A stretch of DNA of 64,000 bases, taken from contig JBAZUL010000004.1 in assembly GCA_041661405.1 (NCBI GenBank), forward strand, positions 15,309 to 79,308, written 5' to 3'. Shown piece by piece: positions 1 to 64,000 of this stretch. The position numbers and the translations under genes are program-made. Source of the DNA: Patescibacteria group bacterium. GTDB lineage: Bacteria > Patescibacteriota > Patescibacteriia > Patescibacteriales > JBAZCA01. The notes beneath the pieces were generated by a model. That model did no database searches. It saw only the letters and a list, made by a program, of their open reading frames with translations, and had not been told where the DNA came from. The first letter of the stretch is position 1. Each line of letters opens with the position of its first letter.

Positions 1-2
1 CC

Positions 3-3000
3 TTGACATGCACAGGCTTTTTTATGCTGAGAGGAATTGGCTACGGCACCTTTGCCGCTCTAGAGCGGGGAAAAGGCGAGTGGGATAAATATTCCAGATC
101 AGCTTTTAAAGCCAGAAAAGACGAAGGCGAGCAGGCCGGCGACTGGAAAAGCGCGTATAACGAAGTTTCAGCGGAAAAAATGAAAGCTGTGTTAAGAGGA
201 ACAACCGTTAACGCCGCCCGGGAAACCTACAATGAAATAATACACGGAAGAAAAGAGGGAAAGCTAGGCGCGGAAGAAATGAAAAAAAAGCTTGAATTTG
301 AAAAAGCGGAAATGGAAAGGCTGGAAAAAGATGGAGCAGGCCATTTTGGCAAAGCCTGGCATAAAATTAAAATGCGCTCGCCTGAATATCTGGCGAGATT
401 GCGGGGACTGGGAACCGTCGCCCGGGCTTTTGGCATTGGAGGTGTGTCTTACATGGCTTACGCTACCGAAGGCGCTTCTTTAGTCCAGCCATACAATCAG
501 CTCATAGACAGTATAGAACAACATAGAGTCTTAGATACGGCTGGACAAAACATTGTTGGCGGAGTTGACCGGACTATAAAATTATTTGATCTGGAGGAAT
601 GGCAAAAGCGGGTCGATTTGGTTAGCCAGAGAGCCAGCGGCCATACGCTGAGTGAAAATTTCGCCAAGCTGAGGAATTCCTGGCAGGAAATGGGAGTGGC
701 TTATGCCGGAGAAAAGCCGGAAGCATTAGCGAGAGCTGAGGAGGAATATTTTAGATGCGAAGACAATATTAAGCGCCTGGAAGAATCATATAACAATTTT
801 AAAAAAGATCTCTCAGTAAGCGAAAAGGATTATCTTGACGCAACAAAAAAATTAGCGGGCACCGACCCGTCCAGCCCTGAATACGCCAAAGCCAAGGCGG
901 ATGCTGACGCGAAAGAAGAAAAATTTGATGCTTTAAAGGAGCAGGAAGAAGGGACTGAAAAAATTTATGAAGGAAAAAAACCGTTTTACGAAAAGTTGTT
1001 AAAATCGTCTAAATCCGAGTTGGAAGCTGAAAGTAAGAAAGTTACGGGCGGCGAACCGGTTTCTCCCGGCGCGCCGGAAGCCGAGACTCCTGAAATTCCA
1101 GTTTCTGCCGCCCCGTCCAACGCGGAAACCATTCCGCCTCCTGATACTTCGGCTCAAGTCTCCGCTAATAAAGCTCCTGCGGAAGCAACGTCCGCTCCTG
1201 CTTCTAAAGAGGAAGTTTTGCCGGTTCCGCCGGATTCTTCAGCGCCGCAAAAAGAAATTTTAGAAAAATACGGGTTGGATTTAAAAGAACAGCCGTCTCC
1301 GGAAAAAGTTAAAGAATTTGAGCAAATTTACAAAGCGCTCTCTGAAGAGAGAAAATTAACGGCCAGTCAGTCAAAAGAGGTTATGGCTTTGTATTATGGC
1401 GGTGACGCAAATACATTTTCAGGCGAACACTTATTAAAAGTATCGGAACTCGCCAAAGGCAGTAAGGGACTGGACGCGGAGTCATTAGGAAGGATCGCCA
1501 ATGTTTTAGACGAGGAAACGGTCAACCAGCTGGAATATATGCTTGACGAAAAAAACAGGATAACCGGCGCGGGCAATCAAAAAAAACTAAGGGCGGCAAT
1601 ATTGGAAAATTTTTTAAAGACAGGAAATATTAATGATTCACTCGCTACTGTTTACGATGGCGAGGGGGTTGAACATGGGTTAAGAAGATTGATTGAGGCA
1701 AGCCCCAATGAATACGGTTTTAAAAAAGATTTGGTGAACGATTTTGGCGGAAATAAAGGTAAATTTTTAAAAGCTTTGCGGGATTATTCGGGCAAGGAAG
1801 CGCACCGGCTGGCCATTAACGGCGGATTGGCTGAAATCCAGGGTAAAGGCAAAATGAAAGAATTAAGAATTAAAGAAGCTAATAAATATTCAATCAGCGC
1901 TTATGCCGATTATAATAATGAGGGTGAACCGGAAAATGTTAAAGTACGAGTATTGGAACTGGAGAAAGCGGGCGATTACCGGAATTATAAAACAATAGCG
2001 GTAGCGAGAAATGGCGAGATTTACGACGGTAACGAGGAAGTGATGAAAAAGTATGATAAAAAAAGCCTGGTTGAGGCTTTAAAAGGCGAAAAGATAGTTA
2101 ACGAGCCCAGGTCGGAACAGACGAAAAAATCAGCAATATTGGGAGAAAAAAAACCGGAGAAAAGCCAAACTGCCTCCGAGGCTGATAAACCGGTCGTGCT
2201 GGAAGAAGCCGGCAAAAAAGAAGTAGAAGCGAAACAGCGGGCCGCTATTAAAGAAGAATTGAAAAAAGCGGAAGATCAGGAGAGAGCCGAAGCCCGGAAA
2301 ATATTGCCGGAAGAGAAAAAAATAATAAGGGCAGGATCAAGACAAGCCGAAATCCAAAAAGATATACAGGAGGCGGCGGAAGAATTAGGGATTACGGACA
2401 GGGCAAAGGAAATTAATGCCCGGATTAGAATGAGGGAAGCGGAGGCGGCCGGGCAGGCTGGATTAAAAGAACCCGCGGCGCTTAAAGAAGAAACCATAAG
2501 TCCGGCGGATGCGATAAGGGCGGACGATTATTATTATGATGACCATCACGAAGCTATCGCAGATCAGAACGAAGCGTTGCCTGAGGCGAAAGTTGAACCC
2601 GGGCACGGGCATGAAACCGCGAAAACGAGCGAGACGGAAATAAAGGATAATAACGAGCGCGATGTTTTAAGGCATTTTAATATTAATTCGGGGCATTACG
2701 AAAAAATTAAAGACATGACCGCGGCCGAATTCGCCGAACTCATAAGACAGCGGGACGCCGGAGAAAAAGTAAAAGTCCTCTATAAAAGCGGATTCTGGCC
2801 CTGGAACGCGAAGGAAAGGAAAGCTGAGATGCTGGAACAGACGCACCTTAAAGATTTCATATTTTTCCATAAAGCCGAAACGAGCGGGATGACGGTTGAA
2901 GAAGTTTTAAGGAATTACGGGGTAAGCCGGGGCGGAAGGATTGCTTCGGCAGGATTGGGAAGCTCAGGAGCTAGAACTAGAGCGGGGATTGAAGACTTAA

Positions 3001-3545
3001 CACAAGGAAGGGATAGTTGGAAAATTCAAGAATCCGGAGGCCAGCCGGTTGCTCCTCAGCCGAAAAATTTGGATGGCGGCCAGTCAATAAAGCCTGGCGT
3101 TGAAATAATAGAACTTGACGCTCTATCTCCTGAGACTGGAAAGGAAATCCCGGATATCTCGAGACTTTTTTACAGCCCGGAAGGAAAACCGCTTGACCGA
3201 CCCGAAATTATTGCCAGGGCGGTTAAGGAAAGGGAAGCGACGATTGATGATGTTTTTAGCTATTACTCGAAAGAGACCGGATTAAAAGCCGGATCAAAAT
3301 CATATATAAGAGCCAAAACAGATTTTGTTAATTATATAAACATAAAAGGTTCTGAAAACGCAGAATTAAACGGCAACCGGGCGATTAACGCCTATAAAAG
3401 AATGGGAAAATATCTTGAAAAACTTCCGGAAGCGACGGGCTCAAGCAATATTGATTATGTTGATTTAGATAAATTAGGCGTTGATACGCGAGGCAAGACC
3501 CGGGCCTTAAATCCGTCGCCGGATCTTCCATTACCGAGATATTAG
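3..3545 (+). CDS. Large Lys/Glu/Ala/Pro-rich hypothetical protein (low-complexity, coiled-coil-like); 5' end may lie outside the window
   Basis: Open frame from the window edge to TAG at 3543-3545 (1180 codons in the ORF track). There is no upstream in-frame stop, and the first ATG is at 24. A hairpin plus T-run terminator follows. No family recognised. Confidence 0.6.
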   Translation: MTCTGFFMLRGIGYGTFAALERGKGEWDKYSRSAFKARKDEGEQAGDWKSAYNEVSAEKMKAVLRGTTVNAARETYNEIIHGRKEGKLGAEEMKKKLEFEKAEMERLEKDGAGHFGKAWHKIKMRSPEYLARLRGLGTVARAFGIGGVSYMAYATEGASLVQPYNQLIDSIEQHRVLDTAGQNIVGGVDRTIKLFDLEEWQKRVDLVSQRASGHTLSENFAKLRNSWQEMGVAYAGEKPEALARAEEEYFRCEDNIKRLEESYNNFKKDLSVSEKDYLDATKKLAGTDPSSPEYAKAKADADAKEEKFDALKEQEEGTEKIYEGKKPFYEKLLKSSKSELEAESKKVTGGEPVSPGAPEAETPEIPVSAAPSNAETIPPPDTSAQVSANKAPAEATSAPASKEEVLPVPPDSSAPQKEILEKYGLDLKEQPSPEKVKEFEQIYKALSEERKLTASQSKEVMALYYGGDANTFSGEHLLKVSELAKGSKGLDAESLGRIANVLDEETVNQLEYMLDEKNRITGAGNQKKLRAAILENFLKTGNINDSLATVYDGEGVEHGLRRLIEASPNEYGFKKDLVNDFGGNKGKFLKALRDYSGKEAHRLAINGGLAEIQGKGKMKELRIKEANKYSISAYADYNNEGEPENVKVRVLELEKAGDYRNYKTIAVARNGEIYDGNEEVMKKYDKKSLVEALKGEKIVNEPRSEQTKKSAILGEKKPEKSQTASEADKPVVLEEAGKKEVEAKQRAAIKEELKKAEDQERAEARKILPEEKKIIRAGSRQAEIQKDIQEAAEELGITDRAKEINARIRMREAEAAGQAGLKEPAALKEETISPADAIRADDYYYDDHHEAIADQNEALPEAKVEPGHGHETAKTSETEIKDNNERDVLRHFNINSGHYEKIKDMTAAEFAELIRQRDAGEKVKVLYKSGFWPWNAKERKAEMLEQTHLKDFIFFHKAETSGMTVEEVLRNYGVSRGGRIASAGLGSSGARTRAGIEDLTQGRDSWKIQESGGQPVAPQPKNLDGGQSIKPGVEIIELDALSPETGKEIPDISRLFYSPEGKPLDRPEIIARAVKEREATIDDVFSYYSKETGLKAGSKSYIRAKTDFVNYINIKGSENAELNGNRAINAYKRMGKYLEKLPEATGSSNIDYVDLDKLGVDTRGKTRALNPSPDLPLPRY

Positions 3546-3568
3546 CTATTTTTATCAAAAAGAAAAAA

Positions 3569-3602
3569 CCCCGAGCGGTGAATTGCTTGGGGTTTTGTTT
3601 TT
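3569..3602 (+). terminator. Rho-independent terminator
   Basis: CCCCGAGC (3569-3576) pairs with GCTTGGGG (3585-3592, one G-U pair), followed by TTTTGTTTTT and preceded by an A-run. Confidence 0.7.
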
Positions 3603-3694
3603 CGGCAGGACGCCCGAGGATGGGCGTTGGATGGATTGGAAAGAACGGGGGAGTGGTCCCGTTGGGAAACGGGACGCGAGGTTGGGCGGGGGGG

Positions 3695-4423
3695 CTACCA
3701 CGTCCCGGTAACACCGGCGATGTTGCTAAGTGCCGGTATGCCAGGACGGCCCTTATAGGATACTTCAACTTCAACTCCTTTCTCCTTGAAGTAATCCTTC
3801 AGGGCACTGGCCCGTTTTTCTGCCTCAGCGTCGGCTTCCGCCTTTGGTTTTTGTGGGTCACTATAGACCGCGATCTCCTCCGGCGTAATTTCTTTCTTTT
3901 CGGCATAGGTAAGCAGGGCATCAGCCTGCTTTTTTTGCCGATCCGAAAGAGAAGTTACTCCCGCCTCGAAAGGCGAGAGAAGCCAACACTTTTTGCCCGG
4001 TTTGGCCAGTTCAAGGCGGGTGGCCGTTGAGCACCCGCCTTTGGCGCATTTTTTGCGGGCAACCGCCCTTTTGGCCTTGCTGGCTGCGAGATCCTTTCCT
4101 ATCGCTGCCACCAACGACTCAAGAGAGTCAAGACGAGAGTCCACCGTGGGCCGCCAGGTTTCCAGGGCGGTTACCCGGGCCTCCAGGTCGGAGGTGGGGG
4201 CGACGAGGGCGGGAGGCGGGGGTGGGGCGAGGGTACCTTCGGCACATTTGCCGTCGGCGCACTCGGCCGGGGCTGGGAGAGCCCCGGTCAAGTAGGGGGA
4301 GGGGGGGACCTCAGAGAGGGGGTGCGCGGGGGCGGCCGGTCCTGAACGCGTTCCAGCGCATCCGGAGAAAATGTTTACTGCAAAAAAAACAAAAAAAACT
4401 GCCAACAGGCTTTTCGTCTTCAT
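3695..4423 (-). CDS. Putative lipoprotein with Pro-rich linker, coiled-coil and weak OmpA-C-like tail (GC-rich islet 1)
   Basis: The ORF track gives 3695-4525. The internal ATG at 4423 has an AGGAG 5 nt upstream and yields MKTKSLLAVFFVFFAVNIFSGCAG (signal peptide plus lipobox Cys). The tail AEKRASALKDYFKEKGVEVEVSYKG resembles the OmpA C-terminal motif only loosely. Confidence 0.6.
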   Translation of the reverse strand: MKTKSLLAVFFVFFAVNIFSGCAGTRSGPAAPAHPLSEVPPSPYLTGALPAPAECADGKCAEGTLAPPPPPALVAPTSDLEARVTALETWRPTVDSRLDSLESLVAAIGKDLAASKAKRAVARKKCAKGGCSTATRLELAKPGKKCWLLSPFEAGVTSLSDRQKKQADALLTYAEKKEITPEEIAVYSDPQKPKAEADAEAEKRASALKDYFKEKGVEVEVSYKGRPGIPALSNIAGVTGTW

Positions 4424-4648
4424 AATATCTCCTTTCTTGAGAATTGAAGACAGATTTTTGTTTGCGAGGGCGCTACCGCTGGCCGAAAAAACAGGCGGGC
4501 CGTCCTCATGAACGAAAAAACACACTATCCCTCAATCAAGAAATAATATTTCGCTAATATTGCTTAATTTACTCTTAATGAAGAGTTAATATTATTAGCC
4601 TGATCAAGAGATAGTGGGTATATGCCAATTTTAAAGAGCGAACTGGCT

Positions 4649-4708
4649 ACTTTAGCAGATATTGATGAGAATGTCAAGGTTGACAAAAATATGAAAAATT
4701 GTTAAAGT
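4649..4708. promoter_or_regulatory. Back-to-back divergent sigma70-like promoters
   Basis: Plus strand: TTGACA (4680-4685), 17-nt spacer, TAAAGT (4703-4708). Minus strand: TTGACA (4677-4672), 17-nt spacer, TAAAGT (4654-4649). The two -35 boxes form TGTCAAGGTTGACA. This lies in the only AT-rich stretch of the islet. Confidence 0.5.
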
Positions 4709-4906
4709 CGTGTGTTAATTGAGGGTAAATTTTCTCTCTAAATTAGATTCATATTTATAATTATTATGAATATGGGCATGCGTTAGGGAGGAAAAATTCG
4801 TTCTTTGAAAATGAATTCCTTAGACAATTTTGCGGGGAATTTTTTGTCCATAAAATTGTCTAAGGAATTCGAAATATCAACCCATCCACCCCTTTTGGAG
4901 GAAGCC

Positions 4907-6097
4907 ATGTTTAAGAATTTTTGTCGGCAATTGACAGTCGCGTTCGCCGTGTTTTTTTGCGGTTTGAGCGTGACAGTGGCCGCCCTTGCGGCCGATCCGT
5001 CAACCTCAGCCCCCGGCCAGTTTGGCTGGGGCGCGGCCATAATGCTCGTGTACACCGTAGTTGTTTTAATCCCTCTGGTCGGTTGCATTTTGTACCGGCT
5101 CTGGAGGGATTGGCCTCGGGGCGCGCCTGCCCCGAAGGCCGAAACGGCTAAAGAGAAGCCAGCCTGCACCTTTCGGGCGTGGGCCATGGCTTTGGCGGCG
5201 CTGTTCCTATCGACCGCCTGTGCAGGGAACCCCTACCGGATGCCTGTCCGGGAGTGGGCATACGCCCCTCCGTCGCAGGAAGTGGCATCCGCCCCGAAGT
5301 CGTCCCAGCAGGCGGCCAGTAGCAAACCGAAAGGCTACTATTTGGTCGTTTTTGACCGCTGGGACTCGCCTTGGCCCGAAGCGGGGGTGTTTTGGTATAT
5401 TCACTTCGGGCCGAGTCTGTGGCAGGAAAACTACGGCATCATTGCAATGGATGCCGACGGGGACGGACGCTTGGAAGCGCTTGTGCCCGAACAATTCTTT
5501 TGTTACAGATTCGTCTTGGTCTCTCATGCCGGCACGTTTTATTCGCCGGCCGGAGAGATTAAAGCACCCGTTGGTTCAGACGGGTGCCGCAGGGACCTCA
5601 AAATCCCTGAAGATCTGAACCAGCTGGCGCCGTTGGTGTCACCTACGTCTTGTCGGTTCATCTCTTTTGGGAGCGAACTGGACAAGCAGGTGCAACAGCG
5701 GTGGGTCGCGGCGCTTCAGAGATTGGGGTTGTGCAAGCAACTCACCCCGTCTCAAATTGAGGCACTGCGGCGGACGGATCCGGAAATGGCCCACCGGATC
5801 CTGAACGTGGCCGGGAACTTGAGCGCCATTGCGGGGCTCTGGTTCCCGGCTCTTTGGGCCATGGATCCGTTTAGAGCCCTTCGGACTCTAATTGAGTTAA
5901 ATTACGCGGCTCAAAGCGTGCCTAAAAAGCACGTTGACAAGTCCATGTATTTTGACTCAACGGTGTCGCGGTTTGATTACCGCGACCTGCGCCGGAAGGA
6001 GATCTTTCTCCAGAAGGCTCAGGAGTCCGAAGACAGCGGACACCTCGGGTTTTTTTACCGGGTGTTCACCGGCGGAAACGGGTCCGCACCGAAGTAG
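4907..6097 (+). CDS. Hypothetical membrane/secreted protein (GC-rich islet 1)
   Basis: The ORF track gives 4805-6097. The ATG at 4907 is preceded by GGAGG (4897-4901) and gives the signal-like MFKNFCRQLTVAFAVFFCGLSVTVAALAA. A TM segment follows, then a second lipobox-like segment ALFLSTACAG. No family recognised. Confidence 0.55.
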   Translation: MFKNFCRQLTVAFAVFFCGLSVTVAALAADPSTSAPGQFGWGAAIMLVYTVVVLIPLVGCILYRLWRDWPRGAPAPKAETAKEKPACTFRAWAMALAALFLSTACAGNPYRMPVREWAYAPPSQEVASAPKSSQQAASSKPKGYYLVVFDRWDSPWPEAGVFWYIHFGPSLWQENYGIIAMDADGDGRLEALVPEQFFCYRFVLVSHAGTFYSPAGEIKAPVGSDGCRRDLKIPEDLNQLAPLVSPTSCRFISFGSELDKQVQQRWVAALQRLGLCKQLTPSQIEALRRTDPEMAHRILNVAGNLSAIAGLWFPALWAMDPFRALRTLIELNYAAQSVPKKHVDKSMYFDSTVSRFDYRDLRRKEIFLQKAQESEDSGHLGFFYRVFTGGNGSAPK

Positions 6098-6236
6098 AGG
6101 AGAAGTGGGGTGGGTCGGCCGACCAGTAGGCAAGACCGCATAGTGCATGACGCCAGAGACATCGGCGCCTGCCCCGAGCAACACGAACCGCCCGATGCCG
6201 CGAGAGGCACGGGCAAGTCACAAAAAGGAGTCAGAA

Positions 6237-6731
6237 ATGAAAAGGTTGTTGGTAGTTCTGGTGGCCATCTTGGCCGCCGTGGCAATGGCACCCGCCGATC
6301 TTTTGGCGGGGAATTCGGTAACCTGTGCCGGTGGAAAGGTTTCGTATACCGTGGAGTTGCAGTTCATTAGCAACACCCCGGGAAAACGGAACATGGATCC
6401 GGCAACCTGGGAAGGAAAAACCGTTTCATCATTCTCCGCGTCGTTTGACGATCCGGTTGCAACCGGAACAGTCAAGAGTGGGCGCGTCTCCTTCACGGAG
6501 AACGCCACCAACGACCGCGAACGTCGGTTTTTCCGGATTCAGGGCATCCCGGGCTTTGAATGGGCTATCCCAGCCGACGACGGCTGGATGGTGGCTCGGC
6601 AGAGCCAGGGGCGAGTTGATAGTTCCGCGCCTATCAACTGGAGGAAAATCGGGCTGGAATGGATGCCCGGTTGCAAGGAGGTGCCTGACGGCGCGGAATG
6701 GAACCCCTGGGACAACGGGGCTGTGAAATAG
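6237..6731 (+). CDS. Hypothetical secreted protein (GC-rich islet 1)
   Basis: The ORF track gives 6147-6731. The ATG at 6237 is preceded by AAGGAG and gives the signal peptide MKRLLVVLVAILAAVAMAPADLLA. No family recognised. Confidence 0.55.
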   Translation: MKRLLVVLVAILAAVAMAPADLLAGNSVTCAGGKVSYTVELQFISNTPGKRNMDPATWEGKTVSSFSASFDDPVATGTVKSGRVSFTENATNDRERRFFRIQGIPGFEWAIPADDGWMVARQSQGRVDSSAPINWRKIGLEWMPGCKEVPDGAEWNPWDNGAVK

Positions 6732-6840
6732 CCCTCCGATCCAGGTCTTTTGGAGTAAACCTTTTGGGCGGCGGCGCGTATGAGTATGTTTGGATAACTA
6801 CTCTCGCGCCCCGCCCTCATCAATTTTCAATTGTCTAAAC

Positions 6841-6897
6841 CACTGACCTGCCTGCCGGTAGGCAGGTTATCACTGAAGACACTGATTTCACTGATTC
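6841..6897. repeat. Word-plus-palindrome module (CACTGA words around core ACCTGCCTGCCGGTAGGCAGGTT)
   Basis: The 23-mer core at 6846-6868 is identical to 59329-59351. CACTGA words occur at 6841, 6871, 6881 and 6891. Confidence 0.85.
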
Positions 6898-6963
6898 TTA
6901 TTAGCGTTAATTTTTAAAATTTTAGTTTAATACAAAAAATCAAAAAAATAGCGTTTCTGTTTT

Positions 6964-8550
6964 ATGAAAACTTTGACTTTAGAAAAAAATCAAATTTTAT
7001 ATATACTTTTGGCTTTGGCTATGTGTTTTTTATTGCTTTTAGCTTTAGCGCCGGCGGGGATCAGCGTTTCGGTTGCGGCTTTTTTAATACTTGGAATGCT
7101 GGCTTTCAAAAACACGGAAATATTTTTATTTTTTCTTACTATCTATATTCCGCTGGAGCCGTTTCTTTTAAAATTCACGAGCGATGAGATTTATCCTTAT
7201 TTAAGATTATTGAGCGAGGGATTGGTTTTAATTTTGTTTTTAACCGCGATTTTAAAGCATATTAATACTAACGGCTTTAAATATATCCGGACGCCGATTG
7301 ATTTGCCGCTCGCCGTTTTTATCGTTATTACAGCCATATCCGCTCTGGTGAATTTTGAAAATCCGTCATTCTGGGTTATAGGGCTAAGGCAGATTTTCCG
7401 TTATGCGCTTTTATATTACGCCATAATCTATTCCGGCATTTCCCGGGCTGCCGCGAAAAAACTGGTTACGGTTTTAGCGGCGCTTCTCGCCCTGGAAACG
7501 ATAATCGGTTTAAGTCAGGCGATAATCGGGTCAACGGCCGACGCTTTACTCTTGCCCGGCGAACGCCGGGAATTCGGCAACTTAGTCACTCCGGATTATG
7601 TCCGCCAATTCTTATTTTCCGGCGAGAGGATTTTTGCCACCATGGGCCGCTACGACCGGCTGGGGACTTTCCTTAGCTTTGGGCTGATTTTAATCGCCGG
7701 ACTCGCCTATGAATTAAAGAATGAAAGATTAAAAAGAATTTTAAAAACGATTTTTCTTTATTCGCTCTCGGCCTTGGTTTTGACTTATTCGCGGATGTCC
7801 TGGCTCGGACTGGCTTTGGGAATCGGCATAATCGGAATTTTGATAAAAAAAGATAAAAAACTTATATTCGGATTGACCTTGGCTTCAGTCGCTGTCGCCG
7901 GTTATCTTGGCTTGTATTTATTTTTAAACGGCGGAAACGTAAATAATATTTCCAATAAGGCTGACATGCCTCTGGCCGAACGGGCGCTCGCGCTTTTTTC
8001 CGCGAGAGAACTCCGCGACAGCTATTATGGCTATGGCCGGTTATATTTTATAGCCAATACCCCTAAAAAAATCGTCAAAAATAACCCGTTATTCGGGGTG
8101 GGGCTAGGGCAATACGGCGGCGGAGTGGCCGCGGCTCTGGGAAATAACATTGAATACAGGAAGGCCGGACTGCCTTTCGGCATCGGCGGAGAAGCCGGCC
8201 AGATTGATAATAACTGGTTTTCTATTTGGGGGGAATCGGGAACGCTCGGAGTTTTAGCTTTTGGCTGGATTATTGTAAGTTTGTTTATCTTTAGCTATAG
8301 GACGTATAAAAGCGAAAATAACGATTCGTTTAAGAGGGGGCTGTCCTTGGCTATGCTGGGGATTATTCCGGTCATAAGTTTCCAATCATTTTTGGGTCCT
8401 TATTTTGAGGTACGGCCGCTTTCTTATAATTTTTGGCTTTTGGCCGGATTGATGGCCGGATTGGCGTTAAACGAAAGGAACAGAAATATTGAAGAATTAA
8501 CTGTCAACCGATTAACAATGGCTGATAAATTCGCTCATGACAAACAATAA
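6964..8550 (+). CDS. O-antigen ligase / O-antigen polymerase family polytopic membrane protein
   Basis: 528 aa with many TM segments. The TYSRMSWLGLALGIGIIG region is typical of the Wzy_C/O-antigen ligase domain, and the C-terminal loop is glycine-rich. Confidence 0.7.
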   Translation: MKTLTLEKNQILYILLALAMCFLLLLALAPAGISVSVAAFLILGMLAFKNTEIFLFFLTIYIPLEPFLLKFTSDEIYPYLRLLSEGLVLILFLTAILKHINTNGFKYIRTPIDLPLAVFIVITAISALVNFENPSFWVIGLRQIFRYALLYYAIIYSGISRAAAKKLVTVLAALLALETIIGLSQAIIGSTADALLLPGERREFGNLVTPDYVRQFLFSGERIFATMGRYDRLGTFLSFGLILIAGLAYELKNERLKRILKTIFLYSLSALVLTYSRMSWLGLALGIGIIGILIKKDKKLIFGLTLASVAVAGYLGLYLFLNGGNVNNISNKADMPLAERALALFSARELRDSYYGYGRLYFIANTPKKIVKNNPLFGVGLGQYGGGVAAALGNNIEYRKAGLPFGIGGEAGQIDNNWFSIWGESGTLGVLAFGWIIVSLFIFSYRTYKSENNDSFKRGLSLAMLGIIPVISFQSFLGPYFEVRPLSYNFWLLAGLMAGLALNERNRNIEELTVNRLTMADKFAHDKQ

Positions 8551-9514
8551 AGTAAACAAAATAAAAGAAGCAATAATCGCCGTTACTTATCGGTGCAATT
8601 CGCGATGCCGGATGTGTAATATCTGGCAAAGTAAAGAATGGAATGAAATTTCCCCGGAATTGCTCGCGAATTTGCCGAAAAATATTAAAGACGTGAATCT
8701 AACCGGCGGGGAGCCATTTTTGTATTCTGATCTTCCAGGAGCGGTTCGCGCTATTTCCGGCCGCCTGCCAAAGGCGAGGATTATTATTTCCACTAACGGA
8801 TTCTTAACCGGCCGGATTACCGAGGCGATGAAAAAAATTATTAAGATTAAGCCCGATATCGGCGCAGCAGTCTCTCTTGACGGCATTGGCCGGGCTCATG
8901 ACGAAATCCGGGGAATTCCTGGAGGATTTGAAATGGCGTTGACCACCATAAAGGAATTAAAAAAAATCGGGGTTAAACATTTAAAAATCGGATTTACTAT
9001 CGGCGATTATAATTATAAAGAACTGCCGAAAGTGTACGCGCTTTCCAAAGAACTGGGAACCGAATTTACTATCGCTTTGGTTCATTCAAGTGAAAGCTAT
9101 TTTCAAAAAGAAAACGCAACCCATAAAAAGAATGAAATCAGGGAAATACTAGAATGGCTGAAGCATGAAGAACTGAGAAGCTGGTACCCAAAGCGCTGGG
9201 CTCGGGCGTATTTTACTCACGGGTTAATTGAGTTTTTGGATTATGAAAAAAGAATCTTGCCCGATTATTCCGGCCAGCTGAATATTTTCATTGATCCGGC
9301 GGGAAAAATTTTTCCTTGCGATGTTTCCGGCGAAGATTTGGGAAGCCTGGCTGATAATCCCTTAAAATGGCGGTCCATCGGCGTCTGCACGGCCGGAGAA
9401 AAGAGCTGGATGATCTGCACGGCCCGGCAGTCTATGAAAAAACACTGGGTTAAGGCCGGGAGTTGGATAATTTTTAATAAATTCAGGAGTTTAACGGGCG
9501 TGAATCCGGTTTAA
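8537..9514 (+). CDS. Radical SAM protein (unknown substrate) in glycan cluster
   Basis: CNSRCRMC is a CX3CX2C motif near the N-terminus, with TGGEPF nearby and additional C-terminal cysteines. The start overlaps the upstream gene by 14 nt. Confidence 0.75.
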   Translation: MTNNKVNKIKEAIIAVTYRCNSRCRMCNIWQSKEWNEISPELLANLPKNIKDVNLTGGEPFLYSDLPGAVRAISGRLPKARIIISTNGFLTGRITEAMKKIIKIKPDIGAAVSLDGIGRAHDEIRGIPGGFEMALTTIKELKKIGVKHLKIGFTIGDYNYKELPKVYALSKELGTEFTIALVHSSESYFQKENATHKKNEIREILEWLKHEELRSWYPKRWARAYFTHGLIEFLDYEKRILPDYSGQLNIFIDPAGKIFPCDVSGEDLGSLADNPLKWRSIGVCTAGEKSWMICTARQSMKKHWVKAGSWIIFNKFRSLTGVNPV

Positions 9515-9553
9515 TAAATTTTTAATGATTACGAAATAAGCTGAACAATTAAA

Positions 9554-10855
9554 ATGAAAATACTGCAAGTAAATAAATTCCATTATTTAAAAGGCGGGGC
9601 CGAGCGCTACTATCTTGAACTTGCCCGGATGTTGCGCCGGAACGCACACCAAGTCTCGGAATTTTCCATGGAAGATCCGGCCAATTTGACGAGCGCTTAT
9701 TCTAGGTATTTTGTTTCCAATTTAAGCAAAGAGCCAGGATTAAAAAATTGGTTTTTTTATCCCTTTAGGGTTATCTACGGTATTGAGGCAAAAAAGAAAT
9801 TTGAAAAGCTGATAATAGAATTCCGTCCGGATGTGATCCATATCCATAATATTTATCATCAGATTTCGCCGTCAATACTTGGGGCGGCCAAGAAGCACGG
9901 AGTTCCGGTTATAATGCATTTGCACGACTACAAGCTGGTCTGTCCGAACGCCAAGATGTTTTGTAAAGGAAAAGTATGTGAAAAGTGTAAAGGCGGGAAA
10001 TTTTATAACTGTTTTTTAAACCGCTGCATTGATAATTCAGCGGCTAAAAGCCTTATCGCGACCATAGAGATGTATTTTCACCGCTTGGCCGGTTTGTATG
10101 AGAAAAATGTTAATTTATATATCGCTCCTTCAAATTTTTTAAGAGATAAAATAATTGAGTGGGGAATTGATGCCGAAAAAATCATTTATTTTCCGTATTT
10201 CGTTGACGAGATTGAGTCTGGCGATAATGAGAAAGGAAATAATAAAAATAAAGGAAATGATTATTTTTTGTACTATGGAAGATTGAGCGAGGAAAAAGGA
10301 GTTGGCGTAATAATTGACGCGCTGGCCTTGATGGACAAAAAACCAAAACTGCTGATAGTAGGAACCGGACCGATGGAATCTCTATTAAGAGATAAAACGA
10401 AGGAGCTTGATCTTCGGGATCATGTGGAATTTACAGGCTACAAAAGCGGACAGGAACTCGGTGAAATTATCAAGAAAGCGAAAGCCGTTATTATTCCTTC
10501 GGTCTGGTATGAAAATATGCCCTTTACCGTTACTGAAGCCATGCTGGCCGGAAAAATCGTAATCGCCTCCGATATCGGCGGCATAAGCGAGTTGGTTCAG
10601 GGCGGAAAATCAGGTAAGTTATTTAAGCCCGGGTCGGCCGGTGATTTGGCCGGAAAAATTTCAGCGGTTTATAATAATGAAGATGCCGCCGAAAAAACAG
10701 GTTTTTTCGGATCAGATTATATAAAAAACAGCTTTAACGGGGCTGATCATCTTGCGAGAATAGAAAAAATTTACGCTGAAATTGTTGATATAAAAAACCG
10801 AACGGTCGGGAGACGGCCGGGAGAAGGGTTGACAAAACCGCTAAAAATCAGCTAA
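9554..10855 (+). CDS. Glycosyltransferase family 4 (GT-B) with Cys-rich insert
   Basis: The N-terminus MKILQVNKFHYLKGGAERY and the C-terminal TEAMLAGKIVIASDIGGISELV (EX7E-type region) fit GT4. There is a Cys cluster, CPNAKMFCKGKVCEKCKGGKFYNC. Confidence 0.8.
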   Translation: MKILQVNKFHYLKGGAERYYLELARMLRRNAHQVSEFSMEDPANLTSAYSRYFVSNLSKEPGLKNWFFYPFRVIYGIEAKKKFEKLIIEFRPDVIHIHNIYHQISPSILGAAKKHGVPVIMHLHDYKLVCPNAKMFCKGKVCEKCKGGKFYNCFLNRCIDNSAAKSLIATIEMYFHRLAGLYEKNVNLYIAPSNFLRDKIIEWGIDAEKIIYFPYFVDEIESGDNEKGNNKNKGNDYFLYYGRLSEEKGVGVIIDALALMDKKPKLLIVGTGPMESLLRDKTKELDLRDHVEFTGYKSGQELGEIIKKAKAVIIPSVWYENMPFTVTEAMLAGKIVIASDIGGISELVQGGKSGKLFKPGSAGDLAGKISAVYNNEDAAEKTGFFGSDYIKNSFNGADHLARIEKIYAEIVDIKNRTVGRRPGEGLTKPLKIS

Positions 10856-10891
10856 GATAATAAGCCTTTAAGTAATTAAAACATCTCGTTT

Positions 10892-12187
10892 ATGAAAAGA
10901 TTCAAACAATGGAGTCAATGGAGTTCAGCCCTTATTTTCGCGTCCTTAATGGGAGTTTTTCTGGTTGCTCCCGCGCCAGCGGCTCTGGCTAAAATTAAGC
11001 CTTATTATTCGGGCAAAGCCGCGAGTTATAACGGTAATCTTATAATCGGAACCGCCGATATGGGAGAAATTGAGATTTTCAGGCTGGACAGCGGCGAACT
11101 TGTAAAAACCGCGACCATCCAGCCGGAATGGGATCGCTATTCGCGAACCGCGATTTTGTATGATTTGGCATTTTCCGAGGAAAACGGAAAATTGTATCTT
11201 TACGCGGTAACCGGAAACGAGCTTTTAAAATACGATATTACCGAAGTCCGCCTGCCGATTTTGACTAAACGTTCGGCCAATACTTCCTGGGACTGGTTTA
11301 CCGGCGTTGGAACGTTAGGGGATAAAATATATACCGTGGGAAAATTCGGAATAAAAATTTGGACTCCGGACATGGTTGTTATCAATAGCTATGCCATAAA
11401 CAATCCTGCTCCAGCCAATCTATCCTTTGATCAAGGCGGCAATTACATTTTTAGCATCTTGAATAAAGAAGGAAAAATTGACATTTATGATACCAATACC
11501 CGGCAGGTGGTTTCTTCCATCCCTTTCCGAGCCGATAACATTTATAACCGCGGATTATACACCAGCGGCGGTTATGTATATTTTATTGACGACTCGGCCG
11601 TTAAAAAAACCGATTTTTCCGGAAAGTCCGGCGCCAATTTCGTTTTTAAAAGTAAGAATGGCTATGATGTCCGGCCTTCGGCTGATCCGGCTTATTTCTA
11701 CTTTACCGACGGTGTCGGAGTGGTAAAAGCGAGAACGAGCGACCTTGAGCCGGTTAAATGGGCCTGGACTACGAATATCGGTCAAAACTGCTGGGCGATG
11801 GGATTGAGAATTGTGAAAGCCGGCGCGAGCGAGTACGCGGTTGTATTTAATAACAGCAATATTCTTGTCTTAGACGGCGATCTTAAGCTGGTTACTTCAT
11901 ACGAAAGCCAGGAAGACTTGATGCAGTTGGGCGAATCTTTAGCGCTTTCGGTAGATAAAGCTCGGGCGCCGTCCGGAGCAATGATCTCTCTTCACGGCCA
12001 GGGGTACGGATTTAACGAACCTCTGGATATTTTTTGGGCTGACACAAAATACGAAATCAGGGCGGATGACCAGGGAAGATTCCGGGTATTTTTGGAAGTA
12101 CCGAAGGCTAAGCCCGGGGGGCGCGATATCACCGTGACCGGAAAATTCACCGGAGCTAAATACAGTCTGGGCTTTCAGGTTGAATAA
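10892..12187 (+). CDS. Secreted repeat protein (beta-propeller-like) with C-terminal Ig-like domain
   Basis: A signal peptide ends in APAALA. Repeated motifs of the type GxxIYxxxxxGIxIxD recur. No enzymatic motif recognised. Confidence 0.5.
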   Translation: MKRFKQWSQWSSALIFASLMGVFLVAPAPAALAKIKPYYSGKAASYNGNLIIGTADMGEIEIFRLDSGELVKTATIQPEWDRYSRTAILYDLAFSEENGKLYLYAVTGNELLKYDITEVRLPILTKRSANTSWDWFTGVGTLGDKIYTVGKFGIKIWTPDMVVINSYAINNPAPANLSFDQGGNYIFSILNKEGKIDIYDTNTRQVVSSIPFRADNIYNRGLYTSGGYVYFIDDSAVKKTDFSGKSGANFVFKSKNGYDVRPSADPAYFYFTDGVGVVKARTSDLEPVKWAWTTNIGQNCWAMGLRIVKAGASEYAVVFNNSNILVLDGDLKLVTSYESQEDLMQLGESLALSVDKARAPSGAMISLHGQGYGFNEPLDIFWADTKYEIRADDQGRFRVFLEVPKAKPGGRDITVTGKFTGAKYSLGFQVE

Positions 12188-12238
12188 TCGGGTTTAGATA
12201 TTCTTGTCGGCGAGGCATAGACAGACCTAGTCAAAAAT

Positions 12239-13420
12239 ATGAAAATAGTTTTTATCGGGCAAAAAGGAATACCGGCCGTTTCCGGAGGAGTGGAAAAGCA
12301 TGTGGAAGAATTATCCGTCCGCTTGGTTAAGCTTGGCCATGAAGTTTCGGTTTACGTCCGGCCGAATTATACCGATCCTGGTATAAAGGATTTTAAAGGG
12401 GTAAATCTTATCTCACTGCCGAGCGTTCCGACCAAACGTCTGGACGCGATTACCCATACTTTTTTTTCCTGCCTGCACTTGATTTTTTTCAAGCGGAGAA
12501 CCGATATTGTCCATTTCCATTCTATCGGCCCGTCGTCGCTCATTGGCCTTGTAAAAATTTTTCTGCCCAGGACAAAGGTGATTACTACATTTCATACCCA
12601 GTGCTATTTCCATAAAAAATGGAGCCGGCTTGACGGCGCTTACCTTAAATTCGGCGAATGGGCCTGCCATAAATTCGCTGACGAGGTTATTGTTGTGTCA
12701 AAAAATCTGAAAAATTATTCTGAAAAAAAATACGGCCGAAAAGTAACCTATATACCCAACGGAGCTGAAATAAAAGAGAATTCGCCGGTCACGGAAATTA
12801 CTAGCCTCGGCCTCCAAAAAGAAGGTTATATCCTTGCGGTTTCCCGTCTTATCCGTCATAAAGGAGTTCATCATCTGATCAGAGCCTATGGCCGAATCAG
12901 CACGGACGTGAAGTTGGTGATTGTCGGCGATGGATTTTATACTGATAATTATGTGAGCGAACTGAAAAAACAGGCCGCCGGAAACCCGAATATTATTTTC
13001 ACCGGCCGGCAATCAGGCGCGGTTTTAGATGAACTTTTCTCTAATGCCTTGTTTTTTGTCCAGCCATCCGAGTCCGAGGGTCTTTCAATCGCTCTTTTGG
13101 AAGCCATGTCTTTCGGCTTGCCGGTTCTTACTTCGGACATTGCCGAGAACCTGGAGGCGGCTGAAGGAGCGGGTTATGCCTTTAAAAATAGAGATGCCGA
13201 AGATTTAGAAAAAAAACTTGAGTTTTTACTGAACCCGGCTAACCGGAAAGCCATGAAAGCGCGCGGAGAAAAAAATCGGGAAAGAATAAGGGATCATTAC
13301 AGTTGGGATAAAATCGCCGAGACTACTGATGAATTATACGCGACTACCGGAGGGCGCAGGGAATTAAAGAATTTTTTTCCGTTGAGGATCGCGAGAAAGC
13401 TATTGTTTTTTTACCGGTAG
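12239..13420 (+). CDS. Glycosyltransferase family 4
   Basis: MKIVFIGQKGIPAVSGGVEKHVEEL at the N-terminus and SESEGLSIALLEAMSFGLPVLTSDI in the C-terminal half. Confidence 0.8.
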   Translation: MKIVFIGQKGIPAVSGGVEKHVEELSVRLVKLGHEVSVYVRPNYTDPGIKDFKGVNLISLPSVPTKRLDAITHTFFSCLHLIFFKRRTDIVHFHSIGPSSLIGLVKIFLPRTKVITTFHTQCYFHKKWSRLDGAYLKFGEWACHKFADEVIVVSKNLKNYSEKKYGRKVTYIPNGAEIKENSPVTEITSLGLQKEGYILAVSRLIRHKGVHHLIRAYGRISTDVKLVIVGDGFYTDNYVSELKKQAAGNPNIIFTGRQSGAVLDELFSNALFFVQPSESEGLSIALLEAMSFGLPVLTSDIAENLEAAEGAGYAFKNRDAEDLEKKLEFLLNPANRKAMKARGEKNRERIRDHYSWDKIAETTDELYATTGGRRELKNFFPLRIARKLLFFYR

Positions 13421-13587
13421 TAGCTGTTCTTTTTAAATAACTTGAATATCGGGTTGCGGCCGTAAAATTTATGGCCATGGCCCGGTGTTCAAGGTTTTTT
13501 GCATAGGTACCGGAAAGGTCGGTTGCCAGCCAACGAGTTGGTTTGGCGAGGCACCCGAGATGTCAATCGTTTAAAGGAGGTTCTTAG

Positions 13588-14217
13588 ATGTTACGGAAAG
13601 TGTTTTTTGCTTTTTTGGCAATCGTTGGCCTGAGCGTTCTTTGCTCGGTCTATGTTGGCTCGGTAATTTTGGAGACGGCATGGGCCGACGAGCGGCCCAT
13701 AAAGATCGAGCCAGTTGACACAACCGGCGCCGATGTTTATCTTTTGGTTGGTCAAATGTGCAAATACGGGGATGGCCTGTGGTATAAGCAGGTCATATTG
13801 CTAAATGGGACACCTGCCCCGCCGGTAAACCACCCGATATATGCATACTTGGCCACACTGACCCTGCCGGCGGACGGGCAGGGAACAATCGGGGAGATCC
13901 GCTCCCCGAAAACGTTCGCTTTCACAAAAAACCAAACTGCTCTCATTCCCCGGTGCCAGATCATCGGCACCGAAGCCCGGGTCAATTTCGCTCAACAGTG
14001 GTTCCAAGGGAGGAAACTTCCTCTGAAAATCACGACCCGGGCAACGGAAGTGAAAGGGCGAGGAACGGTGGGTATCCTGGTCTACCCGCCGCATTCGTTT
14101 GACTACGCTTTTGTTCCAATTTCTGACCAGGAAATTGAGGCGAACGACTTTCGAATGTTTGACAACATCTGGAACTTGATCGCCTCTGAGCACCTCAAGG
14201 CCGCGACTGGTAACTAG
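13588..14217 (+). CDS. Hypothetical secreted protein (GC-rich islet 2)
   Basis: AAAGGAGG lies upstream of the ATG. The N-terminal signal is MLRKVFFAFLAIVGLSVLCSV. The gene is GC-rich relative to its neighbours. No family recognised. Confidence 0.55.
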   Translation: MLRKVFFAFLAIVGLSVLCSVYVGSVILETAWADERPIKIEPVDTTGADVYLLVGQMCKYGDGLWYKQVILLNGTPAPPVNHPIYAYLATLTLPADGQGTIGEIRSPKTFAFTKNQTALIPRCQIIGTEARVNFAQQWFQGRKLPLKITTRATEVKGRGTVGILVYPPHSFDYAFVPISDQEIEANDFRMFDNIWNLIASEHLKAATGN

Positions 14218-14545
14218 GTCAAGGCTTTGAGGCTGCCCCGTCGGCAAGCGCATCTGTTTGCCACGCTGACGCCCGGCTCACCCGGCCGCGGCTCAACCCG
14301 ACTTTGCCGTCGGGGCGGAAATGTTTTTTCAAAGTCAATTAGTTGCCCTCGTCCGTTTTGGCGGCCGTGGCGTCCAGCGAGGACGTCCTACAGCCAAGCC
14401 CCAGCCGAAGCGGACAGGGCTTACCAAACCCTCCTTTAGCCAGTCAGCGAATCTCGGAGCCCCGGATTCAAAGACAATTTTTACGGCTTTTAGGAGGGTG
14501 TTTTATTTTTGGGAGGTTTTATGAGGTTGTTTTTTCTCTTAAATA

Positions 14546-14554
14546 TGCTATAAT
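14546..14554 (+). promoter_or_regulatory. Extended -10 element (TGcTATAAT) 7 nt before the ATG at 14561
   Basis: TGCTATAAT at 14546-14554. No SD-like sequence precedes the ATG, so a leaderless transcript is possible. Confidence 0.35.
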
Positions 14555-14560
14555 TTTATT

Positions 14561-14764
14561 ATGTATAATTGGTCAGTTAATACAACTGAATTAAAAAAAG
14601 ACAAGAAAAAATATGCTGTTTGGCGCTTGGAGCAAATGGTTAATTTTGGTTTGGGCGGAAAGAAAATCAACCGGGAAGAAATAAAAAAATATTGGAAGAT
14701 ACTTAAAATGGACCATAATAAAAAGCGGTATTTAAAGATGATTTTATGGCCCAAACAATCCTGA
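14561..14764 (+). CDS. Small conserved-looking protein upstream of and overlapping the AbiEii-type gene (candidate antitoxin partner)
   Basis: 67 codons. It overlaps the downstream start by 19 nt. Composition is basic and Trp-rich (WRLEQMVNFGLGGKKI). It lacks the length expected of a canonical AbiEi. Confidence 0.45.
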   Translation: MYNWSVNTTELKKDKKKYAVWRLEQMVNFGLGGKKINREEIKKYWKILKMDHNKKRYLKMILWPKQS

Positions 14765-15405
14765 GCGCTAATCAAGTTAAAGTTTTGGAGGCAATCAGCA
14801 AAGACGCGGAAATTTGCCGAATTTTTTATTTGACCGGCGGAACGGCTTTGGCGGAGTATTATCTGCAACATCGCTTATCCGAAGACCTGGATTTTTTTTC
14901 GGAAAAAGAATTCGATATTATGGCGATAAATGTTTTTTTTGCGAAGAATAGAAAAGCATTGGGAATAAAAAAGATTGATTTTCAAAAAAGCTTTAACCGC
15001 AATTTGATTTTTCTGCATTTAAAAGATGAGATAATTAAAACTGAGTTTACCTATTTTCCTTTTCCGAGGATTGAAAAAAAAGCTAAGATGAATAAGCTGT
15101 TTGTGGACAGCCTCGGAGATATTGCTGTGAATAAATTGTTTACCATATATCAAAAACCGCGTTCCCGGGATTTTATTGATTTATATTTGATAATAAAGAA
15201 AACCGGCTGGAAGATGAATGACTTGATTAAAAAAACAAAAATTAAGTTTGACTGGCATATTGATTATTTGCAATTAGGCAGCCAATTTATATTGGCTAAA
15301 GAAGTTAAAGATTATCCGCGGATGATCTTTAAACTTGAAAATAAAAAGTGGCAAAATTTTTTTATTAATGAAGCTAAAGTTTTCAGCGGAAAGATTATTG
15401 ATTAG
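14746..15405 (+). CDS. Nucleotidyltransferase, AbiEii/AbiGii toxin family (DUF1814-like)
   Basis: FYLTGGTALAEYYLQHRLSEDLDFF matches the family's N-terminal NTase motif (GG...DLDF). 219 aa. Confidence 0.7.
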   Translation: MAQTILSANQVKVLEAISKDAEICRIFYLTGGTALAEYYLQHRLSEDLDFFSEKEFDIMAINVFFAKNRKALGIKKIDFQKSFNRNLIFLHLKDEIIKTEFTYFPFPRIEKKAKMNKLFVDSLGDIAVNKLFTIYQKPRSRDFIDLYLIIKKTGWKMNDLIKKTKIKFDWHIDYLQLGSQFILAKEVKDYPRMIFKLENKKWQNFFINEAKVFSGKIID

Positions 15406-15550
15406 ATTATTCCAGTCAACCAGCTCCCTCGCGGGCGTTTTTTTGCGTTTTATTTTCGGGAGTTTTTTAAAATTGAGGACTGACATGATGTAGTTATGTC
15501 AGATTTTGGTTAAAAATAACTAAAAAAAGAAATAAACAGAAGTTAAAAGC

Positions 15551-16102
15551 ATGATCCTCCGTATTAATACAATAAAAAACAATTCCACCGAAATTGAAAT
15601 CGGATTGCGCGACAAGGCGGGGAAGTGGATTGTAAAAAAATATGTTAAGGCGGACCGCAAACAGGCGGAGAAGCTCCTGCCCTTGATTGAGAAGGTTGTG
15701 GCTGGCGCAGGCGGAAAGAAGGGCAAGACGGATCTAAAACAGAAGTTTAAAGTTAAAAGTATCCCGTCTCAATCTCGGCGAGCCGAGGCGGAAAAGTTAA
15801 AAGTTTTTGATTTTATTGAATCCATTGAAGTCGTGAATCAGGGCGGGACATTCACCTCTCTGCGCATCGGCGTAGCGACCGCGAACGCGCTGGGGTATGC
15901 GCTAAATGTTCCAGTTGTTGGAGTTAGTGAATTTGAAAAAGTGGGTATAAAGTCCAGGCCGGATGATGCGCATTGTGAAAAGTTCAAAGTTACCTTGCCT
16001 GCCGACAGGCAGGAAAGTCCAAAGTCCAAAGTTAATTTTGATATCGTCGCGCCGGAATACGACAAAGAACCGAATATTACGCTCAAAGTTCATAACCCGT
16101 AA
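15551..16102 (+). CDS. tsaB: TsaB-like (t6A biosynthesis, YeaZ family) mini-protein carrying two repeat-derived inserts
   Basis: NQGGTFTSLRIGVATANALGYALNVPVVGV matches the TsaB GPGSFTGLRIG...P..GV core. The N-terminus MILRINT resembles the family start. Confidence 0.55.
   Translation: MILRINTIKNNSTEIEIGLRDKAGKWIVKKYVKADRKQAEKLLPLIEKVVAGAGGKKGKTDLKQKFKVKSIPSQSRRAEAEKLKVFDFIESIEVVNQGGTFTSLRIGVATANALGYALNVPVVGVSEFEKVGIKSRPDDAHCEKFKVTLPADRQESPKSKVNFDIVAPEYDKEPNITLKVHNP
15737..15808 (+). repeat. In-frame repeat module A inside tsaB-like CDS
   Basis: The palindromic core ATCCCGTCTCAATCTCGGCGAGCCGAGGCGGA (15761-15792) is flanked by a perfect 12-nt direct repeat AAAGTTAAAAGT (15749-15760 and 15793-15804). 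The core recurs at 21719-21754. Confidence 0.85.
15977..16034 (+). repeat. In-frame repeat module B inside tsaB-like CDS
   Basis: The core TGCCTGCCGACAGGCA (about 15996-16013) is a variant of the 6846/59329 core. It is flanked by AAAGTTCAAAGTT / AAAGTCCAAAGTCCAAAGTT words, and the direct repeat CAAAGTTA occurs at 15985 and 16027. Confidence 0.8.
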
Positions 16103-16163
16103 CTCGTAATTTGAGCTTGTGTGAATTAAAGGGTGATAATTAAGATTTGAGATACGAGTTACG
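16098..16163 (+). repeat. Hairpin whose left arm contains the tsaB-like stop codon
   Basis: CGTAACTCGTA (16098-16108, including TAA at 16100-16102) pairs perfectly with TACGAGTTACG (16153-16163). TTTGAG words lie inside. Confidence 0.75.
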
Positions 16164-16240
16164 CGGTTCTGTGCATTACCTGTTGATAACTCTGTGGATA
16201 AACTCGTCTGTTAACTGAAAAAAATAAAATAAGTTATTTA

Positions 16241-16273
16241 TTCCTTCTGTGGAAAACGCGGAAGGATTTTTTT
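16241..16273 (+). terminator. Rho-independent terminator
   Basis: TTCCTTC (16241-16247) pairs with GAAGGA (16261-16266), followed by TTTTTTT. Confidence 0.6.
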
Positions 16274-16335
16274 ATTGGTCATGATTTGTTTAATATTAGT
16301 AAAAATATTTGCGTAAAAATCGTGGCAGGAAATAA

Positions 16336-16364
16336 TTGACCGGAGGCATTTAATGGTGTATAGT
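16336..16364 (+). promoter_or_regulatory. Candidate dcw (Pmra-like) promoter
   Basis: TTGACC (16336-16341), 17-nt spacer, TATAGT (16359-16364), about 40 nt upstream of mraZ. Confidence 0.55.
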
Positions 16365-16370
16365 AAAATC

Positions 16371-16400
16371 ATGTTGGTGAAAAGTGGGGAAGTGTGGAGA
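16371..16400 (+). promoter_or_regulatory. Three 10-nt-phased GTGG-type direct repeats (candidate MraZ boxes)
   Basis: ATGTTGGTGA / AAAGTGGGGA / AGTGTGGAGA at 16371, 16381 and 16391 share A..(T/G)TGG.GA. They lie between the -10 element and the mraZ ATG. Confidence 0.45.
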
Positions 16401-16405
16401 ATTAT

Positions 16406-16837
16406 ATGTTCATAGGTGAATACAGCCACAACATAGACGAAAAAGGCCGGATGGCTATCCCGGCTAAGTTCAGGGCGCTTTTAAAAAAAGGCGCGGTCGT
16501 TACCCGGGGGTTGGATAATTCGCTTTCCCTTTATCCGAAAGAAGCCTGGGCCGAGCTCGCGAAAAAATTGGCGGCTCTCCCGATCGGGCAGGCCAAAGCC
16601 CGGGCTTTCGCGCGCCTCATGCTCGCCGGCGCCATGGATGTTGATTTTGATTCGCAGGGCCGGATCGTCCTGCCGGAATATTTAAGGAAATACGCGAGCC
16701 TCAGAAAGAAAGCCGTAGTGGCCGGATTATACGACCGGCTGGAAATCTGGGACGAAGAGTCTTGGGAGAAGTTTAAAAAGGGAACTGAAGCAGCCTCAAA
16801 TGATATAGCAGAGGCGATGGGAGAACTGGGAGTTTAG
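16406..16837 (+). CDS. mraZ: Transcriptional regulator MraZ
   Basis: MFIGEYSHNIDEKGRMAIPAKFR and a second SpoVT/AbrB-like half (GRIVLPEYLRKYA). The ATG at 16406 is preferred over the GTG at 16394. Confidence 0.9.
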   Translation: MFIGEYSHNIDEKGRMAIPAKFRALLKKGAVVTRGLDNSLSLYPKEAWAELAKKLAALPIGQAKARAFARLMLAGAMDVDFDSQGRIVLPEYLRKYASLRKKAVVAGLYDRLEIWDEESWEKFKKGTEAASNDIAEAMGELGV

Positions 16838-16869
16838 AACAATTTTCAATTATAAATTTATCCCCAATA

Positions 16870-17868
16870 ATGGAATATAATCACATACCGGTAATGCTCA
16901 ACGAGGCTTTGGAATATCTAAACCCGAAGCCCGGCGGTTACTATATTGACTGCACTTTGGGAGGAGGAGGATATACCCGGGCGATAGCTGAACGAATCGG
17001 TGAAGCGGGAAAAGTATTAGCCATTGATGCCGATGAGCTGGCGATAGAAAATTCAAAGTTAAAAGTTCAAAGTTTAAAGTTAGAGAATATTATTTTATCC
17101 CATGCGAATTTCAGGAATTTATCAACAATTATCAAGGAAAATTTCCCTGAGCCAGGCGTTAAGTTTGACGGCGTTGTATTTGATCTTGGTCTATCAAGCG
17201 CTCAGCTCTCGCGTGAAACCGGAGGTTTTTCTTTTAAAATGGCTGAAGCTGGATTAGACATGGCTTTTGGAATGCCGAATGGCGGATGCCGAATGGCGGA
17301 TGATGGAAGCCGGAGGCCGGAAAACGGTTGCCGAAGCACGGAAGAAATTGTTAATTCGTGGCCGAAAGATGATCTGGCTGGGATATTTATGGAATTCGGC
17401 GAAGAAAGGTTTGCCTGGCGGATTGCCGAAAAGATTGCCGAAAAAAGGAAAAAGAAAAAAATAAAAACCGTCGGTGAGCTGGTTGAGATAATAAACATGG
17501 CGGTGCCGGCCTTTTACAAGAGAGGAAAAATTCATCCGGCGACGAAAGTTTTTCAGGCGTTAAGAATTGCCACTAATGACGAACTCGGGGCTTTAAGCGA
17601 AGTCCTGCCGCGGGCGGCGGATTCCTTAAAAGAAGGAGGCAGGCTGGTTATTGTTTCTTACCACAGTCTTGAGGACCGGATAGTAAAAAAGTTTTTTAAA
17701 GATAACTCGCTGAAAAACGTAAAACAATCAAAATACGGCGAAAAAGAGGATAGCAGAAAAGCCGATTTAAAAATTTTAACGAAAAAAGTCATTATCCCCT
17801 CCTACGAAGAAATAAAAAATAATCCGCGGTCGCGAAGCGCGAAGCTAAGAGCGGCGGAGAAATTATAA
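16870..17868 (+). CDS. rsmH: 16S rRNA (cytosine1402-N4)-methyltransferase RsmH, with low-complexity inserts
   Basis: HIPVMLNEALEYL, DCTLGGGGYT, FDLGLSSAQL, VSYHSLEDRIVK and NPRSRSAKLR motifs are all present. Confidence 0.9.
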   Translation: MEYNHIPVMLNEALEYLNPKPGGYYIDCTLGGGGYTRAIAERIGEAGKVLAIDADELAIENSKLKVQSLKLENIILSHANFRNLSTIIKENFPEPGVKFDGVVFDLGLSSAQLSRETGGFSFKMAEAGLDMAFGMPNGGCRMADDGSRRPENGCRSTEEIVNSWPKDDLAGIFMEFGEERFAWRIAEKIAEKRKKKKIKTVGELVEIINMAVPAFYKRGKIHPATKVFQALRIATNDELGALSEVLPRAADSLKEGGRLVIVSYHSLEDRIVKKFFKDNSLKNVKQSKYGEKEDSRKADLKILTKKVIIPSYEEIKNNPRSRSAKLRAAEKL

Positions 17869-17955
17869 TTTTCAATGATTTAATAATCTTCATGCAGAAA
17901 TTAATTCATTAAAGATTGGAAGTTGTTTAAAAATTAAAAATTTGAAATTATTGTT

Positions 17956-18285
17956 ATGTCCTCATTCAAAGAAAAAAAAGACCTGCTCATAAAAATGAAA
18001 GAAGGTTTGAGCCTGAGAATTATAAACCGGATTATTTTTTCCATTATTTTTATGGCTTTCGGCGTGTTTCTTTTTGGCGCGAATTCGCTTTCAGTCAAAG
18101 GTTTTGAGCTCGGGGAAATAAACAAGAAAATTAATGACCTTAACGCCGAGAACACTGAGCTGGAATTAAAGATCATGAAGCTTCAATCGTATTCAAAAAT
18201 TAATGAGGAAGTAAAAAAACTGGGATTAGTTAAAGCTGATGCGATTGATTACATTACCCCGTCAATGGGAGTGGCGAAAAGATAG
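17956..18285 (+). CDS. FtsL-like small bitopic cell-division protein
   Basis: It sits between rsmH and ftsI. It has a single TM segment followed by a coiled coil (ELGEINKKINDLNAENTELELKIMKLQ). Confidence 0.55.
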   Translation: MSSFKEKKDLLIKMKEGLSLRIINRIIFSIIFMAFGVFLFGANSLSVKGFELGEINKKINDLNAENTELELKIMKLQSYSKINEEVKKLGLVKADAIDYITPSMGVAKR

Positions 18286-18327
18286 TTGCTTGTCGTGCTA
18301 ACATAAAAGCTAAAACAAAATGAGAAC

Positions 18328-20391
18328 ATGAAACCCTGGAAGAAAAATAAAAATTCACGAATGAACCGGCCGGGTAAGAGCGGAAGGGCGGAAAAAAATA
18401 ATCGCGCGAATTTTCTTCTGGCGATTATTTTTTTATTGGCCGCCGGCCTTTTGTACAAGCTTTTTTATCTTCAGGTAATAAGGAAAGATTATTATTCGGC
18501 GCTGGCGGCCGGCCAACATGAAGTTTTCCGCGAACTGGAACCCGACCGGGGAAGGATTTTTATTGAAGATACCGGAGAAAACGACGGCAAAGAACTCTAT
18601 CCGGTCGCGACTAATAAGGAATTCGCCCTTTTTTACGCCAAACCGGCGGAAATACCGTCCAACAAAACGGAAGACGACGCCAGAATAATATATGATTATT
18701 TTGACCGGGCTAAAAATGAAAAAGAGACTGACAAAGAAATAGAAAGGCTCAGGAAGGAATTTTTCCTGCTTCATGAGAAAGAAACCGAAGACAAGGCGGC
18801 GCTTGACGAAAAAATAAGGATGAATGAAGATTTTTTAAGAATCAAGCGGGATCTTCTGCTTGAAGAGCGCGAGCAGGCGGGAATCGCCGGTTACGTGAAA
18901 ATCCTCGGGAAAGAAAATGACCCCTATGAACCGATTAAAACCAAGGTGGACGAAGAGGATTTAAAAAATATTTATCTCGCTTTGGCAAAAAGCGAAGGGC
19001 TCGCGATCGGGCGGGATGGAATCAAAATAAAAGGCAATAAAATCTATTTCGCCGGCGACAGCAAGGAGCTGGAATTTGCGTTGCCGGGATTCGGCCACGC
19101 CATGGAAACTTTCCGCTATTACCCTGAAGGAAATATGGGCGCGAATATTCTCGGTTTTGTCGGTTATGAGGGAGAAAAAAAGGAAGGCCGCTACGGCCTG
19201 GAAGAATATTTTAACGAAGAGCTGGCCGGAAAGCCTGGGTCGCTAAAGACCGAGAGGGACGCGACCGGCGACTTAATTATCATCAATGACCGGCAGTTTA
19301 CCCGTCCGGAACCGGGCGCGGACATGGTTTTAACTATTGACCGCAATATCCAGTTCGCCGCTTGCCAGAAATTGAACGCCGCCGTTTCCCGCCACGGCGC
19401 CGACGGAGGCTCGGTGATAATCTTAGAGCCGGAAAGCGGGCGAGTAATCGCCATGTGTTCCTCGCCGGATTTTGATCCGAATAATTACAAGGAAATTAGC
19501 AACATAAAATATTACAACAATTCGGGTATTTTCGGCCTTTACGAGCCGGGATCAATTTTTAAAGTAATTACCATGGCCGCCGGCCTGGACCAGGAAAAAA
19601 TAACTCCAGAAACGACTTATACCGATTCGGGAGTGGTAAAAATCGCCAACTATGAGATAAAAAATTCGGATTTAAAGGCCCATGGGGAATGCACCATGAA
19701 TAAAGTACTTGAACAATCCCTGAATACCGGCGTAATATATGTTATGAGGAAAACCGGGCCGGAGGTTTTCGCGGATTACGTTAGAAATTTTGGTTTTGGC
19801 GAGCGGACCGGCATTGAACTATCGGCTGAAGGAAAAGGCGATATTGGCAATCTGTCCTTAAAGGAAAATGAAGAGCTTTACGCGGCGACGGCCTCTTTCG
19901 GCCAGGGCATTAGCGCTACGCCCCTTCAAATGGTAACGGCCTACGCCGCTATTGCCAACGGCGGCATATTAATGAAGCCTTATATAGTAAAGGAAATAAT
20001 CCGGCCGAACGGGGAAAAAATAACGGCTGGCGCGAAAGAGATCCGCCGGGTCATTTCCGAACGGGCGGCGGCCCTTCTCGGGGGGATGATGGTGAATGTC
20101 GTGGAAAACGGACATGGGAAAATGGCCGGAGTCAAAGGCTACTTTGTAGCCGGAAAAACCGGAACCGCCCAGGTTCCCCGAAGCGACGGGCGGGGATATG
20201 AAACTAATTCGCATGTCGGCTCTTTCGCCGGATTCGCCCCGGCTGATGAACCGAAGTTCGTCATGATCGTGAAAATTGATCATCCCCGCGACGTGGAATG
20301 GGCGGAGTCGTCGGCCGCGCCGCTGTTTGGGGAAATCGCCGATTATGTTTTGCATTATTATAAAGTGCCGGCGGAGAGGGAAGTGAAGTGA
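18328..20391 (+). CDS. ftsI: Penicillin-binding protein 2 / FtsI-type transpeptidase
   Basis: N-terminal TM segment, SxxK (GSIFKV), KTGTA (GKTGTAQV) and dcw-cluster context. Confidence 0.85.
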   Translation: MKPWKKNKNSRMNRPGKSGRAEKNNRANFLLAIIFLLAAGLLYKLFYLQVIRKDYYSALAAGQHEVFRELEPDRGRIFIEDTGENDGKELYPVATNKEFALFYAKPAEIPSNKTEDDARIIYDYFDRAKNEKETDKEIERLRKEFFLLHEKETEDKAALDEKIRMNEDFLRIKRDLLLEEREQAGIAGYVKILGKENDPYEPIKTKVDEEDLKNIYLALAKSEGLAIGRDGIKIKGNKIYFAGDSKELEFALPGFGHAMETFRYYPEGNMGANILGFVGYEGEKKEGRYGLEEYFNEELAGKPGSLKTERDATGDLIIINDRQFTRPEPGADMVLTIDRNIQFAACQKLNAAVSRHGADGGSVIILEPESGRVIAMCSSPDFDPNNYKEISNIKYYNNSGIFGLYEPGSIFKVITMAAGLDQEKITPETTYTDSGVVKIANYEIKNSDLKAHGECTMNKVLEQSLNTGVIYVMRKTGPEVFADYVRNFGFGERTGIELSAEGKGDIGNLSLKENEELYAATASFGQGISATPLQMVTAYAAIANGGILMKPYIVKEIIRPNGEKITAGAKEIRRVISERAAALLGGMMVNVVENGHGKMAGVKGYFVAGKTGTAQVPRSDGRGYETNSHVGSFAGFAPADEPKFVMIVKIDHPRDVEWAESSAAPLFGEIADYVLHYYKVPAEREVK

Positions 20392-20402
20392 TAAAAAGAT
20401 AA

Positions 20403-21695
20403 ATGCAGCATTTTATGAAATTAATTATTCAATACATATTAAAAATCATTGCCAGACGGATATATCGGAAATATAATCCCGAGGTAATTGGCATTACCGG
20501 AAGCGTAGGGAAAACGAGCGCTCGAGAAGCGGTTTACGCGATCCTGAAAGGAAAATATGACGTCCGGCGAAGCAGGAAAAATTACAACAACGAAATCGGC
20601 CTGCCCCTAACCTTGATCGGAGAAGAGGCAAGGGGCAAGGATTTATTCGGCTGGATAGAAGTATTTTTAAAAGGCCTTAGGCTCATTTTTAAACATGACC
20701 CGAACTATCCGAAGATTCTTATTCTGGAAATGGGCGCCGACAAGCCGGGCGACATCGCGTATCTTTTGGGGATTGTTGACTGCAAGATCGGGATCATCAC
20801 CAGGATCGGTGAAGCGCATCTCGCGGCTTTTAAAACGGTTGAAAAGATTAAAAAAGAAAAAGCCCTGCTGATAAAAGGTCTTTCCGAATCCGGCTGGGCG
20901 ATCATGAATTTTGACGACGAGCGGATAAGAGAGACGGCAAAAGATTTAAAAATAAACTATATTTCTTACGGCTTGGAACATGGCGGAACAAAAGCCGATC
21001 TTGAAGCGTCGGATGCCGGGATCGTTAAGATGGATGGCGGCTGGGGCATGAGCTTTAAGATGCGCTATAAAGGCGCGGCGGTTCCGGTAACGCTTCCCGG
21101 AGCAATAAGCCTGTCTTCGGTTTACGCCAGCCTCGCCGGAGCGGCAGTCGGGATTATTTACGGAATGAACCTGATTGAAATTTCTGGCGCCCTAAAATTA
21201 TTTAAAAACCAGAGAGGCAGGCTGAATTTTATTGCCGGAGTCAAAGGGACTTTAATTATTGATGACACTTACAATTCATCGCCGCAGGCTTGCCTTATCG
21301 CGCTGGATGTACTAAAAAGTCTTGAGCAGGAGAGCGGGAAAAAGTGGGCGGTTTTCGGCGACATGCTTGAGCTCGGGAGCTATACTTCGGCCGGACACAG
21401 GGAGGTAGGCGCGCGAGCGGCGGAGATCGGAATTGACTATCTTGTAACGGTCGGCGAAAGGGCGCGGGATATCGCCCGCGGCGCTAAAGAGGGGGGTATG
21501 GACGAAGGCCGGATTTATTATTTTGACGAAAACCCGGTCGCGGGAAAATTCATTGAAGACCGGATAAAAAAAGGGGACATGATCCTAATCAAAGGCTCGC
21601 AGGGCGCAAGGATGGAAAAGGTGGTTAAGGAAATTATGGCCGAACCGCTCCGGGCGGGAGAACTGCTCGTCAGACAGGGAGAGGAGTGGGAATAA
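20403..21695 (+). CDS. murF: UDP-MurNAc-tripeptide--D-alanyl-D-alanine ligase MurF
   Basis: GITGSVGKTS P-loop, Mur ligase middle and C-terminal regions (DDTYNSSP), and dcw context. Confidence 0.85.
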   Translation: MQHFMKLIIQYILKIIARRIYRKYNPEVIGITGSVGKTSAREAVYAILKGKYDVRRSRKNYNNEIGLPLTLIGEEARGKDLFGWIEVFLKGLRLIFKHDPNYPKILILEMGADKPGDIAYLLGIVDCKIGIITRIGEAHLAAFKTVEKIKKEKALLIKGLSESGWAIMNFDDERIRETAKDLKINYISYGLEHGGTKADLEASDAGIVKMDGGWGMSFKMRYKGAAVPVTLPGAISLSSVYASLAGAAVGIIYGMNLIEISGALKLFKNQRGRLNFIAGVKGTLIIDDTYNSSPQACLIALDVLKSLEQESGKKWAVFGDMLELGSYTSAGHREVGARAAEIGIDYLVTVGERARDIARGAKEGGMDEGRIYYFDENPVAGKFIEDRIKKGDMILIKGSQGARMEKVVKEIMAEPLRAGELLVRQGEEWE

Positions 21696-21718
21696 ACAAA
21701 TTGAACGAAAAATAAAAA

Positions 21719-21754
21719 ATCCCCGTCTCGCTCTCGGCGAGCCGAGGCGGAAAA
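21719..21754 (+). repeat. Intergenic copy of tsaB module-A palindromic core
   Basis: ATCCCCGTCTCGCTCTCGGCGAGCCGAGGCGGAAAA compared with 15761-15796 shows 2 substitutions and 1 indel. Its 3' end (GAGGCGG) supplies the SD for mnmA. Confidence 0.85.
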
Positions 21755-22927
21755 ATGGAGAATGACAGAGATAAAATGAAAAATAAAAAATCAAAAATTA
21801 TCGTCGCCATGTCGGGAGGAGTGGATTCATCGGTTTCCGCTCTTCTTTTAAAAAAGGCCGGTTTTAACGTGGAGGGGCTTTATATGAAACTGCCGGGCGC
21901 TGATTCGGGTTCGCTCCGGGCGGCCAAAGAAGTGGCGAAAAAACTGGGCATAAAATTCCATGCCATTAGCATGGAAAAAAAATTCAGGAGAGAAATCATC
22001 GGATATTTTCTTAAAAGCTATAAGCGCGGCATTACCCCAAACCCGTGCGTCCGATGCAACCAGCGGATTAAATTCGGCGAACTGTTAAAAACCGCGGAAA
22101 AATTGGGTGGTGATTATCTCGCGACCGGACACTATATTCAATTGGCAATTAATGAATCAAAAGTTCGGCTAAAGAAGCCGATTAAGCTGTTAAAAGCGAA
22201 AGATGTTTTAAAGGATCAAAGTTATTTTTTGTATACATTGACCCAGAAGAGACTGAACAGGGTTATGTTTCCTTTGGGCGGGATGTTAAAAGAAGACGTA
22301 AAAAAAATCGCTGAAAAAGCCGGCTTGCCGAATATAAAAAAAGAAAGCCAGGATATTTGTTTTTTACATTGCGACGGCAAGGCGGTCCAGCATAACGAGT
22401 TTTTAAGAAAAAACCTGAAACTAAAACCCGGGTCAATCATGCTTTTGGAAAAGGAGATTAACGAAAAAACAGGAGAACGGAAATCTGTCCGGCTCACGTC
22501 CGGTAAAAATCCTGTGGAGCATCAGGGTCTGCCGCTCTATACTATCGGTCAGCGCCGGGAAATAAGAATCGGCGGAACCGGGCCTTACTACGCCGCCCGG
22601 TTTGACGTAAAGAAAAATATTTTATACGTTGTGAAAAATTTTGACGACCCGGTTTTGTACCAAGATGGATTAAATGCCAAAGGCGTAAGCTGGGTCGCCG
22701 GCATCGCGCCGAAAATGCCGCTTAAATGCGAAGCTGTAATCCGCTACCGCCACGCGCCTATAAAATGCGAAGTTGTGAAAAAAGGCAGCTCATACATGGT
22801 AAAATTTAAAAAACCCCAGCGCGCCGTAACTCCCGGACAAAGCGTAGTGTTTTACCAAGGTCGGGAGGTTTTGGGCGGGGGCGAGATAACCTTGTCAAAA
22901 CAGAAAATCTTCGCTACAATTAAGTAA
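21755..22927 (+). CDS. mnmA: tRNA 2-thiouridine(34) synthase MnmA
   Basis: IVAMSGGVDSSVSA PP-loop, NPCVRCN, KDQSYFL and YTIGQR motifs. An alternative start lies at 21776. Confidence 0.9.
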   Translation: MENDRDKMKNKKSKIIVAMSGGVDSSVSALLLKKAGFNVEGLYMKLPGADSGSLRAAKEVAKKLGIKFHAISMEKKFRREIIGYFLKSYKRGITPNPCVRCNQRIKFGELLKTAEKLGGDYLATGHYIQLAINESKVRLKKPIKLLKAKDVLKDQSYFLYTLTQKRLNRVMFPLGGMLKEDVKKIAEKAGLPNIKKESQDICFLHCDGKAVQHNEFLRKNLKLKPGSIMLLEKEINEKTGERKSVRLTSGKNPVEHQGLPLYTIGQRREIRIGGTGPYYAARFDVKKNILYVVKNFDDPVLYQDGLNAKGVSWVAGIAPKMPLKCEAVIRYRHAPIKCEVVKKGSSYMVKFKKPQRAVTPGQSVVFYQGREVLGGGEITLSKQKIFATIK

Positions 22928-22952
22928 ATTTAAAACAAAATAATTACTTAAT

Positions 22953-24851
22953 ATGACCTCAAAAGAAATACGCCAAAAATACCTGGATTTTTTTAAAGCC
23001 CGGGAGCATGCCATAATTCCTTCGGCTTCCATTATGCCGGATAATGATCCGACAACGCTTTTCACGAGCTCGGGCATGCAGCCTCTTGTGCCATACCTTC
23101 TCGGCGAAAAGCACCCGGAAGGCAAAAGGCTCGCCAACTCGCAAAAATCATTCCGGGCCGAAGATATTGAAGAGGTCGGCGACAACCGGCATACGACTTT
23201 TTTTGAAATGCTCGGCAACTGGTCTTTGGGCGACTATTTTAAAAAAGAGCAGTTAAGATGGTATTTTACTTTTATTACGGAGGAACTCGGGATTGACCCT
23301 AGCCGCCTTTACTCAACCGTATTCCGCGGCAATAAGGAAATCGGCATTGATAAGGACAGCGAAGCGGTCGGAATCTGGAAAGAACTTTTTAAAGAAAAAG
23401 GCATTGACGCTAAAGACGTTGATTTTGCCGAGCGGGACGGGATGCGAGCGGGGAGGATTTTTTATTATGACGAGCGGAAAAACTGGTGGTCAAGATCGGG
23501 AATCCCGGCCAACATGCCGGTCGGCGAACCGGGCGGGCCGGACTCAGAACTGTTTTACGACCTTGGCGCGGATTTAGGCCGCCACGAAAATTCCCAATGG
23601 AAAGATGAACCTTGCCACGTAAATTGCGATTGCGGCCGGTTTATTGAAATCGGCAACAGCGTGTTTATGGAATTCAAAAGGACTGAGAACGGCTTTGAAA
23701 AACTCGCCCAGCAGAACGTTGATTTCGGCGGCGGGCTGGAGCGGACGACCATGGTTGTCCAGAATCTTGACAATATTTTTGAAACTGACCTTTTTAGTAA
23801 TATCCTTAATAAAATCAGCGAGCTCTCAGGCGGAAAAAAATATCGGGAGCATATGAAAGAATTTGAAGTGATTGCCGAGCATCTGCGAGCCGCTACCTTT
23901 ATTATCGGCGACGACAAAGGCGTTGGCCCGGGGAATACCGGCCAGGGTTATATCGTTAGGAGGCTTATAAGAAGAGCGATTCGCTACGGCCGGCTCTTAG
24001 GCATTAGCGAAGAATCATGGACCAAAGAAATCGCCAAGATTGTCGCCCATGATTATGGCGAAGCTTACCCGGAACTCCGACGGAACATTGATTTTGTTAT
24101 TGGCCAGTTAAAGGAAGAAGAAGATAAGTTTAGCAGGACCCTTGAGAAAGGATTAAAAATTTTTGAAGAAAGATTTAGAGAAATAGGGGAATATGAAACC
24201 CCTCCGGCAAATAACATGATTAGCGGTGAAGAGGCGTTTAATTTGTATCAGACTTATGGCTTTCCGATTGAGATGACCCGGGAGCTGGCGGCGGAACACG
24301 GCCTGAAAATTGACGAGCAAGGCTATAAGAAGGAAGCGGAAAAACACCAGGCTCTTTCCCGCACCGCTTCAGCCGGAATGTTTAAAGGCGGTTTGGCTGA
24401 CGCAAGCGAGGAAACAAAAAAACTCCATACAGCAGCTCATCTCCTTCTCGCGGCCCTGCGAAAAGTCTTAGGCGATCATGTTACGCAAAAGGGCAGTAAT
24501 ATAACGAGCGAAAGGATGCGCTTTGATTTTTCCCATCCGGAAAAGATGACTAAAGAGCAAATTAACGAAGTGGAAAAATTAGTAAACAGCGCTATTGAAA
24601 AAAAGCTTCCGGTGGCTTCTGAAGAAATTCCTCTTGAAGATGCAAAGAAAAAAGGCGCCATGGGTGTTTTTGAATCAAAGTACGGGGAAAAGGTAAAAGT
24701 TTACAAGGTTGGCGAAGGAAATAACGTTTTTTCTTATGAAATCTGCGGCGGTCCGCACGCGGAAAATACCGGCGAACTCGGGCATTTTAAGATAACCAAA
24801 GAAGAAAGCTCCAGCTCCGGTGTTCGGAGAATTAAAGCGGTTTTGGAGTAA
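22953..24851 (+). CDS. alaS: Alanine--tRNA ligase, short form ending after the editing domain
   Basis: MTSKEIRQKYLDFFKAREH...DPTTLFTSSGMQ, then HTAAHLL and CGGPH editing-domain motifs. At 632 aa there is no C-Ala/DHHA1-like tail. Confidence 0.9.
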   Translation: MTSKEIRQKYLDFFKAREHAIIPSASIMPDNDPTTLFTSSGMQPLVPYLLGEKHPEGKRLANSQKSFRAEDIEEVGDNRHTTFFEMLGNWSLGDYFKKEQLRWYFTFITEELGIDPSRLYSTVFRGNKEIGIDKDSEAVGIWKELFKEKGIDAKDVDFAERDGMRAGRIFYYDERKNWWSRSGIPANMPVGEPGGPDSELFYDLGADLGRHENSQWKDEPCHVNCDCGRFIEIGNSVFMEFKRTENGFEKLAQQNVDFGGGLERTTMVVQNLDNIFETDLFSNILNKISELSGGKKYREHMKEFEVIAEHLRAATFIIGDDKGVGPGNTGQGYIVRRLIRRAIRYGRLLGISEESWTKEIAKIVAHDYGEAYPELRRNIDFVIGQLKEEEDKFSRTLEKGLKIFEERFREIGEYETPPANNMISGEEAFNLYQTYGFPIEMTRELAAEHGLKIDEQGYKKEAEKHQALSRTASAGMFKGGLADASEETKKLHTAAHLLLAALRKVLGDHVTQKGSNITSERMRFDFSHPEKMTKEQINEVEKLVNSAIEKKLPVASEEIPLEDAKKKGAMGVFESKYGEKVKVYKVGEGNNVFSYEICGGPHAENTGELGHFKITKEESSSSGVRRIKAVLE

Positions 24852-24864
24852 TAGAGGAAAGGTG

Positions 24865-24893
24865 TTGACAGGTTCTAAGTTTTTCTATATAAT
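24865..24893 (+). promoter_or_regulatory. Consensus sigma70-type promoter upstream of infA operon
   Basis: TTGACA (24865-24870), 17-nt spacer, TATAAT (24888-24893). Confidence 0.65.
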
Positions 24894-24931
24894 TATCGTG
24901 CAATCAAAAAACGTAATTTAAACTGAATTTT

Positions 24932-24964
24932 GTCCCGAGCTCTCGGGACTGAGTTTTTGCGTTT
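24932..24964 (+). terminator. Terminator-like hairpin plus U-run, located between the promoter and infA
   Basis: GTCCCGAG CT CTCGGGAC (24932-24949), followed by TGAGTTTTTGCGTTT. Confidence 0.6.
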
Positions 24965-24975
24965 CCCCAGCATTA

Positions 24976-25212
24976 ATGTCTGACGAAAACAAACCATTGG
25001 ATTCAAAGGAATTTATAGAGATGAGAGGTGAAGTGGTCGAGGCCATGCCTTCGGCCACTTTTAAAGTTATATTGGAAAACGGCCATGAAATAATGGCTTA
25101 CCTGTCCGGCAGGATGAGAATGCATAAAATCAGGCTTCTTCCTGGCGACCGGGTTAAGGTTCAGATCAGTCCTTATGACCTTACCAAAGGAAGAATCACT
25201 TACCGGCTCTGA
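24976..25212 (+). CDS. infA: Translation initiation factor IF-1
   Basis: 78 aa with an S1-like fold sequence ([47 protein letters not shown]). Confidence 0.95.
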
Positions 25213-25306
25213 TGAGCATTAGATCGGAAATAGTTTTATAAAATTCATTAGTAAAACATTTAAAGAAATCCGTGACATTGTCTTGTTAAAAGCGGAATTA
25301 AAATAT

Positions 25307-25420
25307 ATGAAAGTGAGGTCTTCGGTAAAAATTGTATGCAAAGATTGCAAGATTGTCCGGCGCAAAGGCCGGCTTTGGGTAACCTGCAAAAATCCGAAGC
25401 ATAAGCAGAGGCAGGGATAG
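25307..25420 (+). CDS. rpmJ: Ribosomal protein L36 (absent from the ORF track)
   Basis: Manual translation gives [37 protein letters not shown] followed by TAG. It lies between infA and rpsM as in the canonical operon. Confidence 0.9.
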
Positions 25421-25506
25421 TGATTAGTTAATTAGGAAATTAGTTAATTAGTTAATTAGGAAATTTATCTATTCCCAAATTAACCGATTAACTAATCAAC
25501 CAATCC
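25421..25506 (+). repeat. TTAGTTAATTAGG word hairpin directly after the rpmJ stop
   Basis: GATTAGTTAATTAGGAAATTAGTTAATTAGTTAATTAGG opposes AATTAACCGATTAACTAATCAACC. Same word family as 28163 and 43991. Confidence 0.8.
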
Positions 25507-25899
25507 ATGGCATTAAGAATAGCGGGGGTTACGCTCCCTAACGAAAAAAGAATAGAAATCGCTTTGACCTATATTTTTGGCATTGGGAAAAAAAAATCCA
25601 ATGATATTTTAACGGCGGCCAAAGTAAATCCTGACACGAGGGTTAAAGATATAAACGAAGAAGACGCCAATCGGGTTCGTGAAATTGTTGAAAAGAATAA
25701 CAAGGTTGAAGGGGAGTTAAAACGGGACATCATAAGCAATATTAAAAGGCTTAAAGAAATAGGCAGTTACCGGGGTAGCCGCCATATCAAAGGACTGCCC
25801 TCAAGAGGGCAACACACCAAAACCAATACCCGGACCGTCCGCGGCAACATAAGAAAAACCATGGGATCGGGAAGAAAGCCGGCCGGACAAAAAACATAA
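25507..25899 (+). CDS. rpsM: Ribosomal protein S13
   Basis: [11 protein letters not shown]...[20 protein letters not shown]. Confidence 0.95.
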
Positions 25900-26018
25900 A
25901 TCAATCTTCAATTTTTAAATCTTCAATCTGCAACTATTGAATTTGTGATTCACTTGACTGATTAAAAATACTGAATTTTAGATAATTGAAGATTGAAGAT
26001 TGAAAAATTGAATAAATT
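25900..26018 (+). repeat. TCTTCAAT / ATTGAAGA word hairpin directly after the rpsM stop
   Basis: It begins TAAATCAATCTTCAATTT, nearly the same as TAAATCAATCTACAATTT at 45287. The right arm is AATTGAAGATTGAAGATTGA. Confidence 0.8.
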
Positions 26019-26609
26019 ATGACTGAAGAAAAAAATATAAAAACCGAAGATAAAAACGCAGGAGAAGCGGCTGAAGAGTTAACTTCCGCGGTCGCTAATG
26101 ATTCCGCGCCTTTGTCTGATCCGGAAGAAGAAAAAGAAAGCCGCCGGCCCATGAGCGGCCTTGTTGAACTGCCTGACAGCGTGAAAGAGAAGCTGGAAAA
26201 AAGAAAAGAGAAGGGGCCGAGCCGGTCAAAGAAAAAGAAAGGCAAGAAAAAAGACCGGAGGGTTCCGGCGGGCAAAGCTTTTATCAAATCCAGCTATAAC
26301 AATACGATTGTAACTTTGACCGATTTGGGAGGTAATGTAATTTCCTGGGCTTCGGCTGGAATTGCCGGATTCAAGGGACCGAAAAAAGCCACCCCTTACG
26401 CCGCGCAGATTATTACCCGCATTGCCTGCACGAAAGCGAAAGAGGATTACGGTTTGAAAGAAGTGAGCGTGTTTGTCCGGGGAGTGGGCATCGGCCGCGA
26501 CGCCGCGGTTCGGGCTTTGAACGCCAACGGACTGTTAATAACTTCCATTAAGGATATTACGCCCATCCCGCATAACGGATGCAGGCCGAAGAAGCCAAGA
26601 AGAGTGTAA
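26019..26609 (+). CDS. rpsK: Ribosomal protein S11 with about 65-aa acidic/basic N-terminal extension
   Basis: The conserved core starts at [30 protein letters not shown]. An internal ATG at 26151 is an alternative start. Confidence 0.85.
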
Positions 26610-26615
26610 AAAATG

Positions 26616-26682
26616 AGTTAAAAGTTCAAAGTGTAATGTTAAAAGTTGCGATTCCTTAACTTTCAACTTTGAACTTTTAACT
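26616..26682 (+). repeat. Perfect 17-bp AAAGTTCAAAGT word hairpin between rpsK and rpsD
   Basis: AGTTAAAAGTTCAAAGT (26616-26632) is the exact reverse complement of ACTTTGAACTTTTAACT (26666-26682). The same words occur in rsmH and tsaB. Confidence 0.9.
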
Positions 26683-26696
26683 TGAGCGAAGCGATT

Positions 26697-27329
26697 ATGG
26701 CCAGAAATTTAGATCCAAAATGTAAACAGTGCCGGAGGGCCGGCGAAAAATTGTTTTTAAAAGGCGAACGTTGCGGTACGCCGCGTTGCGGTATCGTAAA
26801 GAGGAATTTTCCTCCCGGACCCCATAGCGCCAAAGGCCGTCCGCCGCGGGTGAGTGAATACGGAATTCAGCTTAAAGAGAAACAGAAAGCCAGAAAAACG
26901 TACCATCTCTTAGAAAAGCAGTTTGTCTTAACTTTTGAAAAAGCCGGAAAAGAAAAGGGCGACAAAGGAAAAAATTTCATAAAATTGCTTGAGACCCGGA
27001 TGGATAACGCGGTTTACCGGATGGGATTCGCCCCTTCAAGGGATTTGTCCCGCCAGCTTGTAAACCATGGCCACTTTACCGTTAACGGCAAGAAAGTTAA
27101 CATTGCTTCATTTAATCTTAAATCCGGCGATACGGTTAAGGTAAAAGAGTCATCCAGACGCCAAAAGTATTTTCGCGAGCTTCAGGAAAAGAAAGCCGAT
27201 GGGAATCTCCCGAGCTGGCTTAATGTTGACCGGAAAACGCTGGAAGCCAAAGTCGTTTCCGTGCCGTCAGACGATGATATTCCGGGAAACATTAACACGG
27301 CCATGATCGTGGAATTTTATTCAAGATAG
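26697..27329 (+). CDS. rpsD: Ribosomal protein S4
   Basis: MARNLDPKCKQCRRAGEKLFLKGERC. The ATG at 26697 is preferred over the TTG at 26682, which lies inside the hairpin. Confidence 0.9.
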   Translation: MARNLDPKCKQCRRAGEKLFLKGERCGTPRCGIVKRNFPPGPHSAKGRPPRVSEYGIQLKEKQKARKTYHLLEKQFVLTFEKAGKEKGDKGKNFIKLLETRMDNAVYRMGFAPSRDLSRQLVNHGHFTVNGKKVNIASFNLKSGDTVKVKESSRRQKYFRELQEKKADGNLPSWLNVDRKTLEAKVVSVPSDDDIPGNINTAMIVEFYSR

Positions 27330-27346
27330 TAATTCTAAATAACACT

Positions 27347-28162
27347 ATGGAAACCATAGCTTTACCCCAGAACGTGGAATTTAACAAAGGCGCCGGACCC
27401 CATGAATCTCTGGCGTCCATTTATCCCTGCTACCCAGGCTACGGAATTACTCTCGGCAATTCGCTTCGCCGGGTGCTTCTTTCCAGTCTGCCGGGAGCGG
27501 CTGTAATCGGTGTAAAAATAAAAGGAGCGGACCATGAATTCATGTCGCTTCCGCACGTCAAAGAAGATGTTCTGGAAATAATTTTGAATTTAAAAAAATT
27601 GAGACTGAAAGTTTTTTCCGACGAACCAATAATACTTAAACTTAGCGCTCATGGCGAGAAAAAAGTAAAAGCCGGGGATATCGCCAAATCCAGCCAGATT
27701 GAGATAATTAACCCGGAGCTTGTTATCGCCGGAATCACCGACATGGCCGGCAATCTGGAGATGGAAATTCACGTCGCCCAGGGCAAAGGCTATGAGCCGG
27801 TTGAAGCCAGGGAAAAGAAAAATTCTGAAATCGGCTATATTGAGATAGATTCCATTTTTACGCCGGTGCTCAAGGTCGGAATTGACATTGAAAACATCCG
27901 CGTCGGCAAGATGACTAACTGGGAAAAGCTTAAACTGGACATAAAAACCGACGGGACCATGGAACCCGAAGAAGCTTTTGAAAAAGCGGCTAAAATATTG
28001 ATTGAACAGTTTAAAGCTTTAGTCGGAAAAGAAAAAGCGACGGACGAAGCCGGGGAAGCGAAAGAAGTTTTGGAAAGCGAGGCCGGCGACGGCGACGCGT
28101 CCGAGGCTGAAGAAGGAGTTAAAGAATCCGGAAAGAAGCGGGGAAGGCCGAAGAAAGGATAA
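27347..28162 (+). CDS. rpoA: RNA polymerase alpha subunit, N-terminal domain only, with acidic tail and terminal AT-hook-like KKRGRPKKG
   Basis: Alpha-NTD motifs are present (GYGITLGNSLRRVLLSSLPGAAV). The protein is 271 aa. No helix-hairpin-helix alpha-CTD sequence follows about residue 225. Confidence 0.85.
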   Translation: METIALPQNVEFNKGAGPHESLASIYPCYPGYGITLGNSLRRVLLSSLPGAAVIGVKIKGADHEFMSLPHVKEDVLEIILNLKKLRLKVFSDEPIILKLSAHGEKKVKAGDIAKSSQIEIINPELVIAGITDMAGNLEMEIHVAQGKGYEPVEAREKKNSEIGYIEIDSIFTPVLKVGIDIENIRVGKMTNWEKLKLDIKTDGTMEPEEAFEKAAKILIEQFKALVGKEKATDEAGEAKEVLESEAGDGDASEAEEGVKESGKKRGRPKKG

Positions 28163-28218
28163 TTAGTTGATTAGTTAATTGGTTAATTAGGATTGCGTTA
28201 ATAACTAATTAACCAAGG
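28163..28218 (+). repeat. TTAGTTGATTAG word hairpin directly after the rpoA stop
   Basis: TTAGTTGATTAGTTAATTGGTTAATTAGGA differs at 1 of 30 nt from 43991-44020. The right arm is CTAATTAACCAA. Confidence 0.85.
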
Positions 28219-28246
28219 AGCCAGTCCGCAATTTAAATAAATACGT

Positions 28247-28597
28247 ATGAGACACAGGAACAAAAATAAAATACTGGACAGAAAAAAAGCGCCACGGGAG
28301 CTCATGCTCCGCAATCTGGCTTCAAGTATTTTGATTTACGAAAAAGTAAAAACCACCAAAGCCAAGGCCCAGGCAGTAAGGCCGCTTCTTGAGCGGGTGA
28401 TTACTTACGCCAGAAAAAATGACCTGGCTTCTAAAAAAAGGATTATGTCAATTCTGCCGCAAAAAATGGCGGCTAAAAAGGTCATTGAGGTTATCGGCGG
28501 CCGCTATAAGGACCAAAATGGCGGCTACTGCCGGATCGTGAAGCTCGGAGAGAGACAGGGAGACGGCGCCGAAGTGGTGCAGATTGAATTGGTATAA
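28247..28597 (+). CDS. rplQ: Ribosomal protein L17
   Basis: MRHRNKNKILDRKKAPRELMLRNLA, 116 aa, in the canonical position after rpoA. Confidence 0.9.
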   Translation: MRHRNKNKILDRKKAPRELMLRNLASSILIYEKVKTTKAKAQAVRPLLERVITYARKNDLASKKRIMSILPQKMAAKKVIEVIGGRYKDQNGGYCRIVKLGERQGDGAEVVQIELV

Positions 28598-28637
28598 CCG
28601 GAAACCTGGAATAAGAAATATAAAAATAAGAAATATT

Positions 28638-28997
28638 ATGTCGGTTAAAATAGAAAGAAAACATTATAAAATTGACGCGGAAGGCAAGTCTGTCGGCCGG
28701 CTGGCGACCCAAATCGCCCTGGTTTTGCGCGGAAAAAATAAGCCGGAATACACCCCGAACATTGACGCCGGGGATATTGTTGAAGTGGGCAACATCGCCA
28801 GATTGAAGTTTACCGGCAAGAAACTGGAGCAAAAAAAATATTTCCGCTATTCAGGCTACCCGGGCGGCTTAAAAACCGTAAAAATGAGGGACGTAATGCA
28901 AAATAAACCGGCTGAAATTTTAGTCCGGGCGGTGCGGGAAATGCTTCCTCCTAACCGGCTCCGGAACGGCATGATGAAGAGACTGATAATCAGATAA
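28638..28997 (+). CDS. rplM: Ribosomal protein L13
   Basis: The ATG at 28638 gives MSVKIERKHYKIDAEGKSVGRLATQIALVLRGKNKPEYTP. The ORF-track start at 28584 overlaps rplQ and the 16-nt tandem AATAAGAAATAT words. Confidence 0.9.
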   Translation: MSVKIERKHYKIDAEGKSVGRLATQIALVLRGKNKPEYTPNIDAGDIVEVGNIARLKFTGKKLEQKKYFRYSGYPGGLKTVKMRDVMQNKPAEILVRAVREMLPPNRLRNGMMKRLIIR

Positions 28998-29000
28998 GCG

Positions 29001-29060
29001 TTTAGGGTTTAGCGTATAGAGTACAAGAACTAAACTCTGTACGCTGAACCCTATACCCTA
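29001..29060 (+). repeat. 18-bp hairpin between rplM and rpsI with plus-strand-specific G-U pairs
   Basis: GGGTTTAGCGTATAGAGT (29005-29022) pairs with ACTCTGTACGCTGAACCC (29034-29051). The two non-Watson-Crick positions are U-G on the plus-strand RNA and would be A-C on the other strand. Confidence 0.85.
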
Positions 29061-29069
29061 TAAAACATT

Positions 29070-29525
29070 ATGGCAGAAACAAAAAATACAACTAAAAGCG
29101 CCGTAGCGGAAGAAAAAGCTAAAAACGACATTTTTAAAGGCCGCTATATCGCGGCGATCGGCCGGCGAAAAAGAGCCATCGCCCAGACCCGGCTCTACGA
29201 AAAAGGCAAGGGCGTTATCATTATAAACGGAATGAAAGCGACCGATTATTTTCCAGCCGGACTCATGATGACCGTCAACCAGGCCATAAAATTAACCGGC
29301 CGCAACAAAGATTTTGATTTTTCAATCATGGTTTCCGGCGGAGGCAAATCCGGTCAGTCCGAAGCGGTCCGCCTCGGAATTTCCCGGGCTCTCATAAAAT
29401 TTGATCCGGAGCTTCGCCCGGCTTTAAAAGCCAAGGGCTATCTGACCCGCGACTCCAGGGAAGTGGAACGGAAAAAACCGGGTTTGAAAAAAGCCAGAAG
29501 GGCTCCCCAGTGGTCAAAGAGATAG
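29070..29525 (+). CDS. rpsI: Ribosomal protein S9
   Basis: The C-terminus is RDSREVERKKPGLKKARRAPQWSKR, with GGGKSGQSEAVRLGISRAL in the core. Confidence 0.95.
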   Translation: MAETKNTTKSAVAEEKAKNDIFKGRYIAAIGRRKRAIAQTRLYEKGKGVIIINGMKATDYFPAGLMMTVNQAIKLTGRNKDFDFSIMVSGGGKSGQSEAVRLGISRALIKFDPELRPALKAKGYLTRDSREVERKKPGLKKARRAPQWSKR

Positions 29526-29562
29526 TCTCTTTGCGCTATTCTTCATATATCTTTGAGATATC

Positions 29563-29595
29563 AAAAATCCCGCCTCTTCGGGGTTTTTGCTTTTT
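29563..29595 (+). terminator. Weak rho-independent terminator after rpsI
   Basis: An A-run, then CCCG (29569-29572) pairing with CGGG (29579-29582), then TTTTTGCTTTTT. Confidence 0.45.
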
Positions 29596-29651
29596 GGCGG
29601 CTTGTAGTATAATGTATTAAGGCTTTGCCAGCCTTTTATTTTTTTATTATT

Positions 29652-31118
29652 ATGCCGGGAAAAGTCGCCAATATCGCCAAAAACACCTCTTACTTTACTG
29701 TCGCCCTTATCTTGCAGAAGGTGATATCTTTCAGTTATTTCATAATCCTGGCGCGCTACCTGGGGCCGGAAGACCTTGGGAAATATTATTTTGCCATTTC
29801 TTTTACCACGATTTTTTCCATAATCATTGACCTTGGTTTTGCCGGGGTTTTAATCCGGGAGGTGGCCAAAGACAACGCTAAAGCGGAAAAATTTTTAGGA
29901 AGCATTCTGGCCATGAAAATCCCTTTGACAGCCGTATCTTTCGCGGCGGCGGCGATTTTGATAAACGCGCTCGGCTATCCGGACATAACTAAATACCTCG
30001 TTTACCTGTCAATGCTTTGCATGGCCATGGACTCGTTCACTTTATCATTTTTTTCCACCATCCGCGGATTCCATAACCTCGCGTACGAAAGCGCCGGGTC
30101 AGTTATTTTTCAGTTGATCGTAATCGGCGCTGGAGCGGCACTCGTTAAAGCCGGCGCCGGATTAAAATGGATGTTTCTGCCGTTAATCGCCGCGAGCGCC
30201 TTTAACTTTTTTTATTCCATGTATCTTGTCGCGATAAAGTGGAAGATAAAAATCAGGCCGGACTGGGATTTTTCGCGCATAAAATATATCGTCGGCATTT
30301 CCATTGCCTTTACTTTGTACGGCGTCTTAAACCGGGTTTATACTTTTCTTGATTCAGTGCTTTTATCGCTTTTGTCGGGCGACCGGGCGGTAGGAATTTA
30401 TCAGGTGGCCTTTAAGATGATTATCGCCCTGCAGTTTCTGCCAATGGCTTTCGCCGCTTCTCTTTACCCGGCGCTTTCTCTTTATTGGATAAAAAATAAA
30501 TCGCAGTTATCCGTCACTTTTGAGCGGGCGATGAATTATTTAATAATCATTTCCGTACCGATAAGCGCGGGCATTATCATGATTGCCGATAAGATTGTTT
30601 TGATTTTTAAATCCGGTTATTCGGAAGCCATATTGCCTTTGCAAATTACTATCGCCCAACTGCTCTTTACTTTCGTAAACTTTCCGATCGGTTCTTTGCT
30701 GAATGCCTGCGACCGGCAAAAGCAAAATACCTATATTATGGGAGTTGTCGCCTTGACGAGCGCTGTTTTAAACCTGATTTTAATTCCCCGAATCGGGGTA
30801 ATCGGCGCGAGTATCGCCTCGTCGGTTTCGGGGGTCATTCAAGTTTCGCTGGGAATGATCATGGTAAAAAAAATTATAGATTACCGGCTCAGGAAGAATC
30901 TAATAATTCTCGCTAAGTCGCTTTTCTCGGCCGGAATGATGGCCTTGGCAGTATATTATTTTAAGGTCGACCTGAATATATTTATCGTTTCAGCGCTGGG
31001 CGCGGCGGTTTATTTCGCCGTTCTCTTCCTGCTCGGCGGATTAAAGAAAGAAGATGTTATGAGCATACTGGAGTCGTTTAGAAAAAAAGCGGAGATTGAA
31101 AGTGAAAATCATTTATAA
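29652..31118 (+). CDS. Polysaccharide/oligosaccharide flippase (MOP/Wzx family)
   Basis: About 14 TM segments. The N-terminus KNTSYFTVALILQKVISFSYFIILARYLGPEDLGKY is typical of polysaccharide biosynthesis (PST) proteins. The ATG at 29652 is preferred over the TTG at 29625. Confidence 0.7.
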   Translation: MPGKVANIAKNTSYFTVALILQKVISFSYFIILARYLGPEDLGKYYFAISFTTIFSIIIDLGFAGVLIREVAKDNAKAEKFLGSILAMKIPLTAVSFAAAAILINALGYPDITKYLVYLSMLCMAMDSFTLSFFSTIRGFHNLAYESAGSVIFQLIVIGAGAALVKAGAGLKWMFLPLIAASAFNFFYSMYLVAIKWKIKIRPDWDFSRIKYIVGISIAFTLYGVLNRVYTFLDSVLLSLLSGDRAVGIYQVAFKMIIALQFLPMAFAASLYPALSLYWIKNKSQLSVTFERAMNYLIIISVPISAGIIMIADKIVLIFKSGYSEAILPLQITIAQLLFTFVNFPIGSLLNACDRQKQNTYIMGVVALTSAVLNLILIPRIGVIGASIASSVSGVIQVSLGMIMVKKIIDYRLRKNLIILAKSLFSAGMMALAVYYFKVDLNIFIVSALGAAVYFAVLFLLGGLKKEDVMSILESFRKKAEIESENHL

Positions 31119-31128
31119 AATTTAATTT

Positions 31129-32232
31129 ATGCGTTTTCTTTTATTTACCCTTGAATACCCGCCATTCAAAGGCGGGGTAGCTGATTATTACGAAAAAATC
31201 GCTGAACACTGGCCGGAAAAGGAAAATATTTTTGTTCTCAATAATAACAAAGGCCGGCTTATTTCGCGGGCTCTGCCTTTTTTTAAATGGCTTCCATCGC
31301 TCTGGCGGCTGGCGATTTTCTGCAAGGCGAAAAAAATCAACCACGTGCTGGTCGGGAACATCCTGCCGCTCGGCATACCGGCTTATGTCCTCCATAAAAT
31401 ATTTTCCCTTAAATATTCGGTTATTCTTCACGGTCTAGATTACAATTTCGCTTTTAAGACCGAGCGGAAATCTTTTATCACCCGGAGGATTCTTGCCTCA
31501 GCGGAAAAAATAATCTGCGCCAACAGCTATGTGGCCGGCCTGGTATTGGAAGAAAACGGCGGACCGCTTAAAGAAAAAATTATAGTGTCTAACCCGGGAA
31601 TAATCGTTACCGGCTTTAACCCGCTAGAAATCGGTCCGGATCCGGCGGAAAAAATTCGCGAAGAATATAATCTCAAAGGAAAAACCGTTATGCTTTCGCT
31701 TGGACGGCTGGTAAAAAGAAAAGGGGTGGACTATGTATTAAAAATTTTTCCCAAAGCCCTTGAGGCGGCGCCGGATCTGGTTTATATTATAGCGGGCGTC
31801 GGTCCTGACGAGAGTTATTTAAAAGATAAATGGCTGGCTTTGCCGGATAAAGTGAGAGACAGGATTGTATTCGCGGGCAAACTATCGAATGAAGAAAAAT
31901 TGACCTGGCTCTCCCTCTGCGATTTTTTTATCATGCCTTCAAGAAAAATAAACGGCGATGTTGAAGGTTTTGGCATAGTTTATCTTGAAGCGAGCCTGGC
32001 GGGTAAGCCGGTTATCGCCGGCGATTCGGGAGGAGTGCGGGACGCAGTGGCTGACGGTGTGAGCGGACTGCTCGTTAACCCGGATGAAAAAAGGGAAATT
32101 TTGGCGGCGGTAATTAAGCTGGCAAAAGACGGCGAATTCCGGAAAGAACTTGGCGAGGCCGGAAAAAGGCGGGTGCTGGACGAATTTGACGCCAGGAAGC
32201 TGGTTTATAAGCTTTACGAGGCGTTAAAGTGA
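31129..32232 (+). CDS. Glycosyltransferase family 4
   Basis: VEGFGIVYLEASLAGKPVIAGDSGGVRDAV is an EX7E region. Confidence 0.8.
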   Translation: MRFLLFTLEYPPFKGGVADYYEKIAEHWPEKENIFVLNNNKGRLISRALPFFKWLPSLWRLAIFCKAKKINHVLVGNILPLGIPAYVLHKIFSLKYSVILHGLDYNFAFKTERKSFITRRILASAEKIICANSYVAGLVLEENGGPLKEKIIVSNPGIIVTGFNPLEIGPDPAEKIREEYNLKGKTVMLSLGRLVKRKGVDYVLKIFPKALEAAPDLVYIIAGVGPDESYLKDKWLALPDKVRDRIVFAGKLSNEEKLTWLSLCDFFIMPSRKINGDVEGFGIVYLEASLAGKPVIAGDSGGVRDAVADGVSGLLVNPDEKREILAAVIKLAKDGEFRKELGEAGKRRVLDEFDARKLVYKLYEALK

Positions 32233-32418
32233 GAAAATAAAAGGCGGGCTTGGCCGTGGTAATAATCGCTCCGGATGGCTTTGACGGAGATATTTCACTG
32301 TGTTATCATAATTGTATAAGTAAAATTTATCCAATAAAGTTTATTGCGCCGGTAAACGCGTTATTGACAAAAATTAGCGTTTCCGGCTTGTATTTTTAAT
32401 TTGAAATTAAATAGCCAT

Positions 32419-33735
32419 ATGATATCTGAAAACGCGCCAAAGAGGAAAATTTGGAAAAAAATAAGCATTGGCTTTATTATACTGATTCTTTTAGCCGCTT
32501 CTTTCGGGGCGGGCGGTTATTTTTCACAGAAGAATGAAGTTATAAAAGAACTGGCTAAAAAGGAAGTGGTTTATCTTGGCAAGCTTACCGGAAAGTATTC
32601 GGCCGCCGAATCGGGAAAACTATCCCAGGACGTTGATTTCAGCCTCTATTGGAAAGTTTGGGATCTTCTTCATGAACAGTACGTTGATCGCGATAAGCTG
32701 AATGAGAAAGAACTTTTTTATGGATCATTAAAAGGACTCGTGGCCGCCGCCGGGGATCCTTATACGGTTTTCATGGATCCCAAAATTTCTGAGGATTTTT
32801 CCAATGATTTGGCCGGAACTTTTGAAGGTATTGGAGCGGAAATCGGCATGAAGGACGAAATAATAACCATTGTCGCGCCGCTTCCGGAGATGCCGGCCGA
32901 AAAAGCCGGACTTAAGGCCGGGGACAAGATTTACGCCATTGACGGGAAAACCACATCCGGCATGTCGGTTGACGAGGCGGTTTCAAAAATTCGCGGCCCC
33001 AAGGGAGCTGAAGTGACTTTGACTATTTTTCGCGAAGGGTTTTCCGAAACTAAGGATTTTAAATTAAAGAGGGATAAAATTGTCGTAAAAAGCGTAAGGA
33101 CGGAAACGCGCGAAAACGGAGTTTTTGTGATAAAAGTAACTAATTTTAATGACGACACCAAGGAACTGTTTGATAAAGCCGCGGCAGAAGCCGTAAAAAA
33201 TAACCCCAAGGGCATTATTCTTGATTTAAGAAATAATCCGGGCGGTTATCTTGAAACGGCCATAGAAATGGCGAGCGAATGGATTGAGGAAGGCGTGGTC
33301 GTGACCGAAAAATTTTCCGAAGATAAGAAGAATGAATATCTTTCCCGGGGGCGCGCCAGATTAAATAATTTTTCCACGGTTGTGCTTGTTAACCAGGGAA
33401 GCGCCTCGGCTTCGGAAATCGTTTCCGGCGCCCTGCAGGATACGGGCGAAGCGGCGATTATCGGCCAGCAAACATTTGGCAAGGGATCGGTGCAGGCGAT
33501 GGAAGACCTGCCGGACGGATCATCGGTAAAAATTACGGTTGCTAAATGGCTTACGCCCAAGGGTAATAATATAACCGAAAAGGGCGTTACTCCGGATGTT
33601 TTAGTTGATTTGACGCCGGAGGATTTTGATAAGGGTAAAGACCCGCAGATGGACATGGCGGTGAACATTTTAACGGGTAAAACTACTGTGGACGCGGAAA
33701 AAGCCAAACAAAAGGAAGCGGAGCCTAAGAAGTAG
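32419..33735 (+). CDS. ctpA: S41 family C-terminal processing peptidase
   Basis: N-terminal TM segment, PDZ region (PAEKAGLKAGDKIYAIDGK), LDLRNNPGGYL, NQGSASASEI and FGKGSVQ motifs. Confidence 0.9.
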   Translation: MISENAPKRKIWKKISIGFIILILLAASFGAGGYFSQKNEVIKELAKKEVVYLGKLTGKYSAAESGKLSQDVDFSLYWKVWDLLHEQYVDRDKLNEKELFYGSLKGLVAAAGDPYTVFMDPKISEDFSNDLAGTFEGIGAEIGMKDEIITIVAPLPEMPAEKAGLKAGDKIYAIDGKTTSGMSVDEAVSKIRGPKGAEVTLTIFREGFSETKDFKLKRDKIVVKSVRTETRENGVFVIKVTNFNDDTKELFDKAAAEAVKNNPKGIILDLRNNPGGYLETAIEMASEWIEEGVVVTEKFSEDKKNEYLSRGRARLNNFSTVVLVNQGSASASEIVSGALQDTGEAAIIGQQTFGKGSVQAMEDLPDGSSVKITVAKWLTPKGNNITEKGVTPDVLVDLTPEDFDKGKDPQMDMAVNILTGKTTVDAEKAKQKEAEPKK

Positions 33736-33772
33736 CTTGCTTTTAGCGCGAAAATAAAATAAAATTACAGAT

Positions 33773-35443
33773 ATGGCCAACCCAAAAGCAAAAAAGAAAA
33801 TTTCCACCAAATACATCTTCGTCGTCGGCGGAGTAATGAGCGGCGTAGGAAAAGGCATTACCTGCGCTTCGGTCGGCCGGGTTTTAGAAGGCAAAGGATA
33901 TGACGTGAGCGCCATTAAAATTGACCCCTACATTAACGTTGACGCGGGAACCATGAATCCGGTTGAACACGGCGAAGTTTTCGTTACTGAAGACGGCGAC
34001 GAAACCGATCAGGACGTGGGTAATTATGAAAGATTTTTAAACAAGAATATTTACCGGGAAAACTATATGACCACCGGCCGGGTGTATATGTCGGTGATTC
34101 AAAGGGAAAGAAACCTTGAATACGCGGGCAAATGCGTTGAAGTCGTGCCGCATATTCCAATGGAAGTTCTCCGAAGAATCAATGAGGCGGTGAAAAAAAG
34201 CCAGTGCGAAATAATGATCATAGAAATCGGCGGTACGGTCGGCGAATACCAGAACCTGCTGTTTTTGGAAGCCGCCCGGATGCTGAAGCTCCAAAAACCC
34301 AAAGACGTTTTGTTCGTCATGGTGAGCTACCTGCCGATTCCGGACAAGGTAGGTGAAATGAAAACCAAACCGACCCAGTACGCGATAAGAACCCTGAACG
34401 CCGCCGGCATCCAGCCGGATTACGTGGTCGGCCGTTCCAGCCATCCGGTGGATGAGCCGCGCCGTAAAAAAATCGCGGTAATCGGCAACATTTCCTCGGA
34501 CGACATAATTTCCGCGCCTGACGTGGATTCGGTTTATGATGTGCCTCTTAATTTTGAAAAAGACAGGCTGGGAGAAAATATTTTAAAAAAATTCGGCCTG
34601 AAGCCGCGAAGAAAAGACCTGGCTGACTGGAGAAAAATGGTGGATAGTTATAAAAATGCCGGCCGTGAAGTAAATATCGGCATTGTTGGCAAATATTTTA
34701 CCACCGGCGATTTTTGTCTTGGCGATTCCTATATTTCGGTGATAGAAGCGATAAAGCACGGCTGTATGGCTAATAAATGCCGGCCGAAAATTCACTGGGT
34801 CAATACCGATGAAATAGAAAAAAACGGTATTAGCGAACTGAAAAAGTACGACGGCATTATAGTTCCGCAAGGCTGGGGTTCGCGCGGCTCGGAAGGAAAG
34901 ATTAAAACTATTGAGTATTGCCGAAAAAATAAAGTTCCGTATTTCGGCCTTTGCTACGGCATGCAAATGGCGGTGATTGAGTTCGCGAGGAACGTTTTAG
35001 GCTATAAAGACGCCAACTCGGAAGAAGTCAACCCGAGAACAACGCATCCGGTTATCCATATCATGCCGGAGCAGAAAGAACTGATCGCGAAAAAACAGTA
35101 CGGCGGAACAATCCGCTTAGGTGGCTGGCCGTGTAAAATTATTTCCGGTACGCATTTAGAAAAGGCTTACCGCCGATCCGGAGTGAAAGATGATATTATT
35201 TCCGAACGACACCGCCATCGCTATGAATTTAATAACGCTTTTCGCGAGGAAATGGAAAAAGCCGGGCTAAAAATCGCCGGCACCTCGCCGGACGGGTTGA
35301 TCGTTGAAGCGGTGGAAATAAAAGATCATCCGTTCTTCATCGGCACCCAGTTCCATCCCGAATATATTTCCCGGCCGCTTAATCCGCATCCTTTGTTCGT
35401 TGAATTTGTCCGGGCGTGCTTGGTAACAGTTAAGAAAAATTAG
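33773..35443 (+). CDS. pyrG: CTP synthase
   Basis: KYIFVVGGVMSGVGKGI at the N-terminus and the GATase region GLCYGMQ...HRHRYEFN. Confidence 0.95.
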   Translation: MANPKAKKKISTKYIFVVGGVMSGVGKGITCASVGRVLEGKGYDVSAIKIDPYINVDAGTMNPVEHGEVFVTEDGDETDQDVGNYERFLNKNIYRENYMTTGRVYMSVIQRERNLEYAGKCVEVVPHIPMEVLRRINEAVKKSQCEIMIIEIGGTVGEYQNLLFLEAARMLKLQKPKDVLFVMVSYLPIPDKVGEMKTKPTQYAIRTLNAAGIQPDYVVGRSSHPVDEPRRKKIAVIGNISSDDIISAPDVDSVYDVPLNFEKDRLGENILKKFGLKPRRKDLADWRKMVDSYKNAGREVNIGIVGKYFTTGDFCLGDSYISVIEAIKHGCMANKCRPKIHWVNTDEIEKNGISELKKYDGIIVPQGWGSRGSEGKIKTIEYCRKNKVPYFGLCYGMQMAVIEFARNVLGYKDANSEEVNPRTTHPVIHIMPEQKELIAKKQYGGTIRLGGWPCKIISGTHLEKAYRRSGVKDDIISERHRHRYEFNNAFREEMEKAGLKIAGTSPDGLIVEAVEIKDHPFFIGTQFHPEYISRPLNPHPLFVEFVRACLVTVKKN

Positions 35444-35462
35444 TGTTTAATTCATGGAACAG

Positions 35463-35501
35463 AAAAACATCCCGCCGAATTGGCGGGGTGTTTTGGCTTT
35501 T
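35463..35501. terminator. Bidirectional terminator between convergent pyrG and the 659-aa membrane protein gene
   Basis: AAAAA, then ATCCCGCC GAATT GGCGGGGT, then TTTTGGCTTTT. Confidence 0.7.
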
Positions 35502-35515
35502 AAATGATTTCAGCT

Positions 35516-37495
35516 CTATTTTACCCCATACTTAAACACGTAATCCTGTCCGTTGCAAAAGGCCTTAAAAGAATCAGCCGAGAGTTTAGCCTCGTCTAAA
35601 ACTTTGGGAAATTCAAACCAGTATTTGTTTAAGACAAAATAGCCGGTTTTAACGTCCGCCAGGTTCATGGCCTTATTTATCCTTACGGCCGTCGGCTTAT
35701 CGTAAACCATGGCTAAATAATACTGGTAAAGCGCGCCGCCGGTCGGAATCGGGTAATTAAAAATTTCTTCGCCGGTTTTCGTTTTTACGTAATTAGTAAA
35801 GCCGAATTCGTAAAGAGCCCCGGCCGAAACCTGCTGGTTGGCAAGGACAATATATTTTTCTCCGGCCGCGTCCGCGTTAATCCACTTTATCGCTTCTAAA
35901 TCACAGGCTCCGGTTGAATAGCCCCGGGAATTAAAATAAGCGTCATAGCGCGGGTAAGAAATATAGAGCGAGGCAATGATAAGAACCGCGAAAAATATCA
36001 GGTTGGAATAAAGGACAAGTCCCGCGGAAGTGGTGATTTTTTTGACATACCAGCCAAAGATTAGAAAAATGAACGGTAGGAGAAACATGAAAGAAAGAAA
36101 TAAAATCCGGTCCGAATAAGCTGAGCGTTCGTAATTTATAAGAAAGCTGAAAGAAAGGGCTTCGGTCAAAAGATAGGAAAAAAAGAGCGAGATTGCCATG
36201 AAAAAATATGCCTGGTATTTTTTAAATCGCTTTTGGTAAATCGCGAAACCGATCCCGGTTAGCGCGATAAGCAGAAAAATTTTTGCTCCGTTTTGGGTGA
36301 TCAAATAGGCAAAATTAAGAAAAATGTTCTCGCGGTTGGGAAAGCTTAAAAAAAGATTAGCCGCGATTGAAGTAAAAATTTCCGAAAGACCGGCAAGGGG
36401 GGTTTCGCGCGGCCCGGCGGTCTGCTTTTCAAAAATATAAAAAGCGGCCGGGAGCGACAAAGCGGACGAGGAGTAAATTAAGAGATAGATATATTTTCTA
36501 AACAACGGCATTAAAATTTTTAATTTTTGCCCGTCTTTCGCGAGATACGCGTGAAGCAGACCAGCCAATGAAAAAAATATGAGCGGCAGACCGGCCAGCG
36601 GATGGATTATAAAGGCGGCCAGCGATAAAAGAAGGAGAAGGAAAAAATCCGCCGGTTTTTTCGCCCGAAGCCCGAGGAGAATGACGATGAGGGCAATAAG
36701 GAAAGCCAGGTTCTGCGGCGTGGTTTGGATTAAAAAAGAAAAGGGAAAGATCAGAAGCAGAGCCGCGGAAAAAACCGGGTTTTCATGGCCTTCGGAGCGG
36801 AAAGTTTTTACGGCCAGGGCGGGTAAGACAAGGGCGGCGAGCGCCGGAACCAGGAAAGTATTTATCCAGCCAAGCGGAATGAAAAATAGTTTATGGAGAA
36901 TTATGGCCAGTCCGTAATAGCCTGAGTAGTAGATGGTTTTCGGCGCGATAAAGCCGGCCGCGCCAATCACTTTCAGGGCGGCGGCGTGGATGAAAGGATC
37001 AAACCCGTAGCCTATTTTGTAAATTATGACGGCGACAGCGAATGAAAGGAAAAAGTGAAAGAAAATAAGTATTATGTATTTTGTATTATGTATTTTGTAT
37101 TTGAAAAATTGAGAAGTCAAGTATATAAGTAATAACGAGGCGAGAAAATAAAATACGAAAAAGTAAGCCGGTATAACCTGCCAGGGCGAGATTATGGCCT
37201 GATTCGTGCGGCTAATAAATAAAGAATAGAAAGCCATTCCCGAAAAGATTAAATAGAGGCTGGCCGGTAAAATGGCTGTGAGCCAGTTTTTCAGGCTGAT
37301 TTTTTTTTCAGCCGGTTCATACAAAGCCGCGAGTTTTTCTTCCCCGAGGACAAAATAGGGAAGAAACTTCCAGCCAAAAGCAATAGTAATGGCGGCGCTA
37401 AGAAAGATTCCGATAGAATCAAGCCGGTAAAAATAATAAACCAGTCCGCTGGAAAGCGATAAAATTGAGACAAAAGCCAGGACTATGTTTAGCAT
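35516..37495 (-). CDS. Polytopic membrane protein with C-terminal soluble domain (possible GT-C-like, unassigned)
   Basis: 659 aa with more than 12 hydrophobic segments. No motif recognised. It contains an exact 14-nt tandem duplication at 37070-37097. Confidence 0.6.
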   Translation of the reverse strand: MLNIVLAFVSILSLSSGLVYYFYRLDSIGIFLSAAITIAFGWKFLPYFVLGEEKLAALYEPAEKKISLKNWLTAILPASLYLIFSGMAFYSLFISRTNQAIISPWQVIPAYFFVFYFLASLLLIYLTSQFFKYKIHNTKYIILIFFHFFLSFAVAVIIYKIGYGFDPFIHAAALKVIGAAGFIAPKTIYYSGYYGLAIILHKLFFIPLGWINTFLVPALAALVLPALAVKTFRSEGHENPVFSAALLLIFPFSFLIQTTPQNLAFLIALIVILLGLRAKKPADFFLLLLLSLAAFIIHPLAGLPLIFFSLAGLLHAYLAKDGQKLKILMPLFRKYIYLLIYSSSALSLPAAFYIFEKQTAGPRETPLAGLSEIFTSIAANLFLSFPNRENIFLNFAYLITQNGAKIFLLIALTGIGFAIYQKRFKKYQAYFFMAISLFFSYLLTEALSFSFLINYERSAYSDRILFLSFMFLLPFIFLIFGWYVKKITTSAGLVLYSNLIFFAVLIIASLYISYPRYDAYFNSRGYSTGACDLEAIKWINADAAGEKYIVLANQQVSAGALYEFGFTNYVKTKTGEEIFNYPIPTGGALYQYYLAMVYDKPTAVRINKAMNLADVKTGYFVLNKYWFEFPKVLDEAKLSADSFKAFCNGQDYVFKYGVK

Positions 37496-37597
37496 AAAGA
37501 TTTGCTAAAATTAGTATAAAATGATAAAATAGTTTTGTCCGCGAGCTGGCGGACAATATTGGAATTTTATCAGTAAAGTTGGTGATTTTTAAGGGTT

Positions 37598-39511
37598 ATG
37601 AAATATAAGCTAGGGAACGGAATAATACTTCTTGCTTTGGCCGTCGGTTTTTTTATTTCCACTGGCGCCTACATCCATCTCTCTCAAAAAGGGGGCTTTT
37701 TAAAATGGGGGTCGCCGGATGAAACCGCCAATTATTATTTTTCCCGCCTTTACGCCCGGGAAGGGAAGTTGTCGGTTTTTGAAAAATATAACCCAAGAGC
37801 CGGGGAAATAATTCATCCCCGGAGTTTCCGGAGCGATTCAGGCGAGCTAAAACCGGTGAGCTTCCTCGGCCTGCCTTTAGTTTACGGCATAATCGGCTCC
37901 TTTACAACCGAAAAAATCATCGGCTATCTTACCCCGTTTTTCGCGGCAATCGGGATAATTTATTATTACTTTTTTTTAAAAATATTTTTTTCCTGCCGCG
38001 TTGCCCTGCTTTCAGCCTCTATTCTTTCGGTTTTTCCGGTGTATTTTTATTACAGCGCCCGGAGCATGTTCCATAATGTTTTATTCATGGTGTTTTTAAT
38101 TGTCGGCTCATATTACGCCGTAATTTCCGTTATTTCGAAAAATACGAAAGGCGCGAAAGAAAACGAAAGGCGCGAAGAGACCAGGGAGGAAAAAAATAAA
38201 ACCGGCAATGGCGCTGAAAAAAATGAAAGGCGCGAAGCGGAAAAGGCGGAAATCGCCGATAACGCTAATAGCGAAGAGCCGAAAATCAAGAAAGGGATTT
38301 GGCCTCTGGTTAAAGGATTGATTTTTGCCGCTTTGGGCGGGCTTTTTATCGGCCTGGCAATTGCCGTCCGGTCTTCGGAACTTTTATGGCTCGGTCCGGC
38401 GCTGTTTATCGCCTGGGCGTTAAACTTTTGGCGTTTCGGATTGGCGCGGCTGGTTATTTTTATATCATTTTTCGCTTTGGCTCTGCTCCCGGTATTTTAC
38501 TGGAACAATATTCTTTACGGTTCGCCGACGAGCGGCGGCTATCCGGCCATGAATGAATCAATCGTCGCTGTAGCCGGGGGCGGCAAAGATTTCGTTAAAT
38601 CAATTCCTGGCCTGGCGAGCGGGGGAACAGGACGAGTCAGAGAGCTCGCCATGACAATTGAAAAAGCTATTTTCAGCTTTGGAATTAATGTTCCCCGGTC
38701 AATAAAAATTTTCCAGCTTTATTTCATAAAAATGTTTTACTGGATTTTTTGGCCAGCGCTCGCGGGCTTACTGCTTTTTGTTCTCAATTTTAAGAAATTT
38801 AAGAAAAAGCATTTTATCTATATCCTTACTTGGATTTTTTTCTCGGCAATATTGGTTTTATATTACGGAAGCTGGGAATTTTACGATAATCCGGATAAAA
38901 ACGCCGCGACCATCGGCAATTCCTACACCCGCTACTGGCTGCCGGTTTATCTCGGCGCCATTCCGTTCGCTTCATACCTGATTTTTAAAATTATTGATTT
39001 ACCAGCGCTGTTAACAGGCCTTTTGGGGAGAATCCATATTTTTAAATCATTAATAGAAGATACCCGGCGGCTCCAAAAAATTTTTCAGGGCTTCCTTTTG
39101 GGACTCGTGATTCTGTCGCTCTTTTACGTGAGCGCTAATTTCACATTGTTCGGCTCGGAAGAGGGTCTCGCGTTCTCTTATTACAAGGGAGTTGCCGCCA
39201 GGCTGGAATACGAAAAAGTCCTCGGACTTACGGAAGCTAACGCGGTAATTCTTACCCGCTACCACGACAAGATATTTTTTCCCGAAAGAAAGGTAATAGT
39301 CGGACTGTTTGACGACCCAAACATGATCGCCGCTTACGCCCGCGTCGCTGAAAATCTTCCCCTGTATTATTATAATTTTACTTACCCGGAGTCCACTGTT
39401 AATTACCTTAATAGCGGCCCTTTGGGAAAAGTGAATTTGAAAATGGAAAAAGTAGAAATGATCACTGATGATTTTACTTTATACAGGTTCAAGCTTACAA
39501 ATCAGAAATAA
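37598..39511 (+). CDS. Polytopic membrane protein, GT39/ArnT-like glycosyltransferase candidate
   Basis: The N-terminal loop GSPDETANYYFSRLYAREGKL...HPRSF...FLGLPLVYG resembles PMT_2/ArnT-family first loops. Multiple TM segments. A charged repeat insert lies at 38143-38240. Confidence 0.5.
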   Translation: MKYKLGNGIILLALAVGFFISTGAYIHLSQKGGFLKWGSPDETANYYFSRLYAREGKLSVFEKYNPRAGEIIHPRSFRSDSGELKPVSFLGLPLVYGIIGSFTTEKIIGYLTPFFAAIGIIYYYFFLKIFFSCRVALLSASILSVFPVYFYYSARSMFHNVLFMVFLIVGSYYAVISVISKNTKGAKENERREETREEKNKTGNGAEKNERREAEKAEIADNANSEEPKIKKGIWPLVKGLIFAALGGLFIGLAIAVRSSELLWLGPALFIAWALNFWRFGLARLVIFISFFALALLPVFYWNNILYGSPTSGGYPAMNESIVAVAGGGKDFVKSIPGLASGGTGRVRELAMTIEKAIFSFGINVPRSIKIFQLYFIKMFYWIFWPALAGLLLFVLNFKKFKKKHFIYILTWIFFSAILVLYYGSWEFYDNPDKNAATIGNSYTRYWLPVYLGAIPFASYLIFKIIDLPALLTGLLGRIHIFKSLIEDTRRLQKIFQGFLLGLVILSLFYVSANFTLFGSEEGLAFSYYKGVAARLEYEKVLGLTEANAVILTRYHDKIFFPERKVIVGLFDDPNMIAAYARVAENLPLYYYNFTYPESTVNYLNSGPLGKVNLKMEKVEMITDDFTLYRFKLTNQK

Positions 39512-39527
39512 TATTCCAGAACATACT

Positions 39528-40475
39528 ATGCGAAGAATATTTTTAAAAATAAAAGAAAAGTTGGGCGCGGCTTTTTATTTAAAGCCGCAAGAATACGCGG
39601 TTAGCTATAGCGTTCGGCTGAATAATCTGTCCGCCGAGTCAAATATGATTACTTTGGTTTTACCGGTGCCGGAAAATTTAAGCAATCAGAAAATTTTAAA
39701 AGCTCCGGAATTCGATATCAAGCCGGACGATTTTGGAATTGAAAAGGAGTACGGCAATAATTACGCGGCCTGGAAGTTCGCGATGCAAGCCGGTGAAGAA
39801 AAAGAAATCAAGATGGATTTTTCCGTTAATGTCAAACCGCTTACATCTGAGCCGAAAAAAAAGTTTGGCATTAACGATTATGCCGGAGATGAAATTTATA
39901 AGCTTTATACCCGGCCGAACAGCCTGATCCATCCGGAGGACGAAAAAATAAAAAGCCTGGCTAAAAAAATAAGAGGGACTCAGGATGATGTAAAAGAAAT
40001 TTTGGCGGCCATAAACGCGTACGTTGTATTCAACCTGAAATATGGCGCTCCGATTAAGGGGCTTTATTCGGATATTGACGCTTTGGAAAAGGATGAAGTG
40101 GATTGCGGCGGTTTTGCCGCGCTTTACTCGTCATTGGCGATAGCCTCCGGCGTCCCATCGCGCGTAGTATCCGGTTTTTGGGCCGGTTATGAAAATAATA
40201 CCATGCACGCCTGGGCAGAGTCGCTTATGCCTGATAAAACCTGGCTTTCGGCTGATCCGGCTACCGAACAGCTTCGTAGAAATGGCCGGACGAAAAAATT
40301 CGGTCGGCTGGGTAAAACCGGAAGCGACCGGATTATTTTATCCAAAGGCTGTGATTTGGAATTGGTTGTCGGTGATGATATGATAAAAACAGAGATTCTG
40401 CAGAATCCGATCGTGATTGCGGAAAAGGGGAGAGAATCAATAGAGTGTTTATGGGAATTTAAAACATTATCATGA
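39528..40475 (+). CDS. Transglutaminase-like (Cys-His-Asp) domain protein
   Basis: DCGGFAALYSSLAIASGVPSRVVSGFW...MHAWAE...WLSADP. The ATG at 39528 is preferred, since the ORF-track start at 39468 overlaps the upstream gene. Confidence 0.7.
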   Translation: MRRIFLKIKEKLGAAFYLKPQEYAVSYSVRLNNLSAESNMITLVLPVPENLSNQKILKAPEFDIKPDDFGIEKEYGNNYAAWKFAMQAGEEKEIKMDFSVNVKPLTSEPKKKFGINDYAGDEIYKLYTRPNSLIHPEDEKIKSLAKKIRGTQDDVKEILAAINAYVVFNLKYGAPIKGLYSDIDALEKDEVDCGGFAALYSSLAIASGVPSRVVSGFWAGYENNTMHAWAESLMPDKTWLSADPATEQLRRNGRTKKFGRLGKTGSDRIILSKGCDLELVVGDDMIKTEILQNPIVIAEKGRESIECLWEFKTLS

Positions 40476-40482
40476 TAAATTT

Positions 40483-41292
40483 ATGCGGGAGGGAAACAAT
40501 CAAATCATAATCTACAATAGTGAAGACGGAGAAACTAAGATTGAGGTCAAGATGGAGAATGAGACAGTTTGGCTTAGCCAGAAACAGATGGCCGAGCTTT
40601 TTGATAAAGATGTCAAAACTGTCAATGAGCACATAAAAAATGTGTTTTTTGAGGGAGAATTAGCGGAAAATTCAGTTATCCGGAAATTCCGGATAACTGC
40701 TTCGGACGGGAAAAGTTATGAAACGATGTTTTATAATCTTGACGTTATTATATCTGTCGGTTACCGCGTTAAATCGCATCGCGGCACGCAATTCCGCATC
40801 TGGGCGACGCAAAAATTGCGGGAGTATATAATTAAAGGGTTTGCTATGGACGACGAGCGATTAGCCGGTGGCGGAATAAAGAAGACTTATTTTAATGAAT
40901 GGGAAGAACGGATCAGGAAAATCCGTACTTCGGAAGCTAATTTTTACCAGAAAGTCAGGGACGTATTCGCGACCAGCGTTGACTATAATCCGAAGCTAGA
41001 TTACGCCAGGCGATTCTTCGCGACAGTGCAGAATAAATTCCATTACGCGATTACTGGTTTGACGGCGGCCGAAATTGTCAGCAATCGGATTGATAGCCAA
41101 AAAGAAAATATGGGATTAACGAACTGGAAAGGGGAAATTATTGTCCGCGAGCAGGCGGAAATCGCCAAGAATTACCTTAAAGAGCTGGAACTGAAAAGAC
41201 TGAATTTATTGGTTGAGCAATTTTTATCTTTTGCTGAATTGCAAAGCGTGGAGCAGAGAGTGATGTATATGAAAGACTGGAAAATAAAATAG
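40483..41292 (+). CDS. RhuM-family protein, apparently C-terminally truncated
   Basis: WLSQKQMAELFDKDVKTVNEHIKNVF...YNLDVIISVGYRVKSHRGTQFRIWAT is typical of RhuM. The ORF stops right after MYMKDWKIK, where family members (from memory) continue for roughly 50-60 more residues. Confidence 0.65.
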   Translation: MREGNNQIIIYNSEDGETKIEVKMENETVWLSQKQMAELFDKDVKTVNEHIKNVFFEGELAENSVIRKFRITASDGKSYETMFYNLDVIISVGYRVKSHRGTQFRIWATQKLREYIIKGFAMDDERLAGGGIKKTYFNEWEERIRKIRTSEANFYQKVRDVFATSVDYNPKLDYARRFFATVQNKFHYAITGLTAAEIVSNRIDSQKENMGLTNWKGEIIVREQAEIAKNYLKELELKRLNLLVEQFLSFAELQSVEQRVMYMKDWKIK

Positions 41293-41314
41293 TCCAACTC
41301 TAACAGATAATTTT

Positions 41315-41650
41315 ATGCAATTTTTAGTTATTGGTAAAGACGGAAAAGATAAAAATGCCATGAAGAGAAGAATGTCTTCAAGAGAAGCGCATATTAAATT
41401 CGGGGACGAAATGGAAGCTTTAGGTAATAGATGGTATGGTTGTGTAATGCTGGATGACAATAGTAAAATGATTGGATCTATGGCGGTAATGGATTTTCCC
41501 ACGGAGAGAGAGTTTAAAAAATGGTTAAAAAAAGAGCCGTATGTTACTGGTAAGGCATGGAAAAAGATTGAAGTTTTTAAGTGTAATGTTAAAAGGCCTT
41601 GGAAATTCAATAGGCCTGAATCATTTTTTGAAAATAGAAATAAAGTATGA
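41315..41650 (+). CDS. YciI-like protein
   Basis: MQFLVIGKDGKD...RREAHIKFGDEM...GSMAVMDFPTEREFKKWLKKEPYV matches the YCII fold pattern. The stop overlaps the next start (ATGA). Confidence 0.65.
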   Translation: MQFLVIGKDGKDKNAMKRRMSSREAHIKFGDEMEALGNRWYGCVMLDDNSKMIGSMAVMDFPTEREFKKWLKKEPYVTGKAWKKIEVFKCNVKRPWKFNRPESFFENRNKV

Positions 41651-42891
41651 TCTTTACCGGATTTTCGCCAAATTTAACAGGAAGGGACGCGCTTAAAGCT
41701 TTGGGCTGGCTTTTTTTGCCATGGAACTGGAAAAAGCTGGCCAAAGGCGGAAACGTGGAAAAAGCGGAAAGAGAATTGGAAAAATATTTTGGCGTAAAAA
41801 ATGCCCTGGCTTTTGACAGCGGGCGGACAGCCTTGTATTTTGCTTTGAAGGCGCTGGATGTGAAACAAGGCGACGAAGTCTTGGTTCAGGCGTTTACCTG
41901 TGTGGTCGTGGCGAACGCCATAAGATGGACGAGAGCCAAACCGGTGTATGTTGACGCAAGGGATGACTTTAATATGGATCCGGAAGATCTCCAAAAGAAA
42001 ATTTCACCTAAAGCCAAAGTTATAATTATTCAACACACTTTTGGTTTGCCGGCGGACATGGAAAAAATTATGGCTTTGGCGGATAAATATGGCTTGCGCG
42101 TGGTTGAAGACTGCGCTCATAGCTTTGGGGCAAGACATGGCGGGCGGTTAACCGGAACCATCGGCGATATCGGCATGTTTTCTTTCGGTAGCGACAAAAT
42201 TTTATCCTGCGGCCGGGGTGGGGCGCTCATAACCGACAACGCGGAACTTTATCAAAAGCTAAAACAATATCAGTCCGGACTGGAACCGCTCACAGGGAAA
42301 GACATAACCCGGCATCTTTTGCATTTTCCGGTTTTTTATATCGGCAAACCTTTATATGGGTTATTTATCGGCAAAGCTGTATTGTGGCTTGCGAAAAAAA
42401 TGTATTTCGTGAACCGGATTATCACACAGAAGGAAAAAACTGGCGAAAAAGATGAATTATTCGGTCGGCTTTTGCCGAACGCATTGGCCGGCATATTGCT
42501 CGGCCAGCTTAAAGATGTTGACAGTATGAATAAACAAAGAAGAAAGACCGCCGCTTTGTATGACACTGAAATTTCGGAAAAGATTGAAAGACCGCTCGTT
42601 AAAGCCGCGAATAAGGATGAATGCGTTTATCTGCGTTATCCGATTTTAACTGACCGGCCGAAAGAATTGATGAAGGACGCGAAAAGGCATAAAATAATTC
42701 TAGGGGACTGGTATGATTCGGTTATCGCGCCGCGGGATTTAAGAATGGATAAGACCGGATATGAAAAGGGTAGCTGTCCAAGAGCCGAATTACTGTCAGA
42801 GCGAATCGTAAATTTACCTACTGACAGGAATGTGAACGAGAAAAAAGCGCGGAGAGTGGCGGAAGTTGTTAATAGATGGGTTAATGGGTGA
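41647..42891 (+). CDS. DegT/DnrJ/EryC1/StrS-family PLP aminotransferase
   Basis: FDSGRTALYFALKAL, VVEDCAHSFGA and FSFGSDKILSCGRGGALIT (PLP lysine). Confidence 0.8.
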   Translation: MIFTGFSPNLTGRDALKALGWLFLPWNWKKLAKGGNVEKAERELEKYFGVKNALAFDSGRTALYFALKALDVKQGDEVLVQAFTCVVVANAIRWTRAKPVYVDARDDFNMDPEDLQKKISPKAKVIIIQHTFGLPADMEKIMALADKYGLRVVEDCAHSFGARHGGRLTGTIGDIGMFSFGSDKILSCGRGGALITDNAELYQKLKQYQSGLEPLTGKDITRHLLHFPVFYIGKPLYGLFIGKAVLWLAKKMYFVNRIITQKEKTGEKDELFGRLLPNALAGILLGQLKDVDSMNKQRRKTAALYDTEISEKIERPLVKAANKDECVYLRYPILTDRPKELMKDAKRHKIILGDWYDSVIAPRDLRMDKTGYEKGSCPRAELLSERIVNLPTDRNVNEKKARRVAEVVNRWVNG

Positions 42892-42926
42892 GTATTTTGG
42901 TATTCGTTTTTACATTAATTGAATTC

Positions 42927-43994
42927 ATGCCTATAAAAATAAAACCAATCACTGACGAAAAATCCTGGCAAGATTTTGAGAAGATTCGCGCGCCGCATAC
43001 TTTTCTGCAAACCTGGGAATGGGGAGCCGCGCAGGAGCTTCTTGGCAATAAAATTTTTCGGCTGGGGATTTACGGCAACGGCAAAATTCAGGGAACCGCT
43101 TTTGCTTATAAAATCAGCGCCCGGCGGGGATCGTTTTTGTTCTGTCCGCACGGCCCGTCAATTGACTGGAAATGCTCTGAATTTCCGCAAAATACGAAAA
43201 AAACAAAATACGAAAATTTTGATAATTTTCGGGCGCTGGCCGGTTATTTGCGCGAACTGGGAAAAAGCGAGAGAGTGGGATTCGTTCGGATTAGTTCGCT
43301 GGCTCCGGATAATGATGACATGAAAAAACTTTTTCGGGATTCCGGTTTTATTTCGGCGCCGGTTCATATGATGCATCCGGAAAACGCCTGGATCCTTGAT
43401 ATTGACCGGCCGGAAGAAGAAATAATCGGCGCCATGAAAAAAAGAACCCGCTATTCAATCCGCAAAGCGGAAAAAGACGGCATAAAAATTACGACATCAG
43501 CCAATCCGGCCGACGTGAGGCTATTTTATGAAATGTATCTTGAAACCGCCAGACGGCAGAAATTCGTCCCGTTTTCGGAGAGCTATATCCGGCGCGAATT
43601 TGAAATATTCCGGAAAAATAATAAAGCCCTGATGTTTTTTGCTTATTTTAAAGGGAAACTCATTTCCGCGGCTGTAATTATTTTTTCTTCTAAAATGGCT
43701 TTTTATCATCACGGCGCTTCAATCCGGTCGGATAATTCCGGCCTCACGGCCTCGGAATTACTGCAATGGAACGTCATCCTTGAAGCCCGGCACCGGGGAC
43801 TCGCTAGCTATAATTTTTGGGGCATCGCGCCGGAGAATTGCCCGAAACATCCTTGGCACGGTTTGACAACTTTTAAAAAAGGTTTTGGAGGACATCCGGA
43901 AAATTATCTGCACGCCCAAGACCTTGTAATTTCGCCGAAATATTGGTTAAATTACATAGTGGAAACGGTAAGACGGTGGAAGAGGGGATATTAG
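42927..43994 (+). CDS. FemAB/FemX-family aminoacyl-tRNA-dependent peptidyl/aminoacyl transferase
   Basis: FLQTWEWGAAQE, MKKRTRYSIRKAEKDGI, YHHGAS, LQWNVILEARHRG..YNFWGI and TTFKKGFGG motifs. The ATG at 42927 is preferred over the GTG at 42888. Confidence 0.8.
   Translation: MPIKIKPITDEKSWQDFEKIRAPHTFLQTWEWGAAQELLGNKIFRLGIYGNGKIQGTAFAYKISARRGSFLFCPHGPSIDWKCSEFPQNTKKTKYENFDNFRALAGYLRELGKSERVGFVRISSLAPDNDDMKKLFRDSGFISAPVHMMHPENAWILDIDRPEEEIIGAMKKRTRYSIRKAEKDGIKITTSANPADVRLFYEMYLETARRQKFVPFSESYIRREFEIFRKNNKALMFFAYFKGKLISAAVIIFSSKMAFYHHGASIRSDNSGLTASELLQWNVILEARHRGLASYNFWGIAPENCPKHPWHGLTTFKKGFGGHPENYLHAQDLVISPKYWLNYIVETVRRWKRGY
43188..43218 (+). repeat. 16-nt-period AAAATACGAAAA word repeat translated inside femX-like CDS
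   Basis: CAAAATACGAAAAAAACAAAATACGAAAATT differs at 1 of 31 nt from the intergenic 51560-51590. Here it encodes QNTKKTKYENF. Confidence 0.9.
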
Positions 43995-44074
43995 TTGATT
44001 AGTTGATTGGTTAATTAGGAAAAATATATTAACCAACCAACTAATTAACTAATCAACCAATTAACCAATTAACT
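43991..44074 (+). repeat. TTAGTTGATTAG word hairpin spanning the femX-like stop to the next ATG
   Basis: The left arm TTAGTTGATTAGTTGATTGGTTAATTAGG contains the TAG stop (43992-43994). The right arm is TTAACCAACCAACTAATTAACTAATCAACC. Confidence 0.85.
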
Positions 44075-45289
44075 ATGTTTGAGCGAACAAAAGATCTAAA
44101 ACTCTCGGTAATCAAGCAGATGGAATTAAAGGCGGCGAAAATCCCCGACGTGATATCACTCGCTCAGGGCGTGCCGAGCTTTGACACTCCGCAGTTCATA
44201 AAAAGGCGGGTGGAAAAAGAATTGAAAAATCAGGTAATTTCAAAATATTCGCTCTCGCCCGGGATGATGGAACTGCGGGAGCTTTTTGAGGCGCATCTGG
44301 CTAAGGAAAACATGCATTACGACTGGGAAACGGAGATTCTTGTTACGGTCGGAGCGATTGAAGCGCTAACCGCGACTATCCTGGCGCTTACCATGCCCGG
44401 CGATGAAATTCTCGTTCCTGAGCCGGCTTATACTTCCTATCGCGAAGTGATTACCCTTGCCGGATGCAATCCGGTTTACGCGCCGTTAAACGAAGAAAAA
44501 GACTGGGGGCTTGAGATGGCTGAAATTGAAAATGCCATCACCCCGAAAACCAAAGCCATAATCTATTCCAACCCTTCCAATCCGACCGGGACGATTTTCT
44601 CCAAATCTCAACTTTTAGAACTCGTGGAATTCGTAAAAAAACACGATATTTTCCTTATTACCGACGAGCTTTACAAGGATTTTGTTTTTGATCCTTCCTA
44701 CCTTGAAAACGGCCGGCTCTTTTCGGTCGCCGAGATTCCTGAGATCCGGGAAAAGGTAATCCGAATTTTTAGCCTCTCAAAATTATTCGCCATGACTGGC
44801 TGGCGGGTCGGCTTTCTCCATAGCGACGCCAAAAACGTCAAGGAGATTTTAAAAGTCCATGACTGCCTTGTTACTTGCGCGCCGGTAATTTCCCAGGTCG
44901 CGGCTATGGGCGCACTTGAGGGTTGCGAGGAAAATATTACTAATTTTAACGTTGAATTCCAGAAACGTCGGGATCTGATCTGCGCGCGACTTGATAAGCT
45001 CGCCAAATATTTCAGTTACGCCAAGCCTCAGGGAGCCTATTATATTTTCCCGAAAATTAAACCTGAGGCTTTTCCAAAAATGAAAAAGGCCGTAAATTCA
45101 AAAGGCGCGGAAGTGATTGATTCATGGGAATTTTGCGTTGATCTCCTGGAAAAAGCCAAAGTCGGCACTGTTCCCGGGTTTGCTTTTGGGCCATCAGGCG
45201 AAGGGCATTTCCGAATGAATTTTGCCAAGAGCGAGGAAAACATCAATGACGCTTTTGACCGGATAGAAAAATACTGTGAGAATCAATAA
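44075..45289 (+). CDS. Class I/II PLP aminotransferase (aspartate/aromatic-type)
   Basis: LAQGVPSFDTP, NPSNPTG, and SLSKLFAMTGWRVGF (SxSK lysine). Confidence 0.8.
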   Translation: MFERTKDLKLSVIKQMELKAAKIPDVISLAQGVPSFDTPQFIKRRVEKELKNQVISKYSLSPGMMELRELFEAHLAKENMHYDWETEILVTVGAIEALTATILALTMPGDEILVPEPAYTSYREVITLAGCNPVYAPLNEEKDWGLEMAEIENAITPKTKAIIYSNPSNPTGTIFSKSQLLELVEFVKKHDIFLITDELYKDFVFDPSYLENGRLFSVAEIPEIREKVIRIFSLSKLFAMTGWRVGFLHSDAKNVKEILKVHDCLVTCAPVISQVAAMGALEGCEENITNFNVEFQKRRDLICARLDKLAKYFSYAKPQGAYYIFPKIKPEAFPKMKKAVNSKGAEVIDSWEFCVDLLEKAKVGTVPGFAFGPSGEGHFRMNFAKSEENINDAFDRIEKYCENQ

Positions 45290-45350
45290 ATCAATCTACA
45301 ATTTGCAACGGCTTATTAATTGATAATTGTAGATTGAAGATTGACTTATT
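45290..45350 (+). repeat. TCAATCTACAATT word hairpin directly after the stop
   Basis: TCAATCTACAATT pairs perfectly with AATTGTAGATTGA. The right side continues AGATTGA as in 25990-26010. Confidence 0.85.
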
Positions 45351-45356
45351 GATCCA

Positions 45357-45431
45357 AGGGCTTGTAGTACAGTGGTAGTACGCCGCATTCGCATTGCGGA
45401 GACGGGAGTCCGATTCTCCCCAAGTCCACCA
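45357..45431 (+). tRNA. tRNA-Ala(CGC)-like gene with encoded CCA and non-canonical features
   Basis: Hand-folded cloverleaf: D stem GTAC/GTAC with GG in the loop; anticodon arm CCGCA-TTCGCAT-TGCGG (anticodon CGC); T arm GGGAG-TCCGATT-CTCCC; 3' end CAAGTCC-A-CCA. The acceptor 5' strand reads GGGCCTTG. That gives either a C3-U70 mismatch, or G3-U70 with a bulged C. The T loop has C at position 55. Confidence 0.7.
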
Positions 45432-45445
45432 TTTATAAGAATCTT

Positions 45446-47077
45446 CTAAATATCGCAAACCAGGTTGCCGAGCTCTTCGGAAAAAACTTCAAAATTTAAA
45501 GAGTAGTCAACCGGAACGTCAATCACGGTTAATTTGTTTGACAAAAGCGCTTCGCGGAGCAGTCCGTCAAATTCTCCGGCTTTGGTTACTTTCATGCCGA
45601 CGGCGCCGTAGCTTTCGGCGTATTTTTTAAAATCAGGGTTGCCGAGATCCATGCCGAAATCCGCGAGTTTCATATTTTTTTGCTTCCATTTTATAAAGCC
45701 GTAAGCGTCGTCGCGGATTATGACAACCACGACCGAAATCTTATTGCGCAGGGCGGTTTCCAGTTCCTGCGAATTCATCATAAACCCGCCGTCGCCGACC
45801 ACGGCGACGACTTTTTTTTCAGGATAAACCAATTTGGCGGCAATGGCGGCGGGCAGTCCGGCGCCCATGGTCGCGAGCGCGTTATCAAGAATCAGGGTGT
45901 TCCGCCCGTAAGTTTTATACATCCGGGAAAACCAAAGTTTATAAATCCCGTTATCAAGCGTAACAATATCTTCCTTTCTAAGGGCGTTTCGCGCGGATTG
46001 GACGATCTCGGGAGGAGTGAGCGGGAATTTTTTTTCCGCTAAGGCCATAGTTTTTTCTTCAATGAGCGCGCGGGTTTTTCTAAAACGGGGAAAATCCCTT
46101 TTGGGGATAAGGGATGAAAGTTCATGGAGCGCGCCCGAAACATCGCCGATAATTTCAACATCCGGGTTGAAATATTTATCCGGTTCAGCCGGGGAAAAAT
46201 CAATATTGATTATTTTTTTTTGAAGTTCCCGGTTCCAGACAAAAGGCGGATATTCCACTATGTTGTAGCCGATAGTGATGATGAGATCAGCCGCGTCAAT
46301 GCCGCAATTAACATAATCCCGGCGGTGCATGCCGGTGGAAAACAGACTAAAAGGAGAATCATCGGAAAGGACGCCTTTGCCCATCTGGGTATGCACGGCG
46401 TAGATGCCGGTTTTTTCCGTAAAAGATGATAAATTCGGCGTGATATTTTTCCGGTTGGCGCCGGAGGAGAGGATGATGAGGGGATTTTTCGCCCAATTAA
46501 TCATTTCCGCCGCCTGCCGGAGCGCCTCCGTGTCCGGAGCTGGTTGCCTTGGCTCATGCCTTGTCTGGATCAGCGCGCCGGTTTCTTCTTCAGCGACATC
46601 TTCAGGCAGTTCAATGTGGACGGCGCCGGGCCGTTCGTCTTCGGCCAGTTTAAAAGCGGTCCGCAGTCCGGTCGGTATGGCGCCGGGATCAATGATGGAA
46701 AAAGATTTTTTGGTTATCGGCCGCATCAGCGAAACAACGTCAACCATCTGGAATTTTGCCTGCCAGTTTTCTTTTATCGCTTTTTGGCCGGAAATCGTTA
46801 TAAGCGGCGCGCCGGTAAGCTGGGCGTGGGCTACCCCGGTTACGAGATTCGCGGCGCCCGGCCCGAGAGTGGAAAGCGCTACTCCGGCCCGGCCGGTAAG
46901 CCGGCCGTAAGTCGCGGCCATGAAAGCGGCGGCCTGTTCATGCCGGGTAACAATGAACTTAATTTTTGAATTCCTTATGGCTTCCATGAGCGCCAGGTTT
47001 TCTTCGCCCGGCAGACCGAAAATATATTCCACCCCTTCTTCTTCCAGTTGTTTTACGAATAATTCTGAAGCCTTCAT
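45446..47077 (-). CDS. Thiamine-diphosphate enzyme, acetolactate-synthase-like
   Basis: The N-terminal TPP-pyrimidine domain is GLPGEENLALMEAI...RHEQAAAFMAATYGRLTGRAGVALSTLGPGAANL. The C-terminal TPP motif is VVGDGGFMMNSQELET. Confidence 0.8.
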   Translation of the reverse strand: MKASELFVKQLEEEGVEYIFGLPGEENLALMEAIRNSKIKFIVTRHEQAAAFMAATYGRLTGRAGVALSTLGPGAANLVTGVAHAQLTGAPLITISGQKAIKENWQAKFQMVDVVSLMRPITKKSFSIIDPGAIPTGLRTAFKLAEDERPGAVHIELPEDVAEEETGALIQTRHEPRQPAPDTEALRQAAEMINWAKNPLIILSSGANRKNITPNLSSFTEKTGIYAVHTQMGKGVLSDDSPFSLFSTGMHRRDYVNCGIDAADLIITIGYNIVEYPPFVWNRELQKKIINIDFSPAEPDKYFNPDVEIIGDVSGALHELSSLIPKRDFPRFRKTRALIEEKTMALAEKKFPLTPPEIVQSARNALRKEDIVTLDNGIYKLWFSRMYKTYGRNTLILDNALATMGAGLPAAIAAKLVYPEKKVVAVVGDGGFMMNSQELETALRNKISVVVVIIRDDAYGFIKWKQKNMKLADFGMDLGNPDFKKYAESYGAVGMKVTKAGEFDGLLREALLSNKLTVIDVPVDYSLNFEVFSEELGNLVCDI

Positions 47078-47096
47078 GAGTTAATTTTTTACATTT

Positions 47097-48464
47097 TTAA
47101 TTATTCACAACAATTGTTTTAACATTAACGAATTCCTTTAATCCGTAATGGGACAGTTCCCGTCCGACGCCGGAATTTTTTACTCCGCCAAAAGGCAGGC
47201 GCGGGTCGGATTTTACCATATCATTAATAGAGATGAATCCGGCATCAATTTTAGCGGCGATTCTTTCCGCTTTCTCAATATTTTCGCTCCAGACTGAAGC
47301 CCCGAGACCGTATTCAGTCGCATTGGCGATCTGTATGGCTTCTACTTCGGTTTTTACGATTATAACCGGAGCGATTGGCCCGAAAACCTCTTCGTTCATT
47401 ATTCTCATCCGGCTGTCGGCGCCGGCGACAATGACCGGGCGAAAAAAGAAACCCTTGGCAGATTTTATTTCCGGACCCCAAAAAGCCTTTCCGCCCAAAG
47501 CGAGCGAATCGTTAAGCTGCCTCTCTAAAAGTTCAACAAAGCGCTCTTGGGCGAGCGGCCCGATGTCGGTCGCCGGATCCATGGGGTCGCCGGTGTTCAA
47601 TTTCAAAAGATTTTCCCTGAATTTTTCCAGGAAGCCGACCGCCGCTTTTTCCATGACAATAAATCTTTTAGCGGCGATACAGCTTTGCCCGGCGTTAACA
47701 AATCTTGATTTAACAGCGAATTTGGCGGCGCGGGAAATGTCCGCGTCTTCCAAAACCAGAAAGGGGTCTGACCCGCCGAGTTCAAGCACGGCTTTAATTA
47801 TTTTCTTACCGGCCAGCGCGCCGATTTGGGAGCCGGCGCGGTTTGATCCGGTGAGCGACACGCCGTCAACTTTATTGTCTTCAATAAGCTTCATGGCCGC
47901 GGCTTCGTCTATAAGCAGGGCGCGGAAAGCATGTTCCGGGAGTCCGGCTTCTCTCATAAGTTTTTCAATGGCCAGGGCGGAGATTGGAACGCTTGGGGCG
48001 TGTTTTAATAAAACCGTATTGCCGACGGCTAAAGCGGGTATTGCAAAACGGAAAACCTGCCAGAAAGGGAAGTTCCAGGGCATGATAGCGAGTATTACTC
48101 CAAGAGGCTCAAAGGAAGCGTAAGATTTTTTCGCTTCGGTCGGAATTATTTCCGGCTGGAGGAATTTTTCCGCGTTGTCACCGTAATAATCGCAGACCAG
48201 CGCGCATTTTTCTATTTCCGCGGCAGACTCTTTTATCGGTTTTCCCATTTCCTTCGTGATTAGGGCGGAAAAATGATTTTTGTTTTTTATTAGCAGGCGG
48301 CCGATATTTTTAATAATCGCAACCCTTTGACCCTGGGTTGTTAATTTCCAGCGGACGAATTCTTTTCTTGATTCAGTGACAATAGTCTCAATTTCCCGGC
48401 CAGAGTAATTTTCAAACTCAGCGTTAATTTCTTCGGTAAAAGGATTAATAGAAGTCATTTTCAT
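47097..48464 (-). CDS. NAD(P)-dependent aldehyde dehydrogenase (succinate-semialdehyde dehydrogenase-like)
   Basis: LELGGSDP, NAGQSCIAAKR (catalytic Cys) and EEVFGP motifs. Confidence 0.85.
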   Translation of the reverse strand: MKMTSINPFTEEINAEFENYSGREIETIVTESRKEFVRWKLTTQGQRVAIIKNIGRLLIKNKNHFSALITKEMGKPIKESAAEIEKCALVCDYYGDNAEKFLQPEIIPTEAKKSYASFEPLGVILAIMPWNFPFWQVFRFAIPALAVGNTVLLKHAPSVPISALAIEKLMREAGLPEHAFRALLIDEAAAMKLIEDNKVDGVSLTGSNRAGSQIGALAGKKIIKAVLELGGSDPFLVLEDADISRAAKFAVKSRFVNAGQSCIAAKRFIVMEKAAVGFLEKFRENLLKLNTGDPMDPATDIGPLAQERFVELLERQLNDSLALGGKAFWGPEIKSAKGFFFRPVIVAGADSRMRIMNEEVFGPIAPVIIVKTEVEAIQIANATEYGLGASVWSENIEKAERIAAKIDAGFISINDMVKSDPRLPFGGVKNSGVGRELSHYGLKEFVNVKTIVVNN

Positions 48465-48542
48465 AATAGAAGTGAGTGAACCCCGCGTTATGCGGGACGA
48501 GCGAGCATAGTATTGGATTAAAATTGCGCGAAAAAATAAACA

Positions 48543-48570
48543 TTTATAAAGATTATTTAAAGTATGTCAA
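48543..48570 (-). promoter_or_regulatory. Candidate promoter of the ALDH/TPP operon
   Basis: On the minus strand: TTGACA (48570-48565), 16-nt spacer, TATAAA (48548-48543). Confidence 0.4.
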
Positions 48571-48689
48571 AGCGCGATTAAGCAATGATTAAGGAGCTTT
48601 GCCGGATTGCTGATAATAGCGCGTATCTGCTATTTACCGGCAGAAGAGGGAAAAAATAGAGTAAAACGGCTACCAAACATAGCTCATGA

Positions 48690-48718
48690 TTGACAAAATC
48701 ATGCATTTATGCTAGAAT
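48690..48718 (+). promoter_or_regulatory. Candidate promoter of the 933-aa protein gene
   Basis: TTGACA (48690-48695), 17-nt spacer, TAGAAT (48713-48718), 30 nt before the ATG. Confidence 0.6.
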
Positions 48719-48748
48719 GATTAGTCTAGTGCTAAAAATATCAATTTT

Positions 48749-51550
48749 ATGCAAAATTATTTAAAGTTAGCCAAAAAATATTCACGAAAAAGAAGCGCCA
48801 GTTTGCTTGAATGGCACAGTAATGCGCTTGCGGTCATTTTTAAGCTAGCTTTCTTCGCTTTAACCCTGGGGTTGTCATTTAATGCTTTTTCTTTTGACGT
48901 TTCAGCCTCAAGCGGACTTAGCGCTGATATAAAGCAGGTAAAAACCGCAAATAGCGCGACTGTTTATTATCTTGACCACGCGCGCGCCCTGAAAAAAGCT
49001 TATGTTTCAGCTGAGTCATATTTGTCCTACGGAAACCGTTGGTCAGATATTAAGATTATATCCCCAGAAAAATTGGCTTTATGGAAGGACGCCGAATTAA
49101 TTAAAGCCGCGGGCAATGCCGGAGTTTATTACATCCGCGACGGAAAAAAAGCGCTTATCAGGTCTGAGAAAGAATTTATCGGACTGGGCTTTAACTGGAA
49201 TGATATTATTACGCTTTCCGCGATTGATTTCAATTCTTATAAAGAAACCGGCTTGAGCGAGCTTTACACTTCTTCCGTCAACAAAATTTCGGCTGAGGAA
49301 TCTCGGACGGATTATTCCGGACTTGGAGTTTATCTTGATTCAATGAGTCCTAAAGAAGGCTATGCCGTGATTAACACCAGGGATAACCTGGCGGCGGTTT
49401 TTGATCTAATTTCCCGTTCAGAAAAAACCATAACAATAAAAAGTTTTTCTTTTGACCTCAAAGGCGTGTATTCGGACGACCTCGTAAAAGATATTTACCT
49501 TGCCAATGACGCTGGCGTAAAATACGAAAATTTCATCGCCAACCGGATTGGGCACAAAGTAACATTCAGTTTTAGGAACCCCGGCTTGGCGCTTGCTCCC
49601 GGAGAAGTAAAAAAAATATCCGTCTATATTGACCTCGGCGGTTCAAAAACCAACGAAGGCCAGGCTTACCAGGTTGCCATGGAAAATACCGGCTATGTTT
49701 TTGCTGATTGTCCGGTAGCCGGAGGATTTCCCCTTGTCTCAGCGCGCCAAAAAATTCTTATCGGCGATGGTGTATTGGGAAAACTTCGGGCTGACGAAGA
49801 AAGCCTCAGCGGCTATAACAAGCGGGCGGTTATCGGGTCAACCGACCAGCCGATAATTAAGTTCAGCCTGAAAGAACTGACTAAAAATGAAGATCTGGCC
49901 GTAAAAAAAATAACTTTCACCAGCTTCGGTTCAACCGGGCCGGACATGATAAAGAATTTTAAGCTGAAAAACAGTTCTGGCAAAATTATCGCGCAGACCG
50001 CGGCGCTTAATGAGGATAATAAGCTATATTTCAACGTCAGCGATTACATAATCAGCAAAGACTCAAAAGAAACGTTTTTGGTGACGGCCGATATTGTTGA
50101 CGGCGAAGAAAAAACTTTTGATTTTAATATCCTTGAAGTTAAAGTCTCAGACAGAAATACCGGCCTCGGTCTTTCGGCCGATATTTATAATATTGACGAG
50201 AGCCAGACCATAAAAAGAGAATATATCGGAGTAATCGCCAAGGATTTAAAAACCAATACCAAGGTTTTTTCAAAACAAAAAGGCGTGATTGTCGGCAATT
50301 TTGAGATAAGGAATAATAATAAAAAAATCACCCTGCAGAGCCTTGAATTTGAACTGCAAAAAAATTCATCTGCTCCGCGGATTGAGGCCACGGTTTACCT
50401 CGTTAATTACGCCACGGGCGAAATTTACGGACACGCCGAAGGGATAGAGCTTAGCGCCGGACCGGCTGTCATAAACATGGTTCCGGTCAAGATGGAAGCG
50501 AAAAAAAGCCTAACCGTAACGCTAATTACTGATATTCCAAAGGATACATCGGCCGGAGATTATTACCTGGCCATTCTGAACAAAATAAATTACGAATCAG
50601 AAAACGGCGCTCATTACAGCGATTCGGTGAAGGCGCCGGGCGCAAAATTGAATGTAACGAGTTCCGGGCTGTATGTTTACCCGAACCACGAACTGGAAGG
50701 GCTTACTTATATTAAGGGCGAAGGCGGAGTAACTGTCGCGAATTTTATTCTTGAAGCCTCGTCCGGCGAGGATATTGTCATTAACGGGATTACTGTCGCG
50801 CAGGGCGAGACTTCGGGAGCGATAACTTACGATAACGGTTTTTCAGGACTCCGGGCGTATATCAACGGAAAACGGGCAGGCCAGGTTATTTACGAGCCGA
50901 CCGGAGCCACTTTCGCTTTAAGCGGTTTCAACTATGTCCTTAAAAACGGCAGCCGGGTTAAGCTCATTATCGTCGCTGACACGACGCGCGACTTAAGGGT
51001 ATCGGAAACCCAAATGGCTTTAAGCGAACTGATCGCCGTTGGCTATAAGTCGGGAATTCCGACCAGCGCCGCGGGGCTTCCCAGCCAAAGCTATCCGGTA
51101 TTCTTTGACATCACCGCGCTGGATGTTGCTGCGGTGAATGGCGGAGCCGCTATACTGGATTCGGACAATAACCTTGTCGCCAGCTTCAGCGTTGCTAACT
51201 TAGGGATTGAAGATATCAGGTTAAGACAAATTGAAATAACCACCTCTGACGCCGGATTCACCTCAAGTTTAGGGTTTTATAACTTGAGAATCGCTGAAAA
51301 AGCGTCCGGCCGCAAGCTGGGAAGCGTTAGCCGTCCGGTCGCCGGAGCCAACGTGGTTTCCATGGGAAATATCACCGTTAAAGCCGGAGAAAAATTATAC
51401 TTTGACGTTTATGTTGATACTGACGGCCGGGTTTTAGCCGGAAGTTTCCAAGTGTATTTTAACGTCCTCAGGGCTGAGGGCGCGGTATCGCGGCTATCGC
51501 CCGACATAACCGGCGACCCGACCGATCCGGTCACGGTAACGGTGAATTAA
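48749..51550 (+). CDS. Large membrane-anchored extracellular repeat protein (Ig-like beta-sandwich repeats), unknown function
   Basis: 933 aa. There is an N-terminal TM anchor (LAFFALTLGLSFNAF), then two VYY(L/I)xD...W.DI motifs, then repeated units of about 90-100 aa. No family recognised. Confidence 0.65.
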   Translation: MQNYLKLAKKYSRKRSASLLEWHSNALAVIFKLAFFALTLGLSFNAFSFDVSASSGLSADIKQVKTANSATVYYLDHARALKKAYVSAESYLSYGNRWSDIKIISPEKLALWKDAELIKAAGNAGVYYIRDGKKALIRSEKEFIGLGFNWNDIITLSAIDFNSYKETGLSELYTSSVNKISAEESRTDYSGLGVYLDSMSPKEGYAVINTRDNLAAVFDLISRSEKTITIKSFSFDLKGVYSDDLVKDIYLANDAGVKYENFIANRIGHKVTFSFRNPGLALAPGEVKKISVYIDLGGSKTNEGQAYQVAMENTGYVFADCPVAGGFPLVSARQKILIGDGVLGKLRADEESLSGYNKRAVIGSTDQPIIKFSLKELTKNEDLAVKKITFTSFGSTGPDMIKNFKLKNSSGKIIAQTAALNEDNKLYFNVSDYIISKDSKETFLVTADIVDGEEKTFDFNILEVKVSDRNTGLGLSADIYNIDESQTIKREYIGVIAKDLKTNTKVFSKQKGVIVGNFEIRNNNKKITLQSLEFELQKNSSAPRIEATVYLVNYATGEIYGHAEGIELSAGPAVINMVPVKMEAKKSLTVTLITDIPKDTSAGDYYLAILNKINYESENGAHYSDSVKAPGAKLNVTSSGLYVYPNHELEGLTYIKGEGGVTVANFILEASSGEDIVINGITVAQGETSGAITYDNGFSGLRAYINGKRAGQVIYEPTGATFALSGFNYVLKNGSRVKLIIVADTTRDLRVSETQMALSELIAVGYKSGIPTSAAGLPSQSYPVFFDITALDVAAVNGGAAILDSDNNLVASFSVANLGIEDIRLRQIEITTSDAGFTSSLGFYNLRIAEKASGRKLGSVSRPVAGANVVSMGNITVKAGEKLYFDVYVDTDGRVLAGSFQVYFNVLRAEGAVSRLSPDITGDPTDPVTVTVN

Positions 51551-51559
51551 AACACTCTA

Positions 51560-51590
51560 CAAAATACGAAAAGAACAAAATACGAAAATT
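51560..51590 (+). repeat. Intergenic copy of the AAAATACGAAAA 16-nt-period repeat
   Basis: 30 of 31 nt identical to 43188-43218. Confidence 0.9.
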
Positions 51591-51594
51591 AATT

Positions 51595-51626
51595 AAAACG
51601 TCCCGTAAGTACGGGACGTTTTAATT
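51595..51626. terminator. Bidirectional terminator between the 933-aa gene and clpB
   Basis: AAAACGTCCCGTAAGTACGGGACGTTTT is a perfect palindrome flanked by an A-run and a T-run. Confidence 0.8.
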
Positions 51627-51671
51627 TTAGTAGTTGGTTCCGAGAACTCGGGATTTGTATTTTGTGGATTT

Positions 51672-54299
51672 CTATTTAACATTCACAAGCACTTCGTTTT
51701 TGGCGCCAAGATCAATCGTCACTTTGTCGCCTTCTTTTATTTTACCTTCAATGATTCGCATAGCCAGCTCATCCAGAATCTGGTTTTGGATAACCCGTTT
51801 AAGCGGCCGGGCGCCGAAGGTAATATCATAGCCTTTGTCAGCAAGCATCTTCTTTACCTTACCGCCGACTTTAACGGTTATGAGCTTATTCTTCAGGCGC
51901 TTTTCCACCTTAGCCAGTTCCAGATCAACGATTTTCATAAGATCCGTTTTGTTAAGGCTCTTGAAGATGACAATTTCATCAATCCGGTTTAAGAATTCCA
52001 GCTTGAAATTTTCCCGGAGAATGCCGTCAATTTTTTCTTTCATTTCATTTTCCCGGACATCCTTTACATTTTCCCGGTCAGACTCGTCGATAAAACCGAT
52101 GGTGTATTCCTTAATAACCTCGTTACCTAAGTTGGAAGTCATTATAATGATGGTATTTTTAAAATTAACTACCCGGCCTTTGGCGTCGGTAAGACGGCCG
52201 TCTTCAAGAACCTGTAAAAGGATATTAAAGACTTCCGGGTGGGCTTTTTCAATCTCGTCAAACAATATTACGCTGTAGGGCCGTCGCCTGATTTTTTCCG
52301 TGAGTTGTCCGCCTTCTTCGTAGCCGACATAGCCCGGAGGCGATCCGATGAATTTAGCGACCGAGTGCTTTTCCATGAATTCGCTCATGTCCACTCGTAT
52401 TAAAGAGTTTTCATCATTGAACATGAATTCGGCCAAAGCCTTGGCCAGCTCGGTTTTCCCGACTCCGGTCGGTCCGACAAAAAGGAAAGAGCCGATTGGC
52501 CGTTTTTCTTCGGAAATCCCGGCTCGTGAACGCCGGAGGGCGTTGGCGATTACGGTTATGGCTTCGTTCTGGCCGATAACCCGGGATTCCAGCGCTCCTT
52601 CGGTTTTAACGAGTTTTTCTTTTTCGCTTTCAAGCATTTTTATTGCCGGGATTCCGGTCCAGCGGGAAATGATTTTAGCGATATCTTCGTCGTCTATTTC
52701 CTCCTTTAAAAGCCGGCGTCCGCTTTTCTGCATTTCCACCAGGTCGCTTTCCAGCTTTTTAAGATCATTTTCTTTGGCCGGAATTTCCGCGTAACGAATT
52801 TCCGCCACCCGGGCGAGATTATCGCCCCGGCGCTCGGTTATTTCCGCCTGCGACCGGAGGCTTTCAATGTCTTTTTTTACGGAACGCATATTAGAAATTA
52901 TTTCCTTTTCATTTTTCCAAGCCAGCTCAAGATGATTAGCGCGCTCCCTTAGTTCCTGGAGCTGGCGGTTAATCTCCTTTATTTTCTGTCCGGCCCGTTT
53001 TTCGCGCGAAAGTCCGGCTTTTTCAATTTCCAGCCTTCTTATTTCCCGGTGGAGATTGTCCAATTCGGCCGGCGAAGAATCAATTTCCATCCTTAACGCC
53101 GAAGCGGCCTCGTCTATTAAGTCAACCGCCTTATCCGGGAGGAATCGGTCGCTGATGTAACGGGAGGAAAGCGATGCCGCTGATATGATAGCGTCGTCGG
53201 TTATTTTTACGCCGTGATGGATCTCATATTTTTCCTTGATTCCGCGCAGGATGGCAATCGTATCTTCAACGCTCGGTTCAGTTATGTAAATCGGCTGAAA
53301 CCTTCTTTCCAGGGCCGCATCGCGCTCTATGTATTTTTGGTATTCTTTTGTAGTCGTGGCGCCGACAGTCCTTATTTCGCCTCTCGCTAACGCCGGTTTA
53401 AGCATGTTTGATGCGTCCATGGCTCCTTCGGAAGCGCCGGCGCCGACAAGGGTATGGAGCTCGTCGATAAACAAGACAACTTTTCCGTCCTGGGATTTTA
53501 CTTCTTTTAAAACTGCTTTTAACCGTTCCTCAAATTCGCCCCGGAATTTTGAACCGGCCAAAAGCGAGCCGAGATCCAGGCTTAAAATTTCTTTATTTTT
53601 TATGGTTTCCGGAACGTCGCCTTCAACAATCCGCTGGGCCAGACCTTCAACAATGGCGGTTTTTCCGGTACCGGCTTCGCCGATCAAGACCGGATTGTTT
53701 TTTGTCCGGCGCGAAAGAACTTGCATAATCCGCCTTATTTCGTTATCCCGGCCGATTACCGGATCAAGTTTTTTTTCGCGGGCGAGCTTTGTAAGATTGT
53801 TGGTGTATTTTTCCAGTACCTGGTATTTTGATTCCGGTTCCGGATCGCTTATGCGCTGGGAACCGCGCAGTTCGGATAATACTTTAAGCACTTTCGCGTA
53901 TTCAATTCCATGCCGAAGAAGAACTTCCTGGGCGGATGATTTTACGCCGATTAACGAAAGAAAGAGATGTTCGGTGGATATGTATTCGTCTTTAATCTGG
54001 TCAGCCTCCTTTTTCGCCCGGTCAAGGACAGCCGCCACTTCCGAGGTGCCCTGCACCATGCCGATTTTTCCGGCCACGCGGGTTTTTGGCAGGCGGAGAA
54101 GCTCCCGATTGACGTCTTCGACCGCGTCTTTAACCGAAACCTGAAGTTTTTCAAGAATCGGAATTATAATGCTGTCAGTCTGCTCCAACAGGGCGTCCAA
54201 AAGATGGATGGCCTCAATATACTGCTGGCCGTTTTCCTGGGCGATGGTTTGGGCGTTTACGATCGCCTCCTGGGATTTATGGGTGAATTTATCAAACAT
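51672..54299 (-). CDS. clpB: ATP-dependent chaperone ClpB
   Basis: 875 aa. Two AAA+ modules ([15 protein letters not shown]; [15 protein letters not shown]), a long coiled-coil middle domain and a Clp N-domain. Confidence 0.95.
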
Positions 54300-54302
54300 A
54301 AA

Positions 54303-54388
54303 TAAGTTATAAAGTTATAAAGTAAAAAGTTTAAAGTATTATATTTATACTTTTAGCCTTATACTTTATAACTTTAAACTTTATAACT
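54303..54388. repeat. GTTATAAAG / CTTTATAAC word hairpin in the clpB leader
   Basis: AGTTATAAAGTTATAAAGTAAAAAGTTTAAAGTAT opposes ATACTTTATAACTTTAAACTTTATAACT. Confidence 0.8.
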
Positions 54389-54401
54389 ATAAAAACATTA
54401 T

Positions 54402-54428
54402 TTAGCACTCTAATACTTTGACTGCTAA
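54402..54428. promoter_or_regulatory. CIRCE (HrcA operator) upstream of clpB
   Basis: TTAGCACTC-TAATACTTT-GACTGCTAA compared with the consensus TTAGCACTC-N9-GAGTGCTAA shows 1 mismatch. It lies immediately downstream of the -10 element. Confidence 0.7.
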
Positions 54429-54430
54429 TT

Positions 54431-54459
54431 ACTATATAGCCTGTTGTTTTTATTGTCAA
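54431..54459 (-). promoter_or_regulatory. clpB promoter
   Basis: On the minus strand: TTGACA (54459-54454), 17-nt spacer, TATAGT (54436-54431). Confidence 0.6.
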
Positions 54460-54528
54460 GACTTGCGATATATATGACGCATCGCCTGTTTATAATTTAC
54501 CAGAAAAAAAGGGAAAAGGGAAGGTAAA

Positions 54529-54557
54529 TTGCAATATTCATGATATTAAACTACAAT
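54529..54557 (+). promoter_or_regulatory. Candidate promoter for wecG/tagA-like gene
   Basis: TTGCAA (54529-54534), 17-nt spacer, TACAAT (54552-54557). The leader is about 95 nt. Confidence 0.45.
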
Positions 54558-54659
54558 TTATTCAGGTGAATTCGGCATCTGGGACAGTAAGGGGGCGATA
54601 ATCATCCGGCGCAGTCCAGGCGCTTAGCGAAGATGCATTAATTAAGTGTGATCAATCGT

Positions 54660-55379
54660 ATGGAAAAGATTAACATTCTTGGAGTAGGGCTGGCAAAGGC
54701 CGGAAAAAAGGCAATCTTAAGGATCATTGAGGGGTTTTTAGCTGACGGAAAAAAGCATATCCTTGCCACGCCTAATCCGGAAATACTCCTCGCCGCGTTA
54801 AAAGATGAGGAATTTTTTCGAATTTTAAACAAAGCGGACATGGCCATTCCCGACGGGACGGGCCTTAAATTCGCGGCTCTGGCCATGGGGCAAAGCCTGA
54901 AAATCATTGCCGGCTCGGATTTAATCGGCGATATTTTGGAGCTTTCCCGGAAGAAAAAAATGAAAGTCGCGATCATGAACTGGGAAAAATCCCTTTCGCG
55001 AAAAGAAGACATTGCCCGGGCGCTTAATAAGAAATATCCGGGATTGTGTTTTGAAGTGCTGGCAGTCCGGCGGTCCGCCGAGGACGCGCCCGCTACGAAC
55101 GCCGAAATAATTTTTGCCAATCAGGGAGCGCCTTTTCAGGAAAAATTCATTTATTACGGCCTCGCTGGCTGGCCGAACGCGAAACTGGCGATCGGGGTGG
55201 GCGGCTCGTTTGATTTTTTAACTGGAAAAATTAAGCGGGCACCCCGGTTTATGCGCGCTTTAGGACTGGAATGGCTCTGGCGCTTTATTCTTGAGCCGAA
55301 ACGCTATAAGAGGATAATTAACGCGGTGATTGTGTTTCCGGCGAAATTTATCGCCTGGAGATTTTTTAAAGTAAAATAA
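54660..55379 (+). CDS. WecG/TagA/CpsF-family glycosyltransferase
   Basis: INILGV, ATPNPEILL, PDGTGLKFAA and GVGGSFDFLTGKIKRAPRFMRALGLEWLWR motifs. The ATG at 54660 is preferred over the GTG at 54648. Confidence 0.85.
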   Translation: MEKINILGVGLAKAGKKAILRIIEGFLADGKKHILATPNPEILLAALKDEEFFRILNKADMAIPDGTGLKFAALAMGQSLKIIAGSDLIGDILELSRKKKMKVAIMNWEKSLSRKEDIARALNKKYPGLCFEVLAVRRSAEDAPATNAEIIFANQGAPFQEKFIYYGLAGWPNAKLAIGVGGSFDFLTGKIKRAPRFMRALGLEWLWRFILEPKRYKRIINAVIVFPAKFIAWRFFKVK

Positions 55380-55390
55380 TTAATGTGAAG

Positions 55391-55461
55391 AAATTAATGC
55401 GCGCGAAGAGATCCCGCCCCGCAAGCGGAGCGGGATAATTTGCTCGCACGCAAATTAATTT
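55391..55461 (+). repeat. Nested imperfect hairpin filling the wecG-GT4 spacer
   Basis: The outer arms are AAATTAATGCGCGCGA and TCGCACGCAAATTAATTT. The inner stem is ATCCCGC...GCGGGAT. Confidence 0.7.
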
Positions 55462-56625
55462 ATGCGAATCGGCGTTGACATCAGGACTTTAATGGACGCA
55501 AAATATAGCGGCGTATCACTCCACAATTTTAACCTGATAACGGCCATGACCAAGCTGGATAATGATAACCATTACCGGCTTTACTATAATTCTTTTAAGG
55601 GGAGAGGATTAAATCTTCCTGATTTAAGAAAGAATAATATAGAGATAATCCGGAGTAAGTATCCCAACCGACTCCTTAATTACGTCCTGTTTAAAATTTT
55701 TAAGCGCCCGTGGATTGACGAAACACTCAAGGCGGACATTTATCTTATGCCGCACATTAATTTTATCGCTCTTTCCGGCCGGGCGAAAAGCATCCTCATT
55801 GTTCATGACCTTTCATTTCTCCGCCATAAGGATTTTTTTTCTTTTAGGAAAAATATCTGGCATAAATTCGTAAACGCCAGGAAGCTGGTAAAAAATTTTG
55901 ACCGCATTGTCGCGGTGAGCGAGAGCACGAAAAACGATATTGCCGAGCTTTGCGGGATTCATGAAACTAAAATAAAAGTTATTTATCCCGGCGTAGGGCG
56001 GGAATATCGGCCTTTGGAAAAAAATCACCCCCGGTTGAAGCGTATCAGGGAGAAATACGGCCTGCCGGAAAAATTTATTTTGTCGCTCGGAACCCTAGAA
56101 CCGAGAAAGAACATTCCCGGACTGATCCGCGCTTTTGACCTCTTAAAAAAGATCGCCTCCGCGGCCGGGCCGGCGACGGACTGCGAATTGGTAATCGCCG
56201 GAGGGAAAGGCTGGAAAGCCGGCAAAATTCTCGAAGAATTCAGTCGGGCCGCGCATAAACGAAGTATCCGTTTTCTCGGCTATGTTCCGGAAAATGAAAA
56301 AGTTTATCTTTATAACCTTGCCTCGGTTTTCGCCTTTCCTTCATTTTACGAAGGCTTTGGCTTTCCGCCGCTTGAAGCTATGGCTTCCGGGGTTCCGGTA
56401 GTGGCCGGGTTTTCTTCCAGCCTGCCGGAAATAACCGGCGGCGCGGCTTTAATGGTTGACCCTTATGATGTTAATGATATAAAAAACGGCCTAAGGGAAG
56501 CGCTTTCGAACACCGGTTTAAGGGAAAAACTGATTGTCCGGGGGCTTATTAGGGCGAAATTTTTCAGCTGGGAAAAGTGCGCGCGGGAATATCTTGGGCT
56601 ATTTGAGGATGATTATCGGACATGA
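55462..56625 (+). CDS. Glycosyltransferase family 4
   Basis: YEGFGFPPLEAMASGVPVVAG is an EX7E region. Confidence 0.8.
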   Translation: MRIGVDIRTLMDAKYSGVSLHNFNLITAMTKLDNDNHYRLYYNSFKGRGLNLPDLRKNNIEIIRSKYPNRLLNYVLFKIFKRPWIDETLKADIYLMPHINFIALSGRAKSILIVHDLSFLRHKDFFSFRKNIWHKFVNARKLVKNFDRIVAVSESTKNDIAELCGIHETKIKVIYPGVGREYRPLEKNHPRLKRIREKYGLPEKFILSLGTLEPRKNIPGLIRAFDLLKKIASAAGPATDCELVIAGGKGWKAGKILEEFSRAAHKRSIRFLGYVPENEKVYLYNLASVFAFPSFYEGFGFPPLEAMASGVPVVAGFSSSLPEITGGAALMVDPYDVNDIKNGLREALSNTGLREKLIVRGLIRAKFFSWEKCAREYLGLFEDDYRT

Positions 56626-56769
56626 CAAAATGTGGTATAATAAATAACGGAAAGCAATTTTTTTAACAACCCGCTCTCCGCTGTCTAAGTTATAACCCAC
56701 CCCGCCCCGCAAATGCGGGGCGCTCATCCTGAGAGGGGAATTCCTTACTTTCTGTTATCTGTTTTTATT

Positions 56770-57273
56770 ATGCTTGAAAGAGTAAATTTGAATTATTTTA
56801 ACCTGCAGAAGATGATGGTGATAGTTATGATGATCTGCCTGACGGTCATTTTGTTTTCTTATTTTTCCGATTACCGCTCAAAAGCGAGGGACGTAAAAAG
56901 GAAGGCCGACCTTCAAATCCTCATGCAGGCCCTGGATATTTATCACGACAGACACGGAGTTTACCCTCAATCGGACGATGATTACAAAGGCTGGGATTTA
57001 AGCTACGTCGGCGGTAAAGAAAGAGTTTTTCTGCCAGCGTTGGAAAAGGAAGGCATTATTGACCGAGGAGTTTTAGATCCCCTAAATAACGATAAGACTT
57101 TTTATCGCTACCAGAAATTCACCAAAGGAGGTTATGGTTGTTCCAAGCCATTTTATATTCTTCAGATAATGAGTTTTGAGACACTTACTTCGGACAAAGG
57201 CATGGGTAAATGCAAGGATTTTGACTGGACAAAACTGGCGCCGTACGGCTATACCTTGCAGGGATATGATTGA
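56770..57273 (+). CDS. Type IV pilin / GspG-like domain protein with degenerate N-terminus
   Basis: ARDVKRKADLQILMQALDIYHDRHGVYP matches the pseudopilin core helix, but no G-F-T-L-I-E prepilin cleavage motif is present. The ORF-track start at 56713 lies inside a hairpin (CGCCCCGC AAAT GCGGGGCG). Confidence 0.45.
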   Translation: MLERVNLNYFNLQKMMVIVMMICLTVILFSYFSDYRSKARDVKRKADLQILMQALDIYHDRHGVYPQSDDDYKGWDLSYVGGKERVFLPALEKEGIIDRGVLDPLNNDKTFYRYQKFTKGGYGCSKPFYILQIMSFETLTSDKGMGKCKDFDWTKLAPYGYTLQGYD

Positions 57274-57281
57274 ATCAATTA

Positions 57282-58235
57282 TCAATTTTCAATTAATGTT
57301 TTTTCAGATAGATGTAAGATTAGTAATCTGTTATGACCCTTGAGGTCTTTTTTTATTTCCAGCCGCGCGTCCGGCAGATATTTTTTTATTATTTTTTTTA
57401 ATATTATGGTCTGCCGGGGGTCAAACTCAAAAAAGCAGGTAATGTTTTTTTTGTAGCTTGATGCAAGAACAGTAATTTGTTTTAACAACTTTTCGTAAAG
57501 TTGTAAGCCGTTTTTTCCAGTGTAAAGGGCGACAGGAGGCTCAAATTTTAAACCGATAGAGTCCTGGGAGCAGTTATTTTTCCAGGCCTTCCAGCCGTAG
57601 GGAAGATTGGCAGTGATTATTATTTTTGATTTTAGATTTAAGATTTTAGATTTAAGAATCGGTTCCAGCAGGTTGCCGCGAAAGAATTTAATTTTTTTTT
57701 CAACGCCGTGAAGTTTGGCGTTTTTTTTGGCGACAGAAAGGGCGGGTCTGGAAATGTCAGTGGCGAGGAAAGTGAATACTGAATGATGATTGATGAATAG
57801 AGGGTGATCAGCGGAAGACAAAAAAGAGTTGTGATTTATCAGCTTAGCTAGTGTTATTGCAATACAGCCTGAGCCTGTTCCGACATCAATAATTATGGTG
57901 TTATTATTAGTTTTAGGTTTTTGATTGCGAGTTATGGGTTGCGAGTTATGAATCGTGAGATTTAGAACTTCATCCACCATTAATTCTGTTTCCGGGCGGG
58001 GAACCAGGACATTATTATTGACTATGATATCCAACCCGTAAAATTCTTTGTGGCCGAGAATGTAGGCCAGAGGTTCGCCTTTTAATCTTCGCTCAATAAA
58101 ACTATCCAGCTTTCTTTGCCTGGCAGGCGATAATTTTATTTTTGGATAAGTCAAAACCCACTCCCTTGATTTATTGAGAATATGGGCTAATATAAGGTCT
58201 TTTTCAAGGGGAGAAATTTTATTCTTTACCCGCAT
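57282..58235 (-). CDS. prmC: Release-factor glutamine N5-methyltransferase PrmC with three repeat-derived inserts and NLPY in place of NPPY
   Basis: PLAYILGHKEFYGLDI, PRPETE, DVGTGSGCIAI and FEPPVAL motifs. It lies immediately downstream of prfA. Confidence 0.8.
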   Translation of the reverse strand: MRVKNKISPLEKDLILAHILNKSREWVLTYPKIKLSPARQRKLDSFIERRLKGEPLAYILGHKEFYGLDIIVNNNVLVPRPETELMVDEVLNLTIHNSQPITRNQKPKTNNNTIIIDVGTGSGCIAITLAKLINHNSFLSSADHPLFINHHSVFTFLATDISRPALSVAKKNAKLHGVEKKIKFFRGNLLEPILKSKILNLKSKIIITANLPYGWKAWKNNCSQDSIGLKFEPPVALYTGKNGLQLYEKLLKQITVLASSYKKNITCFFEFDPRQTIILKKIIKKYLPDARLEIKKDLKGHNRLLILHLSEKTLIEN

Positions 58236-58244
58236 TTGAATGTC

Positions 58245-59276
58245 TTAATTCAATCCTTTTTTTAGCTCTCCGATCATCTCGTCTAAATCGCCGTCCATCA
58301 TCCGGGAGATTGAATGCCAGGATATTTTTACGCGATGGTCGGTTACCCGGTCTTGCGGGAAATTGTAGGTGCGGATTTTTTCCGAACGGTCGCCCGAGCC
58401 GATCTGGCCTTTTCTTTCGGCGGCTTCGCGGGCGTGCCGGTCTTCTTCCATTTTCTGCAAAATCCTTGAGCGCAGAACCAGCATAGCCTTGTCTCTATTC
58501 TGCCTTTGGGATTTTTGATCCTGGCATTGCACAACGACGCCGGTCGGGAGATGAGTAATCCTGACGGCTGAATTAGTCGTATTGACTTTCTGGCCGCCCG
58601 GACCGGATGCCGCGTAGGTGTCAATCCTTAAGTCTTCCGCTTTAATTTGGACGTCAATTTCATCAGCTTCGGCGAGGACGGCGACTGTCGCGGCCGAGGT
58701 ATGGATGCGGCCGGCTTTTTCGGTCTCCGGCACGCGCTGGACTCTATGAGTTCCGGCTTCGTATTTTAAACTGCTGTAAACATTTTTTCCTTCAATGGAA
58801 AAAGTTATATCTTTAAATCCGCCGAGTCCGATTTGCGAAGAGTCAAGGATGTTTATTTTCCAGCCTTTTCTTTCGGCAAAGCGCGAATACATTCGGAATA
58901 AATCAGCGGCGAACAACGCCGACTCGTCGCCGCCTGTTCCGGCCCGGATTTCCATAATGATGTTTTTTTTATCAAAAGGATGAGCCGGAGTCAGTTCGGA
59001 TTTAATAAGTTCTTCCAGCTCGGATTTTCGCGTTTCCAGTTCGGTGAGTTCGGCCTGGGCCATTTCGGCCAGCTCTCCGGTCTCGGTTTTTATGATTTCA
59101 TCATTTTCTATTATTCGTCCGGCTATGGCTTTAAATTCCATGATAAACCCGGCCGCGGTTTTTAAGTCGGAATGTTCCTTTGAAACGGCTTTTAATTTTT
59201 CCGGGTTGGATATTACGGCCGGATTGGAAAGTTCGGTTTCAAGGTTTTTGAATTTTTGGAGTATGTCGTCGTACAT
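58245..59276 (-). CDS. prfA: Peptide chain release factor 1
   Basis: GGQKVNTTNSAVRITHLPTG (GGQ) and the PET tripeptide (RVQRVPETE) in the codon-recognition region. Confidence 0.9.
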   Translation of the reverse strand: MYDDILQKFKNLETELSNPAVISNPEKLKAVSKEHSDLKTAAGFIMEFKAIAGRIIENDEIIKTETGELAEMAQAELTELETRKSELEELIKSELTPAHPFDKKNIIMEIRAGTGGDESALFAADLFRMYSRFAERKGWKINILDSSQIGLGGFKDITFSIEGKNVYSSLKYEAGTHRVQRVPETEKAGRIHTSAATVAVLAEADEIDVQIKAEDLRIDTYAASGPGGQKVNTTNSAVRITHLPTGVVVQCQDQKSQRQNRDKAMLVLRSRILQKMEEDRHAREAAERKGQIGSGDRSEKIRTYNFPQDRVTDHRVKISWHSISRMMDGDLDEMIGELKKGLN

Positions 59277-59286
59277 ATTTAGAAAA

Positions 59287-59375
59287 ATGAATTATGATTT
59301 ATGAATTATACAAATTTTTAAACTCATTACCTGCCTGCCGGTAGGCAGGTTCATAATTCGCAATTCATTATTCAA
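59287..59375. repeat. ATGAATTAT word hairpin around core ACCTGCCTGCCGGTAGGCAGGTT
   Basis: The core at 59329-59351 is identical to 6846-6868. The left words have a 14-nt period (ATGAATTATGATTT ATGAATTAT). The right words are complementary (CATAATTCGCAATTCAT). Confidence 0.85.
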
Positions 59376-59383
59376 GTAAAAAC

Positions 59384-59440
59384 AAAAGACTATCTTCCCT
59401 TTATATTTTAACAAATATAAAACATGGAAGATAGTCTTTT
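59384..59440 (-). terminator. Long hairpin after rpmE
   Basis: AAAAGACTATCTTCC (59384-59398) is the perfect reverse complement of GGAAGATAGTCTTTT (59426-59440). A-runs and T-runs lie at the ends, and the hairpin is 8 nt downstream of the rpmE stop. Confidence 0.7.
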
Positions 59441-59448
59441 GAGAGTAG

Positions 59449-59808
59449 CTACTTTTCGGATTTTTTTTCTGTTGGTTTAACAGCGGTTTTGGCTGTTTTG
59501 ACGGCTGCGGTTTTTCCAGCCGATACTTTGGCTGAGGCCGGTTTTTTAGCGGCCGATCTCGCGGCGCGCTTTACTCTTTTTCCTTTTTTTCCGGCTGAGG
59601 CGGTTCCTTTGGCCGCTACCCGGGCGCGGAATTTTTCTACCCGGCGGGCGGTATCAACGATTTTCTGCTTGCCGGTATAAAAAGGATGGCAGGCCGAACA
59701 AACCTCGGTTTTAATTTCAGAGGCGGTTGAGCCGGTCGTAAAAGTGTTGCCGCAAGAACAGGAGACTTTTACGTTGTCGTTGTATTTCGGATGGATTTTG
59801 TCTTTCAT
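59449..59808 (-). CDS. rpmE: Ribosomal protein L31 with about 50-aa Ala/Lys-rich C-terminal tail
   Basis: [28 protein letters not shown]...[13 protein letters not shown], followed by an [30 protein letters not shown]... tail. Confidence 0.9.
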
Positions 59809-60063
59809 AATTCTGCTAATTTACGAATCAGCTACGAATTTACGAATCCCGAATTCCCGGGATGTGTTTATATTTATAGCGATCGATGATTTTTTTGTTT
59901 ATTAAGATAAACAAAATTTAGCATATATTCCGGGAAAATGCAAGAATAAGCCGTAAAAACAATACACCCGTTTTTCGGGTGTATTGTTTGGAATAGAATT
60001 TTTTGGTGTTTTTACCTTTTTGCCCTTAAGTAATCTATCACTCTAACAATATCCTCCTACTTC

Positions 60064-60124
60064 GTCCCGCCTCTCACGAGAGGCGGGACTGCGCAGAACA
60101 ACCTGCCTGTCGGCTGTGGCAGGG
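60064..60124 (-). terminator. Two GC-rich hairpins downstream of the giant surface-protein gene
   Basis: GTCCCGCCTCTC AC GAGAGGCGGGAC (60064-60089) and ACCTGCCTGTCGGCTGTGGCAGGG (60101-60124). Neither has a clear U-run. Confidence 0.4.
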
Positions 60125-60128
60125 CAAG

Positions 60129-63100
60129 CTAGCGTTTAGCGCCGCTATAGGCTATAGCGCGAACCACATCCCAAGCGGTAGCGGATTCCGGCGCGTAGCC
60201 GTAAATCGCTTTGAATGATTTTATGGCCGCGGCTTCGCTCGCTACGTTTCTTTGAGCCGGCCTTAATCCGTAAGCGATAACGGTTACGGCCGCGTCGTCA
60301 TTGGGGTTAGTCCGATCAGCCGCTCGCCGGTAAATTTTCCGGAAAGCCAGACTGGCGTTTGCTTCGGTGGTTTTATTAATTTCGGAAGGCCAGCGGCCGT
60401 TGGCGATTTTTATCGCGTCGCTCCATTCCGATTCCTTTGCCGGCAGTTTGCCAAAAGCGGATTTATAGGAATTAAGCACTCCAGCCCGTTCGCCGGCGCC
60501 GAGTTTTATTGTTGTTTCGGTTCCGTAAGAAATAAAGTTGGTTATTGCGGACTGGTCTTTCGCGGCCACTTTAAGATTCTTTATGAGCATTTTGGTAAAC
60601 TTATTGGCGATTTTTTGCTCCTCAGTCACGCTGCGTTTTATTCCGAGTTTTTCCAGGAGCGTGGAAACCGAAGCTTTTATGATTTCCGCGGCGTCAGAAG
60701 CGATAGTAGCGATCTTATCAGCGTAAGCTTTGGCGGTTTCTTCGGTTTTGGCTTTAACTTCGGCTACTGTTTCTTTGGCTTCACTGACAATTTCCTCGGC
60801 TTTTTCCGCTATCGGTGATTCTTCGGCTAAAGACGGGCAGGAACGTTTTCTTTCCGCTTCCTGGCTCGCGCTTAGGGAGCAGCCGGAAGGGGAAAAACTC
60901 TTGATGTTCCGGTATTGATAACCGTCGGCGGCGCAGGATGCCTGCCATTCATCAAATACGACCGAGGAGCAATGAGTAGTGTTCCCGGAAGCGGCGGCGG
61001 GTCCGCCGGCCGCGTTACAGCTATTGCCGCTTCTCGTATAGTTCGTATTGCAGGAAATGGAGCAATCAGCGGCGACCAGCCCGTTAGAAACAGAATTGGT
61101 TGAGCAAACCTGAAGCGCCGAGGAATAAGCTGATTCATTGCCGCCGTCATCAGCCGCGGTAATTTTGTAGTAATAGCTCGTGAAAGCCGCGGTTGTTGAA
61201 TCAGTGTAAGCGATGCCGGAAACGTCGGAAGCGTTAACCTGAGTATAAGTTGTCCCGTCGGTTGAACGATAAACTTCATATCCCAAAAGATCAGTTATGC
61301 CGGACGCGTCAGCGTTGGTTGAAACAGCGGTCCAGCCGAGGACAACTGATGAACCTCCGCCCGAAGTTTGCGCCAGACTGGCCGGAGCGGCCGGAGCGAC
61401 AGCGTCCGGCGGGTTAATAGCCGAGAATACGGTTAAGTGATTGGTCTTTCCGATAAATACCAGCTTAAAATCATAGTAGCCGCCCGTCCCGTTAGCCGCT
61501 AAATCGTCAATAAACTCTTCATAACCGGTTTGGGTCGCGCTGTCGGATTTCATTGTCCATTCGGTCGCGTTGGCGGCCAGCTTGTAATAAGCCTTTCTCG
61601 TGGTATTCAAGTTTACCCAGTTATTAGCGGTATTATCCCAATAGCCGAGAGTCTGGGTTTTTAATTTTGAATAATCCACCAGGTTCATGGCCGCGATATC
61701 GGCTTTGTAATATACAATTTCAATATCAACGTAATCGCTTAAGTTCGTTATAGCCTGGCCGGAATTATCGGTCGCGGTAACAACTTTTCCGATCCCGCCC
61801 AAAGGCTCAAAACTGGTAGTCTCGGTGACGGCTGATGTTTCCTGAATGCCAAGATTGCCGGAGGATTGGCTGGATCCGAGAGCGTTCGGCGGGGCGGTGA
61901 TCTTTACGCCAGTAGCCGAGGCGGCCGTATCATCAACTGTACCGCCGGAAGACGGGGTAATGGATTTTGATTTGGTTTTCATGGTCCAGCTCGCGTTGGC
62001 TTCCAGGATAATATTAATACTGCCGGCCGGAGTCTGAGTAGCGCCGGAGACAGTTACATTGGTCTTGGTATTGCCCGCTTTATAATTACCGTCCTTATAA
62101 CCGTCAGCGCCGGCCATTATCGCCCAAGCGCCGTTGGTAACTGGCAGGGAATAGTAGCCATTCGCGTCGGCCGGGGTATGGGCCATATTGCCGGTAGTCG
62201 CTTCCTTGGCCCAGACATAAGCGTTCGGAATATTGGTACCGCTCTCATTCTTTACATAACCGGTGATGTTCCGGGCGGCCGCGCCTAAAGCCACAGTGTT
62301 GTCCTCGCTATTAGTCGTAGCGGAAACTGAAGCCGGAGCAGAAGACATATAGCCGGACTTGTCAGCGCCTAAATTGTAATTGCCGCTTTCTAGCTTGGGC
62401 ACGGTAATAGAGAAAGTTCCGTTTGAACCGGTTTCCGCGCCAGTATGATAACCGGTATTCGGGCTGCCAATCCAAACCCAGGCGTTAGCGAGACCAGCGG
62501 AACCGTCGGTAACGGTGCCGCTAACCGTAATCATTCCAGTGGAAGCGTTTGGCAGGGTAAAGTAAACCGCCCGAGCCGCGTCAGTAACTTTTATACAGTC
62601 CTTGTCGTTAGAAAGCGCTTGGCGGCTGGCAGTATCCGGAGAGAAAAAGCCATATCCAGGGACATCCAGTCCGAAGAAATAGTATTTGCCTGCTGAAGCG
62701 CCTTTAATTTTAATCGTAGAGGTAGCGTTAAGGCCGTCAATTTTCGTTGAAAAATGATAGCCGGTCGGTTTCGGGTTGGCTCCGTCAAAGGTTACTTCAT
62801 CAACGTTTAAGAAGCCGGTTTGGGCGGCCGCGCCGTTGTTAAACTGCAGTGAAATGGTCTCTAATTCCGCGGCGGAAACCAGGATATTAGCGGTAGTCGT
62901 CGCGGCATTGACGTTAATATTGGCTGAGGAATTAGCGACCTGGTCATAAACCAGCTCCACTTCGCCGTAATTTTGGGTCCAGGTGTCAATCCGGTAATAG
63001 CCGGCCGGCAGAGACAGGCTGTAAGTTCCGTTTGAATCCGTGGAAGCGCCGTAGTCGCGTCCCTGGTAATTGCCGTTCGCGTCATAAAGCACGGCTCGGA

Positions 63101-64000
63101 GGGGGATATAGCTTTGAGCCGAACCGTCAATAGTAATACTGCCGGAAACCGTGTAATAGGTGGCGGTTCCCGAGGGTCTTAAATTAATATTGGACTGGGA
63201 GGCGGTTGAAACGGCAACGTCCGGAGAATATTGCATCCAGCCGACGTTCGGAGCGTCAGCTTCAATCCGCCAGGTTCCTGCATCAACGTATAATATGTAA
63301 TTGCCGGATGAGTCGGTCATGGTGTCGGAATGCCCGGAGCCGGTCGGCTGATACGCCCAGACCGGCGCGTAAGGGACCGCCTGGCCGCCGGAATTTAAGA
63401 CCTTGCCGGAAATGGTGAATTCGGGCCGTTTTAGTTTTAGCCTTAAGGGGTTGGTTCCGGCATTATTATTGCTCGCGTCGGATATGATCGCGCCGTCAAG
63501 ATAAATATCAGCCGTTGTATTTCCGTCAGTGCCGACTGAATTATCTTTTACTTCAACGGATTTTTCTTTGGAGCTCGGCATACCCGGCTTAAACGCGCCA
63601 ATGGTCCAGACTCCGGTAGTGCCGATTTTTAAGGTGAACTTTCCGGCAGTATCAGCCGTGGTATGGGCGCCGCCGAATCCTTGGGGCTGGTAAGCGTACA
63701 CTTCGGCATTGCCAAGACCGGAGCCGGAAGCGTCCAGCACAAAACCTTTTATTTCCTTAGTTACCTGAGATGAAATACTGAAATGGACTTTTTTGTCATT
63801 CGGCCCGGCGGAAGATTCGCGGACAGATGTAATAGTATCATTTATTGCCGGCAGAGTCGTCCAGTTGCCTTGCGGAGTCACAGTAATTGAAGTGTTCACC
63901 GCGAGCGAAGTTATCGTGCTGGTAGCCGCGGCCGCGCCGGTAGCGAAAGTTACAACATCGCCGACTTTAAAGAAATTGGTGCTCGCGACGCTTAGTGTTG
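60129..64000 (-). CDS. Giant surface protein (CarboxypepD_reg-like repeats, FN3-like domain, Cys-rich region, conserved-looking C-terminal triple repeat); 5' end outside the window
   Basis: The ORF track starts at the GTG at 63899, but the frame stays open to position 64000. At least five units are of the type (I/V)SGxV.D..G..(L/V).NA.V(W/Y)A....G.....TD..G.(F/Y).L....G.(W/Y). An FN3-like segment reads LGYEVYRSTDGTTYTQV...YYYKITAADDGGNES. Confidence 0.75.
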   Translation of the reverse strand, partial: TLSVASTNFFKVGDVVTFATGAAAATSTITSLAVNTSITVTPQGNWTTLPAINDTITSVRESSAGPNDKKVHFSISSQVTKEIKGFVLDASGSGLGNAEVYAYQPQGFGGAHTTADTAGKFTLKIGTTGVWTIGAFKPGMPSSKEKSVEVKDNSVGTDGNTTADIYLDGAIISDASNNNAGTNPLRLKLKRPEFTISGKVLNSGGQAVPYAPVWAYQPTGSGHSDTMTDSSGNYILYVDAGTWRIEADAPNVGWMQYSPDVAVSTASQSNINLRPSGTATYYTVSGSITIDGSAQSYIPLRAVLYDANGNYQGRDYGASTDSNGTYSLSLPAGYYRIDTWTQNYGEVELVYDQVANSSANINVNAATTTANILVSAAELETISLQFNNGAAAQTGFLNVDEVTFDGANPKPTGYHFSTKIDGLNATSTIKIKGASAGKYYFFGLDVPGYGFFSPDTASRQALSNDKDCIKVTDAARAVYFTLPNASTGMITVSGTVTDGSAGLANAWVWIGSPNTGYHTGAETGSNGTFSITVPKLESGNYNLGADKSGYMSSAPASVSATTNSEDNTVALGAAARNITGYVKNESGTNIPNAYVWAKEATTGNMAHTPADANGYYSLPVTNGAWAIMAGADGYKDGNYKAGNTKTNVTVSGATQTPAGSINIILEANASWTMKTKSKSITPSSGGTVDDTAASATGVKITAPPNALGSSQSSGNLGIQETSAVTETTSFEPLGGIGKVVTATDNSGQAITNLSDYVDIEIVYYKADIAAMNLVDYSKLKTQTLGYWDNTANNWVNLNTTRKAYYKLAANATEWTMKSDSATQTGYEEFIDDLAANGTGGYYDFKLVFIGKTNHLTVFSAINPPDAVAPAAPASLAQTSGGGSSVVLGWTAVSTNADASGITDLLGYEVYRSTDGTTYTQVNASDVSGIAYTDSTTAAFTSYYYKITAADDGGNESAYSSALQVCSTNSVSNGLVAADCSISCNTNYTRSGNSCNAAGGPAAASGNTTHCSSVVFDEWQASCAADGYQYRNIKSFSPSGCSLSASQEAERKRSCPSLAEESPIAEKAEEIVSEAKETVAEVKAKTEETAKAYADKIATIASDAAEIIKASVSTLLEKLGIKRSVTEEQKIANKFTKMLIKNLKVAAKDQSAITNFISYGTETTIKLGAGERAGVLNSYKSAFGKLPAKESEWSDAIKIANGRWPSEINKTTEANASLAFRKIYRRAADRTNPNDDAAVTVIAYGLRPAQRNVASEAAAIKSFKAIYGYAPESATAWDVVRAIAYSGAKR

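Follow-up and report, generated by a model that had tools for sequence, protein, structure and literature searches.

The closest described relatives of the gene considered here are the PrmC/HemK enzymes, such as T. maritima HemK (1NV8/1SG9) and E. coli PrmC (2B3T), which unite a PrmC_N domain with a class I methyltransferase domain bearing a GxGxG motif, display motif IV at the end of strand β4 along with an FEP..AL segment, and are encoded directly after prfA. The N-terminal domain of PrmC binds the release factor (PMC3152332), while the essential contacts of motif IV fall on its Asn and its aromatic residue, with the motif hydrogen-bonding the Gln side chain (PMC3152332, PMC8904536). The mitochondrial HEMK1/Mtq1 and the eukaryotic and archaeal HEMK2/Mtq2 share GGQ glutamine methylation and the same motif IV chemistry (PMC8904536, PMC3152332); NPPY is found in all of them, and Mtq2, which has no N-terminal domain, depends on Trm112. 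The KsgA/Dim1/DIMT1 enzymes constitute another family, with an RNA substrate and no PrmC_N, in which the native catalytic motif of DIMT1 is N128-L129-P130-Y131 and its AAAA mutant loses activity (PMC8463865).

The protein examined here is encoded in a 64-kb window (by which we mean the whole stretch of DNA that was analyzed). It has all of the above-listed PrmC/HemK features but differs from those enzymes in possessing NLPY as its motif IV, two loops that are each longer by about 12 residues, and a clade-specific GWxxWKNN loop after motif IV, and in lacking the first N-terminal helix. NLPY also distinguishes it from HEMK1/Mtq1 and HEMK2/Mtq2, whereas with the KsgA/Dim1/DIMT1 family it shares the tetrapeptide only. 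The initial annotation of the gene had singled out NLPY together with three supposed repeat-derived inserts, and gave two possible explanations, namely that the gene is decaying or that its product is a tolerant enzyme whose loops are decorated. We conclude that the ORF at 57282–58235 is very probably an intact, selected and working prmC, in which NLPY is normal for the lineage and the loops have been decorated by local repeats.

The prmC locus and its product

The features that define the locus and the catalytic core of its product are as follows:
57282–58235, minus strand: prmC CDS, 317 aa, release-factor N5-glutamine methyltransferase (ORF list, TIGR03534, PrmC_N, AlphaFold2, Foldseek)
58245–59276, minus strand: prfA, the substrate gene coding for RF1, 343 aa (Pfam PCRF and RF-1 domains; GGQ scan)
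59449–59808, minus strand: rpmE (L31), heading the conserved rpmE-prfA-prmC row, an order also seen in the sister contig L001 (Pfam labels)
57867–57887, minus strand: motif I, DVGTGSG (SAM binding), residues 117–123; G119, G121 and G123 invariant in the 119-sequence alignment
57597–57608, minus strand: motif IV, N210-L211-P212-Y213 (NLPY), aligned with the NPPY of T. maritima HemK

The prfA gene lies upstream of prmC, with 9 nt between its stop and the prmC start, and the GGQ scan shows the motif of the encoded RF1 to be intact (SGPGGQKVNTT). The rpmE-prfA-prmC order is kept both in L001 and in the contig of another relative (L086). The prmC protein passes the NCBI cut-off of the RF_mod_PrmC equivalog model TIGR03534 by a margin of only 3 bits (202.3 as against 199.1 bits) and scores 170.4 against the HemK subfamily model TIGR00536, for which the cut-off is 115.5. 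Its domain plan, as apparent from Pfam and the AlphaFold2 model, places the helical PrmC_N domain ahead of a GxGxG-bearing methyltransferase domain of class I (Rossmann). The match to PrmC_N (PF17827; E = 1e-13) covers only positions 20–71 of the 71 in the profile, the first N-terminal helix being absent. The DVGTGSG motif, read from the minus strand, is retained as initially annotated, as is the HemK-typical segment FEP..AL..G..GL.

T. maritima HemK is the best sequence match in the PDB (E = 1e-25), where E. coli PrmC is also recovered as a relative. Structural modeling, which had been suggested as a check on the gene, yielded a confident AlphaFold2 model from the 119-sequence alignment (pLDDT 89.5, pTM 0.88), for which HemK/PrmC structures alone occupy the top of the Foldseek matches (1nv8, 1sg9 and 2b3t, with target-normalized TM-scores of 0.79–0.84). 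Low pLDDT is limited to blocks over the two loops discussed below (loop 1 and loop 2), residues 211–230 and the C-terminal tail. Two further sequencing runs, each assembled on its own, yielded contigs in which the 954-nt gene is 100% identical, so that an assembly artifact can be ruled out as the source of its unusual features. In the 64-kb window, we found neither a second prmC nor an NPPY gene, the sole other NPPY string (53715) being located in a spurious 81-codon frame. An Rfam scan of the window returned one tRNA only and no known RNA family around prmC, and promoter-like and terminator-like sites around the gene show no excess over the shuffle expectation.

Catalytic competence is thus far a prediction from the sequence: the prmC product would function as an S-adenosylmethionine-dependent class I methyltransferase acting on the GGQ glutamine of the RF1 encoded adjacently upstream.

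NLPY as a lineage-typical motif IV

The codons AAT CTT CCC TAC at 57608–57597 on the minus strand encode NLPY at residues 210–213, precisely as the initial annotation had read them. The literal NPPY tetrapeptide is hence missing. NLPY aligns with the NPPY of T. maritima HemK and of E. coli PrmC, and N210, P212 and Y213 match the corresponding HemK residues, in keeping with an N-x-P-Y pattern. NLPY is universal among the close relatives of this protein: it is found in all 264 homologues retrieved (39–100% identity), as [A/S]NLPY in 120 of the 120 best matches from a set of 5.8 billion proteins (44–100% identity), and in each of the 150 best representatives of 50%-identity clusters (39–59% identity). 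The columns of N210, L211, P212 and Y213 are likewise invariant in the 119-sequence alignment.

For a view across phyla, we sampled GTDB species representatives seeded by motifs outside motif IV, which gave at least 80 PrmC loci with 73 extractable genes. Among the matches listed, 38 of the 73 extracted genes code for NLPY. The listed CPR versions come from Moran-, Gracili-, Davies-, Sacchari- and Parcubacteria, and those of Chloroflexota from Anaerolineae, Dehalococcoidia, Caldilineaceae, Ardenticatenaceae and Thermomicrobiaceae, with several Bacillota MAGs among the matches listed also displaying it; NPPY occurs, among the same matches, in one Andersenbacteria MAG and in most other phyla. 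The initial annotation had raised the question of whether other CPR PrmC proteins carry NLPY; those of several CPR groups among the matches listed do. In a rough neighbor-joining tree of the listed PrmC genes, those with NLPY fall into two coherent blocks, one from CPR and the other from Chloroflexota with some Bacillota, and the tree implies six changes of the motif. By a hand count of the listed GTDB genes, a release factor gene is found just upstream equally frequently for NLPY and NPPY genes. As NLPY is both widespread and equally linked to release factors, the literal NPPY does not define the orthologue group but only its characterized members. We considered co-variation of motif IV with the RF1 residue following GGQ and rejected it: S, H, N and K all occur at this position, and GGQS is found with both NLPY and NPPY.

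All six PDB relatives of the prmC protein have NPPY, no solved structure of an NLPY-type PrmC was found among them, and our literature search found no paper pairing NLPY with PrmC or HemK. Position 2 of motif IV contributes via its main chain. Leu could replace Pro at this position, as it natively does in the KsgA/DIMT1 adenine-N6 methyltransferases, with the substrate-amide-bonding Asn, the Tyr and the second Pro all being kept in NLPY. Moreover, the native presence of NLPY in active DIMT1, taken together with the inactivity of the AAAA mutant, shows that N-methylation of planar amino groups can proceed with this tetrapeptide. NLPY is most probably the ancestral state of motif IV here, fixed throughout the lineage, and no lesion.

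The resemblance to DIMT1 also bears on a different reading, under which the NLPY-type PrmC proteins have shifted or broadened their substrate range to another protein or a nucleic-acid amino group, instead of or besides RF1. In addition to a motif identical to that of an adenine-N6 dimethyltransferase, this reading could draw on the subclade having its own strongly conserved GWxxWKNN loop directly after motif IV, and on an N-terminal domain, RF-binding according to PMC3152332, that is one helix shorter. However, the protein passes the PrmC equivalog model, has no match to a Pfam KsgA/Erm family (PF00398, RrnaAD, is absent from the ten Pfam families recovered at E <= 0.01), conserves the HemK-typical FEP..AL..G..GL, and by Foldseek has a fold that fits PrmC/HemK far better than other methyltransferases. 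The prfA-prmC linkage is also kept, both here and, by the hand count, in NLPY genes generally. We accordingly regard a changed substrate as quite improbable, and continue with RF1 as the predicted target.

Selection on prmC

Selection was gauged with Nei–Gojobori estimates using as reference the syntenic sister contig L001, which has the neighborhood rpmE-prfA-prmC-GT4-WecG. BLASTP gives 68% identity between the PrmC proteins of L001 and the window over their whole length, the figure for the 290 aligned residues being 74%, and the dS between the two prmC genes is ~0.67. The dN/dS values of the window genes and of segments of prmC versus L001 are:
prmC, whole gene: 0.27
prfA: 0.09
rpmE: 0.04
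GT4: 0.14
WecG: 0.21
prmC residues 1–75: 0.26
prmC residues 76–190: 0.33
prmC residues 191–260 (β4, NLPY, FEP loop): 0.08
prmC residues 261–317: 0.29

The dN/dS of prmC is the highest among the five neighboring genes compared, the others lying between 0.04 and 0.21. It is the least constrained among its neighbors, yet clearly under purifying selection, which is strongest at the active site. The 317-codon frame is uninterrupted, with neither stop codons nor frameshifts, and does not qualify as a pseudogene.

These data allow an evaluation of the proposal that prmC is decaying, in which case NLPY and the loop inserts would be mildly harmful changes left to build up as selection relaxes in a reduced genome. 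A dN/dS at the top of the five neighboring genes, a truncated N-terminus, and loops that are long for the clade (equaled or exceeded in 27 of the 208 homologues for loop 1 and in 19 of the 208 for loop 2) might all be expected of such a gene. Against this, NLPY is invariant in the 264 homologues and in whole phyla, the catalytic segment has a dN/dS of just 0.08, the reading frame is intact, and the AlphaFold2 model is confident; even the N-terminal truncation is common to the sister lineage, and is hence old and tolerated. The observation that had been named in advance as contradicting decay, namely that NLPY is common in the clade, is borne out by both the 264 of 264 homologues and about half of the cross-phylum genes listed. 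With NLPY common and the gene under purifying selection, the notion of a tolerant enzyme with decorated loops stands, while that of a decaying gene falls, and we assign the latter only a minimal likelihood. NLPY is thus the lineage-typical, selected state of this enzyme.

Loop expansions in PrmC

The three segments initially regarded as inserts correspond to the following features:
57897–57965, minus strand: loop 1, residues 91–113, LNLTIHNSQPITRNQKPKTNNNT, ~12 residues over the clade consensus
57768–57839, minus strand: loop 2, residues 133–156, INHNSFLSSADHPLFINHHSVFTF (INHNS...SVFTF), ~12 residues over the clade median
57622–57657, minus strand: heptamer array CTTAAAT/CTAAAAT, encoding the native LKSKILNLKSKI, in which a helix is followed by a turn and the beginning of strand β4

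Anchored counts across 208 homologues gave the lengths of the respective segments:
loop 1 (RPETE to DxGTGSG): clade median 22, range 16–85; window 32
loop 2 (GTGSG to D[IV]S): clade median 24, range 8–50; window 36
DIS to NLPY: clade median 51, range 41–102; window 50

Thus, of the three inserts two survive scrutiny, loops 1 and 2 (32 versus 22 and 36 versus 24 residues), whereas the KSKILNLKSK segment is native (50 versus 51). Loops 1 and 2 are true lineage-specific expansions of ~12 residues each, at positions that are hypervariable in the clade; the sister contig L001 is without either of them. Both are coil in the AlphaFold2 model, the 10-residue blocks over residues 91–110 averaging pLDDT values of 83 and 72 and those over 131–150 averaging 73 and 55. 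Going by the topology of class I methyltransferases, the loops would lead into the N-terminal ends of β1 and β2, at the N-terminal edge of the Rossmann sheet and across it from the SAM pocket: loop 1 would precede strand β1 and loop 2 would lie between helix A and strand β2, both away from the SAM and substrate pocket. Their position relative to the RF1 interface is likewise predicted from the fold topology.

The tandem preceding the catalytic motif is real as DNA: the exact 14-nt repeat GATTTTAGATTTAA is present twice at 57628–57655, as had been reported, and encodes LKSKILNLKS with the copies being read in different frames. TRF recovers it at 57628–57657 with period 14, 2.1 copies and a 100% match, and also with period 7 and 5.1 copies at 57622–57657. 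However, the KSKILNLKSK segment is native sequence and not an insertion, given that it has the length typical of the clade, that the same 28 nt of the 14-nt tandem are also present in L001, that it folds confidently (pLDDT ~94), and that the protein pattern KSKIL.N.KSKII recurs in many homologues across the clade.

In loop 1, the units TTGCGAGTTATGGG, TTGCGAGTTATGAA and TCGTGAGATTTAGA at 57925–57966 had been described as a 14-nt-period array. The first two indeed share an exact 12-mer, CATAACTCGCAA (minus strand), at 57925–57936 and 57939–57950, which is read as HNSQ and then as ITRN on account of the second copy lying 14 nt on; the third unit matches at just 8 of 14 bases and is unconvincing by itself. 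A search for the 12-mer allowing one mismatch gave 3 matches in the window versus 0.22 expected, with none of 100 shuffles reaching 3, and at a score of >=30 TRF did not list the loop 1 array. The ancestral sequence of the loop, (I/L)THNSQP(I/A)T, is found in many homologues. In loop 2, the segment INHNSFLSSADHPLFINHHSVFTF is present as initially noted, with a period-7 array making up the distal half (TRF 57780–57798).

The designation "repeat-derived" is apt for these segments if it refers to local tandem repeats of short period, but not if it implies copies of a dispersed element. A BLAST search of the window with the DNA of all three segments yielded no significant second copy (best off-target E = 0.2), which rules out an origin of the inserts as copies of a dispersed repeat; a 13/14 match at 59350, beside a hairpin described below, is not significant (E = 3.2).

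Tandem repeats across the window

Short-period AT-rich arrays are a property of the source genome, as seen over the 64-kb window. It contains 4 exact tandem duplications with periods of 10–30, versus a mean of 0.2 in dinucleotide-preserving shuffles, while near-exact repeats number 11 versus 0.38 expected for period 7, 8 versus 0.15 for period 14, and 7 versus 0.2 for period 21. Both of the prmC repeat sites are among these enriched near-exact repeats. Inverted arrays of 7-/8-nt units are found in intergenic spacers at ~25430, 25901–26012, 26616–26690, 28162, 43989–44075 and 54301–54395. In-frame arrays comparable to those of prmC occur in the RsmH gene (17048–17082, 17272–17302 and 17421–17467), and a gene for a membrane protein has an exact, in-frame 14-nt x2.4 tandem (37069–37101).

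The 7/14-nt period of the inserts and of the β4 lead-in matches this wide excess of heptamers, and we infer that local duplication or slippage of heptamers is the most likely origin of the prmC loops. The heptamers involved would be AT-rich, and selection would have let through only frame-preserving changes in length.

Heptamers in a coding sequence can also be read as a contingency locus, with the gain or loss of 7 nt upstream of the catalytic motif switching prmC by phase variation. The repeat indeed attains 5.1 copies upstream of the active site, and heptamer repeats are enriched as a genome-wide habit. But the array is imperfect, with only two exact 14-nt units; the same 28 nt persist in the sister lineage despite a prmC dS of ~0.67; the KSKIL.N.KSKII protein pattern is conserved across the clade; and the sequence is identical in three independent assemblies. 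We therefore rejected phase variation at this array, for which there is hardly any likelihood left.

A GC-rich hairpin accompanying the arrays

The heptamer arrays are accompanied by a 20/21-nt GC-rich palindrome, CCTGCCT(N)GCCGGYAGGCAGG, which is set in AT-rich heptamer tandem arrays. Two copies in the window are:
59330–59349, no strand assigned: GC-rich hairpin CCTGCCTGCCGGTAGGCAGG in the rpmE-prfA spacer, with period-7 arrays on its flanks; the same element is in-frame in PrmC of relatives
15993–16013, plus strand: hairpin copy in the tsaB-like ORF 15551–16102, encoding LPADRQE and flanked by AAAGTYM heptamers

The CCTGCC...GGCAGG pattern occurs five times in the window versus 0.03 expected, with none within prmC (57282–58235). 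The hairpin is found inside the PrmC of three relatives (L001, L086 and L087). In that of L001, it constitutes a clean 21-nt insertion, CCTGCCTTGCCGGCAGGCAGG (LPCRQAG), in the β4 lead-in, placed exactly between the two heptamers of the first 14-nt unit; the heptamer array is older than the hairpin at this site. Two more distant PrmC genes have the hairpin in-frame in loop 1 but in different codon phases, indicating that these were independent events. Hairpin-type peptides (PTGRQ, AGRQ) are present in loop 2 of other homologues, as detected at the peptide level. The three repeat sites of the window prmC thereby coincide with sites of the hairpin in relatives—as seen in the DNA of loop 1 and the β4 lead-in, but through hairpin-type peptides only for loop 2—and the hairpin-free heptamer arrays here could consequently be either landing pads or footprints.

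Beyond these genes, the exact hairpin pattern is found on at least 120 metagenome contigs. Among the 132 hairpins listed, the flanks match at six or more of 7 bases within 14 nt at 32% of the sites, as compared to 10% in the control (p = 4e-9), and the strongest period across the junction is 7. The heptamers directly abutting the hairpin are not significantly alike in the same set (p = 0.19); on these grounds, and on that of the clean addition between pre-existing heptamers in L001, we rejected the idea that the hairpin simply duplicates a 7-nt target site. Among the matches listed, 12 of the 13 sites of the 21-nt form fall within long open frames, as opposed to 22 of the 88 sites of the 20-nt form (Fisher p = 5e-6); for random positions, the proportion is 64%. 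The Pfam-confirmed host genes on metagenome contigs include AtpA, LigA (three copies), PurH and a Mur ligase.

Rickettsia palindromic elements and REP-type palindromes offer a precedent in being short, dispersed in a reduced genome and, in some instances, in-frame in housekeeping genes without destroying them. Rickettsia palindromic elements are roughly 100–150 nt long, while the hairpin described here differs from such palindromes in being 20/21 nt, GC-rich on an AT-rich background and tied to heptamer arrays. A literature search found no description of its sequence. We tentatively raise the possibility, though we would not favor it on present evidence, that the prmC loops might be a symptom of an undescribed micro-element system of Patescibacteria-like genomes, i.e., the hairpin in its heptamer arrays, which spreads or is regenerated at many sites, mostly intergenic but also in-frame in tolerant loops of essential enzymes, with selection on length leaving the 21-nt form nearly confined to coding sequence and the 20-nt form largely outside it.

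Implications

In all likelihood, then, the features that the initial annotation had correctly picked out belong to an ordinary, functional CPR prmC. This calls for caution with the family: the literature treats NPPY as the signature of PrmC, while the orthologues of Patescibacteria/CPR and Chloroflexota carry NLPY, and motif-based rules would mislabel thousands of good prmC genes as inactive. The NLPY/NPPY split further provides a natural experiment on the positions of motif IV that are needed for glutamine methylation.

The repeat-and-hairpin phenomenon is a more interesting lead than prmC itself. In these reduced genomes, housekeeping proteins seem to acquire in-frame insertions time and again from the tiny hairpin and its surrounding heptamer arrays. 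If confirmed, they would help account for many of the lineage-specific loop insertions in homologues, and a very small palindromic element would join the known repertoire.

A GC-rich hairpin inside and outside reading frames

The hairpin associated with the AT-rich heptamer arrays is a GC-rich palindrome, CCTGCCT(N)GCCGGYAGGCAGG, whose core pattern has five matches within the window as against 0.03 expected, and it also occurs in-frame in the PrmC of three relatives (contigs L001, L086 and L087).

Hairpin copies
6847-6866, window
13863-13882, window
15993-16013, window, tsaB-like ORF
59330-59349, window, rpmE-prfA spacer
60102-60123, window
L001:3602-3622, in-frame in PrmC of the syntenic sister contig
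L086:1830-1850, in-frame in PrmC
L087:620-640, in-frame in PrmC

Among the matches listed, more than 120 metagenome contigs carry it, and our literature search found no description of it. Among these matches, the 21-nt form lies inside ORFs at 12 of 13 sites; the 20-nt form does so at 22 of 88, being mostly outside them. The host genes include AtpA, LigA, PurH and a Mur ligase. The LigA ORF (NAD-dependent DNA ligase) of metagenome contig L191 has three separate hairpin-derived peptides in one gene, PACLPAGRQNPKP, PALPAGRYNLKP and PCLAGRQEKSK, two of which are bordered by a common KPKTPA...KP heptamer-type sequence.

Intergenic arrays and neighboring features

Several intergenic spacers of the window contain long imperfect palindromes in which AT-rich units of 7 or 8 nt form inverted arrays, e.g., ATTAGTTG/ATTAGGAA opposed to AATTAACC, or AGTTAAA/AGTTCAA opposed to TTAACTT/TGAACTT. 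These might be terminators or protein-binding sites.

Intergenic inverted arrays (window)
25430-25510
25901-26012
26616-26690
28162-28225
43989-44075
54301-54395

At the Rfam gathering level, the whole 64-kb window gave no match besides a single tRNA (45358-45428, + strand). Adjoining the operon is a 1256-aa ORF (60129-63899, - strand) with a high content of Thr, Ser, Gly, Ala and Asn; its product is a putative large protein of the cell surface or a secreted one.

Divergence of prmC and its relatives

PrmC of the window and of L001 starts about 12-14 residues later than in other clade members (58176-58235; L001:3084-3140), and its N-terminal domain, described in the literature as binding the release factor (PMC3152332), lacks the first helix; the Pfam PrmC_N match starts at profile position 20 of 71. 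Between the same two genes, synonymous divergence is lower over the catalytic part (57470-57690 versus L001:3630-3850; pS 0.30) than elsewhere in the gene (0.43-0.56); constraint at the nucleotide level, recombination or chance may account for the difference. Four NLPY-type PrmC loci (L009, L010, L048 and L011) cluster with CPR sequences and bear the MAG labels Gammaproteobacteria, Bdellovibrionales and Fimivivens; their bins may be mislabelled or contaminated.

Repeats in other genes

An exact 14-nt tandem repeated 2.4 times (GTATTATGTATTTT; 37069-37101) encodes KYKIHNTKYII within an ORF (35516-37495, - strand) whose 659-aa product, a multi-pass membrane protein, has no Pfam match. The 16S rRNA methyltransferase RsmH/MraW (16870-17868) contains short in-frame tandem repeats, one being an exact 14-nt unit repeated 2.2 times that encodes MPNGGCRMADDG, and another an AAAGTTM heptamer array found also at 15980-16035 and 26616.

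RsmH in-frame tandem repeats (window)
17048-17082
17272-17302
17421-17467

Because RsmH too has such repeats, repeat-derived decoration is genome-wide and not peculiar to prmC.
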